Origin: Pelagibacterales bacterium SAG-MED31
GTDB lineage: Bacteria; Pseudomonadota; Alphaproteobacteria; HIMB59; GCA-002718135
Assembly: GCA_014653715.1 (NCBI GenBank)
Contig: JACWEB010000002.1
Span: 4,717 to 68,716, forward strand
Direction of reading: 5' to 3'
DNA: 64,000 nt
The translations under genes and the position numbers were made by a program. Below, one piece after another: positions 1-64,000 of this stretch (its first letter is position 1; the number at the start of each line of letters is the position of its first letter). Under the pieces are notes generated by a model that saw nothing but the letters and a program-made list of their open reading frames with translations, was not told the DNA's origin and made no database searches.

Positions 1-684
1 CCTATTCACTTTATCAATTATCATAAAAAAAATAGACCTTACATAGATTATAAAAATAGTAATAATAATAAATATCATTGGAATATGGCATTTACTCCAA
101 CTCCTGGAAAATTATATTTTACTAAAGATGAAAAAATAAAAGCAAAAAAAATATTAAAGTTGGCAAATAATCATTGGAATAAAAATAATCACTTCAAGTA
201 TAAGGGGGTTATTTTTTTTGAGTCAACATCAACAAAAATTGACCATAATTATTATTACAATAAAATGAAGAATAAAGATTGGGGAGAGTCTAACTGGCAA
301 GAATTAATTTTAAGACTTAAACACGAATATTTAATAATTCAATCTAAGCATAAAAAATCTAAAAAATATAAGGGGGTATTTTATTCTTCAATTGATTTTG
401 ATTTCAGAACAGCCTGTGCAATTATAAACGAGTGCGATCTTTTTTTAGGCCCTGAAGGAGGATTTGGTCACGTAGCTGCTGCACTAAACAAAAAAGCTGT
501 TATATATTTCGGCGGTTGGATACATCCAAAAGTTACAGGTTATCATTTTCATCAAAACATATACTTCAATCATCCTAATTCACCTTGTGGAGCATTAGGC
601 TATATTTGTAATCATTGTGAGGATGCAAGAAAGTCAATAACTGTAGATGGTGTTTATAGTAAAGTCAATTTGGCTTTTAAATAA
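1..684 (+). CDS. Glycosyltransferase family 9 (heptosyltransferase-like) protein, 5' truncated by window edge
   Basis: Frame is open from base 1. C-terminal GPEGGFGHVAAAL..AVIYFG and CxxC/'SITVDGV' segments match the GT9 C-terminal pattern. Confidence 0.7.
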   Translation, partial: PIHFINYHKKNRPYIDYKNSNNNKYHWNMAFTPTPGKLYFTKDEKIKAKKILKLANNHWNKNNHFKYKGVIFFESTSTKIDHNYYYNKMKNKDWGESNWQELILRLKHEYLIIQSKHKKSKKYKGVFYSSIDFDFRTACAIINECDLFLGPEGGFGHVAAALNKKAVIYFGGWIHPKVTGYHFHQNIYFNHPNSPCGALGYICNHCEDARKSITVDGVYSKVNLAFK

Positions 685-1572
685 TCAAGTTAGTTGTGAG
701 TTTTTAAATGCAATTGTTGTATTTCTTAGTAAGCAAGCAATTGTCATAGGTCCTACTCCACCTGGAACAGGGGTTATTGCTAATGCATTTCTTTCTGCTT
801 CTAAAAAATCAACATCACCAACAAGTTTAATTTTATTTTCACCATTTACATTAATCTCTACTCTGTTAATACCTACATCTATAACTATAGCGCCTTTTTT
901 TATCCAATTTCCTTTTATCATTTCTGGCCTTCCAACTGCAGCAACAACTATATCTGCGTTTTTACAAACCTCTTGTAAATTTTTTGTTTTAGAATGTGCA
1001 ATAGTAACAGTGCACGATTCTTTTAACAATAACTGAGCCATTGGTTTGCCAACAATATTTGATCTTCCTACAACCACAGCATTCATTCCACTAAGGTTTA
1101 TACCCAATCCTTTTAACATTATAAGACAACCATAAGGAGTGCATGGTATTAATAAGTTTTCATCATTGTGACTTGCTATAGATAATTTTCCAACATTTAG
1201 AGGATGAAATCCATCAGCATCTTTTTTTGGATTGATAGAATCTAAGATAATTTGTTCATTTATGTGATTAGGAAGTGGAAGCTGTACCAATATTCCATTT
1301 ACATTTTCCTGATTATTAAGTTTCATAATTAATCGTAACAAATCACTTTCAGAAATTTCTTCTCCAAGATGGTGATCAATTATTTCAATGCCAACTTCTT
1401 TTGCACTTTTAGTTTTTGCTTTAACATATACGCTACTAGCAGCAACGTTGCCGACTTGAACAACTGCGAGGCCAGGCACTTTCCCAAATTTAGATTTTAA
1501 ATTATTAATTTCTTTTTTTAGTTCATTTCTCAAATTTTGCGCAATTTCTTTTCCGTTAATCAATTTTGTCAT
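685..1572 (-). CDS. folD: Bifunctional methylenetetrahydrofolate dehydrogenase/cyclohydrolase
   Basis: GILVQLPLP, KDADGFHP, PCTP, GRSNIVGKP and PVPGGVGPMT motifs. Start moved to ATG 1572 (MTKLING). Confidence 0.97.
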   Translation of the reverse strand: MTKLINGKEIAQNLRNELKKEINNLKSKFGKVPGLAVVQVGNVAASSVYVKAKTKSAKEVGIEIIDHHLGEEISESDLLRLIMKLNNQENVNGILVQLPLPNHINEQIILDSINPKKDADGFHPLNVGKLSIASHNDENLLIPCTPYGCLIMLKGLGINLSGMNAVVVGRSNIVGKPMAQLLLKESCTVTIAHSKTKNLQEVCKNADIVVAAVGRPEMIKGNWIKKGAIVIDVGINRVEINVNGENKIKLVGDVDFLEAERNALAITPVPGGVGPMTIACLLRNTTIAFKNSQLT

Positions 1573-1573
1573 A

Positions 1574-1855
1574 TTACCTCGGCCAATATTCAATTAGTAA
1601 GTTTTTAATAAACAATAATCCCAAATACACAATTATTGGAGATATATCTATACTTCCAAAGTTTGGTATATATTTTCTGACCAAGCTCAGGCTTGGTTCA
1701 CACAAACGATACATAGCTTCCATTACTTTGTATACAAATCGGTTAGATGAATTAATAATATTGAAGTTAAGGAGCCAAGTAGCTATTATATAAATTAATA
1801 ATATAAATTGATAGAGATTTATTATCTGAATTATTAAACCTAGAAGAGAATTCAT
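1574..1855 (-). CDS. yggT: YggT family membrane protein
   Basis: WL..FNIIN..N, LCEP and IDISPI motifs; directly upstream of folD as in other alphaproteobacteria. Confidence 0.9.
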   Translation of the reverse strand: MNSLLGLIIQIINLYQFILLIYIIATWLLNFNIINSSNRFVYKVMEAMYRLCEPSLSLVRKYIPNFGSIDISPIIVYLGLLFIKNLLIEYWPR

Positions 1856-2111
1856 TTTTCTTAATTAGATATTTTATCATCATATTGCAAAGGAAAATAT
1901 TCTCTTTTGCTTTTATTTAAATAATTTAAAAAATTATTTTTGGAATTCAAAAAAAATACTAAATGATTTTAATAAAAAAGAAAATTTAGATAAAATTTGG
2001 TTTATTTGTAAATTTTTTTTAATGGATTGCGGTTTCAAAACCAGATTAAGTAATCTTAATTTACAAAAATATACGTTTCAAGAGGTTCCTACACTGGGAG
2101 GAAAGGATAAT

Positions 2112-2142
2112 TAAGCGGTTAAAAGAACATTTTAACCGCTTA
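2112..2142. terminator. 13-bp hairpin, probable terminator of the binding-protein gene (possibly bidirectional)
   Basis: TAAGCGGTTAAAA-GAACA-TTTTAACCGCTTA, 10 nt past the stop at 2153. Confidence 0.8.
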
Positions 2143-2152
2143 GCTTAAAAAT

Positions 2153-2998
2153 TTACATAGAAATATCTCTACCAAACCATTTCTTTGTGATTTCAGCAGT
2201 TGTGCCATCAGCTGACATTGCAGCTATAGCTTCATTCCACATTTCTAAAATATCAGTGTCTTCTTTTCTAACAGCTCCGCCTACTCCATCTCCAAAAACA
2301 CCACCTGAAAATGTTGGACCTGTAAATGCTACATTTACACCTCCACCAGACTCCATGAAGTCAATTATTGAACCTACGTCAGCAAGTACAGCATCACATC
2401 TACCAGCCCTTAAATCTAAATTATGATCATCTACACTTTGATATAATTTAACTTTAACAGCGCCAGACATATGTTTTTCAAGAAAATTTTGATGAATAGT
2501 CGAAGATTGAACACAAACAGTCGCTCCGTCCATAGCAGCAATTAATTGACCAATAGCTGCCTGCTCTTTTCCACCAGCATTATTTAAGTTAACTTTATTA
2601 ACTCCACCTGTAAATTTAGCAACAGACAAACCCTCTAAGCCACTTCCTTTAAGTACAGCAAAACGAGCACCATCGGTCATATATCCGTTAGTAAAATTTA
2701 CTTTTTCTTTTCTTTCTTCTGTAATTGACATACCAGCAATAATTATGTCGTACTTACCTTGTAGTAAGGCTGGTATAATACCATCCCAATCTTGAGTTAC
2801 CCATTCACATTCTACACCCATTCTTTCACATGCTTCATTACCAAAATCAATTTCAGCACCTTCAAGTTCGCCTGCAGAATTTAAATTATTCCATGGTGGG
2901 TATGCACCTTCAGTACCTATTTTTATCGATTTTGCATTAGTTATTGTTGTTAAGCCTAGTAAACTTAAAGAAAATAAGACTAATAAAATTTTTTTCAC
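2153..2998 (-). CDS. Polar/basic amino acid ABC transporter substrate-binding protein (HisJ/ArgT/OccT-like)
   Basis: Signal peptide; IGTEGAYPPWN, WDGIIPAL and MSITEERK motifs; AGGAGG SD before a GTG start; no permease genes adjacent. Confidence 0.92.
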   Translation of the reverse strand: MKKILLVLFSLSLLGLTTITNAKSIKIGTEGAYPPWNNLNSAGELEGAEIDFGNEACERMGVECEWVTQDWDGIIPALLQGKYDIIIAGMSITEERKEKVNFTNGYMTDGARFAVLKGSGLEGLSVAKFTGGVNKVNLNNAGGKEQAAIGQLIAAMDGATVCVQSSTIHQNFLEKHMSGAVKVKLYQSVDDHNLDLRAGRCDAVLADVGSIIDFMESGGGVNVAFTGPTFSGGVFGDGVGGAVRKEDTDILEMWNEAIAAMSADGTTAEITKKWFGRDISM

Positions 2999-3097
2999 AA
3001 TTCCTCCTTGTGTATTACTTTAAGAAAGTAATTTGATATATTTATAATGAAGTCATATATCCTAAATCAAAAAAAACAAATTAAATAAATATTAAGA

Positions 3098-3472
3098 TTA
3101 ATTATTTTTTAACTTTTTGATAAAAAAACCAATTGAAAATACTAATAATATAAAAGGAAAAAGCCATAAAAATAGATTTTTTGTATTAAAATATGGCTTG
3201 AACAAAATATATTCTCCATACCTTTCAGTTAAAAAATGCTTAATTTCTTTTTGATTTAGACCTTCTTGAAATTTGTCTTTAACTACATTTTTTATATCTT
3301 TTGCAAAATCTGAGTCTGAGTCGTAAACACTTTGATTTTGACAGGTCATACATCTTAATTCAAGTGTTAATTCTTTTACTTTAAAATCTACTTTATCATT
3401 TGATAGCACAGACTCAGAAGAAAGTATAAAATAAAAACAAAATATATATTTAAAAAAATATTGAAATTTCAT
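3098..3472 (-). CDS. ccmH: Cytochrome c biogenesis protein CcmH/CycL
   Basis: LRCMTCQNQS motif, ERYGEYIL, C-terminal TM helix. Confidence 0.93.
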   Translation of the reverse strand: MKFQYFFKYIFCFYFILSSESVLSNDKVDFKVKELTLELRCMTCQNQSVYDSDSDFAKDIKNVVKDKFQEGLNQKEIKHFLTERYGEYILFKPYFNTKNLFLWLFPFILLVFSIGFFIKKLKNN

Positions 3473-4031
3473 TATCTATAATTTTTTTAGTTAAAGGCCC
3501 CAAATGTTTAAATACTATTTTTCCATCATTATTAACAATAAAAGTTTCAGGTAAGCCAAAAACACCAAATTCAAGTGCAATTTTTCCATCTTCATCAAGC
3601 CCAACAAAAGAGTAAGGGTTACCCTCTTCATCTAAGTATTTTTTTGAGTCTACCGGATTATCTTTGTGAGCTATGCCTAGAATAAACACATTTGGATAAT
3701 CATTTGCAATTTCAAAAAATAATTTATGTTCAGCTCTACATGGAGTACACCAAGAGGCAAAAAAATTTATAAGAGTATATTTTTCTTCTGTATTATTTTC
3801 AGAACCAGATACATTAAAATTTGATGATAATTTTACATTTCTTTTAATATTGTCAGATGATAATTTTACATATTCATTATACAAACTAATAGTTTTAAAC
3901 TCAGGTATATCTTTATTTAATAATGCGCTAGGTGGATTACTCGGATCTTTTTCATATAAAATAAATAAAAGAAAAAAAACACAAACCAGAGTTAATAAGA
4001 TTAAGGGGACATATTTGATTATATTTGTCAT
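3450..4031 (-). CDS. ccmG: Thiol:disulfide interchange protein CcmG/DsbE
   Basis: N-terminal TM helix, FASWCTPCRAEH, GLPETF. Confidence 0.94.
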   Translation of the reverse strand: MTNIIKYVPLILLTLVCVFFLLFILYEKDPSNPPSALLNKDIPEFKTISLYNEYVKLSSDNIKRNVKLSSNFNVSGSENNTEEKYTLINFFASWCTPCRAEHKLFFEIANDYPNVFILGIAHKDNPVDSKKYLDEEGNPYSFVGLDEDGKIALEFGVFGLPETFIVNNDGKIVFKHLGPLTKKIIDNEISIFF

Positions 4032-5893
4032 TTTTTAAAAATTGCTATCACTCCAGAAAATATCATTATAAATACTCCAATCCAAATAAAACTTACTAGA
4101 GGATTTATATAAACACTTATACTCCAAATATTATTGTCTTCGCTACCTAGGGTTATATAAAAATCCTTCAGCCAATCATGATAAATCCCTGCCTCAGTAG
4201 TAATCATTTTTGAGACTGGATAATAGTTTTTTCCTGGCATTATATAATTAATTAATTTATCTTCTTTTGTTAGTCTAAATAAAGCTCTTAATGACTGATA
4301 GTTTTTTTCTTCTGTTAGGTATAATTTTTCGAATTTTAAAATATTTTCATTTATTTTTACTTCTTCTCCTTCTGAAATATTAAAATTATACTCTTTTTGA
4401 TAAACACTTGAAAAGGTGATACCTATAATCATTATTCCAACACCTATATGAGCGATAAAACTATTTATGGATTTTATATAATTAAATGAAATTACAAACT
4501 TATATCTTAGGACTATTGATATTGTAGATGACAGAATGATCCATGAGCCTAATATTAAACCAATAAATCCCCAAGTATTAAAAACTGTTAAATAAGAATG
4601 CAAAAAAACAACAAAACTTAAAATTAAAAAAAATACAACATAAACTTTAAATTTTTTTATTTTATTTGATTGCCAAGAAAGCACTGGTGCGATGCTCATT
4701 AGTAAAAAACCAGGTAAAAGCACTGGTAAGACAGTAGAATTAAAGTAAGGTCCTCCTACAGAAATTCGAGTATTTGTCATAACTTCAATAATAATTGGAT
4801 AAATAGTGCCTAAAAGTATTGTAAGCATAGCTATTATCATAAGAATATTATTAATAATTAAAGCTGATGTTTTATTAATTAAAAGTAAATTTAAATTATT
4901 ATTATTCTTAGGTGGCTTAATTAGAAAAATTAAAAATCCAAAACCAGTCGTTAAAAAGAAAATTAGTAATATAAATAGACCTCTTGAGGCATCAGATGCA
5001 AAAGAATGAACACTTGTCAAAATTCCTGATCTAACTAAAAATGTTCCTAAAATACTTAAAGAAAAACAAAGTATCGATAAAAAAACAATCCATCTTTCAA
5101 TTATTTGTTCACCCCTGATCATTATTAGCGAATGTACTAATGCTAGACCAACTATCCATGGCATTAATGAAATATTTTCAACAGGATCCCAAAACCACCA
5201 TCCTCCCCAACCAAGCTCATAATACGCCCAGTAAGATCCAAGAGCTATTCCAGCAGTTAGAAACGTCCAACTTACAATTGACCATTTTTTTGTTTCATAG
5301 ATCCAATTTTTATCTTCTTTTTTATTAAATAAACTTGCTATTGCTAAACTAAATACTAATGAAAAACCTACATAACCTAAATAAAGTGTTGGTGGGTGAA
5401 TTGCCAAAGCTGGATCTTGTAAAATTGGATTTAATCCAAGACCTTCGTTAACTAAGATAGAATTTACCAAGAAAGGATTTGACGTAAAAATTATAAAAAA
5501 AGCAAATATTATAAATAGAGTACTTTGAATTTTTAATACATTAATTTTAAAATCATCTAATGAATTACTGCTTAAAGAAAATAAAAATCCATAAATTGAA
5601 ATCATACAAAGCCATAATAAAATAGATCCTTCATGATTTCCCCAAGCTCCAGAAATTTTATAAATAAATGGTTTTTCTGAATGTGAATTTTGAAAAACAT
5701 TAAAATTTGAAAAATCAGAATTAATATATGCTAATACTAATGATAAAAACGAAATACAAACTAAAATAGTTGAAAATCTAAAAATTAATAAAAAAAATTT
5801 AATATTTATTTTTAATATTGAATTAGGTATCAGCAAAGCAAGTGAAAAGATAATGGATAAACATAGTGAAGAAAAACCTATAAGTGAAATCAT
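4028..5893 (-). CDS. ccmF: Heme lyase CcmF
   Basis: WGNHEGS, LNPILQDP, HPP and WAYYELGWGGWWFWDPVEN motifs. Confidence 0.96.
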   Translation of the reverse strand: MISLIGFSSLCLSIIFSLALLIPNSILKINIKFFLLIFRFSTILVCISFLSLVLAYINSDFSNFNVFQNSHSEKPFIYKISGAWGNHEGSILLWLCMISIYGFLFSLSSNSLDDFKINVLKIQSTLFIIFAFFIIFTSNPFLVNSILVNEGLGLNPILQDPALAIHPPTLYLGYVGFSLVFSLAIASLFNKKEDKNWIYETKKWSIVSWTFLTAGIALGSYWAYYELGWGGWWFWDPVENISLMPWIVGLALVHSLIMIRGEQIIERWIVFLSILCFSLSILGTFLVRSGILTSVHSFASDASRGLFILLIFFLTTGFGFLIFLIKPPKNNNNLNLLLINKTSALIINNILMIIAMLTILLGTIYPIIIEVMTNTRISVGGPYFNSTVLPVLLPGFLLMSIAPVLSWQSNKIKKFKVYVVFFLILSFVVFLHSYLTVFNTWGFIGLILGSWIILSSTISIVLRYKFVISFNYIKSINSFIAHIGVGIMIIGITFSSVYQKEYNFNISEGEEVKINENILKFEKLYLTEEKNYQSLRALFRLTKEDKLINYIMPGKNYYPVSKMITTEAGIYHDWLKDFYITLGSEDNNIWSISVYINPLVSFIWIGVFIMIFSGVIAIFKK

Positions 5894-6330
5894 TTATATT
5901 TTTTCTTCCATTGACTATTTTTTTCTAATTCTTTCTTAATTGAGGCAGGCATATAGTTTTCATCATGTTTTGCATAAATTTTAGAAGCAATGATATTATT
6001 TTTATTATTTAAAAAACCTTCAATTACAGTCCCTTGACCTTCTCTAAATAAATCAGGCAATATACCTTCATAAAAAACTAAAAAGTCATTATTATTATCA
6101 GTAATTTTAAACTGATATTTATTAAGAGATATTTTTTTAAAGGAAGACTCTTTTACATATCCACCTATTCTTAACTTGTTGTTTATAGAAATTTTTTTTT
6201 CTATAAGTTCTGAAGGGGTATAAAAAAAAACTATATTTTGTTTTGTGTTAAAAAGTATTAAGATAGAAGCTGTCCCTAGCATAGCCAATGTAATTAATAT
6301 TAATACTAGCCTTTGAAACCTTAAACTCAT
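5890..6330 (-). CDS. ccmE: Heme chaperone CcmE
   Basis: LPDLFREGQG and the AKHDENY heme-binding motif. Confidence 0.96.
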   Translation of the reverse strand: MSLRFQRLVLILITLAMLGTASILILFNTKQNIVFFYTPSELIEKKISINNKLRIGGYVKESSFKKISLNKYQFKITDNNNDFLVFYEGILPDLFREGQGTVIEGFLNNKNNIIASKIYAKHDENYMPASIKKELEKNSQWKKKYK

Positions 6331-6332
6331 AA

Positions 6333-6431
6333 TTATCTGTACTTTTTAAATTTTAGGTAAGACTGAAGAAGTAAACCGAAAACTAATAAAAATGCAGAAA
6401 AATATGTAATAAATACAAACCAAAAATACAT
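6333..6431 (-). CDS. ccmD: Heme exporter protein CcmD (32 aa, not in ORF track)
   Basis: Hand translation MYFWFVFITYFSAFLLVFGLLLQSYLKFKKYR*: one TM helix with a Tyr and a basic tail, in the ccmC-ccmE gap; stop is 2 nt before the ccmE ATG. Confidence 0.8.
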   Translation of the reverse strand: MYFWFVFITYFSAFLLVFGLLLQSYLKFKKYR

Positions 6432-6486
6432 AATTACTTTTATATATTTAATAACAGATAAAGTGGTGACTAAAGGTCACAAATAG

Positions 6487-7185
6487 CTAAAGATAGTTTT
6501 TTCTTGTTAAAATCTCTACTTTTATTCTTAAAATCGCAATTATTAGGCCAACTAGGCTAAAAGCAACAGTCATCACTAAAAGAGGTTGAAGCATTGATAT
6601 ATCTATTGAGGGAGAAGATAATTTGCTCACACTTGCAGGTTGATGCAAAGTATTCCACCAATCAACAGAAAATTTTATAATTGGAAGGTTAATGGAGCCA
6701 ATTAAAATGAATATTGCTATTGTTTTTTCTCTTACTTCTCTATTTTCAAATGTTTGATTCAAAAAAATAATTATTACATAAATTATTAATAAAATAGCAA
6801 CTGATGTTAATCTTGCATCCCATACCCACCAAGTTCCCCACATTGGTTTTCCCCACAATGATCCTGATAAAAGGCATAAAACGGTAAATACTGTTCCTAT
6901 GGGTGCAATTGCTTTATTAATTATAAAACCAAATGGTATTTTAAAAGCTAGACTAATTATACTATATATAGTCATTATGGCGTAAGTTAAGAGAGCTAAC
7001 CAAGCTGAAGGGACATGGATATACATAATTTTAACAGTCAAGCCTTGCTGATAATCTAATGGAGAACGATAAACTAATATTAATCCAGTCACTAAAATTA
7101 TAGATGTAATTGCAACAAGTGGTTTAAATATAGTATCTGAAAATTTATTGAAACTATTTGGATTTAAAAGAAATTTAAACATCAT
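6487..7185 (-). CDS. ccmC: Heme exporter CcmC
   Basis: MYIHVP, WGKPMWGTWWVWDARLT and WWNTLHQ motifs. Confidence 0.97.
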   Translation of the reverse strand: MMFKFLLNPNSFNKFSDTIFKPLVAITSIILVTGLILVYRSPLDYQQGLTVKIMYIHVPSAWLALLTYAIMTIYSIISLAFKIPFGFIINKAIAPIGTVFTVLCLLSGSLWGKPMWGTWWVWDARLTSVAILLIIYVIIIFLNQTFENREVREKTIAIFILIGSINLPIIKFSVDWWNTLHQPASVSKLSSPSIDISMLQPLLVMTVAFSLVGLIIAILRIKVEILTRKNYL

Positions 7186-7853
7186 TTATTTTTTAAAGCT
7201 AACTTTATAAAAGCACCACTTGACCAAGGGGAAATTCCTAAAAAAATTAGAGCTATACCTAAAAGTAAATTAAATAAAGAGTAAAAATTATTTTCATATT
7301 CATTTATTCCAACTGAGAATATAATTAACGGAATACTAAATAGTAGAACAAGTATACTCCCAATTGAAAAATTAGTTTTGTTTAATAGATTCATTGATGC
7401 TGAAATAGAGCCTAAACAAGATAAAATCAATGAGCCAATAATAAATGTTAAAATTAAATTATAAACCTCAATAATTGGAAGATTAAAGAAAATACTTGCT
7501 ATAGGTAAAGAAATTAAAAAAGGCATTTGTACAAATAAAAAATGAGATATTATTTTTAAAAAAGCGATAAATTCGTAACTAATCCCACTCATATGAAATA
7601 TAATAAGAACACCATTATTAAAATCATCTTCATAAAATTTTCTTAAACTTAAAGTAGAGCTAAAAAGTAATAAACTCCAAATTATACCAAGGCCTATTGA
7701 TCTTAAAAGCTGTTCATCAGTTCCTAATGCAAATACAAAAACAAAAATAGATAAGAAAAAAAATATAATATTTGATAAAAGATCAACAATATTATTATGA
7801 AATAGCTTAGACTCTCTTTTAAAAAATAAAAATATTTTTTTTACAAAAAGCAT
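7182..7853 (-). CDS. ccmB: Heme exporter permease CcmB
   Basis: Multi-TM protein with 'FYEDDFNNG' and IPLIIF, between ccmA and ccmC. Start taken as ATG 7853. Confidence 0.88.
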   Translation of the reverse strand: MLFVKKIFLFFKRESKLFHNNIVDLLSNIIFFFLSIFVFVFALGTDEQLLRSIGLGIIWSLLLFSSTLSLRKFYEDDFNNGVLIIFHMSGISYEFIAFLKIISHFLFVQMPFLISLPIASIFFNLPIIEVYNLILTFIIGSLILSCLGSISASMNLLNKTNFSIGSILVLLFSIPLIIFSVGINEYENNFYSLFNLLLGIALIFLGISPWSSGAFIKLALKNK

Positions 7854-7854
7854 T

Positions 7855-8463
7855 TTAATTAAAATCAATAACTCTTAAATTTTCAATTGATGGATTAAAA
7901 TGAGATGCAAATAGAATAATTCCATCTTTATTAATATGATCAATGAAAGTTTGATTTAAAATTTCGATAGATAAATCATCAAGATGATTGTAGGGCTCAT
8001 CCAGAATCCATAATTTTTTTTTCTCCAAAATTAGTCTTAAAAGTTCTAATTTTTTAACTTCGCCAGTTGATAGATACATAACTTTAGTATCTTTATATTT
8101 TTTTAAATTAAATGTTTCTAATAATAAATTAATATCATAATCATTTAACTTTGATGAGGATAGCCCTCGCCAAAAATTAATATTATCAAACACTGTTAGT
8201 TTTCTAGATGATGTATTCTGATCCATTATAAAAGTTGTTTCATTATAAAAATTAAATATATTTTTTTTTATATTTTTTCCTTCCCAAAATATTTCTCCAA
8301 TTTTAGAGTCTAAAATATTTAAAATTACCTTTAGAAAAGTTGTTTTACCAGATCCATTTTTTCCTCTAATCTGAGTTATTTGACCATTGCCTATAGATAA
8401 ATTTAAATCTTCAAAAATTAAAATATCATTTCTGTAGAAAGATAAATTATTTACAAGAAGCAT
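7855..8463 (-). CDS. ccmA: Heme exporter ATP-binding protein CcmA
   Basis: Walker A GKNGSGKT, LSTGE signature, LWILDEP. Confidence 0.93.
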   Translation of the reverse strand: MLLVNNLSFYRNDILIFEDLNLSIGNGQITQIRGKNGSGKTTFLKVILNILDSKIGEIFWEGKNIKKNIFNFYNETTFIMDQNTSSRKLTVFDNINFWRGLSSSKLNDYDINLLLETFNLKKYKDTKVMYLSTGEVKKLELLRLILEKKKLWILDEPYNHLDDLSIEILNQTFIDHINKDGIILFASHFNPSIENLRVIDFN

Positions 8464-8499
8464 TTTTAAAGATTAAGATTATTTTAAATAATAAACAAT

Positions 8500-8527
8500 A
8501 AAAAAAACGGGGATAACCCCGTTTTTT
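8500..8527. terminator. Rho-independent terminator downstream of the histone-like gene
   Basis: AAAAAACGGGG-ATAA-CCCCGTTTTTT, with U-tracts on both strands. Confidence 0.85.
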
Positions 8528-8592
8528 GTAATTTTAGAAAAATTAAGAAAAAGAAAAAAAATTGATTTTTTTCTCTACTTAAAAAAAATAGA

Positions 8593-8814
8593 CTATCTTC
8601 TTCTTTTCTTAGCAGCCTTTTTCTTTTTCTTAGGAGCAGCTTTTTTCTTCTTAGGAGCTGCTTTCTTTTTCTTCTTAGGAGCAGCTTTTTTCTTCTTAGG
8701 AGCTGCTTTCTTTTTCTTCTTAGGAGCAGCTTTTTTCTTCTTAGGTGCTGCTTTCTTTCTCTTTGGTGCAGCTTTCTTCTTCTTAGGTGCTGCTTTCTTT
8801 TTCTTCTTTGCCAT
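8593..8814 (-). CDS. Lys/Ala/Pro-repeat histone H1-like small basic protein
   Basis: 73 aa: 41 K, 4 R, 19 A, 8 P, 1 M, arranged as AAP plus 4-5 basic residues x8. AAGGAG SD upstream, terminator downstream, synonymous variation among the repeats. Confidence 0.8.
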   Translation of the reverse strand: MAKKKKKAAPKKKKAAPKRKKAAPKKKKAAPKKKKKAAPKKKKAAPKKKKKAAPKKKKAAPKKKKKAAKKRRR

Positions 8815-8819
8815 TTAAT

Positions 8820-8892
8820 GCTCCTTGTATTGGGTTATAGTGGAGGAACCCCCCTCCATCATCACTTAAAATAAGTGACAAACACAAAAGGC
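8820..8892 (-). promoter_or_regulatory. Structured 5' leader of the histone-like gene
   Basis: Hairpins TCACTTA/TAAGTGA (8862-8878) and TGGAGG/CCTCCA (8841-8858), with a possible basal stem covering the SD. Confidence 0.5.
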
Positions 8893-9161
8893 TTTCTTTT
8901 TTTCCCAAAACTTACGGACAAAGTCAACAATATAAGAAAATCAATTATTAGTGAAATTTTGTTAGTATTATTTTTTTTAAATTTTTATTTATTTATATTC
9001 GTATTTTTCCCAGAATTCTAATTAAAATTTACAAAACAGGTATACAAAATTTTTTTTAGTATTATGAAGGTAAAAAGTTATTACGTAACTAAAAAATTTT
9101 TTATTTTTAATCAATTATAAGTTATGTTTAATTATTTTTTATAAAAAACTATTTATTTAAT

Positions 9162-11801
9162 ATGCAATCTCTAAATTCATTCAATGCTTGTAGAAATATA
9201 GCAATCGATAAAAATAAATATAAGTATTTTGACTTGAATATACTTGCAAATATCTATGATTTTGATCTACTAAAAGTTCCTAATTCAATCAAAATTATTC
9301 TTGAAAATTTGATTAGAAATGAGGACGGAGAGTCAGTTACAAAAGAAATGATCTCTAGTTTATGCAGGAAAATATTTGAATCTAAAGATAATTTTGAAAT
9401 ATCTTTTTCACCTACTCGTGTTCTTATGCAAGATTTTACAGGCGTTCCAGCAGTAGCTGATTTAGCTGCAATGCGCGATGCATTAAAAAAGAAAGGTATC
9501 GATCCTAATAAAATTAATCCATTATCAAGAGTTGATCTTGTAATAGATCACTCTGTTATGGTCGATCATTTTGGAAATGATAAAGCATATGAAGAAAATG
9601 TAAAAAAAGAGTTTGAACGTAATAAAGAAAGGTACGAATTTTTAAAATGGGGCCAACATGCTTTTGATAATTTTTATCTTGCTCCTCCTGGAGGAGGAAT
9701 ATGTCATCAAGTAAATCTTGAAAATATTGCGACAACTATTTGGTTAGGTAAAATTGGTAAGCATAACTATCTTTATCCAGACTCAGTAGTTGGAACTGAT
9801 AGTCACACAACAATGGTGAATGCCCTTTCAGTTTTAGGTTGGGGAGTTGGTGGTATAGAAGCTGAAGCTGCAATGTTAGGTCAGCCAATATCCATGAATG
9901 TTCCAAAAGTAGTTGGTTTCAAGTTAGATGGTAAGTTACAAGAGGGTATTACAGCAACAGATCTGGTTTTGACCATAACTAAAATATTAAGAGAACATGG
10001 AGTAGTTGGAAAGTTTGTGGAGTTTTATGGTGAAGGCTTAAATAATTTGTCTCTTTCTGACAGATCAACCATTTCAAATATGGCACCAGAATATGGAGCA
10101 ACAAGTGGTTTTTTTTCAACAGATCAAGAAACAATTAAGTATTTAGAATTATCTGGAAAAGACGAACATCAAATTCAAATTGTCAAAAAATATACATCAA
10201 TGCAAAAGCTTTGGATTGATGACAAATACGATCCATACTTTGATGAAAAATTAAACTTAGATTTGACTAAAATAGAGCCATCAGTTGCAGGTCCAAAAAG
10301 ACCACAGGATAAAATACTTGTAAGAAATATTCCTGAAGTATTTAAAACTATAGACGGTAGTAGTTACGATAAATCAATTAATAATAAGAAACTTCAATCT
10401 GGAGATGTTGTTATTGCGGCTATAACAAGTTGTACAAATACTTCGAACCCCAATGTCATGATTGCTGCGGGTTTAGTTGCTAAAAAAGCAGTTGAGTTTG
10501 GGATAACTGTTAAACCATGGGTAAAAACAAGTTTAGCACCTGGAAGTAAAGTTGTTAGTGATTATTTAGATAAAGCTAATTTATCTCAATATCTTGACCA
10601 AATTGGTTTTAATTTGGTTGGTTATGGCTGTACGACTTGTATAGGTAACTCAGGACCCCTTAAGGAATGGGTATCAAATGAAATAAAAAATAATAAATTA
10701 ACAGTTTGCTCAGTATTGTCAGGTAATAGAAATTTTGAGGGCAGAGTTCATCAAGAAGTAAAGGCTAATTTTTTAGCCTCACCTCCTCTTGTAGTTGCTT
10801 TTGCTATTGCAGGTAATATGAATGTTGATGTATTCAATGAACCTATAGGAGTTAGCAAATTAGGGAAAGAAATATATTTAAAGGATTTATGGCCATCATC
10901 ATCTGAAATAAATAAAATTGTTGATAATTCAATATCTATTGAAATGTTTAAGAAAAGATATGAAGAAATTTACATCGGTGATCAAAATTGGCAATCAATT
11001 GTTAGTATTCCAGAAAAGACTTATTCTTGGAACAATTCAAGCACATACATAAAACATCCACCTTTTTTTACTGATGAAAAAAATCATGTGAAAGATATAA
11101 TAAGCGCAAGAATTCTTGCTATGCTTGGTGATAGTGTTACGACAGATCATATTTCACCAGCGGGAGCAATAAAGTTAGATAGCCCTGCTGGTAAATATTT
11201 AAATGAAAGACAAATAAGTAGAAAAGATTTCAACTCATATGGTTCTAGAAGAGGCAATCATGAAATTATGATGAGGGGTACTTTTGCTAATATTCGTATT
11301 AAAAATGAAATTGTTCCTGAGACAGAAGGCGGAATCACAAAATTTTTTGATCAAGACGAGCAAATGTCAATTTATGATGCTGCTATCAAATATCAAAAAA
11401 AAGATATTCCCCTCGTTGTTTTTGCGGGAAAAGAATACGGGACCGGATCTTCAAGAGACTGGGCTGCAAAAGGGACTAAGTTACTAGGTATAAAAGCTGT
11501 TATCGCTGAAAGTTTTGAGAGAATACATCGATCAAATTTAATTGGTATGGGGGTTTTACCTTTACAGTTTATAGGAAAACAAAACAAAAAATCACTTAAA
11601 CTTAATGGAAGTGAAATTATTTCAATAAAAGGCTTGGCAAATATTAGTCCAAACTCAGAAATTGATTGTGAAATTTTATCAGATAAAAAAATAGATATAA
11701 AACTTTTATGTAGAATAGACACGATTAAAGAACTGGATTATTATAGTCAAGGTGGTATTCTTCAATACGTGTTAAATTCAATAATTAAAAAAGCATCATA
11801 A
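9162..11801 (+). CDS. acnA: Aconitate hydratase A
   Basis: QDFTGVP, IDHS, GTDSHT, TSCTNTSNP, GCTTCIGNSG, TTDHISP and GSSRDWAAKG motifs. Confidence 0.98.
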   Translation: MQSLNSFNACRNIAIDKNKYKYFDLNILANIYDFDLLKVPNSIKIILENLIRNEDGESVTKEMISSLCRKIFESKDNFEISFSPTRVLMQDFTGVPAVADLAAMRDALKKKGIDPNKINPLSRVDLVIDHSVMVDHFGNDKAYEENVKKEFERNKERYEFLKWGQHAFDNFYLAPPGGGICHQVNLENIATTIWLGKIGKHNYLYPDSVVGTDSHTTMVNALSVLGWGVGGIEAEAAMLGQPISMNVPKVVGFKLDGKLQEGITATDLVLTITKILREHGVVGKFVEFYGEGLNNLSLSDRSTISNMAPEYGATSGFFSTDQETIKYLELSGKDEHQIQIVKKYTSMQKLWIDDKYDPYFDEKLNLDLTKIEPSVAGPKRPQDKILVRNIPEVFKTIDGSSYDKSINNKKLQSGDVVIAAITSCTNTSNPNVMIAAGLVAKKAVEFGITVKPWVKTSLAPGSKVVSDYLDKANLSQYLDQIGFNLVGYGCTTCIGNSGPLKEWVSNEIKNNKLTVCSVLSGNRNFEGRVHQEVKANFLASPPLVVAFAIAGNMNVDVFNEPIGVSKLGKEIYLKDLWPSSSEINKIVDNSISIEMFKKRYEEIYIGDQNWQSIVSIPEKTYSWNNSSTYIKHPPFFTDEKNHVKDIISARILAMLGDSVTTDHISPAGAIKLDSPAGKYLNERQISRKDFNSYGSRRGNHEIMMRGTFANIRIKNEIVPETEGGITKFFDQDEQMSIYDAAIKYQKKDIPLVVFAGKEYGTGSSRDWAAKGTKLLGIKAVIAESFERIHRSNLIGMGVLPLQFIGKQNKKSLKLNGSEIISIKGLANISPNSEIDCEILSDKKIDIKLLCRIDTIKELDYYSQGGILQYVLNSIIKKAS

Positions 11802-11806
11802 AATTA

Positions 11807-14371
11807 GTGAGTGAAGTTGACGGCAACTTAGTAGCCATATTAGGTCCTACTAATACTGGAAAAACCTATCTAGCATTTGATAGACTTATGTCATATCAGT
11901 CAGGTATATTTGGTTTTCCACTGCGTTTATTAGCTCGTGAGAATTATGATAAGGCTGTAAAAAGGATTGGAATTAATAATGTTGCATTAATAACAGGCGA
12001 AGAAAAATTTATTCCAAAAGAAGCTAAATATTTCTTTTGTACCGTAGAGTCTATTCCTAAAAATCTTAGTGTAGAATGTGTTGCTATTGATGAAATCCAA
12101 TTAGCATCAGATTATGAAAGAGGACATGTATTTACTGAACATCTTTTAAATACTAGGGGAGAATTTGAGACTATTTTTTTAGGATCTTTAACAATTAAAT
12201 CATTATTATTAAAAATATTTTCAAATATTAAATTTGAGTTTAGAGAAAGATTTTCTGAACTTACATTTACTTCAAATAGAAGTTTTTCAAAACTTAAACC
12301 TCGCTCAGCAGTAATTGCCTTCAATATAAATAATGTTTATGAAATTGCTGAAAATCTAAAATCTCATAGAGGTGGTGCAGCAGTTGTGCTTGGCTCATTA
12401 AGTCCTCGAACTAGGAATGCACAAGTTGAGATGTATGAGGAAAAAAAAGTTGATTATCTTGTTGCAACAGATGCAATTGGAATGGGACTAAACCTGAATA
12501 TTGACCACATTGCTTTTTCTTCAGTAGAAAAATACGACGGAAGATTTAAAAGAAATTTATTCCCCAATGAAATTGGACAAATTGCTGGAAGAGCTGGCAG
12601 ATATGAAAAAAATGGAACTTTTTCATTGTTGAAAGATGCTGGTGAGTTGGACACAAAAACTATAAAAGATATTGAAGACAGTAATTTTTTTTCAATTAAT
12701 AAAATATATTGGAGAAATACATCTCTTGATTTTTCCAATATTGAGAGTTTTCTTGCAAGTTTAAAAGAGTTTCCTGTTCATAATTTCTTTATTCATAAAA
12801 AAAATGCAACTGACGAATTAAACTTTAGACATTTAATTGAAGATCAAAACATAAAGAAGTTATTGACAGAAAAAGAAAGAATAAAATTACTTTGGGATGT
12901 TTGTAGAATTCCAGATTTTCAAAAATTATTTAATGATACTTATCTTCAATTTCTCAAAACAATTTTTTTACTTTTAATTAAAAATGAAAAAATACCTAAA
13001 TTATGGCTTGAAAAAAATATTTTAGGACTCCAAAATTATAATGGCGGCATAGAAGAACTTTCATCAAAAATTTCTCAGGTAAGAACATGGACATATATAT
13101 CAAATCATCCAAATTGGATTAATAATGAAAAATATTGGCAGGAAATTACTCAAAAAATTGAAAATGATTTATCTGATAATTTGCATGAAAGATTAACTAA
13201 TAGATTTGTTGACTTAAACTCTAAATATTTCATAAAATCCAATGAAAAACATTTAAACCAAGATTTAAAAGTAATAAATGATAAAATAATAACAATTAAT
13301 GGTAAAAAATACGCCGCATTTTTAGGTTTTGATTTAAAATTGGATAAAAATGCAATTTCTCATTCTCTTTTTTCTCTAACTCATGTAAAAAAATTAGCAA
13401 GAATAATGATTGAAGAAAAAATTAAAATTTTTTTAAATGCTCCTAATGAGTCAATAAATTTTGGCAATATTTATGACATAGATTTTAATCAAAATATTAA
13501 AATTTACTGGGGAGAGGAATTGGTGGGATATCTTATAAAGGGCTCAAATATATCATCTCCTGTTGCAGAGGCTTTAAACACTGAATACATAACCAGTGAA
13601 AATAGATTATTAATTGCTGCAAAACTTCAAAAATGGATTGATGAATTAATTAAAATATTATTGTGGCCAATAAAAGAAAATGATGATGAAAATATTCCTG
13701 CTAATATCAGGGCTATTAAATTTAATGTATTTGAAAATTTTGGAACAATTGCTATTGAGCAATTCAGTAGTACTCTAAAAAATATATCTCTTGAAGAAAA
13801 AAACATAATATCAAAGTTAGGTATTCGCATGGGTGCTAAGTATTTTTTTGTTCCTAATTTTTTAAAAAAAGCACCAATGGAAACAGCTGCTCTTTTATGG
13901 TGTATTTATAATGATTATAAATTTGAAGGCCCTATCTCATTGCCAAAAGATGGCAGAGTATCTTTTGAGATTAAAAATGAAATGAAAAGAGATTATTGGC
14001 CAGCAATTGGCTACATAAAATTGAATAATTTTGCATTAAGGGTTGATGTTTTCGAAAGAATTTTTTTTATAGCAAGGCAAAAAATTAAAAATGGTCCTTT
14101 TATTGACTCATCAGATTTAATGAATCCAGTCGGTTGTGATAGAGATCAATTAAGAGATATTTTAAAATTTTGTGGCTTTAGTGTATTAAAATTAAATAAT
14201 GAAAGAGATTTATATTATAATGAACTAAAAAAATATTCCAAAAAATTAACAAAAGATAAATCAAAAAAAATAAATATTAAAAAAAATAACAAAATAACTA
14301 AAAATTTAAATAAAAATAAAAAGCTAGTAGATCCAAATTCTCCTTTTGCAGTTTTGGAAAAACTACTTTAA
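11807..14371 (+). CDS. SUV3/MgpS-like SF2 helicase
   Basis: GPTNTGKT, IDEIQ, ATDAIGMGLN, QIAGRAGR and C-terminal DPNSPFAVL; usual position upstream of fdxA-carD. Confidence 0.92.
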   Translation: MSEVDGNLVAILGPTNTGKTYLAFDRLMSYQSGIFGFPLRLLARENYDKAVKRIGINNVALITGEEKFIPKEAKYFFCTVESIPKNLSVECVAIDEIQLASDYERGHVFTEHLLNTRGEFETIFLGSLTIKSLLLKIFSNIKFEFRERFSELTFTSNRSFSKLKPRSAVIAFNINNVYEIAENLKSHRGGAAVVLGSLSPRTRNAQVEMYEEKKVDYLVATDAIGMGLNLNIDHIAFSSVEKYDGRFKRNLFPNEIGQIAGRAGRYEKNGTFSLLKDAGELDTKTIKDIEDSNFFSINKIYWRNTSLDFSNIESFLASLKEFPVHNFFIHKKNATDELNFRHLIEDQNIKKLLTEKERIKLLWDVCRIPDFQKLFNDTYLQFLKTIFLLLIKNEKIPKLWLEKNILGLQNYNGGIEELSSKISQVRTWTYISNHPNWINNEKYWQEITQKIENDLSDNLHERLTNRFVDLNSKYFIKSNEKHLNQDLKVINDKIITINGKKYAAFLGFDLKLDKNAISHSLFSLTHVKKLARIMIEEKIKIFLNAPNESINFGNIYDIDFNQNIKIYWGEELVGYLIKGSNISSPVAEALNTEYITSENRLLIAAKLQKWIDELIKILLWPIKENDDENIPANIRAIKFNVFENFGTIAIEQFSSTLKNISLEEKNIISKLGIRMGAKYFFVPNFLKKAPMETAALLWCIYNDYKFEGPISLPKDGRVSFEIKNEMKRDYWPAIGYIKLNNFALRVDVFERIFFIARQKIKNGPFIDSSDLMNPVGCDRDQLRDILKFCGFSVLKLNNERDLYYNELKKYSKKLTKDKSKKINIKKNNKITKNLNKNKKLVDPNSPFAVLEKLL

Positions 14372-14406
14372 AGAAATTTAAATATAAAAAATTAAAAGGT
14401 ATAAAG

Positions 14407-14862
14407 TTGCTACAATCTCTAAAAAATATATTTTCAAATAATAACAATCAAAATCAATCAAATGATAATCATAATGATATCGATATTTTAGCCGGTTTGT
14501 TAATTGAGGCAGCAAATACTGATGGCAAAGTATCACCTGATGAAGTAAATAAAATTTCGTTAAGTTTAATAAATATTTTTAAGGAAAATCCTAAGGATGT
14601 GGATATTGCACTTTCAAGAGCAATTGATGACAAAGATAACTCACACTCTTTGTTTTTTTATACTTCTAAACTAAATAAATCTTTTTCACCTGAAAAGAAA
14701 ATATTATTAATCGAAGTACTATGGGAGGTTATCTTATCTGATAATGAAATTCATGATTTTGAGTCAAATCTTTTAAGAAGATTAGCTGGATTACTATATG
14801 TTTCAGATATTGAATGTGGTAAAGCAAAAAAAAGAGCCGAGAATAAAGTAAATAAAATATGA
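14407..14862 (+). CDS. TerB family protein
   Basis: [35 protein letters not shown]. Confidence 0.85.
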
Positions 14863-15191
14863 CCTATGTAGTTGATGAGAGCTGTATTAAATGTAAACAT
14901 ATGGATTGTGTCGATGTATGTCCCGTTGATTGTTTTTATGAAGGTGAAAATATGTTAGTTATTCATCCAGATGAATGTATAGACTGTGGAGTATGTGAAC
15001 CTGAGTGCCCTATTGATGCAATACATTCCGATACTGAGGAGGGAATGGAAAGATGGGCGGAAATAAATCGTAAGTATTCTGAGTTATGGCCTGTAATAAC
15101 TGAAAAAAAAGAACCACCAATTGATGCTAAAGAATGGGAAGGTATTGAGAATAAATTTCAAGATCACTTTAGTGAAAAACCAGGAAGTTAA
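14859..15191 (+). CDS. fdxA: 7Fe ferredoxin
   Basis: [22 protein letters not shown]...[12 protein letters not shown]. Confidence 0.96.
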
Positions 15192-15193
15192 AA

Positions 15194-15694
15194 ATGGCAA
15201 AAAAGAACTCTCAATTTAAATCAGGGGAAATAGTTGTATATCCTAAACACGGTGTTGGCGAAGTTGTAAAAATTGAAACTATGGAGATAGCAAGCATTAA
15301 AACAAATTTTTATGTTGTTAAAATGGAACAATCAAAGTTAACAATAAGAGTTCCTACTGATAAGTTAGAACAAGTGGGTTTAAGAAAAATTTCTTCAAAA
15401 AAAATAATAGAAGAAGTATTTGATATTTTAAAGTTAAAACCAAAAATCAGAAGAATTATGTGGAGTAGAAGAGCTCAAGAATATGATGCAAAAATTTTCT
15501 CTGGAGATCCAATCAAAATAGCTGAAGTAGTTAGAGACCTGTTTAGAAAAACTAGTCAAGCTGAGCAATCATATAGTGAGAGACAAATGTTTCAAGTTGC
15601 AATAGAGAGATTAGCTAGAGAAGTTGCGGCTGTCGAAAAAACAGATTATTTTCAATCAACTGAAAAAATTGAAACAATCTTAAGAAATAAGTAG
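15194..15694 (+). CDS. carD: CarD/CdnL RNA polymerase-binding transcription factor
   Basis: VVYPKHGVG, MWSRRAQEY and QSYSER motifs. Confidence 0.95.
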   Translation: MAKKNSQFKSGEIVVYPKHGVGEVVKIETMEIASIKTNFYVVKMEQSKLTIRVPTDKLEQVGLRKISSKKIIEEVFDILKLKPKIRRIMWSRRAQEYDAKIFSGDPIKIAEVVRDLFRKTSQAEQSYSERQMFQVAIERLAREVAAVEKTDYFQSTEKIETILRNK

Positions 15695-16507
15695 TTGGAC
15701 AATACAACCAATTTTTCTGAATTAGTAGATGTAAATAAGATTTGGGCAATTGGATCTATACATTCGAGCATAGAGGCATTTCAATCTATTAAAAAATATA
15801 TCCTTTCAAATTTTGAGGTAGGTGATAAAATAATTTTTTTAGGGAACATTATAGGCTTTAGAAAACGATCTAAAGAAATAATTACAGAGGTTCTTAGATT
15901 AAGATTTGAACTTATGGCTAAATTTAAATTAAGTAGTAACAACATTGTTTTTCTTAGAGGTGCGCAAGAAGAGATGTTTAGTAAACTTCTTCAATTACAA
16001 ATCGCTCCAAATCCAAAAGAAATTTTAGACTGGATATTTAGTCATGGTGTTGATCAAACAATAATTTCATACGACTTTGATCCTAATGAGTTTAAAAAAA
16101 CTGCATCACAGGGAACAATTCAAATAAATAAATTAACTACAAAACTTAACAGTAAGATAATTTCTACTCCAGGTCATAAAGAGTTTTTCTCAAATTTAAA
16201 ACACGCAGCATATACTGATACAAAAAATGTTTTATTCGTAAATAGAGGTGTTGATATTTCAAGACCTTTATCAGCACAAAATGATTGTTTTTGGTGGGGG
16301 TATCAAAGTTTCTCTGAAATTAATAAACCTTACTTTTCATTCAAAAGAATTGTAAGAGGTTATCAATCTAATAAATACAATGATATAGAAAGATCAAAAA
16401 ACAAGGTTTTATGTACATTATTTAAACAACCACTCACGAACAATAAAATTTTAGGGGGTATTTTTTCTAAAAATGGAGATATTTTAGATTTATTTGAATC
16501 AAAATGA
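15695..16507 (+). CDS. Calcineurin-like/PPP metallophosphoesterase-fold protein with degenerate active site
   Basis: Motif order is kept but the ligands are changed: AIGSIHS (GDxHG), FLGNIIG (GDxxDRG), LRGAQEE (GNHE), FVNRGV (HAG), IVRGYQ (HGH). TTG start abuts the carD stop. Confidence 0.75.
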   Translation: MDNTTNFSELVDVNKIWAIGSIHSSIEAFQSIKKYILSNFEVGDKIIFLGNIIGFRKRSKEIITEVLRLRFELMAKFKLSSNNIVFLRGAQEEMFSKLLQLQIAPNPKEILDWIFSHGVDQTIISYDFDPNEFKKTASQGTIQINKLTTKLNSKIISTPGHKEFFSNLKHAAYTDTKNVLFVNRGVDISRPLSAQNDCFWWGYQSFSEINKPYFSFKRIVRGYQSNKYNDIERSKNKVLCTLFKQPLTNNKILGGIFSKNGDILDLFESK

Positions 16508-16540
16508 TCTAAAGTTAATATTATGCGTATAACTATATAT

Positions 16541-17404
16541 ATGTCCATAAAAGCTTTGATTGCAAACAATCTTGTTGATTTTTCTAAGAAATCTAAAATC
16601 CTCGAAAAAAAAGAAGAATTCTTCCATATAGACAATTGGAAAAATAATAGAAATGCAAAATCACTTCAAGTTATTTTAAACTCTTATTTAAGATTAGCTG
16701 TTTCTTACGCAAGAAAGTATAAAAGTTATGGCCTACCTCTTGATGATCTAATTCACGAGGGTGTTCTCGGCATAATGCACGCTCTTGAAAAGTTTGATAT
16801 CTCAAAAGATTTTAGGCTATCAACTTACGCATCATGGTGGATTAGAGCCTCAATTCAAGATTACATTTTAAAAAATTGGTCTGTAGTAAAGACCGGTTCA
16901 ACTGCATCACAAAAAGCTCTTTTTTTTAATTTAAGAAAAATTAAACAACAGATATCTGATGCATCTTCTGATTTCATGGGACAAAAAGAGATTAATAAAG
17001 TAACTGAAATGTTAAATGTTAAAAGCTTTGAAGTACAAAATATGGAGTCAAGATTAAGTGGTGGTGATGTTTTTCTTAACCAAAAAATTGATAATGATTC
17101 TGAAAATGACTTAATGAGTTTATTACAAGACGACAGAGAAAATCCTGAAGAATCTTATCAAAATTTTAATGATGGTAAAATAAAAAAAGACTTTTTAGAA
17201 AAAGCCATTCTAACCCTTAACGAAAGAGAAAGAATGATTATTAAGCTTAGAAAGTTAAGAGAAAAAAGTATTACTCTGGATGAGTTAGGACAAATGCTTA
17301 AAATTAGCAAAGAAAGAGTTAGGCAGATTGAAACAAAAGCACTTGAAAAACTTAAAGAAACTATTCTTGATATTTCTCAACAAAATAAAGAATTTTTTAT
17401 TTGA
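16541..17404 (+). CDS. rpoH: RNA polymerase sigma-32 factor (RpoH2-like by position and RpoH box)
   Basis: DDLIHEG, FRLSTYASWWIRA, RpoH box QKALFFNLR, ISKERVRQIE. Start could be 16523 or 16541. Confidence 0.92.
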   Translation: MSIKALIANNLVDFSKKSKILEKKEEFFHIDNWKNNRNAKSLQVILNSYLRLAVSYARKYKSYGLPLDDLIHEGVLGIMHALEKFDISKDFRLSTYASWWIRASIQDYILKNWSVVKTGSTASQKALFFNLRKIKQQISDASSDFMGQKEINKVTEMLNVKSFEVQNMESRLSGGDVFLNQKIDNDSENDLMSLLQDDRENPEESYQNFNDGKIKKDFLEKAILTLNERERMIIKLRKLREKSITLDELGQMLKISKERVRQIETKALEKLKETILDISQQNKEFFI

Positions 17405-17435
17405 TACTTTTGATCTAATAAAATAGAGTTAACGC

Positions 17436-17969
17436 ATGTTTCGACTCATTTTATTATCACTAATAATATTATTAAAATCCCCATTAATTTTTGCTCAAGG
17501 TTATGATGTATTTGGTGTAGGTATATATGATGTCAAGTTCGATGGAACTTCTTCTAACTATGCAACTGATATTAGATTTGAAAGACGTTTTGATAAAACA
17601 TTGATCAATATTGGTCCAAAAGAAGATAATTTTTTTTATCTAAAACCTTTTACTGGAATAGAAGTTACAACTGAATCTGCATTCTATTTTTTAGGGGGTA
17701 TTTACCTGGAGGACAATTTAGGAAAATTATTAATTGGAAATGAAAATGAATGGAATTTTACCCCAAGTTTTGGTTTAGGTTACTATGATGATGGTAATGG
17801 TAAAAAATTAGGAAATAAACTTGAATTTAGAACTACTTTTGAAATAAGTTATCAATTAAAAAATGAAAATAGAATTGGTTTTTCTTTAGGTCATATATCA
17901 AATGCAAATATAGGAAATAAAAATCCAGGAGTAGAAATAATTAGCTTCACTTTTCAAAAACCTTTTTAA
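17436..17969 (+). CDS. PagL-like lipid A 3-O-deacylase / acyloxyacyl hydrolase family outer-membrane protein
   Basis: Signal peptide, LEFRTT, catalytic HISNA motif, NPGVE, terminal Phe. Confidence 0.85.
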   Translation: MFRLILLSLIILLKSPLIFAQGYDVFGVGIYDVKFDGTSSNYATDIRFERRFDKTLINIGPKEDNFFYLKPFTGIEVTTESAFYFLGGIYLEDNLGKLLIGNENEWNFTPSFGLGYYDDGNGKKLGNKLEFRTTFEISYQLKNENRIGFSLGHISNANIGNKNPGVEIISFTFQKPF

Positions 17970-18952
17970 TTTATTAATACTTTCTTTTCTTTTACAAAAT
18001 TAAGGAATATTTTCTCAAGTATTTCAAAATTATGCTTTTGCATTTGTGAGTGAATATCAATTTTAAATTTTTTACCCTCAGGAACACCAAAAAAAATATT
18101 CAGTAAAGGGCTTAGTAATCTATATATGGAATCCTTACCTAATTTAGGTCTTATAAAATTAAAGTAATCTTTAATAGTGTTTTCAGAAATTATATAATTA
18201 TTTTTTTGATTATAGAACATGCTGTCGACATTTTTAAGACAAAAAGGATTATTTTGTATTAATCTTCCTAACATTACTCCATCATAAACTTTAGATAATT
18301 GAAGTGCCGTTTCCATACTATTAATTCCACCATTTAAAATAAAATTAATATTTGGGTATCTGGACTTAATTTTCGATACAAAATCATAATTTAATGGTGG
18401 TATATTTCTATTTCCCTTTGGGCTTACTCCAGTCAAAATTGCATTTCTAGCATGAACATAAACTATTTTAATTCCACTTTTTAAAATCTCGTCAATAAAT
18501 TCTTCAAAAAAATCAAAATTAAATTCTTTTCCAATCCCTATTCTGCATTTAATTGAAACTTCTATCTCTTTATTAATTTGCATTGCATCAAGACAATTTT
18601 TAACAAGTACTTTATCTTTCATCAGACAAGCACCAAAACTTCCTTTTTGAACAGCTTTGCTCGGACATCCAACATTTAAATTTATTTCGTCATAATTCAA
18701 ATCATAAGCAATTTTTGAACTTAATTTAAGTTCATCAAATTCAGATCCTCCCACTTGAAGAGCAATAGGGTTTTGAAATTCATTTGCAATTATTGAGTTG
18801 ACTGACTTAGAATAAATAAGTGTTTTTGTAGCAATCATTTCAGAAAATAAAAAAGTTTTTTTTGATAAGATTCTATAGAGATTTCTTGCGTATGGAGTTG
18901 TATAACCCATCATTGGCGCAACACAAAATTTTCTATCAATAATTTTTTTCAT
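17966..18952 (-). CDS. dusA: tRNA dihydrouridine synthase (DusA-like)
   Basis: VAPMMG, EINLNVGCPS, GACLM, VHARNA and NGGI motifs. Confidence 0.9.
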   Translation of the reverse strand: MKKIIDRKFCVAPMMGYTTPYARNLYRILSKKTFLFSEMIATKTLIYSKSVNSIIANEFQNPIALQVGGSEFDELKLSSKIAYDLNYDEINLNVGCPSKAVQKGSFGACLMKDKVLVKNCLDAMQINKEIEVSIKCRIGIGKEFNFDFFEEFIDEILKSGIKIVYVHARNAILTGVSPKGNRNIPPLNYDFVSKIKSRYPNINFILNGGINSMETALQLSKVYDGVMLGRLIQNNPFCLKNVDSMFYNQKNNYIISENTIKDYFNFIRPKLGKDSIYRLLSPLLNIFFGVPEGKKFKIDIHSQMQKHNFEILEKIFLNFVKEKKVLIN

Positions 18953-19045
18953 TAATAAACCTTATTTTAAAAATATAATATGTAAATAAACCTGTAATTC
19001 CTTGCCTACAATAACTAGTTAATATAAATTAAAAAAAAGTGCTTT

Positions 19046-19690
19046 ATGATTAACCAACTTGCCCCGCTTCCAGAGTTTTTAGTTAAAAAATATAACAATT
19101 GGAAATCAACTTCGTATCTAAAAAATCAAAATCATTTTAGAAACTTAGCATCTTTTGGTCAGAATCCATCTTCAATGATAATATCTTGTTGCGACTCCAG
19201 GGTTCATGCAACCTCAATTTTTGGCGTTGATGCTGGAGAGTTTTTTATTCATAGAAACATTGCAAACCTAGTCCCGCCATATTCTCCTGATGGTGAAAAT
19301 CATGGGACATCTTCCGCTATAGAATACGCAATAAAAGAGCTAAAAATACAACACTTAATTATCTTAGGACATACTGATTGTGGAGGAATTAAAAGTGGAC
19401 ATAGTTTACACTCAAAAAATTTAAATCCTGATTATGAATTTATTAATAAATGGTTAAGTATACTTTTGCCTGCTTTTAATAATATTGAAAAAAATATTAC
19501 CAAAAAAAAACAAATAGAACAACTCGAGGAGGAGAGTATTAAAATTTCCATTATTAATTTATTTAGCTTTCCATATATTAAAAAAGCAGTTGAGAATAAA
19601 GATCTATCAGTTCATGGATTAATCCACGATATTGGTTCTGGCGAAATAAAGTTTTTAAATCCAACTACAAAAAATTTTGAAAAACTATAA
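19046..19690 (+). CDS. Beta-class carbonic anhydrase
   Basis: CCDSRV, RNIANLVPP and GHTDCGG zinc-ligand motifs. Confidence 0.95.
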   Translation: MINQLAPLPEFLVKKYNNWKSTSYLKNQNHFRNLASFGQNPSSMIISCCDSRVHATSIFGVDAGEFFIHRNIANLVPPYSPDGENHGTSSAIEYAIKELKIQHLIILGHTDCGGIKSGHSLHSKNLNPDYEFINKWLSILLPAFNNIEKNITKKKQIEQLEEESIKISIINLFSFPYIKKAVENKDLSVHGLIHDIGSGEIKFLNPTTKNFEKL

Positions 19691-19693
19691 AAA

Positions 19694-20485
19694 TTAGTAA
19701 GAGTGTTTTTTTGATGGATAAGTTTTGTTTTTCACTTCTCTAATAAAAGTATTGACTGCTCTAGTTATATTTTTTTCTATATTTGTATAACTTTTTATAA
19801 ATTTTGGTTTTTTTGAAATTGAATTTAGATTTAAAATATCATCGATTACCAAAACTTGTCCATCACAATATTTAGAAGAACCTATTCCGATTGTTGGAAT
19901 TGATAAATTAGAAGTAATTTTTCTAGATACATCTGTATTTATACACTCAAGAACTATCATTTTAGAGCCCGCATTTTCGAGTTCTTTTGCCAGGATTATT
20001 AAATTATTTTCATCTTTAATCTTTTTTCCAACACTTTTGATTTTACTAAAATCTGAAAATTTTTGAGGTGTTATTCCAATATGAGATATAACTTTAACCC
20101 TATTTTTTGTTAAATGTTTAACTACATTAACATTTTTCTTGTCCGTTTCAATTTTGATAAAATCAGCTTTTGTAAAAGCTAGAATTTCTCTTGCATTTTT
20201 TAATGCTTCGTTTTTATTGCGATAAGTTTTGTAAGGCATATCAACAATTGTCATAGAAAATTTACTATTCATCACAACAGCTTTTCCATGATTTTTCATC
20301 ATTTCAACTGTAACACCTCTAGTGTTATCCATTCCATATATAGTTGTTCCTAGAGAGTCTCCTATTAATATTAAGTCAACCTTTCCGTCTAATATTTTTG
20401 CTATCGGTTTTGAGTAGGCTGTTAAGCAAGTAATAGGTTCTTTATTTTTCTTCATTAATAGTTTTTTATAATTAATTTTTAACAT
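19694..20485 (-). CDS. panB: 3-methyl-2-oxobutanoate hydroxymethyltransferase
   Basis: LTAY, IGDSLG, VDMPY, HIGITPQ, IGIG and DGQVLV motifs. Confidence 0.95.
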   Translation of the reverse strand: MLKINYKKLLMKKNKEPITCLTAYSKPIAKILDGKVDLILIGDSLGTTIYGMDNTRGVTVEMMKNHGKAVVMNSKFSMTIVDMPYKTYRNKNEALKNAREILAFTKADFIKIETDKKNVNVVKHLTKNRVKVISHIGITPQKFSDFSKIKSVGKKIKDENNLIILAKELENAGSKMIVLECINTDVSRKITSNLSIPTIGIGSSKYCDGQVLVIDDILNLNSISKKPKFIKSYTNIEKNITRAVNTFIREVKNKTYPSKKHSY

Positions 20486-20496
20486 TTTTAATAATT

Positions 20497-21195
20497 CTAG
20501 ACAGAACGAGTTATTCCGCCATCCACTCGAATATTTTGGCCAGTTATGTAAGCCCCCCCATCTGAAGCTAACATTTCGATGACAGCTGAAATTTCGCTAA
20601 CTTTTCCATAACGTTTTAAAGGTATTCGATTTAAAAATTCATCTTTAAGTGGTAAGCTATCAATAAAGCCAGGAAGTATATTGTTCATCCTTATATTATC
20701 TTTTGCATATTTATCAGAATAAATTTTTGTAAATGCTGCTAAGCCAGATCTAAATATGCTTGATGTAGGAAAACTTGATTCTGGTTCAAATATAGCAAAA
20801 GTGGAAATATTTATTATAGATCCATTATTTTGGTTTTGCATAATTGGTGTTATTATTCTTAAAGCTCTTACTACATTTAAAAAATAAATTTCCATTCCTT
20901 TGATCCACTCTTCATCACTTATTTCTAAAATTTCTCCTTTAGGGCCATGCCCTGCACTGTTAATTAAAACATCAATTTTTCCATATTTAAACAAAACTTT
21001 TTCAAAAAAATCTTTAATATTGTTAATTTCTAAGTTTGAGCCAGTGTAACCTAATCCACCCAAATCTTTTGCTAACTTTTCTCCTTTTCCAGATGAGGAC
21101 ATAATTGCTATATCGTAACCCTTAGATGAAAGATGTTTAGCTGCATCTGCGCCCATTCCAGTGCCAGAGGCAATAAATACTGCTGTTTTTTTCAT
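20497..21195 (-). CDS. SDR family oxidoreductase (atypical, SxxxR in place of YxxxK)
   Basis: ASGTGMG, INSAG, NNILPG and YITGQNIRVDGG motifs. Confidence 0.9.
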   Translation of the reverse strand: MKKTAVFIASGTGMGADAAKHLSSKGYDIAIMSSSGKGEKLAKDLGGLGYTGSNLEINNIKDFFEKVLFKYGKIDVLINSAGHGPKGEILEISDEEWIKGMEIYFLNVVRALRIITPIMQNQNNGSIINISTFAIFEPESSFPTSSIFRSGLAAFTKIYSDKYAKDNIRMNNILPGFIDSLPLKDEFLNRIPLKRYGKVSEISAVIEMLASDGGAYITGQNIRVDGGITRSV

Positions 21196-21252
21196 TAACA
21201 AATCATATCATATTAAATATTAAATTATCTACTAATAAAATATAATAAAATT

Positions 21253-22503
21253 TTAAGCAGAAATTAATTTTCTTTCTGATAATGGTGTTTCCTTTACAGG
21301 TAAATGAATTAGTGCAGAAAAAGCACCTACCCCAATACCTACCCACCATACTATGTCATAACTCCCATACATATCGTAAAACAATCCACCTAACCATACG
21401 CCAACAAAAGAGCCAATTTGATGAGATAAAAAAACTATTCCATATAAAGTACCCATAAATTTTAATCCATAAATATAACCAATTATTCCTGAAGTTAGAG
21501 GAACAGTAGCAAGCCACAATGAACCCATCACAATTGAAAATACTACAACAGACACGGGTGTGATTGGTAACATTATAAATGCAATTGCTGCAATTGTTCT
21601 GCCTGTATATATTATCGATAGTAAATATTTTTTTGTAAAATGTTTACCCATTGCGCCTGCGGCAATTGAACCAATGATATTAAAAAGTCCTATTAAGGCA
21701 ATTGATAATGCCCCTAAAGAGGCAACAGAATTACAAACAATACTTATTAAACTTCCTTGAATAATTGGACTACTTGCCTCAGCAATAAAGGCAGGAAAAT
21801 GTGCTGTGATAAAAGCTAACTGAAAACCACAAGAAAAAAATCCTAAAAAAAGCATACTGTAAGTTGGATCCTTAAATGCATCTTTTAGAGCATCACTTAG
21901 ATTTACTTCTACTTCTTTTTTTGAAATATTTGGTTTAGATTTTAAAAGAGGAACAAATACTATTGTTAAAATACTAATTATTGAAAAAACAATGAAAACT
22001 GAAGACCACGGCATTATTTCAAGAAGTTCAGCAGCAAATGGTGGCCCAACTACTTGTCCTGCAGATCCTGCTGCTGTTGTAATACCTAAAGCTAAAGATC
22101 TTTTATCTGGGGAAGCAGTTCTTCCAACCACTGCTAGTATTGGACCAAAACCACTTCCAGCAATTCCAAAACCAATTAGTATATTAAGAAACTGATGTGC
22201 TTCAGGAGACACTGCTGAACTACTAATAAAAACACCGATTGAATATAAAACTAATCCTAAAGTAATTGCTTTTCTATCTCCAAATTTTTCTGCAAAAGCA
22301 CTAAAAATAGGAGTGCCTATTCCCCAGGCTAAATTTTGAATCGCTATTGCCATTGAAAACTCTGACCTAGCCCACATAAACTCTTCGGCTATTGGTATTT
22401 GAAAAAGGCCAAAAGTTGAGCGTATAGCAAAACTAATTAATAAAATTAAACTCCCACCAATAAGTACAGGTGTGAAAATATTTACATTATTTTTTTGGTC
22501 CAT
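21253..22503 (-). CDS. MFS transporter
   Basis: About 12 TM helices, AFAEKFGDR motif-A-like loop, GFFSCGFQ, HQIGSF. Confidence 0.9.
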   Translation of the reverse strand: MDQKNNVNIFTPVLIGGSLILLISFAIRSTFGLFQIPIAEEFMWARSEFSMAIAIQNLAWGIGTPIFSAFAEKFGDRKAITLGLVLYSIGVFISSSAVSPEAHQFLNILIGFGIAGSGFGPILAVVGRTASPDKRSLALGITTAAGSAGQVVGPPFAAELLEIMPWSSVFIVFSIISILTIVFVPLLKSKPNISKKEVEVNLSDALKDAFKDPTYSMLFLGFFSCGFQLAFITAHFPAFIAEASSPIIQGSLISIVCNSVASLGALSIALIGLFNIIGSIAAGAMGKHFTKKYLLSIIYTGRTIAAIAFIMLPITPVSVVVFSIVMGSLWLATVPLTSGIIGYIYGLKFMGTLYGIVFLSHQIGSFVGVWLGGLFYDMYGSYDIVWWVGIGVGAFSALIHLPVKETPLSERKLISA

Positions 22504-22554
22504 AAAATTAATTTAATGAACGTAACAGTTTAAAAAAAACTAATCTATTAAAAA

Positions 22555-23028
22555 TTAAATTCTTTGAATGATTTGTTGTTTTTCTGAATCTTCCTTTTCA
22601 GGAATTACATATGCTACAGCACAATGATTTATGCAATATGGTTTATCTTCAAATCTTTCCTTGCCACAAAATTTGAAATCAGACTCATCAGGGTGACCTT
22701 CAGGCCATTCACATCCTCTTTTGATATTTTTAGAAAACAAATTTTGAACAACAGGTTTAAATGTTTGGTGCTGAAGTGGTTTTTCTTTAACTTCATCTTT
22801 TGCAACTTCGAAATTTAATTTAGGAATAATTGGTGATCTTGCTTTTTTTCTATCTGGCTTAACAGCAGTTCGTCTTATTGGAGAAGGCCGTCTCTCAAGA
22901 CCTATTCTGTGAGCTTTACCAACAACAGCATTTTTTGTAAAACCGAGTAGCTTGCCAATTTGAGCAGTTGGAAGACCTTGATCCCATAACTCTCTTAATT
23001 TAGATACATTACTATCATCCCAGGGCAT
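22555..23028 (-). CDS. gcrA: Cell-cycle regulator GcrA
   Basis: W....V..LRELW.QG, TKNAVVGKAHRIGL and C-terminal CEWP.G...FCG...YC..H. Confidence 0.92.
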   Translation of the reverse strand: MPWDDSNVSKLRELWDQGLPTAQIGKLLGFTKNAVVGKAHRIGLERRPSPIRRTAVKPDRKKARSPIIPKLNFEVAKDEVKEKPLQHQTFKPVVQNLFSKNIKRGCEWPEGHPDESDFKFCGKERFEDKPYCINHCAVAYVIPEKEDSEKQQIIQRI

Positions 23029-23171
23029 AACTTATCCTTTTGTTTTATCTACATATAGTAGTGTTTGGTAATACTATTATACTAAATGTATAACTGCTCA
23101 AAGAATAAACTGGGATTTTTTATAAAAAACCAATGAATAACATGTATTTTTAATATAATTTATTATTAATA

Positions 23172-24368
23172 ATGAAAAATCTTAGTAATTATAAAATAAA
23201 TCATAAAAAAGTATTATTTAGAGCTGATTTGAATGTTCCTGTTGTTGATGGAAAAATAACTGATTTATCAAGAATTTTGGTAATCAAATCATCAATTGAA
23301 AAATTAATAGAAAACAAAAATAAGATTTTTATTATAGCTCATTTTGGTAGACCTAAAGGCGAAGTTACAAAAAAGTATTCTTTAAAATTTATTTTATCGT
23401 CTCTTGCTGATATTCTAAAAGTTCAGAAGGTTCATTTTTTAGAAAATCTAAATAAAGAAAATATTAGTAATAAAATTGATGAAATGGAACAAGGTGAAAT
23501 TTGTTTAGTTGAAAATATTAGATTTGAAAAAAGTGAAGAAAAAATAGATTTAGTTTTTGCAAAAAATATAAGTCGACTCTTTGATGTTTATGTAAATGAT
23601 GCTTTCTCAGCTTCTCACAGAAATCATACATCTATTATAGGTTTTGCAAAGTATATCCCAGCTGTTGCAGGAAATCATTTGATCAATGAAATACACAATA
23701 TTAACACTTTTTTGGAAAAATCAAAAAAACCAAATTTAGCAATTGTTGGTGGCTCAAAAATATCTACAAAAATTAATTTATTAAATAATTTAATACAGCA
23801 GTTTAGTTGTATTGTGATTGGTGGAGCCATGGCAAATACATTTTTGTTATCAAATAATATAAAAGTAAGAAAGTCACTAGTTGAAAAAGATTTAGTTAAT
23901 CAAGCAAAAAATATTCAAAAAAAAGCTATTCAGTTAAATTGTAGATTAATACTTCCAAAGGATGTTATTTGTGGCAAAAATATAGAAGATAAAAATCCTA
24001 GTGAGTTTAATATTAATGAAATTCCATCAAGTTATATGATTTTAGATATAGGAAGTAAAACAACTGCATTAATCAATAAAGAAGTAAACAATTCAAAAAC
24101 GGTTTTGTGGAATGGTCCTTTAGGGGCATTTGAGTATAAGCCGTATGATAAAGCAACAAATAAAATTGCACTTAACATTAGAAAAAATGCAAAAAAATTA
24201 AGTATTAATACTCTTGCTGGAGGAGGGGATACTATTTCTTCAATTAAGAATGCAAATGCCGAAGATGGTTTTGATTATATATCTAATGCTGGAGGTGCTT
24301 TTTTAGAATGGTTAGAAGGTAATCAATCACCAGGGGTTATTGCGATAGAAAAAAATAATTTAAGTTAA
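23172..24368 (+). CDS. pgk: Phosphoglycerate kinase
   Basis: RADLNVP, HFGRP, ENIRF, VNDAF, WNGPLG, GGGDT and GGAFLEWLEG motifs. Confidence 0.97.
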   Translation: MKNLSNYKINHKKVLFRADLNVPVVDGKITDLSRILVIKSSIEKLIENKNKIFIIAHFGRPKGEVTKKYSLKFILSSLADILKVQKVHFLENLNKENISNKIDEMEQGEICLVENIRFEKSEEKIDLVFAKNISRLFDVYVNDAFSASHRNHTSIIGFAKYIPAVAGNHLINEIHNINTFLEKSKKPNLAIVGGSKISTKINLLNNLIQQFSCIVIGGAMANTFLLSNNIKVRKSLVEKDLVNQAKNIQKKAIQLNCRLILPKDVICGKNIEDKNPSEFNINEIPSSYMILDIGSKTTALINKEVNNSKTVLWNGPLGAFEYKPYDKATNKIALNIRKNAKKLSINTLAGGGDTISSIKNANAEDGFDYISNAGGAFLEWLEGNQSPGVIAIEKNNLS

Positions 24369-24904
24369 TCATCAACTTGATATTTTTTTATTAATGGAAA
24401 TTGAGTCATGGTAAAAATAAAAGTTATGGGCAAAATTCCAAAAACTTTAAAATTTACCCATATATCTGTTGATTGTGTTCTCCAAACAATTTCATTTAAG
24501 ATTGCAAGTGCAATAAAAAAACCTATCCAACGGTAAGTTAGTATTCTCCATCCTTCTTCCTCAAGCTTTAAAGCTGCACCAAGTAATATTTTAAGTAAGG
24601 GTTTTCTTATAAGCATACCGCCATAAAGAATTGCTGCAAAAAGAAAATTAATAATGGTAGGTTTCATTTTAAAAAAAACTTCATTATCAAAGTAAATTGT
24701 TAGTCCTCCAAAAATTAAAACAATTCCTGCACCAACGGTTGGCATAATAGGTATTTTTTTTTCTAAGATGTATGAAAATATTACTGCAATAACAGTTGCG
24801 ATCATAAAAGGCAGAATTGATGCCTGTAAACCACTTTTACTATAAAATATAAAAAATACAGCTAATGGCCCTATATCTATTAAAAGTTTATAGATTGATT
24901 TCAT
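24365..24904 (-). CDS. yciB: Inner-membrane septation protein A (YciB/IspZ)
   Basis: FGGLT, FFKMKPTI, LNEIVWR and WVNFKVFG motifs. Confidence 0.93.
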   Translation of the reverse strand: MKSIYKLLIDIGPLAVFFIFYSKSGLQASILPFMIATVIAVIFSYILEKKIPIMPTVGAGIVLIFGGLTIYFDNEVFFKMKPTIINFLFAAILYGGMLIRKPLLKILLGAALKLEEEGWRILTYRWIGFFIALAILNEIVWRTQSTDIWVNFKVFGILPITFIFTMTQFPLIKKYQVDD

Positions 24905-24905
24905 A

Positions 24906-25820
24906 TTATGCTTCCAAATTTAATATAGATCTAGCAAAGTTTTTAGCACTAAAGTCCGTTAAGTCTTCAGGCTTTTCTCCAAGACCGATATAACTTATAG
25001 GTATTTCACAATTATTTGCAATTGAAATTAAGGCACCACCTTTGGCAGTACCATCAAGTTTTGTAATAATTATACTTGAAACATCTAATTCTTTACCAAA
25101 TATATCAACTTGCTTAATCATATTGGATCCATTAGCACCATCTAACACTAGAATCGTCTCAATTTTTATTTTAGGATTTATTTTTGAGACAACATTTTTT
25201 AACTTAACTAATTGATTTACCAAATTTGTATTATTAGATAATCTTCCTGCTGTATCAATAATTAGATAATCATAATTTTCTTTATTAAATTTTTCTGTTG
25301 CTTGAAAAGCAACACTGGCAGGATCTTGATTAGCATTTCCAGAAAAAAAATCATTTTGATTTTTATGGGCCCAATCTTTTAATTGTTCAATTGCAGCTGC
25401 TCTAAATGTATCACAAGCTGCAATTAAAACTTTTTTTTCTTTAGGAATTTGTTTTGCTATTTTACCTATAGTTGTTGTTTTACCACTTCCATTAACGCCT
25501 ACAAAAATTAAAATTTTTTGATTATTATCGTTTTCATCTAATAAGCCCCCCTCTCTTGGCTGAAGTATATTTTCTATTTCTTTAGATAAAGTTTCTGACA
25601 CTATTTTGGTAATATCTTGATCTGATGTTTTAATTTTACGAACTGAATTTATTAATTTTTCTACTACATCTAAACTTATATCAGCAGAAATCAAAACAGA
25701 CTCTAATTCTTCTAAAGTCTCACTATCAACTTTTTTGTTTTGAAAAGAACTAAGTATATTTGATGATAAAAAATTAGATGTTTTTTGAAGATTGTTTTTA
25801 AATTTAGAGAATAGACTCAT
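24906..25820 (-). CDS. ftsY: SRP receptor FtsY
   Basis: GVNGSGKTTT, DTFRAAA, DTAGR and TKLDGTAKGG motifs. Confidence 0.97.
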   Translation of the reverse strand: MSLFSKFKNNLQKTSNFLSSNILSSFQNKKVDSETLEELESVLISADISLDVVEKLINSVRKIKTSDQDITKIVSETLSKEIENILQPREGGLLDENDNNQKILIFVGVNGSGKTTTIGKIAKQIPKEKKVLIAACDTFRAAAIEQLKDWAHKNQNDFFSGNANQDPASVAFQATEKFNKENYDYLIIDTAGRLSNNTNLVNQLVKLKNVVSKINPKIKIETILVLDGANGSNMIKQVDIFGKELDVSSIIITKLDGTAKGGALISIANNCEIPISYIGLGEKPEDLTDFSAKNFARSILNLEA

Positions 25821-27076
25821 ATTTTTTTGGCCATTAACATATTATTATTAACTCCTGTATAAACACATGTTACAATATCTCCTTCTTTAATTTTTTCATT
25901 TATAATAACGTTAAAGAAATTTTGATCCTTACCTATAGAATTTTCATTTTGGATTTTTTCAATTAAAATTGAATCTTTTTTACCAACTTTTTTTGATATA
26001 CGTTGTTTTAGTTTTTCCATTCCCATCTTACGCAAAGTATTTGCTCTTTCTTTAATTATAGACTTATCAATTTGTGGCATACGTGCAGCAGGAGTGTTTG
26101 TGCGAGGAGAATAAGGAAAGACATGAAGGTGTGTTAAATGACACTGATCTACTAAATCTAGAGTATCTCTAAACATTTCATCACTTTCTGTCGGAAAGCC
26201 TGCAATAAAATCTGCGCCAAAAGTTGCTTCCTTTCTTTTAGATAAAACTTTATTACAAAAATCGATTGCCATTTCTCTTGAGTGACGTCTTTTCATTCTT
26301 TTTAAAATCAAATTATTGCCTGCTTGCAAACTTATATGAAAGTGTGGCATTAATTTTTTTTCAGGTAATAAATCCCAAAATTCCATATCAATTTCTGCGC
26401 AATCAATTGAAGATAATCTTAGTTGTTCTAAATCAGGAACAAGTTTTATTATCCTTTTGATTAAATTTGAAAATGTTGGTTTTGCAGGTAAATCTTTACC
26501 ATAATCAGTTATGTCAACTCCCGTCAAAACAACTTCTTTATAACCGTTATTAACAATTTTTTTTATTCTCTCAACTATTTCTCCAGCTGGCACACTTCGG
26601 TTGTTTCCTCTACCATAAGGTATGATGCAAAACGTACAACGATGATCACAGCCTTGCTGAATTTCAATATATGCTCTTGATTTACCTTCAAATTTTTCAA
26701 TTGTAGAAGGAACTGTTTTTTTTTCTAACAAAATATCGTCAACTTGTATTGACTCTGAAAAATTTAAATTACTCCACACATCAGAAAGTAATTTTTCTTT
26801 GTTTCCTAAAACTAAATCAACCTCTTTTAGACTATGATATTTTTTAGGGTTTATTTGAGCTGCACAACCTGTAACAATAATTTTATTTTCAGGATTAATT
26901 CTTTTTGCTTTTCGTATTTCATATGCAACTTTTTTTTCTGCCTCAGCAGTAACTGCGCATGAATTTATAACTGTAACATTTTTTAAATTATTATTATTAA
27001 GATAATTTTTAATAATTTCACCCTCATAAATATTTAGTCGACAACCAAGATTAATAAGAGAATTTTTTTTATCCAT
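25817..27076 (-). CDS. mtaB: tRNA ms2t6A37 methylthiotransferase
   Basis: GCRLN, NSCAVT, radical-SAM CDHRCTFC, HVFPYS; dapF-mtaB-ftsY gene order. Confidence 0.93.
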   Translation of the reverse strand: MDKKNSLINLGCRLNIYEGEIIKNYLNNNNLKNVTVINSCAVTAEAEKKVAYEIRKAKRINPENKIIVTGCAAQINPKKYHSLKEVDLVLGNKEKLLSDVWSNLNFSESIQVDDILLEKKTVPSTIEKFEGKSRAYIEIQQGCDHRCTFCIIPYGRGNNRSVPAGEIVERIKKIVNNGYKEVVLTGVDITDYGKDLPAKPTFSNLIKRIIKLVPDLEQLRLSSIDCAEIDMEFWDLLPEKKLMPHFHISLQAGNNLILKRMKRRHSREMAIDFCNKVLSKRKEATFGADFIAGFPTESDEMFRDTLDLVDQCHLTHLHVFPYSPRTNTPAARMPQIDKSIIKERANTLRKMGMEKLKQRISKKVGKKDSILIEKIQNENSIGKDQNFFNVIINEKIKEGDIVTCVYTGVNNNMLMAKKI

Positions 27077-27078
27077 TA

Positions 27079-27897
27079 TTAAATTTGAATATTTCCATGA
27101 TAGCTAATTTCGGCAGGACCAGTCATGATAGCTTCTTCATTAATTATATTTATATGCAAGGATCCTTTTTCAAGTTGTACTTCAGCACTGCTTTCTATCA
27201 ATTGTTTTTTCCATCCTGCATAAACGGCTGCACAAGCACCACTTCCACAGGCAAGTGTCGCACCTGCTCCTCTCTCCCACACTTTCATTTTAATTGTATT
27301 TGAATCTAATATTTCGATAAACTCAACATTAGTTTTACTTGGAAAAAAATTATGTTTTTCAATTTTTGGTCCTACTTGATTCAAATTTATATTTTCAATT
27401 GATTTACCAAAAAAAACAACATGAGGATTACCAATATTTACGGCAATTCCATTATCAAAACCTTCAATTTTAATTGGAATATTTAATGGGTCCATTTCTT
27501 CACTTAGGGGTATTTTTTCCCAATTTGTAGTCAATTTTCCCATATTTATACTTATCTCATCACCAACTTTTTTTGCTATTAGAGTGCCCGCATCTGATAG
27601 AATTTTTAGAGTTTCTTTTTCATTATTTTCATTAAATATAATTTTTGCAACACATCTAGTTCCATTTCCACATGCCTCCGCTTTATCTCCAGCAGGATTA
27701 AAAATATCAATACTAACATCTACATTACTACTTTCTGGATTATTAATAGTAATGAGTTGGTCACACCCAGCACCTGTTCTACGATCACTTAATTTTTGAA
27801 TTAAATTATCATTTATTTCAATTTTATTTGATCTCCTGTCAATGATCACAAAATCATTCCCTAATCCATGCATTTTGGTAAATTCTATTTTTTGCAT
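27079..27897 (-). CDS. dapF: Diaminopimelate epimerase
   Basis: KMHGLGNDF, CGNGTRC, GNPH and ERGAGATLACGSG motifs. Start set at ATG 27897. Confidence 0.97.
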   Translation of the reverse strand: MQKIEFTKMHGLGNDFVIIDRRSNKIEINDNLIQKLSDRRTGAGCDQLITINNPESSNVDVSIDIFNPAGDKAEACGNGTRCVAKIIFNENNEKETLKILSDAGTLIAKKVGDEISINMGKLTTNWEKIPLSEEMDPLNIPIKIEGFDNGIAVNIGNPHVVFFGKSIENINLNQVGPKIEKHNFFPSKTNVEFIEILDSNTIKMKVWERGAGATLACGSGACAAVYAGWKKQLIESSAEVQLEKGSLHINIINEEAIMTGPAEISYHGNIQI

Positions 27898-28033
27898 AAA
27901 GTCTCTATACCTCAATTTACCCACAAATCCTGGAAAATTTTTAAATTTTAAGAAAACTTGACTTTATTAGTTGTAATAAATAGAGGGGTTCTTACAAATC
28001 CTAAATTGTAAAGTAAATAGCTTGTTGCAATTG

Positions 28034-28092
28034 TGATAGGTACATCAGCCCACGAGTTTCGTGCCCTGGTGTTAAACTGCTATTGGAGAAAA
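28034..28092 (+). promoter_or_regulatory. ffh leader RNA motif (cis-regulatory hairpin)
   Basis: ACATCAG/CTGGTGT and CACGA/TCGTG stems with a C-rich internal loop, directly before the GGAG SD and ATG 28093. An ffh 5' motif is described in alphaproteobacteria. Confidence 0.7.
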
Positions 28093-29457
28093 ATGTTTGA
28101 AACATTAAATGATAAATTTGAAAAAATTGTTCGTGGAATACGTGGCAAAGCAGTTATTTCTGAGTCAGATTTAGACTCTACACTTCGAGAGATACGTATT
28201 GCTCTTTTAGAAGCTGATGTTGCTTTAGTTGTTGTGAAGGATTTTATTAACTCAGTTAAAGAAAATATTTTAGGTAAAGAAGTTTTAAAGTCGATCAAGC
28301 CTGATCAGATGATTATCAAGCTTGTTCAAGATGAGTTGGTAAATATTCTTGGTTCCGAAAACCAACCACTTAATATTGTCACATCGCAGATGACAAAAAT
28401 TTTATTTTGTGGACTGCAGGGATCTGGAAAAACAACGTCTGTTGCAAAACTTGCAAACCATTTAGTAAAATCTTCAAAGAAAAAAGTTTTATTATCTTCT
28501 GCTGATATTTATAGACCAGCAGCACAAGAGCAGCTTAAGATCTTAGCAGAACAAGTTCAAGTAGATTTTTTTAATCATAGTTTTAATTCTGCTAAACAAA
28601 TAGTTAGTGAAACTTTAGAATATGCTCAGAAAAATTTATTTGATGTTGTAATTCTTGATACGGCTGGAAGACAGGTAGTGGATGAAGATTTAATGAAAGA
28701 ATTAATTGAGATTGAAAAATCTTTTAAACCGCAAGAAACTTTACTTGTTGCAGATGCTCTAACAGGACAAGATGCTGCAAATATAGCAAAAAGTTTTAGT
28801 GAGGCTGTAAATATTACAGGTTCGATTCTCACACGAATTGATGGAGATGGCAGAGGTGGTGCCGCCTTGTCTATTAAATCAATAACTAACTCACCAGTAA
28901 AATTTATTGGAGTTGGAGAAAAAATAGAAAACTTTGAATCTTTCCACCCTGAGAGAATTGCTCAACGAATTTTAGGAATGGGAGATATTGTTAGTTTGGT
29001 TGAAAAAGCTGCTGAAAATATTGATCAAGATGAAATGGAAAATTTAGCAAAAAAAATGTCCAAAGGCAATTTTGATTTAGATGATTTTGCCAAACAATTA
29101 AAACAAATGGGAAAAATGGGAGGTGTATCAGGTATATTATCTATGCTTCCAGGAGTTTCAAAAGCTCAAAAGTTAATGGCTGAAAACAAAATATCTGACA
29201 GCTTAATTAATCATCAAATTGCTATTATTAATTCAATGACTAAAAATGAAAGAGCTGATCCTAATTTAATTAAGGCTTCAAGAAAAATTAGAATATCAAA
29301 AGGCTCTGGAACCAGAGTGCAGGATGTAAACAAGCTTTTAAAACAGTTTCTTCAATCACAAAAAATGATGAAGAGAATGAAATCAATGGGTAAGGGTGGA
29401 ATGCCTAATGATTTAATGCAAAAATTGCAAGGTAACTTCCCGCCCAAATTAAACTAA
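28093..29457 (+). CDS. ffh: Signal recognition particle protein
   Basis: ALLEADV, GLQGSGKTT, DTAGR, DGDGRGG and a Met-rich M domain. Real start is ATG 28093 (MFETL). Confidence 0.98.
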   Translation: MFETLNDKFEKIVRGIRGKAVISESDLDSTLREIRIALLEADVALVVVKDFINSVKENILGKEVLKSIKPDQMIIKLVQDELVNILGSENQPLNIVTSQMTKILFCGLQGSGKTTSVAKLANHLVKSSKKKVLLSSADIYRPAAQEQLKILAEQVQVDFFNHSFNSAKQIVSETLEYAQKNLFDVVILDTAGRQVVDEDLMKELIEIEKSFKPQETLLVADALTGQDAANIAKSFSEAVNITGSILTRIDGDGRGGAALSIKSITNSPVKFIGVGEKIENFESFHPERIAQRILGMGDIVSLVEKAAENIDQDEMENLAKKMSKGNFDLDDFAKQLKQMGKMGGVSGILSMLPGVSKAQKLMAENKISDSLINHQIAIINSMTKNERADPNLIKASRKIRISKGSGTRVQDVNKLLKQFLQSQKMMKRMKSMGKGGMPNDLMQKLQGNFPPKLN

Positions 29458-29475
29458 AATAAGAAAGGAAAAATT

Positions 29476-30021
29476 ATGCCAGTAAGAATAAGATTAGCAA
29501 GAGGTGGAGCAAAAAAAAGACCCTTCTACAGAATAGTCGTTGCAGACTCTAGACGCGCAAGAGATGGGAAATTTATTGATCAAGTAGGCACGTACAACCC
29601 AATGCTTCCGAAAGATAGTCCAGAGAGAGTAAAAATTGATGTTGAAAAAACAAAAGATTGGATAGCAAAAGGAGCTCAACCTTCTGAAAGAGTAACTTTA
29701 TTTTTGAGTAAGTTAGATGTTGTTGAAAAACCAGTTATTACTGAAAAAACTAAAAAACATTTACCAAAGAAAAAAGCTCAGGAAAGATTAGCTGCTGCTA
29801 AAGAAAAAGAAGAAAAAGCTAAGGCTGCTGCAGAAGCACCAGCAGAAGCACCAGCAGAAGCACCAGCACCAGCAGAAGCACCAGCACCAGCAGAAGCAGA
29901 AGCACCAGCACCAGCAGAAGCAGAGGCACCAGCACCAGCAGAAGCAGAGGCACCAGCACCAGCAGAAGCAGAGGCACCAGCACCAGCAGAAGCAGAAGTA
30001 GATGATAAAAAAACAGAGTAA
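29476..30021 (+). CDS. rpsP: 30S ribosomal protein S16 with acidic Ala/Pro/Glu tail
   Basis: [22 protein letters not shown] and GAQPS motifs. Confidence 0.97.
29830..29997 (+). repeat. Coding tandem repeat (12-, 18- and 24-bp units) in the rpsP tail
   Basis: GCAGAAGCACCA-based units encoding AEAP x2, AEAPAP x2, AEAEAPAP x4. Confidence 0.9.
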
Positions 30022-30024
30022 AGA

Positions 30025-30534
30025 TTGAATAAATCAAATTTTGTTCATGTTGCTACATTCGGCGCAGCTATTGGTTTAAAGGGTGAGATCAAAGTAAATC
30101 TATTAACATCAACAATTGATATTTTTAGATCACTCGATCAATATTATAATTTTGATCAATCCATTAGGTGGAGTTTTGAATCTGTTGTAATGCGACAAGA
30201 AAAATGTGTTGCGCTTCCATCTCATTGTAAAAATCGTGATGACGCTGAAGAATTAAAAAACCAAAAAATATTTTCATTTAAAGAAAATTTTCCCTCAATT
30301 AATCCTGATGAGTACCTAGTTAGTGATTTAATTGGTTGTAGTATTTTTCACAAGAATGGAAACTCTCTAGGTAATGTTATTAGTGTTGATAATTTTGGAG
30401 CAGGAGATCTATTAGAAACAATTTATAAAAATAAAAAAATTTATATCCCTTTAGATGATAATGTTTTGTCTGTAGATTTAGAAAAAAAAATTATTTTAGT
30501 AGATCCAATAAAAGGAATTATTGATAATGATTAA
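30025..30534 (+). CDS. rimM: Ribosome maturation factor RimM
   Basis: GLKGEIKV, RDDAEEL, DLIGC and NFGAGDLLE motifs; gene order. Confidence 0.93.
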   Translation: MNKSNFVHVATFGAAIGLKGEIKVNLLTSTIDIFRSLDQYYNFDQSIRWSFESVVMRQEKCVALPSHCKNRDDAEELKNQKIFSFKENFPSINPDEYLVSDLIGCSIFHKNGNSLGNVISVDNFGAGDLLETIYKNKKIYIPLDDNVLSVDLEKKIILVDPIKGIIDND

Positions 30535-31243
30535 TGTAAAAATTTTGACAGGTTACCCAGAAATGTTTCCTGGCGGGTTAGCTCATTCTTTGATTGGTAA
30601 AGCACTTAAAGAAAATATTTTCAAAATAGAAACTATAAATTTACATGATTTTGGTATTGATAATAGAAAGAGTGTTGATGATGAGCCTTTTGGGGGAGGT
30701 CCAGGGATGATTTTAAGACCAGATGTGGTAGAAAAAGCCCTTTTGTCAGTCTCAAATAATATAAATACTAAATCAACCAAGATATATCTCACCCCCTCAG
30801 GATCTTTATTAAATCAAAAAAAGCTTGGAATTTTGGCTAAATTAGATGAAATTATTATTCTTTGTGGTCGTTTTGAAGGCGTTGATCAAAGAGCAATTGA
30901 TGTATTGGGCTTTGAAGAGGTTAGTATAGGAGATTATGTTTTGGCTGGAGGAGAGATTGCAGCTCAAGTGCTACTTGAAGGTTGTATTCGTCTCATTCCT
31001 GGAGTATTAGGGCACCCGGAAAGTTTATTAGAAGAGAGTTTTTCTAGTAATCTTCTGGAGTATCCTCACTATACGAGACCTAAGATATGGGAGGATTCTC
31101 TGGGCAACAAATATGATGTTCCTGAAGTGTTAACCTCAGGCCATCATAGTAATATAAAAAAATGGAGACAAGATAAATCAGTTGAAAAAACGAAAAAAAT
31201 TAGACCTGATTTATATAGTAAAAAAGAACAAGAACAGGATTAG
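30527..31243 (+). CDS. trmD: tRNA (guanine-N1)-methyltransferase
   Basis: [30 protein letters not shown] and LEYPHYTRP motifs. Start ATG 30527. Confidence 0.97.
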
Positions 31244-31245
31244 AT

Positions 31246-31839
31246 ATGAATAATTTATTGGAAACGTTTGAAAAAAAACAAATAGAGAGATTAACTAGAA
31301 AAAAACGTATTCCTACTTTTCGTCCTGGAGATACACTTAAAGTTACAATAAGAATTACAGAGGGTGAAAAATCTAGACTTCAAGCTTTTGAAGGCATGTG
31401 TATTTCTAGAAAAAATAATTCAGTAAATTCAAACTTTACGGTTAGAAAACTTTCACACGGAGAAGGTGTAGAAAGAGTGTTTCCTTTATTTAGTCCAATT
31501 ATTGAAAAAATTGAAGTTATTCGAAAGGGTGACGTAAGAAGAGCTAAACTTTATTATCTAAGAGATAGAACTGGTAAAAGAGCTCGTATTGCTGATCGTG
31601 ATAGAGGTGATGAAGCAGATCAATATGCGATGATTGAGGAGACTCCTGTAGAAGAAACAACTTCAAATACAGATGAGACATCTGCTGTCGTTGAGCAAGA
31701 AAAGGTTGAAGAATCAAAAGAAGCTGAGGCAACTCAGGATGAACAAAAAAAAGAACCTGCTGAAGCAGTTAAGGTAGAAGAAAATAAAGAAGAGGCACCA
31801 GCAGAGGAAGCTGAAAAAAAAACGGATGAACAATCCTAA
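31246..31839 (+). CDS. rplS: 50S ribosomal protein L19 with acidic tail
   Basis: FRPGDT, RLQAFEG, GVERVFP and [10 protein letters not shown] motifs. Confidence 0.97.
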
Positions 31840-33229
31840 ACCTAAAACTCTTTTTGATAAAATTTGGCACCAACATCTTGTTCATCAACAAGAAGACGGA
31901 ATAAGCCTTATATATATTGATCGTCACTTAGTTCATGAAGTAACAAGCCCACAAGCATTTGAGGGCTTAAGAGATAATAATAGAAAAGTTCATCGCCCAG
32001 AAAGTACCTTCGCAGTTGCTGACCATAACGTCCCAACATCTGATCGATCTAAAGGAATTGATAATGAAGAAAGTAGAATACAAGTAGAAACACTTGAAAA
32101 TAATTGTAAAGAATTTGGAGTTACAATATTTCCTCTTCTGGATAGAAGACAAGGAATTGTTCATATTGTAGGTCCAGAGCAAGGAATAACACAACCTGGA
32201 ATGACAATTGTATGTGGTGATAGTCATACAGCAACTCACGGAGCATTCGGCGCACTTGCTTTTGGTATAGGTACAAGTGAAGTTGAGCATGTTTTAGCAA
32301 GTCAAACTTTAATTCAGCAACCAGCAAAAAATATGAAAATTTCAGTTAGAGGTAATCTCAAACCAGGTGTTGGTGCTAAAGATATAATTTTACATATAAT
32401 TGGCGTCATTGGAACAGCGGGTGGTACAGGATACGTTATTGAGTATTCAGGTGAAGCAATTCAAGCACTTAGTATGGAAGGTCGAATGACTATCTGTAAT
32501 ATGAGTATAGAAGCGGGTGCAAGAGCAGGCTTAATTGCCCCTGATCAAACAACATTTGATTATATCAAAGGAAGACCTTATGCACCAAAGGGAGAAAACT
32601 GGGATAAGGCTCTAGAATTTTGGAATTCATTACCATCAGATGAAAATGCTAAATATGATAAAGAAATAAACATTAGTGCTGATGAGATAAAACCACAAAT
32701 AACTTGGGGAACAAGTCCTCAAGATGTAGTCCCAATTAATGGAAAAGTACCAAACCCACTTACAATTAAAGATGCAAATAGAAGAAAAGCTGTTGAGCGT
32801 TCATTGGAATACATGGGTTTAGAGCCAGATCAAAAAATTGAAAAAATAAAAATTGATAAAGTATTTATAGGTTCTTGTACAAATGGAAGAATAGAAGATT
32901 TAAGAGAGGTTGCTAGAGTTGTTGAAGGAAGAAAAGTATCTGTTGACTCAATGATAGTACCCGGTTCTGGATTAGTTAAAGAGCAAGCAGAGAGTGAAGG
33001 TCTAGATAAAATTTTTATAGATGCTGGGTTTGATTGGAGAGAACCAGGTTGTTCGATGTGTTTAGCGATGAATCCTGATCAATTGCAACCAAAGGAAAGG
33101 TGTGCCTCAACTTCAAACAGAAATTTTGAAGGAAGACAGGGAAGAGAAGGCAGAACTCATTTAGTAAGCCCTGTTGTTGCTGCCGCATCAGCTATTAAAG
33201 GAACATTTGCACAAGAAAGTGACTTATAA
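31826..33229 (+). CDS. leuC: 3-isopropylmalate dehydratase large subunit
   Basis: [22 protein letters not shown] and GCSMCLAMN motifs. Confidence 0.98.
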
Positions 33230-33831
33230 TGGAAAAGTTTGAATTATTAAAAGGGATTGCTGCACCTCTTCCTATGATGAATGTTGATACCGATATGATC
33301 ATACCAAAGCAGTTTTTAAAAACAATAAAGCGATCAGGTTTAGGTAAAAATCTTTTTCATGAACTTCGTTATGATATGCAAGGTAATATAAAAAATGATT
33401 TTGTCTTAAATTGGGATCCTTATAGAGAAGCATCTATTCTTGTTGCAGGCGATAACTTTGGTTGTGGCTCAAGCAGAGAGCATGCACCTTGGTCACTTTT
33501 AGATTTTGGTTTTAAATGTATAATAGCACCAAGCTTTGCTGACATTTTTTATAACAATTGTTTTAAAAATGGAATTCTACCTATTCGTCTTACTCAAGAT
33601 AAAGTTGATATTATAATGGAGCAGGCAAATAATAAAAATATACTTACTGTAGATTTGGAGAAGCAAAAAATTATTTCTGAAGATGATAATTCAATTGATT
33701 TTGAAATAGATGAATTTAGAAAAAAATGTTTAATAGAAGGTCTTGATGATATTGGTTTAACCCTTCAAAAAAAAGAAAAAATAACTGAATATGAAACCAA
33801 TCTTAAATCATTACATCCTTGGATTATTTAG
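33229..33831 (+). CDS. leuD: 3-isopropylmalate dehydratase small subunit
   Basis: [13 protein letters not shown] and [11 protein letters not shown] motifs. Confidence 0.98.
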
Positions 33832-34944
33832 ATGAGTAATAAAAAAATACTTGTTTTACCAGGTGATGGAATTGGCAATGAGGTTATGGCAGAGGTGCTT
33901 AATATAATTGATTGGTTATCAAAAACACGATCAATGTCCTTTGATATATCTGAGCGCCTTGTTGGTGGAATTGCATATGATAAAGAGGGTGACTCTATAA
34001 GTGATTCAACTATGCAAGAAGCATTAGAATCAGATGCAGTATTGTTTGGTGCAGTCGGGGGGCCTCAATGGGATAATGTTGAGAGAGCAAAACGTCCAGA
34101 AGCAGCCCTCTTAAGGTTGAGAAAGGAATTAGATCTATTTGCCAATTTAAGGCCTGCTGTTGTCTTTGATGCTCTAGCTGAGGCATCACCGTTAAAACTA
34201 AATTTAGTGAAAGGGCTTAATATTCTTATTTTAAGAGAATTAACAAGTGGTGTTTATTTTGGACAACCACGCGGAGTATCAAAAATTAATAATAATGAAG
34301 AAAAAGCTGTTGATACTCAAAGTTACACTACTTCAGAGGTGACACGCATAACACGTGTTGCTTTTGATCTTGCTAAATTACGAGATAATAAAGTTACTTC
34401 TGTAGAAAAATCAAATGTAATGGAAACTGGAATGTTCTGGAAAAATACAGTTTCAAATATTCATCAAAAAGAATTTCATGAAGTTGAACTTTATCACATG
34501 TTAGCTGATAACTGTGCAATGCAACTTGTTAGAAACCCAAAACAATTTGATGTTATTTTAACAGACAACTTATTTGGAGATCTTCTTAGTGACATAGCAG
34601 CTATGCTAACAGGTTCTTTAGGTATGTTACCTTCAGCTTCACTAGGTCCAGTGGCAGAAAATGGTTCAAGAGCAGCAATGTACGAACCAGTTCATGGAAG
34701 TGCACCTGATATTGCAGGCCAGGGTAAAGCAAATCCTCTTGCTATGATTATGAGTTTTGCAATGATGTTAAAATATAGTTTCAATATGCAAGAAGAGAGC
34801 ATCTTAATTGAAAATGCAGTCCAGGCAGTTTTATCAAAAGGTTTAAGAACAGCTGATATTAGTGATGGTGTTGATAAGGTTGTATCAACTCAAGATATGG
34901 GCAAGGCTGTTATTCAAGAATTAAAAAAATTATCAGGTAATTAA
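33832..34944 (+). CDS. leuB: 3-isopropylmalate dehydrogenase
   Basis: [19 protein letters not shown] and [12 protein letters not shown] motifs. Confidence 0.98.
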
Positions 34945-34948
34945 TATT

Positions 34949-35992
34949 ATGACAAATAAATACAATATTGCTATCGTAGGGGCAACAGGAGCAGTAGGAA
35001 GTGAAATAATTCAGATTCTAGAACAAAGAGAATTTCCTGTTGATAATTTATATTTATTAGCATCTTCTAAGTCAAAAGGAAAAAAGATAGAATTCAAGGA
35101 AAAAGAAGTAATTGTTGAAGATTTAGAAAATTTTGATTTTTCAAAAGCTCATATAGGTTTATTTTCACCAGGAGGAAAAATATCAGCAGAGTATGCTCCA
35201 AAGGCAGCAAAAGCAGGTTGTATAGTTATAGATAACACATCACATTTTCGAATGAAAAAAAATATACCTTTAATAGTTCCAGAAGTTAATTCTCATTCTC
35301 TTGAAGATTTTTTTCAAGATGAAAACAGAACAAATATAATTTCAAATCCTAATTGCTCAACCATACAAATGGTGGTTGCTCTAAAGCCACTTAATGATAA
35401 AGCAATTATAAACAGAGTTGTAGTCTCCACATACCAAGCAGTATCAGGAGCGGGTAAAAGAGGTATGGATGAGTTGTTTAATCAAACTCAAAACGTCTAT
35501 GCAAATCAAGAATTAAAAAAAGAAAAGTTTACTAAACAAATAGCATTTAATGCAATTCCACACATTGGTGCTTTTTTAGAAAATGGCAATACTGAAGAAG
35601 AGCAAAAAATGATTGATGAAACAAAAAAAATTTTAGATGAGGGTATCAAGATTTCAGCAACATGTGTAAGAACGGCTGTTTTCATTGGTCATTCTGAATC
35701 TATAAATATAGAATTTGACTCTCCATTAGAGGCTAAAGAAGCTCATGAAATTTTATCAAATTCAGAGGGTATATCAGTTATAGATCATAGAGAAGATGAG
35801 GGTTATGTAACCCCAGTTGAGATTGCTGGTGAAGACAAAGTTTATGTAAGCAGAATAAGAAATGATGACTCTATAGATAATGGATTAAGTTTATGGGTTG
35901 TTTCTGATAATCTTCGAAAAGGCGCAGCTCTGAATGCTGTTCAGATTGCAGAATTAATTATATCAAAATATTCAAGTTTTATAAAAATTTAA
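34949..35992 (+). CDS. asd: Aspartate-semialdehyde dehydrogenase
   Basis: GATGAVG, NPNCST, STYQAVSGAG and DNLRKGAALN motifs. Confidence 0.98.
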   Translation: MTNKYNIAIVGATGAVGSEIIQILEQREFPVDNLYLLASSKSKGKKIEFKEKEVIVEDLENFDFSKAHIGLFSPGGKISAEYAPKAAKAGCIVIDNTSHFRMKKNIPLIVPEVNSHSLEDFFQDENRTNIISNPNCSTIQMVVALKPLNDKAIINRVVVSTYQAVSGAGKRGMDELFNQTQNVYANQELKKEKFTKQIAFNAIPHIGAFLENGNTEEEQKMIDETKKILDEGIKISATCVRTAVFIGHSESINIEFDSPLEAKEAHEILSNSEGISVIDHREDEGYVTPVEIAGEDKVYVSRIRNDDSIDNGLSLWVVSDNLRKGAALNAVQIAELIISKYSSFIKI

Positions 35993-36417
35993 TTATCACT
36001 TATTATTCTTTTTCCATAAATTAGTGAGTCCTGTATTTCATAGTTATTTGTTTTATAAAATGCCTTCACTTTAATATTGGTGTTCCTAACAAATAGATTA
36101 ATTTTTGGACAACCTAACTTGTAGAGTTTTTTTTCAATAATAGATAAAATAGAAGACCCAATTCCTTTTTTTTGCAGTTTTGGAAGAACCGCCAAATAAT
36201 AAATATAGCCACGGTGACCATCATATCCAGCCATAGCTGTAGCAATGATTTTGTTATTAATTTCTCCAATAATAAAAAGATCATCTTTAATAAATAACTT
36301 TCTTTTAATATCTTTTAGTGGATCATTCCAAGGCACAATAAGTTTACATGTTTTCCACAATGCAACCACTGTATCTGTATCAGTCTTTTTAAATTTTCTA
36401 AATGTTGGTTCACTCAT
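35989..36417 (-). CDS. GNAT family acetyltransferase (YpeA-like)
   Basis: GYDGHRG, YLAV, QKKGIG acetyl-CoA motif, GCPKINL, FY. Start is ATG 36417, because the track's longer start lies inside the tRNA. Confidence 0.9.
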   Translation of the reverse strand: MSEPTFRKFKKTDTDTVVALWKTCKLIVPWNDPLKDIKRKLFIKDDLFIIGEINNKIIATAMAGYDGHRGYIYYLAVLPKLQKKGIGSSILSIIEKKLYKLGCPKINLFVRNTNIKVKAFYKTNNYEIQDSLIYGKRIISDN

Positions 36418-36424
36418 AATTTCT

Positions 36425-36499
36425 TGGCGGTCTCGTAGGGACTCGAACCCCAAATCCATGTTCCGAAGACATGTGTGATATCCATTTCACCACGAGACC
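36425..36499 (-). tRNA. tRNA-Arg, anticodon UCG
   Basis: GGTCTCG/CGAGACC acceptor stem, discriminator G, encoded CCA, D-loop AATGGATA with A20, anticodon arm CATGT-CTTCGGA-ACATG, T-loop TTCGAGT. Confidence 0.95.
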
Positions 36500-36542
36500 T
36501 ATTGTTATTATATATTAATTTTATTATTTATATATTTGTAAA

Positions 36543-37103
36543 CTACCAAGAACTATTAGGTTTATTTAAAAAAGCTTCTTCTTCTGGCGTAGACTTACGT
36601 TTCAAAACCTTATTTCTATGAGGATATCTTCCAAATTTTTTTATTGGTATGGTATGATCTTCCCATGCTTTTTTAACTTTATCAAAATTCTCAAATGATT
36701 TTAAATAGATATCAATAAGTTTATGTCCAAAAATATGATCGCTGATGTCCTCACTATGAATAAGTGGCATTAAAAGAAAATGGATTTTATTTTGATCTAA
36801 TTCTTCAAGATATCCTCGATCAATAGCTTCATTTACAATTAAACGAGTCTTATAATCTTGTGCAAAAGAATCTAAACTGTCTCTATAAAGATTTCTAGAA
36901 AATTGATCTAAGAGTATTACAAGAGCAACACATTCCTCAGCAGTATCTTGCCATTCATCATATTCATTATTAATTGCTTTTTTGAGGTCTTCTAGAAATA
37001 GTTTTTTAATTTTTCCATCATATTTATTATCTTTTTTAAACCAATCTTCCATACTAGATTGAATAAACCAGAAATCTAAAATTGCTTTTGCTCTTTCATT
37101 CAT
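36543..37103 (-). CDS. DUF924 family protein
   Basis: ILDFWF, ILLDQFSRN, MPLIHSE and FGRYPHRN..L.R.ST.EE motifs. Start ATG 37103. Confidence 0.92.
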   Translation of the reverse strand: MNERAKAILDFWFIQSSMEDWFKKDNKYDGKIKKLFLEDLKKAINNEYDEWQDTAEECVALVILLDQFSRNLYRDSLDSFAQDYKTRLIVNEAIDRGYLEELDQNKIHFLLMPLIHSEDISDHIFGHKLIDIYLKSFENFDKVKKAWEDHTIPIKKFGRYPHRNKVLKRKSTPEEEAFLNKPNSSW

Positions 37104-37134
37104 ATGAGAGCTATAATATAGAAGACCAACCTTC

Positions 37135-37812
37135 ATGACATTAATTAAATTAAACAATAATATCAGTAAGTGCCGTAGGTGTGAGCGTTTGGTTAACTTT
37201 CGAGAAAAAATTGCTACTGACAAAAGACGTCAATACATCGACCAAACTTATTGGGGTAAACCAATTACAGGATACGGTGATATTAATTCTCAATTACTTA
37301 TGATTGGGCTCGCTCCAGCAGCACATGGAGGCAATAGAACTGGGAGAGTTTTTACAGGAGATAAGTCTGCTGATTTCCTATTTAAATGCTTGCATAAAGT
37401 AGGGTTTGCGAATCAAAGTATTTCAATATCCAGGGATGATGGATTGAAGCTAAAAAATTTATATTTAACTACAGCATTAAAATGTGTTCCACCCGAAGAT
37501 AAACCTAAGCCTGATGAATTAAAAATGTGTTTTAATTTTTTTAGAGAAGAAATAAATTATTTAGCACAAATAAATACAATTGTTGCTTTAGGAAAAATTG
37601 CATTTGATGCATGTCTAAATTTTTATATGCAAGATTATGATCTAAAGAAAAAAGATTTTCTATTTCAGCATGGAACAGAATACCTTCTCCCTGACAAAAA
37701 AATTTTAATTGGCTCTTACCATCCCAGCCCTAGAAATGTTAACACTGGCAGAATAAATGAAAATAAAATGGTCAAATTATTAAAAAAAGTACAAAAAATT
37801 TTGGATCGATAA
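37135..37812 (+). CDS. Uracil-DNA glycosylase (family 5/UdgB-like, Fe-S)
   Basis: CRRCERL, GLAPAAHGGNRTGRVFTGD, KCVPP and SYHPSPRN motifs. Confidence 0.93.
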   Translation: MTLIKLNNNISKCRRCERLVNFREKIATDKRRQYIDQTYWGKPITGYGDINSQLLMIGLAPAAHGGNRTGRVFTGDKSADFLFKCLHKVGFANQSISISRDDGLKLKNLYLTTALKCVPPEDKPKPDELKMCFNFFREEINYLAQINTIVALGKIAFDACLNFYMQDYDLKKKDFLFQHGTEYLLPDKKILIGSYHPSPRNVNTGRINENKMVKLLKKVQKILDR

Positions 37813-38015
37813 TGCCCATAAGGAGAAAATCTAGTATTGCTAAAAGATATTATGAAAGTATTGGTCAAGGAATATTGTTTGGCCATGACAACCTTAATTT
37901 TAAAACAGTCAATCTTCCAAAAAAACAACATTTTAAAAATATTTGTAAAAAATTTAGTGTAAAACTAATCATTCAAACTAAGCCAATTTTTTTGAACGTA
38001 ATTCAACTATATTAA
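37812..38015 (+). CDS. Small basic hypothetical protein (67 aa)
   Basis: Starts in a TAATG overlap with the UDG stop and ends immediately before the next ATG; no recognised motif. Confidence 0.4.
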   Translation: MPIRRKSSIAKRYYESIGQGILFGHDNLNFKTVNLPKKQHFKNICKKFSVKLIIQTKPIFLNVIQLY

Positions 38016-39209
38016 ATGAAAAATTTTTTCTATTATGATCCAAAACTTTTGCTTTATGGATTTTTAATTGTTTTTTTTGCGAGTTATGGTCAAACTTTTT
38101 TTATATCTTTATTTAATACTGAAATAAGAAATTTTTATCAGCTGTCAGATGGAGAATTTGGTCTTGTTTATGCTATCTCTACTTTATTTAGCTCATTTAT
38201 TCTTATAAGTTTTGCAAAATTAATTGATCATATTGATTTGAGAGCTTATTCATTCATAGTTACAATAGGACTTTTTTTAGCGTGTGTTGGTATGGTTTTA
38301 TTGTTTAATCATATTGCTTATCTTTTTATAATAATTTTTATGCTTAGATTTTTTGGACAAGGGGCAATGACTCATGCAGGAGAGACTACAATGGCTAGAT
38401 ATTTTGGAAAAAACAGAGGTAAAGCATTATCTGTTGCAACGCTTGGAGGAATGGCAGGCGTGATGTTTCTTCCTTATATAATTTTAAATTATTTTAAAAA
38501 TATAGAAATGAGCCAGCTTTGGTTTTATGCTTCTATTTCAATTATTTTTTTTATTCCATTTATTTTTTTTGCATTGTCAAATCAAAAAGCTAGACACAAT
38601 AAATTTGATCAAACACAAACAAATAATCCTTTAAATTTAAAACTTCGAACAAGAGATATTATTAAAGATGATAAATTCTATATATACTTACCCTTATCTA
38701 TAGCAGCCCCATTTATATCTACAGGTCTGATGTTTCATCAAATTTATATTTTTCGTCAAAAAGGTTGGTCGCTAGAAATGTTAGGAAATGGTTATATTTT
38801 ACTAGGTTTGTTTTCAATAATTGGTCTTTTAATAGGTGGACCTTTAATAGATAAATTTCATACTAAGAAAACTGCAATAACAGTTTTAATTCCATTATTC
38901 TTGTCAGTAGTTATACTCTTATTGTTTGATAGCGTATTTTTTTTAATGATTTACATGTGTTTATATGGATTTAATATGGGTATTAGCACTCCATTTATTG
39001 GGTCATTGTGGGCAGAGATATATGGTGTAAAAAGTTTGGGAACTGTTAAAGCGCTGCTTCATGCTGGTAGCGTATTTGCAAGCGCACTTTCACCTTTAGT
39101 ATTTGGATATTTAATTGATTGGGGGTTTGGTATTACAACAATTGCTATTATTAGTATAATTATAATAGTTGTTTCAACATTAGTTCCTATCTATAAAAAA
39201 CTTCCATGA
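38016..39209 (+). CDS. MFS transporter
   Basis: GQTFFIS, RFFGQG, RGKALS, GPLIDKF; about 12 TM helices. Confidence 0.9.
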   Translation: MKNFFYYDPKLLLYGFLIVFFASYGQTFFISLFNTEIRNFYQLSDGEFGLVYAISTLFSSFILISFAKLIDHIDLRAYSFIVTIGLFLACVGMVLLFNHIAYLFIIIFMLRFFGQGAMTHAGETTMARYFGKNRGKALSVATLGGMAGVMFLPYIILNYFKNIEMSQLWFYASISIIFFIPFIFFALSNQKARHNKFDQTQTNNPLNLKLRTRDIIKDDKFYIYLPLSIAAPFISTGLMFHQIYIFRQKGWSLEMLGNGYILLGLFSIIGLLIGGPLIDKFHTKKTAITVLIPLFLSVVILLLFDSVFFLMIYMCLYGFNMGISTPFIGSLWAEIYGVKSLGTVKALLHAGSVFASALSPLVFGYLIDWGFGITTIAIISIIIIVVSTLVPIYKKLP

Positions 39210-39346
39210 CAGAAAAAGTAGCTAATAGTATAAAGTTTTTAATATTAGAATATGAACGATTATTAAAAAAACAAAAAGATGAGAAGTTATCAAAATCTGA
39301 ATTAGAAACATTAAATAGTTTAAAAAAATTTTTAGGAAAAAATTAA
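39206..39346 (+). CDS. Unannotated 46-aa helical protein
   Basis: MTEKVANSIKFLILEYERLLKKQKDEKLSKSELETLNSLKKFLGKN*; ATGA overlap with the MFS stop and TAATG overlap with the zapE start. Confidence 0.7.
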   Translation: MTEKVANSIKFLILEYERLLKKQKDEKLSKSELETLNSLKKFLGKN

Positions 39347-40383
39347 TGAGCTTTACTATTCTCGATCATTATAATGGTTTTGTTGCTAATAACTTTATTA
39401 AAAAAGATATTAATCAAACTGATTTACTAAAACAAATTTCTTTTGCATGGGATAAATATAATAAAAATAATAGTTTTTTTTCTAAAAAGAAAAAAGTAGG
39501 CCTTTATGTTTATGGCTCTGTTGGGACAGGAAAAACTTTTTTACTAAGTTTATTTTCACAATACAGTAAAGTTGGGAAGAAAATACATTTTAATCATTTA
39601 ATGAATAACATTCATGATGCCATTAACTCAAACGAAAATAAAAATCAAAAACTAGAATTTTTTATTAAAGAATTCTGTAAAAATATTAAAATTCTTTTTA
39701 TTGATGAATTACATATTTTTAATATAGTTGATGCACTTATAGTTAGAAAAATTTTTCACTTTCTTGAGGTAAATAATATATTTGTAATGACTTCTTCAAA
39801 TTATAATCCAGATGATCTTTATCAAAACGGCTTACAAAGAGCAGATTTCATACCTTTCATAGAGCATATAAAAGAAAATTATGATGTAATTAGTATTGAT
39901 AGTGTGAAAGATTATAGAAGGATTACTCTCAATCAATCAAAGACATATTTCACACCTATTAATAAAGACACGGAAGAGGAATTCAATTTACTTTTTGAGA
40001 GGTTAGTAGATATTAATAATTTAACAACTAAGAAAATAAAAATTAAAAGCAGAGAGATAAATTTTATCAAATGTTCAGCTAATGTAGCTTATTGTAATTT
40101 TGATTTTATTTGTAATACAAATCTTGCACATGAAGATTATGCAAATATTGCTAGAGAGTTTAAACTTATTTTTATACAAAAAGTTCCAAAAATGACAGAA
40201 GATTACTCTGATCAATGTAGAAGATTCATAAACCTTATAGATATGCTCTACGATAATAAGTGTTCAGTTGTTATTCTTGCTGAAAATCCAATTTCTTCTC
40301 TGTGTCAAATTAATAATCTATCTAAAGAATTTAAGAGAACAGCTAGTAGATTATATGAAATGACTATTATTCAAGCATCATGA
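39346..40383 (+). CDS. zapE: AFG1/ZapE family ATPase
   Basis: GLYVYGSVGTGKT, LFIDE, TSSN, LYQNGLQR, RRFINLID and RTASRLYEM motifs. Confidence 0.92.
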   Translation: MSFTILDHYNGFVANNFIKKDINQTDLLKQISFAWDKYNKNNSFFSKKKKVGLYVYGSVGTGKTFLLSLFSQYSKVGKKIHFNHLMNNIHDAINSNENKNQKLEFFIKEFCKNIKILFIDELHIFNIVDALIVRKIFHFLEVNNIFVMTSSNYNPDDLYQNGLQRADFIPFIEHIKENYDVISIDSVKDYRRITLNQSKTYFTPINKDTEEEFNLLFERLVDINNLTTKKIKIKSREINFIKCSANVAYCNFDFICNTNLAHEDYANIAREFKLIFIQKVPKMTEDYSDQCRRFINLIDMLYDNKCSVVILAENPISSLCQINNLSKEFKRTASRLYEMTIIQAS

Positions 40384-41369
40384 AAAAAAAACTTTTAATA
40401 GTATTGTCTTCTATAATTTTTATTGGTTTGGTTATTTATGGATCAGCAGGATTTTATGTTGCTTATAGTATTCTTAAAATAGATCATACATGTGGTTGGC
40501 ATGAAAATTCAAAACCCAATTCCTGGAGCACTAAAATTGATGCTCATGAATATACAAACTTATCAAGAAGTAGGTTAAGAGAGAATTTTCCTTCAAGCGA
40601 ATATCATCTAGATCAATGGCAAAATGTGTATTTTCCATCAAGAGAGAGTGAAATTCAACTTAATGGCTGGTTATTTAATTATTATTCAGATCGTCCAATT
40701 GTAATTGTTATTCATGGAATTTATCCAAATGGTAAATGTAAGCCAGAATCAAACTTAATTGCTAGTTTATTAATTAAAGAAGGCATTAATGCTTTTACCA
40801 TAGATTTACGTAATTATGGTCAGAGTGATACAGTTAGTAACTATGAAGATTTAGGTTTAAAATCTTATAATGATGTTTTGGGAGCTTATGATTATTTAAA
40901 AAAAATTGGTTTTGAAAGCAATAGTATTGGTCTTCACGGTATTTCATTAGGTGCAGTTCCTGCAATTTTTGCAGCAAATCAAGAAAAAGAAATAAAAGCT
41001 ATTTGGGCAGATAGTTCTTTAGCTGAATTTAGTATGGTGCTCCAAGATGAAATTGCACGCTATGGATTATCCATTGAGTTTGGACCTGCTGTTAGTTTTT
41101 TTGGAAAACTATTATCTGAAGTTGATCCTATTAATTTAAATCCTGTTGAAAAATTAACCAGCGTCCAAAATTATTTTTTTACACATGGAGATAAAGATCA
41201 AAGAATGCTTGTAAGACATTACTATTATTTTCAAAAATATGTTGAGGAGAATAATATAAAATCTGATTTTTGGTTAGCAGAAAACTCATATCATGTAGAT
41301 GGTATGTTTAAGTATCCTGAACTATATGCAAAAAAAATGAAGATTTTTTTTGAAGACAATTTAAGGTAA
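40380..41369 (+). CDS. Membrane-anchored alpha/beta hydrolase
   Basis: N-terminal TM helix, IHG, DLRNYGQS, nucleophile GISLG, HGDKD, C-terminal His. Confidence 0.88.
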   Translation: MKKKLLIVLSSIIFIGLVIYGSAGFYVAYSILKIDHTCGWHENSKPNSWSTKIDAHEYTNLSRSRLRENFPSSEYHLDQWQNVYFPSRESEIQLNGWLFNYYSDRPIVIVIHGIYPNGKCKPESNLIASLLIKEGINAFTIDLRNYGQSDTVSNYEDLGLKSYNDVLGAYDYLKKIGFESNSIGLHGISLGAVPAIFAANQEKEIKAIWADSSLAEFSMVLQDEIARYGLSIEFGPAVSFFGKLLSEVDPINLNPVEKLTSVQNYFFTHGDKDQRMLVRHYYYFQKYVEENNIKSDFWLAENSYHVDGMFKYPELYAKKMKIFFEDNLR

Positions 41370-41372
41370 ACA

Positions 41373-41511
41373 AGTCGGATTGTCTTTGCTAGTTTGTACC
41401 TTGGCAGACACTTCTCTAGTAAAAAAACTCGGTTATCATCAAACGGCGGGTAAGATGAAAACATTTTCCTGGCGTTCCTCCGAAGCAAAGAAAATGAGTT
41501 ACAATCCGACT
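41373..41511 (-). ncRNA. Unidentified ~139-nt structured RNA
   Basis: 11-bp terminal stem AGTCGGATTGT/ACAATCCGACT plus a 7-bp CTTTGCT/AGCAAAG stem; about 42% GC (hand count) with a very AT-rich upstream flank; promoter placed at its 5' end. Confidence 0.7.
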
Positions 41512-41517
41512 AAAACT

Positions 41518-41546
41518 AGATTACATTTAATGGTTCAAAAATTCAA
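41518..41546 (-). promoter_or_regulatory. sigma70-type promoter for the structured RNA
   Basis: TTGAAT-17 nt-TAATCT, then 6 nt to the first base of the terminal stem (41511). Confidence 0.6.
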
Positions 41547-41612
41547 CTTTTAGAGAAAAATATCTTTTAAAATTTGTCAGATTTTAGAGAAAAATTATTA
41601 TTAAAATTTAAT

Positions 41613-41633
41613 CTATCCACAGACTTATGCACA
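41613..41633 (+). promoter_or_regulatory. Tandem DnaA boxes
   Basis: CTATCCACA (1 mismatch to TTATCCACA), 3 nt, TTATGCACA (matches TTATNCACA). Confidence 0.55.
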
Positions 41634-41735
41634 TTGCTAAATTTATTCTTTTATCTTTAAAAATTATGATTTTTTTTGAATTTCTGCAAAAAAAATATAC
41701 TTAGAATATATAAAGTATCTGTTTTACAATATAAA

Positions 41736-42107
41736 ATGTCATTGCATCGCCCTTTATCCCCACACCTTTCTATTCATAAGAAAGTTTTAACTGCTGTTTT
41801 CTCTATTTTTCATAGATTTACTGGTATTTGTCTCAGCCTTGGTATTATTTTGCTATCAATATGGATTATGATTGTTGCTCTTGGTCCTGCTTACTATTCG
41901 ATATTTGAGGCATTAAGTTCATTAATCATTTTTAAGATATTTTTATTTCTTTGGACACTTACGATTTTCTATCATCTTTATAATGGTATTAGGTATCTAT
42001 TTTGGAGCTATGGTAAAATGATGGAACTTGGTACTGTTTACAAAAGTGGATATGCGGTAATTATTTTGTCAATTTTATCTACATTAGTAGTTTGGGCTTC
42101 TGTATGA
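41736..42107 (+). CDS. sdhC: Succinate dehydrogenase cytochrome b556 subunit
   Basis: RPLSPHL, SIFHRFTG and HLYNGIR motifs. Start ATG 41736. Confidence 0.96.
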   Translation: MSLHRPLSPHLSIHKKVLTAVFSIFHRFTGICLSLGIILLSIWIMIVALGPAYYSIFEALSSLIIFKIFLFLWTLTIFYHLYNGIRYLFWSYGKMMELGTVYKSGYAVIILSILSTLVVWASV

Positions 42108-42436
42108 AAAATTATACTACTAAATGGATTTTCCAAAGAGTATCTGCAGTAATTTTAATACCACTTACTTTTTGGTTTGTTTATCAATGTGTCCTTATAT
42201 CTAATTATGAGTATAGCGAAATAAGAGCTTTTTTCTTTTCAAAACTAAACGCTTCACTGTATTTTATTTTAATCATTACGATGCTCTATCATGCTAAATT
42301 AGGTAATGAGACTATAGTCGAAGATTATGTCACATCTCATAGCATTAAAAAAATTACTAAATCGTTTATAAGTGCACTAATTTATCTGTGTATGATTATA
42401 ACTACCATTTCTCTTGTGTATATAGTTAGCTCATGA
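42104..42436 (+). CDS. sdhD: Succinate dehydrogenase membrane anchor
   Basis: WIFQRVSA and HAKLG...IVEDYV motifs; ATGA overlap with sdhC. Confidence 0.95.
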
Positions 42437-44226
42437 CTAAAGCATATCAAATAATAGATCATCAATATGATGTAGTTGTTGTTGGAGCAGGAGGTTCAGG
42501 TTTGCGTGCAACCTTAGGGTCTGCTGAATCAGGCTTAAAAACTGCTTGTATCACTAAAGTATTTCCAACGAGAAGTCATACAGTTGCAGCGCAAGGTGGT
42601 ATTGGAGCAGCCTTAGGAAATATGGGCGATGATAATTGGAAATGGCATATGTACGATACTGTTAAAGGATCTGATTGGTTGGGAGATCAAGATGCAATTG
42701 AGTATTTATGTTCCAATGCCCCAGAAGCAGTAATTGAGCTTGAAGAATATGGTATGCCGTTTAGCAGAACAGATGATGGAAAAATATATCAAAGACCATT
42801 TGGAGGTCATTTAACTAATAATGGTGAAGGAGCACCTGCAATGAGAGCATGTGCAGCAGCCGACAGAACAGGCCATGCTCTTCTTCATACACTCTACCAA
42901 CAATCACTAAAACACAATGTAGAGTTCTTTATTGAATATTTTGTTTTAGATTTAATTATGGATAACGATGGTAATTGTAAAGGTGTTGTCGCATGGTGTT
43001 TAGAAGATGGCTCAATTCATAGATTTTTATCACACCAAACAATTTTGGCTACAGGTGGATATGGCAGAGCATATTTTTCATCAACAAGTGCTCATATTTG
43101 TACAGGTGACGGAAATGCTATGGCCTTAAGACAAAATCTCCCTTTATCCGATATGGAGTTTATTCAATTTCACCCAACAGGAGTTTACGGTGCAGGTGTT
43201 CTAATTACTGAAGGTGCCAGAGGCGAAGGGGGATATTTAACAAATAGTGATGGTGAAAGATTTATGGAAAGATATGCTCCAAACGCTAAAGATTTAGCAT
43301 CAAGAGATGTAGTTAGTCGAGCAATGACAATTGAAGTAAATGAAAATAGAGGATGTGGAGAAAATGCAGATCATGTACTTTTACATTTAGAGCATATTGA
43401 TGCTTCTACTCTTCATAAAAGATTACCAGGCATTTCAGAAACTGCTAAAATTTTTGCTGGAGTAGATCTAACAAAGGAACCAATTCCTGTATTACCAACT
43501 GTTCATTACAATATGGGAGGTATTCCAACAAACCACAGAACTGAAGTTCTACGTCCAACAGAAGATAACCCAGATAATATTTGTGAAGGACTATTAGCAG
43601 TTGGGGAGGCGGCATGTGTATCGGTTCACGGAGCTAACCGATTAGGCACGAATTCTTTAATTGACCTTGTTGTCTTTGGAAAAGCATCAAGTATTACAGC
43701 TAAAGAAAAAGTCAAACCAAACACCAAAGCTATTAATATCGAGTCTAATGCAATAGATCCAATTTTGGACCGTTTTGATAAAATTCGGTTTAATAAAGGT
43801 GATAGCTCAACTGGAGAAGTTAGGACATCTATGCAAAAAGTTATGCAAGAAAAATGTGCTGTTTTTAGAACTGATGAGCTTATTTCTAAGGGTATTGAGG
43901 AGTTTAATCACATAGAAAGCTCAATGGATAATATTGATGTAAAAGACAAATCTATGATTTTTAATACAGATTTAGCTGAGTCACTTGAATTACATAATTT
44001 AATCGCTCAGTCAAAAGTTACTCTACACTCTGCTCTAAATAGAACAGAAAGTAGAGGGGCTCACGCAAGAGAAGATCATCAAGAAAGAGATGACTCGAAC
44101 TGGCTAGTTCATTCTTTATCATGGCTTGACAGTAAGGGTGATGTAAAAATGGGAACGCGACCCGTTCATATGAATACTTTAACTAATCATGTTCAACCTA
44201 TTCCTCCAAAAAAAAGAGTTTACTAA
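42433..44226 (+). CDS. sdhA: Succinate dehydrogenase flavoprotein
   Basis: [21 protein letters not shown] and HGANRLG motifs. Confidence 0.99.
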
Positions 44227-44228
44227 AA

Positions 44229-45023
44229 ATGGTTGAGTTTACTTTACCTACAAATTCAAAAGTACAAAAAGGAATCAATCATCCCACAAAGGAATTTTCA
44301 GAAAAACCAAAAAAAATAGTAATCTACAGATGGAATCCTGAAGATCAGGACAACCCACGTTTAGATAGTTATGAAATTGACTTGAGTAAATGTGGCCCAA
44401 TGGTTTTGGATGCTTTGATGAAAATCAAAAATGAAATTGATTCATCATTAACTTTTAGACGGTCTTGTCGTGAAGGTGTTTGTGGTTCTTGTGCTATGAA
44501 TATAGACGGCGTTAACACTTTAGCCTGTTTAAAACCTATTGAAGAAGTAAACGGTGAAATTAGAATTTACCCTCTACCTCACATGCCTGTTGTGAAAGAT
44601 TTAGTTCCTGATCTAAGTAAGGCTTATGAGCAGCTAGCTTCTATTAAGCCATGGCTGCAGAGATCAAATGAAAATTCTAGTCCTAAACAAAATAGTTCAG
44701 ATGAAAAAAAACAAACACCAAAAGACAGAGAAAAATTAGATGGTCAGTGGGAATGTGTACTTTGTTTTTGTTGCACAACTTCATGCCCAAGTTATTGGTG
44801 GAATAGTGATGAATATCTAGGTCCTGCGGTTTTAATGCAAGCAGCTAGATGGGTAAATGATTCTAGAGATTCAGAAAGAGAGAACAGATTGAAAGCAGTA
44901 AACGACAAAATGAAGTTATATCGATGTCATTCAATAATGAATTGTACACGCTCTTGTCCCAAAGGACTTAATCCTGCAAAAGCAATTGCAGATTTAAAGA
45001 AGGCTATTGTTACAGAATTATAA
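44229..45023 (+). CDS. sdhB: Succinate dehydrogenase iron-sulfur subunit
   Basis: [22 protein letters not shown] and [12 protein letters not shown] motifs. Confidence 0.98.
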
Positions 45024-45995
<972 letters not shown>

Positions 45996-46052
45996 CGATT
46001 TACAATATATAACGTCAGTTTAATGCAAGTTTTACCATATAGAGATTAACTA

Positions 46053-47240
46053 ATGAATATTCACGAATACCAAGCTAAAGAAATTCTTAAAAAATTTGGA
46101 CTACCCATCCTTAAAGGTAAATCATATAACAAAAATCTTGAAACACTATCTGCTGACATAGAAGATTTAAATGGACCACCTTGGGTTGTTAAATCACAGA
46201 TTCATGCTGGTGGCAGAGGGGCTGGACACTTTAAAAATTCTTTTAATGACAAAGGAGGTGTTCAGGTTGTTTTTGAAAAAAATGAAGTATCCTCTATCGC
46301 AAAATCAATGATGGGAAACGTATTGATAACAAAACAAACAGGTGAAATAGGGAAAACGGTAAATCATATTTTTATTGAGGAAGGGTGTGAAATTGACAGG
46401 GAGCTTTATCTAAGTTTACTTGTTGACAGAAATAATTCAAAAGTAATGATGATGATTTCTTCAGCTGGTGGTATGGATATTGAGGAAGTTGCGGTAAGCA
46501 ATCCTGAAAAAATAATAAATATTCATTTTACAAAATATAAAGATATTTCATTAGATGAAAGTTTACAGATAAAACTTGAAATTACTAAAAGTCAACTTGA
46601 TGAGTTAACTTCTATTACCAATAAATTATTAAATGCTTTTACTTCTATTGACGCATCAACAATTGAAATTAATCCATTGGTTTTAAATAAGGAAGGAAAT
46701 TTTGTTTTGTTAGATGCTAAGATTAGCTTAGATGATAATGCACTTTTTCGACATCCTGAATTAGCAGAATTAAAAGATTTAACTGAAGAAGACCCTTTGG
46801 AGTTACAAGCGGCAGAACATGATATGAATTATGTTAAACTTGATGGATCAATTGGATGTATGGTCAATGGTGCTGGTTTAGCTATGGCAACAATGGATAT
46901 TATTAAACAATTTGGAAAAGAACCTGCTAATTTTTTAGACTTAGGGGGTACCGCAAATAAAGATAGGGTTATTATGGGTTTCAAAATTATTCAATCAGAC
47001 CCAAATGTTAAATCTATTTTGATAAATATTTTTGGAGGAATTATTCATTGTGATATGATTGCAAATGGTATTGTTGAAGCAGTTAAGGAATTAGATTTTA
47101 AACTTCCTTTGGTTGTACGTTTTCAAGGAACAAACTCAAGAGAAGGAAAAAATGTAATTAATAATTCTAACTTAGGGTTAATAGCCATTGAAGATTTTAC
47201 AGAAGCTGCAAAAAAAGTAGTAGAGTTGGCTAAAGAATAA
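46053..47240 (+). CDS. sucC: Succinyl-CoA synthetase beta subunit
   Basis: [20 protein letters not shown] and [11 protein letters not shown] motifs. Confidence 0.98.
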
Positions 47241-47242
47241 TT

Positions 47243-48127
47243 ATGTCTATTATTATTGATAAGAATACAAAAGTAATATGCCAAGGTTTCACTGGGTCAC
47301 AAGGAACTTACCAATCTGAACAAGCGATTAGTTATGGAACCCAAATGGTTGGAGGTGTAACTCCTGGTAAAGGAGGTACGACACATTTAGGTTTGCCTGT
47401 ATTCAACACAGTTAAAGAAGCAAAAGAAAAAACACAAGCTGATGCAACGGTAATTTACGTTCCTGCAAAATTTGCAACAAAAGCTATTCACGAAGCATTA
47501 GATGCTAATATTAAAATAATTACATGCATTACAGAAGGAGTCCCGGTACTTGATATGGTGGAGATAAAAAAAAGAATTATTAAACAAAAAACTTATTTTA
47601 TAGGGCCTAACTGCCCAGGTTTGGTAACACCAGGTGAATGTAAAATTGGAATTATGCCAGGTTTTATTCATCAACCAGGAAAAATAGGGATTGTAAGTAG
47701 ATCTGGTACTTTAACCTATGAAGCAGTGTGGCAAACTTCCCAGGTAGGACTAGGTCAGACAACTTGTGTTGGCATTGGAGGGGATCCAGTCCATGGAATG
47801 AACTTTGTTGATTGCCTTGATTTATTTTTAAAAGATGAAAATACTAAAGGAATACTTATGATAGGTGAAATAGGTGGAACTGCAGAAGAAGAGGCTGCTG
47901 AGTTTATATTAAAATCGTCAATTAAAAAGCCAATGTCTGCGTTTATTGCTGGTGTATCAGCACCCAAAGGTAAAAGAATGGGACATGCAGGAGCTATCAT
48001 ATCTGGTAACAAGGGAACGGCGCAGTCAAAAATTAATGCTCTGCAGTTAGCCAATATTGCTGTTGCGCCTTCTCCAGCTAAAATGGGTGAAACAATGTTG
48101 GCTGAGATGCAAAAAGGGTATAATTAA
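47243..48127 (+). CDS. sucD: Succinyl-CoA synthetase alpha subunit
   Basis: [20 protein letters not shown] and RMGHAGA motifs. Confidence 0.98.
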
Positions 48128-48178
48128 GTTTTAAATCTAATAATATTTCAAACTTATTTTAGGTGTATAACAGTAAAA

Positions 48179-51076
48179 ATGAATGATACTTTTTTAAATA
48201 GTGCAAACGCACCTTATGTGGCTGAGCTTTATTTTAAGTTTTCACAAAATCCAGATAGTATTCATGGTAGCTGGAAAAGTTTTTTTTCTTCACTAAACGA
48301 AGATGAAATTTCTATAATCTCAGATTTTGGTGGACCTGAGTGGAAGAAAAGAAATACCACTGTTATTGACGATATTTCTTTTGATAAGGTTATACGCGCA
48401 TCATCAGATGTTGATTTTAATAGTTTTAAAACATCAACCTTAGACTCAATACGAGCACTTCGTTTAATTCGTGCGTATCGCATTAATGGTCATCTTATAG
48501 CTAATTTAGATCCACTTGATTTACATGAAAAAATTTATCATCCAGAATTGGATTATAAGTCTTATGGATTTAATAAAAATGATTTGGATAAAGAAATTTT
48601 TATTGATGGAAGTCTTGGTTTAGAAACAGCAACTTTAAAAGAAATAATTAAAATATTAAATGAGACGTATGCTTCATCGATTGGTGTTGAGTTTTTACAT
48701 ATTCAATCAGTAGAACAAAAACAATGGGTCCAAGAGAGAATAGAAGAGGTTAATAACAAAACTAATTTTACTAACCAAGGTAAAAAAGGAATCTTTCAAA
48801 GACTAGTTGAATCAGAGTTATTTGAACAATATTTAGATAAAAAATTTTTAGGAACGAAAAGATATGGGATTGTAGGTGGAGAATCTATGATACCTGGTAT
48901 TGAACAAATCGTAAAGCAATCATGTTTATTAGGAGTAGAAGATATATATTTTGGAACAGCTCATCGAGGAAGATTAACATTGCTAGCAACTGTTTTGGGT
49001 ATGCCTTACAGAGGAATTTTATCTAAATTCCAAGGTAATTTAAATGATCCAAATGAAGTTTTAGGTTCAGGAGATGTGAAATATCATTTAGGTGTATCAA
49101 GTGATAGAGAGTTTGATAGCAAAAAAATACATTTGTCTTTAACACCAAATCCATCTCATCTTGAAGCTGTTGATCCTGTTGTTGTAGGTAAAGTAAGAGC
49201 AAAGCAAACTTTATTACAAGATAAAACTACAGACAAAGTTTTTGGTATTCTTATTCATGGTGATGCAGCAATGGCTGGACAAGGAATTGTAGCAGAAACA
49301 TTTGCAATGTCTCAACTAAGAGGATTTCGTACAGGAGGTACTATACATTTTGTTATAAATAACCAAATTGGTTTTACTACAACACCCCATTACGGACGGT
49401 CTGCACCTTACTGTACTGAAATTGCTAAAATGGTACAAGCGCCCATCTTTCACGTAAATGGTGATGATCCCGAAGCAGTTGTGCATGTATGTAGACTTGC
49501 AGCAGAGTATAGAAATTTATTTAAAGAAGATGTTGTTGTTGATATGTTTTGTTATAGACGATCAGGACACAATGAGGCAGATGAACCCATGTTCACTCAA
49601 CCGTTAATGTATAAAAAGATTAAGAACCACTCAACAACTCTTAATTTATATAAAGAACAATTAGTTAAAGAAGAAGTTTTAACAGAGGAAGAAGCAAAAA
49701 TTAAAATTTCTGATTTTAAAAAATTCTTAGATAGTGAATTTGAATTATCTAAATCTTATAAACCAAATAAAGTAGATTGGTTAGACGGTACTTGGACAGG
49801 AATAAAGATAGCATCTATTGACGCGAGACGAGGTAAAACATCTTCGACTGAAGATGATATAAGAATTTTAGCAAAAGAGATTCATGCTATACCTGATGAT
49901 TTTACTCCTCATAAAAGAATACAAAAAATTTATAATGAACGAGAAGAATCAATTATGAAGGGTAAAAATATTGATTGGGCTACAGCGGAAGCTTTGGCAT
50001 TTGCGACCTTACTAAAAGATGGTTATGGTGTTCGTCTTTCAGGACAAGATGTCGGTAGAGGAACTTTTAGTCATCGACATGCTGTGTTGTATGACCAGGA
50101 GAATGAAAAAAGATTTGTTCCTCTTCGTCATTTCAGAAAAGACCAAGCACTATTTGAAATTGTAGATAGTTTTCTATCTGAGTTTGGTGTTTTAGGTTTT
50201 GAATATGGTTACTCTCAAGCAGATCCAAAAACGTTAGTGATTTGGGAAGCTCAATTTGGAGATTTTTCCAATGGAGCTCAAACAATAATTGATCAGTTTA
50301 TAACGACCGGTGAGAGAAAATGGTTACGTATGTCTGGCTTAACTTTATTATTACCACACGGTCATGAAGGACAAGGCCCTGAACATACTAGTTCAAGATT
50401 AGAGCGTTTTTTACAAATGTGTGCGGAAGACAATATACAAGTAGCGAACTGTACAAGTCCAGCAAACTATTTTCATATTTTACGAAGACAAATGATGAGA
50501 GATTTTCGAAAGCCATTAGTATTAATGACACCTAAATCTACTCTTCGTCATAAAGCAAATACCTCTCCCTTGGAAAATTTTGTTAATGGTTCAACTTTTC
50601 ACCGTGTGCTCAGCAAACCTCTTGCAGATGAAGAGTACAAAAATGTTAATCGTGTTGTATTTTGTTCAGGAAAAATTAATTTTGAATTGCAAGATCATAT
50701 AAATGAACTTCAACGTAATAATGTTTATATAATACGCTTAGAACAGTTATATCCGTTTCCATACGAAGCATTAAAACAAGGAATTAAAAAATTTAATCAT
50801 TGTGAGATGATTTGGTGTCAAGAAGAGCCAAAAAATATGGGAGCCTGGGAATTTATTGAAAAGAGACTTAAATCAGTCTTACATTTAGTTGGAGCAAAAA
50901 ATGAATTACATTTTATTGGCAGAAGAGCAGCAGCCTCTCCTGCGACTGGAGTTTTTGATCGGCACTTAGCAAATCAAAAAAATATTATACGATTAGCAAC
51001 TGAAGCAAATCTTGATGAAATTGAAAATGAAAAATCAGGCGTTTCTCTTGTTAAATATAAACTGCCGATTGAATAA
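48179..51076 (+). CDS. sucA: 2-oxoglutarate dehydrogenase E1
   Basis: GDVKYHLG, NPSHLE, HGDAA, RGTFSHRH, WEAQFGDF and WCQEEPKN motifs. Confidence 0.98.
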   Translation: MNDTFLNSANAPYVAELYFKFSQNPDSIHGSWKSFFSSLNEDEISIISDFGGPEWKKRNTTVIDDISFDKVIRASSDVDFNSFKTSTLDSIRALRLIRAYRINGHLIANLDPLDLHEKIYHPELDYKSYGFNKNDLDKEIFIDGSLGLETATLKEIIKILNETYASSIGVEFLHIQSVEQKQWVQERIEEVNNKTNFTNQGKKGIFQRLVESELFEQYLDKKFLGTKRYGIVGGESMIPGIEQIVKQSCLLGVEDIYFGTAHRGRLTLLATVLGMPYRGILSKFQGNLNDPNEVLGSGDVKYHLGVSSDREFDSKKIHLSLTPNPSHLEAVDPVVVGKVRAKQTLLQDKTTDKVFGILIHGDAAMAGQGIVAETFAMSQLRGFRTGGTIHFVINNQIGFTTTPHYGRSAPYCTEIAKMVQAPIFHVNGDDPEAVVHVCRLAAEYRNLFKEDVVVDMFCYRRSGHNEADEPMFTQPLMYKKIKNHSTTLNLYKEQLVKEEVLTEEEAKIKISDFKKFLDSEFELSKSYKPNKVDWLDGTWTGIKIASIDARRGKTSSTEDDIRILAKEIHAIPDDFTPHKRIQKIYNEREESIMKGKNIDWATAEALAFATLLKDGYGVRLSGQDVGRGTFSHRHAVLYDQENEKRFVPLRHFRKDQALFEIVDSFLSEFGVLGFEYGYSQADPKTLVIWEAQFGDFSNGAQTIIDQFITTGERKWLRMSGLTLLLPHGHEGQGPEHTSSRLERFLQMCAEDNIQVANCTSPANYFHILRRQMMRDFRKPLVLMTPKSTLRHKANTSPLENFVNGSTFHRVLSKPLADEEYKNVNRVVFCSGKINFELQDHINELQRNNVYIIRLEQLYPFPYEALKQGIKKFNHCEMIWCQEEPKNMGAWEFIEKRLKSVLHLVGAKNELHFIGRRAAASPATGVFDRHLANQKNIIRLATEANLDEIENEKSGVSLVKYKLPIE

Positions 51077-51109
51077 ATGAGTTAACATGATAAATAGAAG
51101 ATACATACT

Positions 51110-52306
51110 ATGGAGTTAATTGTACCAACCCTTGGCGAATCAATAACAGAAGCGACTGTTTCTAAATGGTTAAAAGAAGTAGGTGAATCATTTGAAGCAG
51201 ATGAACCTCTGGTAGAAATAGAAACTGATAAAATTACTGTAGAAGTTCCAGCACCAAGTGCAGGATCCATATCAGAAATAAAAGTTGAAGAAGGTGCTGA
51301 TGTTAATATTGGAGGCGTTCTTGCCCTTTTAGGTGATAAAAAAAACACTACTGGAGCAGCAACTCCTAAAGAAAGTATAAAAGAAAAACCACTAGAACAA
51401 AATATTAAAGAAGAAAAAAAACAAGAAACAAATCTAAATATTAAAAATGAAGAAAGCAATAAATTGTCTCCAGCAGTAAAAAAACTGATTGATGAAAAAG
51501 GCTTAGACTCAGAAAAAATTACATCTTCAAGACAAGATGGTCGCTTGACCAAAGGTGATGTATTTAATTTTATCAATAACCCGTCCCCAACTAAGCCAAC
51601 TTCAAAAAATAGAGAAGAAGTTGTGAAAATGTCAAAGATTAGAAAAACAATTGCAACTAGATTAAAAGAATCTCAAAATACTGCTGCAATCCTTACAACT
51701 TTTAATGAAGTAGATATGTCAGAGATAATGAAAGTTCGTGAATCAAAAAAAGAAGACTTCATGGAACGCTATAATGTCAAGCTTGGTTTTATGTCTTTTT
51801 TTGTTAAAGCAGTTGTTTTAAGTCTTCAAGAATTTCCAGCTATTAATGCTGAAATTCGTGAAGAGAATATTATTTATAAAAATCACTTTGATGTTGGTAT
51901 TGCTGTTGGAACTGAAAAAGGGTTAGTTGTCCCTGTTCTTAAAGATGCTGACACAATGACCTTTGGTGATATTGAACAAAATATTGTTGAGCTTAGCACA
52001 AAAGCAAAAGAAGGCAGTTTAACTATGGATGATTTAACAGGTGGTACTTTTACTATTTCAAATGGTGGCGTATATGGTTCAATGCTAAGCACACCAATTA
52101 TAAATAGACCTCAATCGGGAATTTTAGGTATGCACAATATTCAAAAAAGAGCAGTTGTTGTAGATGATGAAATTGTTATTCGACCAATGATGTACCTGGC
52201 TTTTAGTTATGATCACCGCATTATTGATGGAAAAGAAAGTGTTGGGTTTTTAGTTAGTATAAAAACTTTATTAGAAAATCCATCTAAATTAATTTTAGGA
52301 GTTTAA
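51110..52306 (+). CDS. sucB: Dihydrolipoamide succinyltransferase E2
   Basis: Lipoyl [14 protein letters not shown] and YDHRIIDG motifs. Confidence 0.98.
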
Positions 52307-53704
52307 ATGGCAGATTTTGATTTGATCGTTATTGGTGCTGGACCAGGGGGATATGTTGCTGCAATAAGAGCTGCTCAATTGGGAATGAAAGTTGCTTGTG
52401 TAGAAAAAGAAAAAACACTTGGCGGTACTTGCCTAAACATTGGCTGTATTCCTTCCAAAGCTCTATTAAACTCATCAGAAAAATTTACAGAAATCTCCAA
52501 GCATGCAGAAGAGCACGGGATCTCTACTGGCAAAGTCGCTTTAGATTTAACAAAATTGATGCAACGTAAAAACAAAATTGTAAAACAATTAACTTCAGGA
52601 ATTGGTTTTTTATTTAAAAAAAATAAAATCACACACCTTCAAGGATTAGCCTCTTTTGTTGATAAAAAAACAATACAAGTATCTTCCAGTGATGGAGAAA
52701 AAAAATATTCAGCAACAAACTTTATTATTGCAACTGGATCTACCTCTATTGCAATTGACGCGATACCTATTGATGAAAAACAGATTGTAACATCAACTGG
52801 AGTATTAGCATTAGAAGAGGTACCAAAATCACTTCTAGTTATTGGTGGAGGATATATTGGTTTAGAGATGGGTTCGGTGTGGAGTAGACTTGGGTCTAAG
52901 GTAACAGTTGTAGAGGCTCTTGATAGAATTGTGCCAACAATGGATGAAGAGATTGCTAAAGAATTTATGAAGTCGCTTAAAAAACAAGGGTTAGAATTTA
53001 AACTTTCGCATAAAGTAACATCGACTAAGGTAAGTAAGTCTGGTGTCGATGTGTCAATGGAGTCAGCAGAAAAAAAACAAATCACAGAACAATATGATGT
53101 AGTGTTGATGTCTGTTGGACGTAAACCAAATACTGAAGGATTGAATTTAGAAGGTATTGGGATAAAATTAAATGAAAAAAAATCAATTGAGATCAATAAA
53201 AAATTTAAAACAAATATTGAAGGAATATTTGCAATTGGTGACGTAGCACCAGGTCCTATGTTAGCGCATAAGGCTGAAGAAGAAGGGGTTGCATGTGTTG
53301 AATTTATCAATGGTCAAAAGCCACACCTTAACTATGATATTATTCCAGCAATCGTTTACACTAATCCAGAAGTTGCTTCTGTTGGAAAAACTGAGAACCA
53401 ACTAAAAGACTCAAAAATTGATTATAAGGTTGGTAAGTTTCCTTTTATGGCGAATGGTAGAGCATTAACAACATCATCTACTGAGGGTTTTGTTAAAATT
53501 TTAGCAGATACTAAAACAGATGAGATTTTAGGCGCACATATTATTGGTCACGATGCTGGACAATTAATTGCAGAAATAGTGACAACTATGGAATTTGGTG
53601 GAAGTTCTGAAGATATTGCCCGTATTTGCCATGCGCATCCTACAACCAGTGAGGCTGTGAAAGAAGCTGCGATGAATATTGAAGGTAGAGCTATTCATAT
53701 ATAA
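52307..53704 (+). CDS. lpdA: Dihydrolipoamide dehydrogenase
   Basis: GGTCLNIGCIPSK, MLAHKA and HAHPT motifs. Confidence 0.98.
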   Translation: MADFDLIVIGAGPGGYVAAIRAAQLGMKVACVEKEKTLGGTCLNIGCIPSKALLNSSEKFTEISKHAEEHGISTGKVALDLTKLMQRKNKIVKQLTSGIGFLFKKNKITHLQGLASFVDKKTIQVSSSDGEKKYSATNFIIATGSTSIAIDAIPIDEKQIVTSTGVLALEEVPKSLLVIGGGYIGLEMGSVWSRLGSKVTVVEALDRIVPTMDEEIAKEFMKSLKKQGLEFKLSHKVTSTKVSKSGVDVSMESAEKKQITEQYDVVLMSVGRKPNTEGLNLEGIGIKLNEKKSIEINKKFKTNIEGIFAIGDVAPGPMLAHKAEEEGVACVEFINGQKPHLNYDIIPAIVYTNPEVASVGKTENQLKDSKIDYKVGKFPFMANGRALTTSSTEGFVKILADTKTDEILGAHIIGHDAGQLIAEIVTTMEFGGSSEDIARICHAHPTTSEAVKEAAMNIEGRAIHI

Positions 53705-53761
53705 ATTTCTCACTATATTATAAATAATTACTATTAATTACTTGTTAATTTTAATAATATT

Positions 53762-53801
53762 CTGGATATTTCCAGTAAAATATTATTAAAAGAATAATAT
53801 T
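53762..53801. promoter_or_regulatory. Inverted repeats upstream of the polyamine operon (candidate operator)
   Basis: CTGGA-TATT-TCCAG (53762-53775) and AATATTATT-N5-AATAATATT (53779-53801). Confidence 0.4.
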
Positions 53802-53817
53802 AATGAACGGAGGAAAT

Positions 53818-54987
53818 ATGAAAAAATTAACTTTTGTTAGTCTAATTATCTCTCTTTTTTCTTTCTCTATAAATGCAGCTCCACTCCAATCACTTGGAGA
53901 GGGTGAAGGCGAATTAAACGTAGTAGCTTGGGCTGGATATTTAGAGAGAGGTGAAACAATGGAAGCTTTTGATTGGGTCACTGGATATGAAAATAATACG
54001 GGATGTAAGGTTAATATAAAAACAGCAGGAACATCTGATGAGATGGTTGCCCTTATGAATGAGGGTGGATTTGATATTGTAACAGCATCTGGCGATGCAA
54101 GCTTACGACTAATTGCAGGCGAAACTGTTCAAGAAATTAACACAGATCTTATTCCAAGTTGGGATACTATTGATTCAAGGTTACAAAACGCTGAATGGCA
54201 TACAGTTGATGGCAAACATTATGGCACCCCATACATGTGGGGTTCGAATGTATTAATGTACAATACAAATGTAATAACAGAAGCGCCAACAAGTTGGAAC
54301 TTAGTATTTGAAGAACAGACTTTGTCTGATGGTAAATCAAACAAAGATAGAGTTCAAGCTTTTGATGGCCCTATACATATAGCTGATGCAGCAATGTATT
54401 TAATGTATCATCAACCAGAGTTAGGAATTAAGGATCCATATGAATTAACAAATGAACAGTATCAAGCTTCATTAAATTTATTAAGACAACAAAGAGAACT
54501 TGTAGGAAGATATTGGCATGATGCTTTTATGCAAATTGATGATTTTACAAATGAAGGATTTGTTGCTTCAGGATCATGGCCATTCCAAGTAAATCTTTTA
54601 ATAGGTGCAGAGCAACCTATAGCTAGTGTAATACCTCAAGAAGGTGCAACAGGTTGGGCTGACACTACAATGGTACACGCTGACTCAAAAAATGTAAATT
54701 GTGCATATATGTGGATGGAACATCAACTAAGCTCAAATTTACAGAGTGATTTAGGTGTTTGGTTTGGTGCTGTTCCTTCAGTTCCATCTAAATGTGGAAC
54801 TGGTTTAATGGATCCAGCTGCAGGTATTTATCAAGAAGGTCAAGATGCTTGTAAAATAAATGGTATTGATAATTTTGATAAAATTTATTTTTGGAAAACA
54901 CCAGTATCAAAATGTGATACACAAGAAAGTTGTATACCTTATTATAAATGGGTAACTGACTATATTGCTGTATTAGGTGGTCGTTAA
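53818..54987 (+). CDS. Polyamine ABC transporter substrate-binding protein (YdcS/PotD-like)
   Basis: Signal peptide; TSDEMV, DIVTASGDASLRLI and EGATGWADT motifs; GGAGG SD before ATG 53818. Confidence 0.92.
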   Translation: MKKLTFVSLIISLFSFSINAAPLQSLGEGEGELNVVAWAGYLERGETMEAFDWVTGYENNTGCKVNIKTAGTSDEMVALMNEGGFDIVTASGDASLRLIAGETVQEINTDLIPSWDTIDSRLQNAEWHTVDGKHYGTPYMWGSNVLMYNTNVITEAPTSWNLVFEEQTLSDGKSNKDRVQAFDGPIHIADAAMYLMYHQPELGIKDPYELTNEQYQASLNLLRQQRELVGRYWHDAFMQIDDFTNEGFVASGSWPFQVNLLIGAEQPIASVIPQEGATGWADTTMVHADSKNVNCAYMWMEHQLSSNLQSDLGVWFGAVPSVPSKCGTGLMDPAAGIYQEGQDACKINGIDNFDKIYFWKTPVSKCDTQESCIPYYKWVTDYIAVLGGR

Positions 54988-55000
54988 AAAATTAAATTTT

Positions 55001-55029
55001 TGGCGGGAAATATTAATTATCTCCCGCCA
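55001..55029 (+). terminator. Intra-operon hairpin after the binding-protein gene
   Basis: TGGCGGGA...TCCCGCCA 8-bp GC stem with a weak U-tract; may act as an mRNA stabiliser or attenuator. Confidence 0.65.
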
Positions 55030-55048
55030 TTAAATCCTAAAACAATTT

Positions 55049-56050
55049 ATGATTAAAGCTCTCGAATTAAAAAACATTAATAAGAAATTTAATGAGACTG
55101 TTGCATTAAATAACATACAGTTAGAAATTAATGACGGAGAGTTTTTTTCCTTATTAGGCCCTTCTGGATCTGGTAAGACTACATGTTTAAAAGTAATTGG
55201 TGGCTTTGAAAATCCAGACTCAGGTTTTGTAAGGTTGTTTAATAAAGATGTTACACAAATTCCCCCTTTTAAAAGAGATGTTAATACTGTTTTTCAAGAT
55301 TATGCTCTTTTTCCACATATGAATGTTGAAGAAAATGTTAGTTACAGTCTTAAAATAAAAAAAATTCCAAAACACCAACAAGCTGATCAAGTTGAAGAAA
55401 TTCTTTCAATGGTAAAGCTTAACGGATATGAAAAAAGGAAACCAAGTGAGCTTTCTGGTGGTCAAAGACAAAGAGTTGCTTTAGCTCGATCACTAATAAA
55501 TAAACCAAAAATTCTTTTATTAGATGAGCCTTTAGGAGCTCTTGACTTAAAGTTAAGAGAACAAATGCAAGTTGAGCTTAAAAATCTCCAACGTCAATTT
55601 CAAATTACATTTATCTACGTAACTCATGATCAGCAAGAAGCACTTAGTATGAGTGATAGAATTGCAATCTTTAACAATGGAAAAATAGAGCAGGTTGATA
55701 CTCCTGATAATATTTATATGAAACCAAAAACTGCATTTGTAGCAGATTTTATAGGCACAACTTCTATTGTCTCAAAAAAATTAGCTTCAAAATTTTTTAA
55801 TTATAATTCTGCATTTTCTATAAGACCAGAAAATATTTTAATTGATAACAATCAAAATGATTTTAGTGTTGAAGTTGTTGTGACTGATATTCAGTTTCAA
55901 GGATCATATTATAAAATATTATGCAAAATGAATGATCTTGGATTAACGGCATTGCACTATGTAGAAAAGCAAAATACATTTGAAGTTAAGCTAGGTGATA
56001 CTCTTAATTTATCATGGAGTAAATTAGATATTACAAATATAAATGACTAG
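55049..56050 (+). CDS. Polyamine ABC transporter ATPase (PotA/YdcT-like)
   Basis: GPSGSGKT, VFQDYALFPHM, LSGGQRQR and LLLDEP motifs. Confidence 0.95.
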   Translation: MIKALELKNINKKFNETVALNNIQLEINDGEFFSLLGPSGSGKTTCLKVIGGFENPDSGFVRLFNKDVTQIPPFKRDVNTVFQDYALFPHMNVEENVSYSLKIKKIPKHQQADQVEEILSMVKLNGYEKRKPSELSGGQRQRVALARSLINKPKILLLDEPLGALDLKLREQMQVELKNLQRQFQITFIYVTHDQQEALSMSDRIAIFNNGKIEQVDTPDNIYMKPKTAFVADFIGTTSIVSKKLASKFFNYNSAFSIRPENILIDNNQNDFSVEVVVTDIQFQGSYYKILCKMNDLGLTALHYVEKQNTFEVKLGDTLNLSWSKLDITNIND

Positions 56051-56960
56051 TACATTTGATAATTTATCAAACTATTTATATCGTAATAAACACATTCTAC
56101 TTTTGTTATTTTTATTACCACCACTATTGTGGCTTGGAATAATTTATCTTGGTTCATTGATTGTTTTTTTGTTTCATTCACTTTTTTATCTTGATGGTTT
56201 TACAGGTAAAGTTGTCTATAAAATTTCATTAAGTACAATAATCGAACTCTTTAGCTCTCCAGCTAATATTGATATCTTAATTAGGACAGTTGTCTTAGCA
56301 TCTGTAGTTTCTATAGGTGCTGCAATTATTGGATTTCCTATTGCTTATTACATGGCAAAATATACGACACCAAAAATAAAAATATTTTTTTATTTAGCAA
56401 TTATGCTTCCTTTATGGTCTAGTTATTTGGTTAGAGTTTATTCCTGGAAACTTATACTTGCAAAAGAAGGTATTATAAGTTGGTTTTTTGCAAAATTACA
56501 TTTGTCATGGATTTTAGAAGCAATTTTAGCCCTTCCAGTTATTGGTGGCCCATCCTTATCTATATCCTATCTCGGTATGTTTTTAGTATTTACATATATT
56601 TGGCTTCCATTTATGATTTTACCAATTCAAGCCTCACTAGAGAGAGTGCCAAACACATTAATTAATGCAAGCTATGATTTAGGAGCAACTAAAGGACAAA
56701 CATTCTTCAAAGTAATATTACCACTTGCTCTGCCAGGTATAGCAGCAGGATCAATATTTACTTTTTCCTTAACCTTAGGAGATTATATAATTCCTTACAT
56801 AATTGGCACTTCAAAATTTTTTATTGGACAAGCAGTTTATACGCATCAAGGAACAGCAGGCAATATACCACTTGCTGCAGCTTTCTCTTTAGTCCCAATA
56901 GCAGTAATGACTGTGTATATTTATTTTGCAAAAAAATTAGGAGCCTTCAGTGCTCTTTAA
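56043..56960 (+). CDS. Polyamine ABC transporter permease (PotB/YdcU-like)
   Basis: PLWSSYLVR and an EAA-like NASYDLGA loop. Confidence 0.92.
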   Translation: MTSTFDNLSNYLYRNKHILLLLFLLPPLLWLGIIYLGSLIVFLFHSLFYLDGFTGKVVYKISLSTIIELFSSPANIDILIRTVVLASVVSIGAAIIGFPIAYYMAKYTTPKIKIFFYLAIMLPLWSSYLVRVYSWKLILAKEGIISWFFAKLHLSWILEAILALPVIGGPSLSISYLGMFLVFTYIWLPFMILPIQASLERVPNTLINASYDLGATKGQTFFKVILPLALPGIAAGSIFTFSLTLGDYIIPYIIGTSKFFIGQAVYTHQGTAGNIPLAAAFSLVPIAVMTVYIYFAKKLGAFSAL

Positions 56961-57774
56961 AAAAAATAAAAATTTAAATCAAGCATCTTTAGGTCTTAAG
57001 CTTGGAGCAATTTTTGGAATTTTATTTTTACATGTTCCTCTTTTTTTAATTATTCTATATGCATTTACTACGGAAGATAAATCATATCAATTTCCCCCTC
57101 CTGGATATACTTTAAAATGGTTTTCAATTGCTTTAGGGAGAGAGGATATTTGGAGTGCAGTAAGCTTGTCTCTTCAAGTTGCTGTAATCTCAACATTTGC
57201 TGCTATAATTTTAGGTACTTTAGCAGCAGCAGCACTCTTCAAAGCAAGTTTTTTTGGAAGAGACTATATTACTCTTTTGATTATTTTACCAATTGCACTG
57301 CCAGGAATCATTACAGGTATATCTTTACGTAGTGCTTTTGGGGTAGCTGGTATTCCTTTTAGTACATGGACAATAATTATCGGTCATGCAACGTTCTGTA
57401 TGGTAGTAGTCTATAATAATGTGGTAGCAAGATTAAGAAGAAGCTCACCAAATCTTATACAAGCGTCAATGGATTTAGGTGCTAATAATTTGCAAACTTT
57501 TTTTTATGTTATATTGCCAAATTTAGGTACCGCTATTTTGGCAGGGGGTATGTTAGCATTTGCATTATCATTTGATGAAGTAATTGTTACTACTTTTACT
57601 GCAGGTCAACAAACAACTTTACCAATATGGATGCTATCTGAACTTATAAGACCAAGGCAGAGACCTATAACGAATGTTGTTGCAGTTTTTATAATTTGTA
57701 TTACCTTTATTCCTATTTTATATGCCAGTTATATGACGCGAAATACAACAGATGATGAAGGTTCATCAAAGTAA
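56950..57774 (+). CDS. Polyamine ABC transporter permease (PotC/YdcV-like)
   Basis: PIALPGIITG, QASMDLGA and FALSFDE motifs. Confidence 0.92.
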   Translation: MLFKKNKNLNQASLGLKLGAIFGILFLHVPLFLIILYAFTTEDKSYQFPPPGYTLKWFSIALGREDIWSAVSLSLQVAVISTFAAIILGTLAAAALFKASFFGRDYITLLIILPIALPGIITGISLRSAFGVAGIPFSTWTIIIGHATFCMVVVYNNVVARLRRSSPNLIQASMDLGANNLQTFFYVILPNLGTAILAGGMLAFALSFDEVIVTTFTAGQQTTLPIWMLSELIRPRQRPITNVVAVFIICITFIPILYASYMTRNTTDDEGSSK

Positions 57775-57786
57775 TTAGGAGGAGTA

Positions 57787-59214
57787 ATGAAAACAAATAT
57801 TTTAATTAACAATCAATTAATACAAGGAGATTCTGCTCCAGAAAAAATAATTAATCCTGTAAACTCAGAATTGATAGTAGAGGTTCCACAATCAAGCACA
57901 GAGCAAGTTGATAAAGCTGTAGCAGCTGCTAAAAAAGCTTTTGTAACATGGTCAAAAACTACTCCTGGTGAACGGTCTGGCATGCTATTAAAATTAGCTG
58001 ATCTAATTGATAGTAAAGCAGAAGAAATTGCAAATCTAGAGTCACTTAATACAGGTAAACCATTTCATTTAGCATTGAATGATGAATTACCAGCAATCTC
58101 TGATGTATTTAGATTTTATGCAGGGGCATGTAGAAATATGCCAGGTGCTGCAGCTGGTGAATATATGGCAGGTTTTACAAGTATGATAAGAAGAGATCCT
58201 GTAGGAATAATTGCTTCTATAGCACCATGGAATTACCCTTTAATGATGGCTGCATGGAAATTAGGACCAGCATTAGCAGCAGGTAACACAGTTGTTCTTA
58301 AGCCATCAGAACAAACTCCTCTTACTACTTTTTTTATTGCAGAACTTTTAGCTGAAGTGTTCCCTGAAGGTGTAGTTAATATTGTTTATGGCATAGGTGA
58401 AACAGTTGGCTCATCGCTTATTAATCACAGTGATGTAAATATGATTTCACTTACAGGTGATATCGCTACTGGATCTAAAGTTCTTGAAGCAGCAAGTAAG
58501 AGTATCAAAAAGACGCATCTTGAATTAGGAGGTAAAGCTCCTGTAATTGTATATGATGATGCAGACATTGAGCAACTGGTTGAAGGAATAAGAGCCTTTG
58601 GATATTACAATGCTGGACAAGATTGTACTGCTGCTTGTAGAATTTTTGCTGATAAAAAAGTTTATGATAAAGTTGTATCTGATTTATCTTCTGCTGTATC
58701 AACAATTGGTTTGGCAAATAATGAAGATGAAAAGAATGAAATTCCACCACTAATAACTAAAGAACATTTAGAAAGGGTGTCAAATTTTGTTGAATCTGCA
58801 AAATCATTAAAACATATTGAGATTACAACAGGGGGATCTACTATTGGCGACAAAGGAAATTTTTATAAACCAACAGTAATTGCAGGAGCTAATCATGATG
58901 ATGACATTGCAAAAAATGAAGTTTTTGGACCCGTTGTATCCATTACACCTTTTAATAATGTTGAAGATGCAGTGAATTGGGCTAATGACACTAAATATGG
59001 GTTAGCATCATCAGTGTGGACTAAAGATATTAAAAAAGGAATGAAAACAGCAGCTCAATTGCAGTATGGTTGTACATGGGTAAATACACACTTTATGTTA
59101 ACAACTGAGATGCCACATGGGGGAGTAAAATCTTCTGGTTATGGAAAAGATTTATCCTCATTTGCATTAGAAGATTATACTAACATCAGACATGTAATGG
59201 TCAATATTGAGTAA
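57787..59214 (+). CDS. patD: Gamma-aminobutyraldehyde dehydrogenase (PatD/YdcW-like)
   Basis: [25 protein letters not shown] and YGKDLS motifs; follows a ydcSTUV-type transporter. Confidence 0.9.
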
Positions 59215-59302
59215 GTTTTTTTAAAAATAATTTTAGCTATAAATTTTATTAATTTTTAATCTTTATTTTAATTTTAAAAAAGATACTGACCCATTATTTT
59301 TA

Positions 59303-60454
59303 ATGGAATATAAAAAAATTTATTTTAAAGCGCTAGCATCATGTATGCAAAATGCTTACATATTTTTTTTTACCTTAGGCATATACTTTGTTTATATTCC
59401 TTGGAATTTAGAGCGCTTGCAACTAGTAGAAACTGACTTAGGTCTATGGCTTTTTATATTTGGTATTGTTAATCTAATTAGTAATCAATTAACTGGTAGG
59501 ATAATTGTTCCTAAAATTGGAAGTAAAAATATTATTATGATTGGCACAACTATTATAGCTTTCTGCCCTTACTTATTAGTAAAAGCAGATACATATTTGA
59601 GTTTTATGCTTGTCGCCTTACCTTTTGGTGCTTCAGTTGGTTTTGTTATTCCTAGCAATCAAACACAAATATCGAATATAGAGAGCAAAACAAATAAGAT
59701 TTATACCCCTATGTACCAAGCATTTTTTAGTGCAGGTTCTTTATCTGGTGCCCTGATGGCAGCCTATGTAATTAGAAATGATATTCATCCCGAAACAACT
59801 TTTAGTGTGATGGCAGTTTTGATTTTATTTTCGGTTGTTGTAATCTATTTTTTAGGACTACCCAGAAAAGAAGACTGTAATGACTCTATAAGTAAATTTC
59901 AGTTTCCAAAAAAACAAGTTTTAATTTTTGGTATATTATTGATGTTTAACTTTGCAACAATTGGTATCATTATTGATTGGTCCTCTCTGTGGCTTACAAA
60001 AGATTTATTAGCACCTTTATTTTTAGGTGGACTTGTAATAGTATTTTTTAATGCTGGTGAAATAGTAGCAAGACTATCAGCAAGTATCTTCATCAAATAT
60101 CTAGGAGAAAAAGTTGTAGGCGGATATCTTTCAGTAATTGGATCATCAATTCTCTTTATATGTATATTAACTACAAATTTATATTTCATAATTCCAGCAT
60201 TAGTGATTTTTGGTTTATTTACTGCAAATTTTGGTGCGATAGTTATTCGACAAGCTATTAAAGCATCAACTGATTCAATCTCTCTTACTGTGTCTAATAT
60301 AACAACACTTGGTTTTTCAGGATTTATTTTTGGTCCAGCTATTGTTGGTTATACTGCACAATATTTAGGTTTAACTTTTAATATGTATGTTCTTTGTACA
60401 ATATGGGGATTTAATGGAATTTGTTTAATTTTTTTGATGAAAAAAAAATATTAG
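59303..60454 (+). CDS. MFS transporter
   Basis: About 12 TM helices; DWSSLWL and FIFGPAIVG motifs. Confidence 0.85.
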   Translation: MEYKKIYFKALASCMQNAYIFFFTLGIYFVYIPWNLERLQLVETDLGLWLFIFGIVNLISNQLTGRIIVPKIGSKNIIMIGTTIIAFCPYLLVKADTYLSFMLVALPFGASVGFVIPSNQTQISNIESKTNKIYTPMYQAFFSAGSLSGALMAAYVIRNDIHPETTFSVMAVLILFSVVVIYFLGLPRKEDCNDSISKFQFPKKQVLIFGILLMFNFATIGIIIDWSSLWLTKDLLAPLFLGGLVIVFFNAGEIVARLSASIFIKYLGEKVVGGYLSVIGSSILFICILTTNLYFIIPALVIFGLFTANFGAIVIRQAIKASTDSISLTVSNITTLGFSGFIFGPAIVGYTAQYLGLTFNMYVLCTIWGFNGICLIFLMKKKY

Positions 60455-60481
60455 AATTAAAACTAAATTAGTATTTAAACT

Positions 60482-63400
60482 CTAAAAACTTTTTGAAATA
60501 CTAATACCAACAGTACTTTCAAAACTAACAGTTAGGCTATTTTGTAATTCTATATTATAGTTTAAACCCCAACCAGTATCGAATTGCTTATCATATTGGA
60601 TTGAAAATTGTGAAATACCATCACTTGCAGAATTAGAATTAAAACTAAGTTCTGCATTTTTTTTCATTAAGTAAGATCCAGCAAAATTTATCGTGTTAAT
60701 GTTGCCACCATCAATTTGTTCATTCCGTTCAAAGCTCCCAGAATAGAACCAGTTTTTGCCAATATCTAAATCCGCCCCAATACTGATTCTGTAATTATCT
60801 GAATTTTCGTTAACTCCTTTGTAAGTATAATTTGTATTGGGGTATGCTGTATAATAAGAAACTATTGTATCATTAGAATAAACACTTCCTTTTCCATACT
60901 CAAGTCGACCAAAAGGTTTAAGTTTATAATTATTTATTTCTAAAGAATTATTTACAAGAAAACCAAAAGAAGATTTGGCAGTTTCAACTTTCATCTGGTT
61001 ATATTTTAAGGCTGAAATTTTTCCACTATCCAAGTATTCATCTAAAATTGTGTACCCTAAATCTATTCTTCCATAAGGAAATATTTGCAAATCTTTTTTA
61101 ATAAATTCACCCCCATAAACAAACGATCCAAAAATTTGCTTACCATTTCTGTTACCATTAAGATTCCCCGCAGTATGATTACGTCTTGAATCAATTTTTA
61201 GTCCACTAATACCAATATGAGTATCTATAAAAGTATTATTATTAAACGGAAGAGTTGCATAAGTGGACAAGCTAAACATGTCCGTTTTTAGATTAGTTTC
61301 TGAGGTTCCAATATCAACATTATCATGACCTACCCTAAAAGCAAAACCATACATTTTTTTATCACTTACTTTTTTATCAATACCAATAGTAATACCGGTT
61401 GTTTGAATTGCCTGAAGTGAAGCAAGTGAAGTATTATCTTTCTCACCTAAAGACACTGTTCCCTCACTCCAAAAAGCCCAATTATTATGAAATAAATTTT
61501 TAGTTTTATTTATATATTTATCAAAAGTGAATGCAGTGGCAATTTCTGTAAATGTTTCATCCCTAAATATAAATTTTATTCCTTGTTCAGATAAATTATT
61601 AACATCTCTGTTCCTCCTCAACCACTCCATTCTATTTAATACTGCAAAAGATGATTGTTCTATAAAACGTTTAGAAATTTCTCTTTGAGCATCTATTATC
61701 GCAACTACATCTTTTTCATTAAATGGATTTTCTAAATCTTGTTTTAAAAACTCTGCAGTAAAGGTTTTACTTGATGCTGGAATAACATTATTCGCAGAGT
61801 CTTCTACCGTCGCACCTATTGAAGCATATATTTTTTGAGCACTAGTAAAATTACTAACAGGATCAATGGTAATAATTGTTTTGGCTGAGTTAATTGTTGC
61901 AACAAAAGGAATATCCACACCATTTTCATCTGTGTCTTTTAATGTCATCAAACTTCCAACATTAGAATCAGTTAGAGCTGAGTCATCTAAATTTCGAACT
62001 GCTTCACTAAAAGTAAAAGTAATATCGGAATTAACAGCAATAGATGCGGTAATAACAGCTTCAATTTCTACAGTAGGTGGTAGTTTGTCTGCAGCTGTAA
62101 AAGTAGCTGATGTTGCACTAATGGCATTACCATACGAATCTTCAACTGTTGCTCCTATTGCCACATAAACTGTTTGTTCACTTGAAATATCATTTACTAA
62201 ATCAATGGTAATTTCTGTTTTATCAGAATTAATAGTAGCATCAAAAGCAATTTCAGCCCCACTTGAATTGCTGTCCTTTAGAGTTATTAAGCTATCAATA
62301 TTTGTATTATTAATACTAGAATTATCAAGTAATCTTACCTCCTCATCAAAACTGATAATTATATCAGTATCGAGAGGAACTAATGTTGATCCATCTGCAG
62401 GATCAAATTGAACAACTGGAGCTGTTGAATCAGTGACACTAAAGGTTCCTGATGTCGCTGACATTGAGTTATTTGATGCATCTTCAAGGGCTTGTATTTC
62501 TACACGCACAAACCTACCGCTTGTAAAATTTGCATCAGGGTTAATGGTTATAACTTTCTTGTCTGAATCAATAGTTGCCGTAAAAGCAATAGGTGTATTA
62601 TCTGATACATACTCAAGTGTAATTAAATTTCCAACATTTGAATTTGTTATTTCAGAGTCATCTGGATTTCTTACAGCTTCATTAAATGTTAGGGTAACAT
62701 TTGCAGTAATAGGTATTCCTGTGGCAGTATCAGCAGGATCAAAAGTTACTAAAGGTGCTGTAGAATCTGCAGCTGTAAAAGTTATGGAACTCGCACTAAT
62801 AGCATTGTCTGATTTGTCTTCTACTGTTGCTCCAATTGCCACATAGACAACTTGTTCACTCGAAAAACTATTATCTGGGGATATGGTAATTAATTGTTTT
62901 GCTGAATCTATTACTGCTTCAAAACTAATATTTGATCCATTCGCATTAGTTTCTTTTAGAGTAATTAGACTATCAACATTAGCATCTGTTATAGATGTAT
63001 CATCAATATTTCGAACCAATTCATCAAAAGCAATTGTTATATCAGAATTAACAGCAATACCAGTCTCCGCGTCAGCTGGACTAAAAGTTACTGTGGGTGG
63101 TGTTGAGTCAGCGGCTGTAAAGATAATATCACTGGCTGTTATCGCATTATCAGAAGAGTCTTCTACAGTAGCCCCAATTGCTACATAGATAACTTGCTCA
63201 CTAGAAAAGTTACTATCTGGATTTATCGTAATAATTTTTTTATCAGAGTCGATAGTAGCATCAAAATTAATGTCATCTCCATCCTCATCTGTATCTTTTA
63301 GTGTTATTAAACTATCGACATTTGAGTCTGTTAATGCTGAATCATTAGTATTTCTTACTGCTTCATTAAAAGTTAGCGTAATATTTGAACTAACGGTTAC

Positions 63401-64000
63401 ATCTGTGTCACCATTTGTTGGATTAAAAGTAATTGTAGGTGCTGTCGTATCAAGAACAGTAAATGTTATTGAAGAGCTTGAAATTGCATTATTATAATAA
63501 TCTTCTACAGTAGCACCAATTGCCACATACACGACTTGACTACTAGAGAAATCACTCGTTGGATTAATTGTTATAATTTTATTTGTACTATCTATAGTTG
63601 CATTGAAAGGTATTCTAACTCCTGAAGAATTAGTTTTTTTTAATGTAATTAAACTATCAACATTTGTATCGGTAATATCTGTATTATCAATGTTTCGAAT
63701 GGCTTTATCAAAAGTGATAGTAATATTCGAATCAACAGCCACTCCTGTGCTATTGTTTGCAGGACTAAATGTCAAAGATGGAGGAGAGGTAGGAGCAGCA
63801 ACAGTAAAACTTATGTTTGATGCGCTTATTGCATTATCGGAAGAGTCTTCTACAGTTGCACCAATTGCCACATACACAACTTGCTGACTGGAAAAGTCAC
63901 TATCAGGATTGATTGTTATAATCTTTTTATCTGAGTCAATTGTTGCATCAAAGTCAATATTAGATCCACTCGAATTAGTTTCTTTTAACGTAATAAGGGA
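60482..64000 (-). CDS. Large Ig-like repeat (SbsA/Big_5-type) autotransporter, probable adhesin, 5' truncated by window edge
   Basis: Frame is open to base 64000. At least six complete ~110-115-aa repeats (DxTxPxVTFxP...NITLTFNEAVRN...ITINP...YVAIGATVED), a helical linker, and a C-terminal beta-barrel ending in Phe. Confidence 0.88.
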   Translation of the reverse strand, partial: SLITLKETNSSGSNIDFDATIDSDKKIITINPDSDFSSQQVVYVAIGATVEDSSDNAISASNISFTVAAPTSPPSLTFSPANNSTGVAVDSNITITFDKAIRNIDNTDITDTNVDSLITLKKTNSSGVRIPFNATIDSTNKIITINPTSDFSSSQVVYVAIGATVEDYYNNAISSSSITFTVLDTTAPTITFNPTNGDTDVTVSSNITLTFNEAVRNTNDSALTDSNVDSLITLKDTDEDGDDINFDATIDSDKKIITINPDSNFSSEQVIYVAIGATVEDSSDNAITASDIIFTAADSTPPTVTFSPADAETGIAVNSDITIAFDELVRNIDDTSITDANVDSLITLKETNANGSNISFEAVIDSAKQLITISPDNSFSSEQVVYVAIGATVEDKSDNAISASSITFTAADSTAPLVTFDPADTATGIPITANVTLTFNEAVRNPDDSEITNSNVGNLITLEYVSDNTPIAFTATIDSDKKVITINPDANFTSGRFVRVEIQALEDASNNSMSATSGTFSVTDSTAPVVQFDPADGSTLVPLDTDIIISFDEEVRLLDNSSINNTNIDSLITLKDSNSSGAEIAFDATINSDKTEITIDLVNDISSEQTVYVAIGATVEDSYGNAISATSATFTAADKLPPTVEIEAVITASIAVNSDITFTFSEAVRNLDDSALTDSNVGSLMTLKDTDENGVDIPFVATINSAKTIITIDPVSNFTSAQKIYASIGATVEDSANNVIPASSKTFTAEFLKQDLENPFNEKDVVAIIDAQREISKRFIEQSSFAVLNRMEWLRRNRDVNNLSEQGIKFIFRDETFTEIATAFTFDKYINKTKNLFHNNWAFWSEGTVSLGEKDNTSLASLQAIQTTGITIGIDKKVSDKKMYGFAFRVGHDNVDIGTSETNLKTDMFSLSTYATLPFNNNTFIDTHIGISGLKIDSRRNHTAGNLNGNRNGKQIFGSFVYGGEFIKKDLQIFPYGRIDLGYTILDEYLDSGKISALKYNQMKVETAKSSFGFLVNNSLEINNYKLKPFGRLEYGKGSVYSNDTIVSYYTAYPNTNYTYKGVNENSDNYRISIGADLDIGKNWFYSGSFERNEQIDGGNINTINFAGSYLMKKNAELSFNSNSASDGISQFSIQYDKQFDTGWGLNYNIELQNSLTVSFESTVGISISKSF
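61760..64000 (-). repeat. Diverged ~330-345-bp coding repeats (Ig-like domains)
   Basis: Recurrent 'tcttctacagt.gc.ccaattgccacata' blocks at roughly regular spacing (about 62140, 62820, 63160, 63500, 63850). Confidence 0.85.

Follow-up and report, generated by a model that had tools for sequence, protein, structure and literature searches.

A conserved small RNA divergent from sdhC in HIMB59-group marine bacteria has three arms with predicted pairing sites in the ftsZ, rsmH and MarR-like mRNAs

Streamlined marine alphaproteobacteria have few regulators. In Escherichia coli, the prophage-encoded, Hfq-dependent RNA DicF acts by antisense pairing at the ftsZ ribosome-binding site. Four other small RNAs offer close comparisons. 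EcpR1 of Sinorhizobium meliloti has two hairpins and one main seed, and uses a conserved GC-rich loop, UCCGCCGCAUCU, to pair with cell-cycle mRNAs without Hfq; its validated targets are gcrA and dnaA, while ftsZ was tested and found not to be regulated (PMC4414408). In the StsR/UpsM system of Rhodobacter sphaeroides, StsR requires Hfq, binds the mraZ 5' leader and base-pairs with a structured element early in the dcw transcript, promoting cleavage by RNase E (PMC8266604). The 6C sRNA of Mycobacterium pairs with mRNAs through C-rich loops without RNA chaperones (PMC6486639), and in the SAR11 sRNA-1/PBC-3 pair the predicted sRNA has a G-rich loop, GAGGGAG, that is exactly complementary to a conserved cis motif (PMC6429828).

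We describe an RNA that, by analogy, appears to work like EcpR1, StsR/UpsM, 6C and DicF, that appears to be a member of none of these families, and whose own family seems to be uncatalogued. Our preferred reading, to which we give a probability of about 0.72, is that it is a trans-acting, chaperone-independent antisense regulator whose three arms would pair with three conserved predicted mRNA sites. Searches for the chaperones found Hfq in 0 of 5 genomes and ProQ in 0 of 34. Like EcpR1, this is an alphaproteobacterial sRNA, and its arm B loop shares CCGCCG with the EcpR1 loop, but it lies at another locus, has other predicted targets, and R1, the model that we built from it, matched 0 of 150 other alphaproteobacterial families. 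Unlike StsR, which binds a leader, it matches a site inside the rsmH coding sequence. It resembles DicF in having the ftsZ ribosome-binding site as a predicted target, but it is a core chromosomal gene with further dedicated arms and has no Rfam match. 6C uses similar C-rich loops for many targets, whereas here three different arms have one conserved site each; the SAR11 RNA provides a parallel for loop-to-conserved-motif pairing in a streamlined marine genome, but differs in sequence, context and partner, has a single seed, and does not lie beside sdhC. We also considered and rejected homology with EcpR1, StsR or DicF, based on the lack of an Rfam match and on the R1 result, bearing in mind that Rfam need not cover all three. 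Our literature search, mostly outside subscription papers and including the supplements of PMC6429828 in part, found no description of the RNA.

The window is the whole 64,000-nucleotide stretch of Pelagibacterales bacterium SAG-MED31 DNA that we analysed. Its relevant features are as follows.

41373..41511, minus strand: small RNA gene of 137-139 nt with a cloverleaf fold (P1; arms A and B, both enclosed by a short P2; last, arm C), from fold, conservation and transcript
40380..41369, plus strand: convergent alpha/beta-hydrolase gene, its stop 3 nt from the RNA 3' end (gene context only)
41736..42107, plus strand: sdhC, first gene of the divergent sdh-mdh operon and fixed neighbour in this family and its sister family (gene context)
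41518..41523, minus strand: -10 hexamer TAATCT of the probable RNA promoter, assigned by consensus and conservation
41541..41546, minus strand: -35 hexamer TTGAAT, near-invariant as TTGAA
41613..41633, plus strand: two putative tandem DnaA-box-like 9-mers (41613-41621 and 41625-41633), between the RNA promoter and sdhC
41501..41511, minus strand: 5' strand of terminal stem P1, pairing with 41373-41383; 100% paired, with two-sided changes at 4 of 7 counted pairs
41373..41383, minus strand: 3' strand of terminal stem P1, pairing with 41501-41511
41467..41492, minus strand: arm A hairpin, with a seed (41470-41481) complementary to an rsmH hairpin (loop UUCCUCC) in relatives
41437..41457, minus strand: arm B hairpin, with a seed in its C-rich loop (41443-41449) that complements the ftsZ ribosome-binding site
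41389..41419, minus strand: arm C hairpin, whose 41402-41418 segment is perfectly complementary, over 17 nt, to nt 2-18 of a MarR-like gene (G000:C23:51053)

We found that this stand-alone, minus-strand RNA divergent from sdhC is real and beyond chance. Its bounds are 41373/4 and 41510/1; the span of 41373-41546 given in the initial annotation also takes in the promoter. The element has a GC content of 41.7%, compared to 17.9% in the spacer beside it and 30.4% across the window, and its folding z-score is -3.25 on the minus strand and -4.72 on the plus strand, with 0 of 200 shuffles as stable on either. Three early claims, namely a perfect 11-bp terminal pairing (41501-41511 with 41373-41383), a GC content of about 42% and divergence from the TCA operon, which sdhC heads as the sdh-mdh operon, were all borne out.

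The promoter that had been proposed, TTGAAT and TAATCT separated by 17 nt, is present upstream of the RNA on the minus strand, and a similar pattern (TTGAA-17-TAnnnT-like) occurs in 75 of 80 homologous loci; a generic scanner missed it because the -10 matches only 3 of 6 consensus bases. In RNA run X6, 16 contigs are confined to 41374-41510, with a summed depth of about 4,500-14,100, and end in adapter sequence on both sides of the RNA; this expression comes from one of six RNA runs, and since contigs cannot show strand, the strand is assigned from the G-U pairs seen in homologues together with the conserved promoter. Runs X1, X3 and X4 had no cover on the RNA, while X2 and X14 had one contig each, at a depth of 3-4, crossing the RNA start site. 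The RNA runs yielded a discrete, deep transcript in X6, on which, with the absence of an Rfam match, the claim of a stable, independently transcribed RNA stands, and shallow cover or none in the other five runs.

The fold of the RNA is well defined by covariation. Among 19 diverse sequences, the cloverleaf has 94% of cells paired and 9 pairs with two-sided changes, which 0 of 500 shuffles reached, compared to 31-43% paired in slid controls. The inner fold of the initial annotation did not survive this comparison. The 7-bp stem of that annotation is 82% paired and perfect in only 12 of 80 loci, and its UCGG/CCGA helix is 68% paired; covariation for this rod-like inner fold was no better than in shuffles (130 of 500), and its helices are 5.9 kcal/mol worse than the cloverleaf in the bacterium's own genome. 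The claim that G-U pairs favour the minus strand did hold, as one terminal pair appears as U-A, U-G or C-G among homologues. While the stems vary with compensation, three stretches are invariant across genera, which suggests that they have pairing partners outside the RNA. A small ORF behind the GGAGG of arm A was rejected, as alignments show no conserved start codon. The RNA is an independent, discrete transcript without a conserved ORF.

BLAST found the RNA in 82 of 116 genomes of the family and in 10 of the 11 near-complete ones, with one match each in 81 of the 82 positive genomes, fixed beside sdhC. The eleventh near-complete genome, G132, carries a divergent form beside sdhC, which matches the model weakly (E 0.24) and is confirmed by context, and the 20 stretches of G132 covered, about 310 kb of 1.5 Mb, include no ftsZ, rsmH or MarR-like gene; the 20 other BLAST-negative family genomes (57-85% complete) had no match to R1. 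A three-motif pattern recovered 81 stretches among 185,579 species genomes, and the 80 listed are labelled, with one exception, as marine Alphaproteobacteria, Pelagibacteraceae or Proteobacteria (including MarineAlpha5 bins, AG-337-I02 and HIMB59-LRMED). These taxa place the RNA family in the AEGEAN-169/HIMB59 group (PMC10308909). The exception, L285, is a 3.4-kb contig in a Flavobacteriaceae bin that carries the RNA with its sdhC/hydrolase context, and is likely misbinned. The 18 viral matches to the pattern cover only 16-25 nt of the model and thus give no phage copy. A metagenome scan yielded 45 matches, from which we dropped 32 that were GC-rich and without an sdhC match; 10 of the 13 remaining AT-rich forms have an sdhC match. 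In these 13 forms, the arm C seed is kept in 5, its hairpin has an altered sequence in 3, and the arm is absent in 5, the pattern having demanded arms A and B. In two forms, the 3' strand of the arm C inner stem is altered and the seed strand is not.

In 44 of 49 genomes, the sister family has a distinct RNA of 85-105 nt at this position, likewise divergent from sdhC (G037 L120:2025-2120; L139-L181). It has one invariant hairpin with the loop CCCCGCA, is without arm C, and keeps only the ftsZ seed. It has no Rfam match and is not matched by R1; the link between the RNAs of the two families consists of position, a shared P1/P2 layout and the intermediate form in G132.

These distributions bear on whether the element acts only in cis or is a mobile repeat, which we consider hardly credible. 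A terminator of the convergent hydrolase gene, or a leader, would fit the start of the element 3 nt past the hydrolase stop and its good folding on both strands, and in the sister family and G132 a same-strand transporter gene does follow. However, the RNA is a single-copy element at a fixed position, with its own conserved promoter and discrete transcript ends; different lineages have different genes downstream, and the gene that follows in the sister family has its own TATAAT-like box in front. Dispersed copies, as expected of a MITE, were not found: BLAST gave a single match in the bacterium's own genome, as in nearly all other positive genomes.

We examined whether the RNA belongs to a known class. 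Rfam returned nothing at the gathering score and only noise at E<=10, in keeping with the early suggestion of a possible new family. The exclusion of a tRNA, SRP, RNase P or tmRNA identity was upheld: the RNA is not RNase P, SRP or tmRNA RNA because relatives carry canonical genes elsewhere, RNase P RNA in 45 of 61 genomes, SRP RNA in 4 of 5 and tmRNA in 5 of 5. Some motifs are like those of RNase P RNA, and we rejected an RNase P relic given the full RNase P RNAs in those 45 of 61 relatives. The suggested IMES type found no backing, as no IMES family matched at E<=10 and IMES-2 exceeded its cut-off in 0 of 5 genomes.

The suggested 6S type fared no better, although a highly diverged 6S (or IMES-type) RNA, mimicking an open promoter to bind RNA polymerase, deserves separate comment. 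6S RNA usually lies in front of ygfA. In 4 of 4 loci (L125, L126, L127 and L128), the gene before ygfA, which we take to be zapA by position only, abuts or overlaps ygfA, and the RNA that we describe sits beside sdhC. The 6S model (RF00013) matched 0 of 61 genomes of the order, compared to 5 of 14 in a control, and 6S appears to be lost or unrecognisable in the order. A vacant 6S role, similar size and abundance in run X6 would thus suit a diverged 6S RNA. The RNA is, however, a cloverleaf without a long rod or central bubble, complements in mRNAs account for its invariant bases, the form in the sister family measures only 95 nt, and neither 6S nor IMES matched even at E<=10; we consider this explanation very unlikely.

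The arm B loop points to ftsZ. A scan of the bacterium's own genome (G000) recovered the arm B complement at the ftsZ ribosome-binding site, and of the 945 start regions scored against arm B, ftsZ comes first (z -4.7) and NAD kinase second. Indeed, of 954 ORF starts in G000, ftsZ is the only one with GGCGG in the -22 to -4 window. The ftsZ site, ACGGCGGAG, is invariant in 17 of 17 leaders of the family, while its AT-rich flanks vary. The net energy of the ftsZ seed duplex after opening both partners is -9.8 kcal/mol; the seed is only 6-7 bp in distant genera. In the sister family, we predicted the site from the loop CCCCGCA beforehand and found (T/C)GCGGGG in 12 of 12 ftsZ leaders; ftsZ is likewise the one start among 1399 in G037 with TGCGGGG in its ribosome-binding window. 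With the whole sister-family hairpin as query, ftsZ ranked only 13 of 1399 in G037. Thus, the loop and the ftsZ site have both changed between families with pairing still possible (12 of 12), a compensatory change that counts as one evolutionary event, family against family. We rejected ftsB as a second sister-family target: it ranks first in G037, and its synonymous sites vary freely in the 18 genes shown. The 5' end of an initiator-type tRNA offers the sister-family loop a further complement.

We also note two features of the ftsZ leaders. Immediately ahead of the ftsZ site, the ftsA-ftsZ spacer (L182:3105-3140; L183-L211) has a conserved inverted repeat or promoter led by TTGACG, and many ftsZ leaders of both families contain GANTC words, which we presume to be possible methylation sites.

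The longest match is that of arm C. In G000, no perfect complement of the RNA is longer than the 17 nt at nt 2-18 of the MarR-like gene, and the next longest has 13 nt; 11 of 500 shuffles reach a 17-nt complement anywhere in G000. The gene ranks 1 of 945 start regions for arm C (z -7.6), with aroA second. It lies between ferredoxin and lysS and encodes a MarR/SlyA-like product of 153 aa that scores below curated cut-offs; its leader is AT-rich and without a Shine-Dalgarno site. In 24 same-genome pairs, the 384 positions of the 16-nt duplexes comprise 373 Watson-Crick pairs, 9 G-U pairs and 2 mismatches, with the MarR-like proteins 44-85% identical to the query. Net energy after opening both partners is -17.0 kcal/mol. 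The gene is present in 25 of 32 family genomes and in 0 of 6 genomes of the sister family, whose RNA is without arm C. In 12 diverse genes, synonymous codons are invariant at 4 of 5 positions inside the site compared to 5 of 38 elsewhere, for which the Fisher p values of 0.005-0.006 overstate the significance because N-terminal codons are constrained anyway and kin are non-independent; the fixed codons include GAC, which makes up 15% of Asp codons genome-wide.

The MarR-like gene heads a run with lysS and pyrD. Directly before it are two tandem 12-bp palindromes (L212:3028-3054; G000:C23:51027-51053), conserved in homologues and likely the gene's own operator. We rejected a wider MarR-like regulon, as the palindrome pair occurs only in this promoter in G000.

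Arm A matches were read in relatives, since rsmH is absent from G000 (54% complete). A blind search for the arm A seed complement in five near-complete genomes found an exact 10-mer inside rsmH in 5 of 5, together with the RNA gene itself and two unshared coding matches. rsmH lies near the start of the dcw operon. The site takes in the 5' strand of a hairpin together with its CCUCC loop, 150-168 nt ahead of the rsmH stop; all 24 family loci beside rnpB carry it, as against 0 of 6 loci from the sister family. The exact 17-mer of the hairpin was found in 5 of 5 further genomes, with 0 control matches. Across 26 same-genome duplexes, arm A and rsmH form 11-12 contiguous pairs, with core changes only to G-U, and rare G/C-ending codons are fixed at the site. 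The net energy for the rsmH of G001 is -9.3 kcal/mol after opening both partners; inside the RNA, the seeds of arms A and C are in part base-paired, and opening them costs 6-7 kcal/mol. Synonymous sites of rsmH are conserved over about codons 246-279, a region that extends beyond the site and has covarying hairpins of its own, so the site may be kept for another reason. We rejected ald as an arm A target: it ranks first among 945 in G000, but the 21 genes shown have free variation at synonymous sites.

We observed two further structures in these genomes. The rsmH coding sequence contains a structured element of roughly 110 nt, with three hairpins, two of which have compensatory changes (one non-synonymous), a U-tract and the invariant CCUCC loop; it could be an RNA derived from the coding sequence, or else the leader of an ftsL transcript that starts internally. 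In addition, a 10-mer one base off the arm A complement is repeated in pairs 63-72 nt apart, as in tandem-aptamer leaders.

L245:1440-1560 region (G113): rsmH structured element, with homologues at L032-L055, L246, L248, L249 and L374-L378
G113:C1:460775-460852, 462815-462891 and 794779-794857: paired 10-mers, with similar pairs in G062, G136 and G138

Taken as sequence comparisons, these results match conserved seeds in the RNA with conserved, predicted complementary sites in trans. Within the family, seeds and sites are nearly invariant and intermolecular changes are only of the G-U type; this near-invariance leaves no two-sided intermolecular covariation there. We considered that the matches might be shared DNA- or protein-binding motifs, or chance among G/C-rich words, with the RNA acting through a protein in an unrelated function. 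At 30% GC, G/C-rich words are scarce, so conserved ones attract each other, and the sister-family loop also has a complement in an initiator-type tRNA. Yet each of the three sites is antisense to the RNA, G-U pairing accommodates 9 of the 11 deviations in arm C, sites and arms are co-present or co-absent between families, and the two equally ranked duplexes (ald and ftsB) are not conserved. We judge this explanation improbable.

We also considered that only ftsZ is regulated, and that the rsmH element and the MarR-like mRNA are sponges that titrate or destroy the RNA, in which case transcribing dcw would lift the repression of ftsZ. There is a precedent in E. coli, whose dcw operon yields RNAs derived from coding sequence (PMC6156199), and the retention of the ftsZ seed alone in the sister family and the loss or alteration of arm C in metagenome forms both favour this reading. 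On the other hand, the arm C site over the start codon is in the classic position for repression. We consider sponges unlikely, if less so than motif sharing or chance.

If the RNA is a three-armed antisense regulator, as we prefer, each pairing has a plausible outcome. The exposed C-rich loop of arm B would pair with the unusual ftsZ Shine-Dalgarno site and occlude it from the 30S subunit, and the RNA likely represses FtsZ synthesis in this way. The 16-17 bp duplex of arm C over the MarR-like start codon would block initiation or invite RNase III cleavage. A loop-loop contact of arm A (GGAGGAA with UUCCUCC) could open the rsmH hairpin and alter processing or stability of the downstream ftsL-ftsI message.

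The spacer upstream of the RNA suggests a possible input. When we scanned with the DnaA-box consensus, DnaA-box-like 9-mers in one orientation were present in 76 of the 80 spacers of the family and in 21 of the 25 of the sister family, compared to a background of 0.08 per 195 nt of intergenic DNA; the strict form accounts for 27 of 80 family boxes and for 19 in the sister family. The putative boxes are closer to the sdhC promoter than to the RNA promoter. We do not favour a replication origin at this spacer, as there is no GC-skew switch there; the G037 skew minimum falls near 280-300 kb, with sdhC at 246 kb and the sole three-box cluster at 189 kb. That cluster (G037 L388:8837-9033; C1 about 188.8-189.0 kb) is the only one of three strict DnaA boxes within 400 nt and is an origin candidate, away from the GC-skew minimum. 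In the weakest step of the mechanism, the upstream boxes would tie RNA synthesis to replication state, making the RNA a brake that delays division. A fuller version, in which a DnaA-controlled checkpoint RNA grips both ends of the dcw cluster (the rsmH hairpin and the ftsZ ribosome-binding site), gains or loses arms with their sites, and has the ftsZ Shine-Dalgarno site as a co-evolved private address, is possible, but we hold it as tentative.

An orphan RNA now has a proposed mechanism that is open to in vitro test: it offers three exact predicted RNA-RNA pairs, of which two involve the division operon, and the two families supply a natural compensatory pair. With one arm for each target, and arms gained or lost with their sites, the family would provide an unusually clear case of the evolution of an sRNA regulon. 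If the checkpoint proposal is true, this RNA would couple replication state to division in streamlined ocean bacteria.
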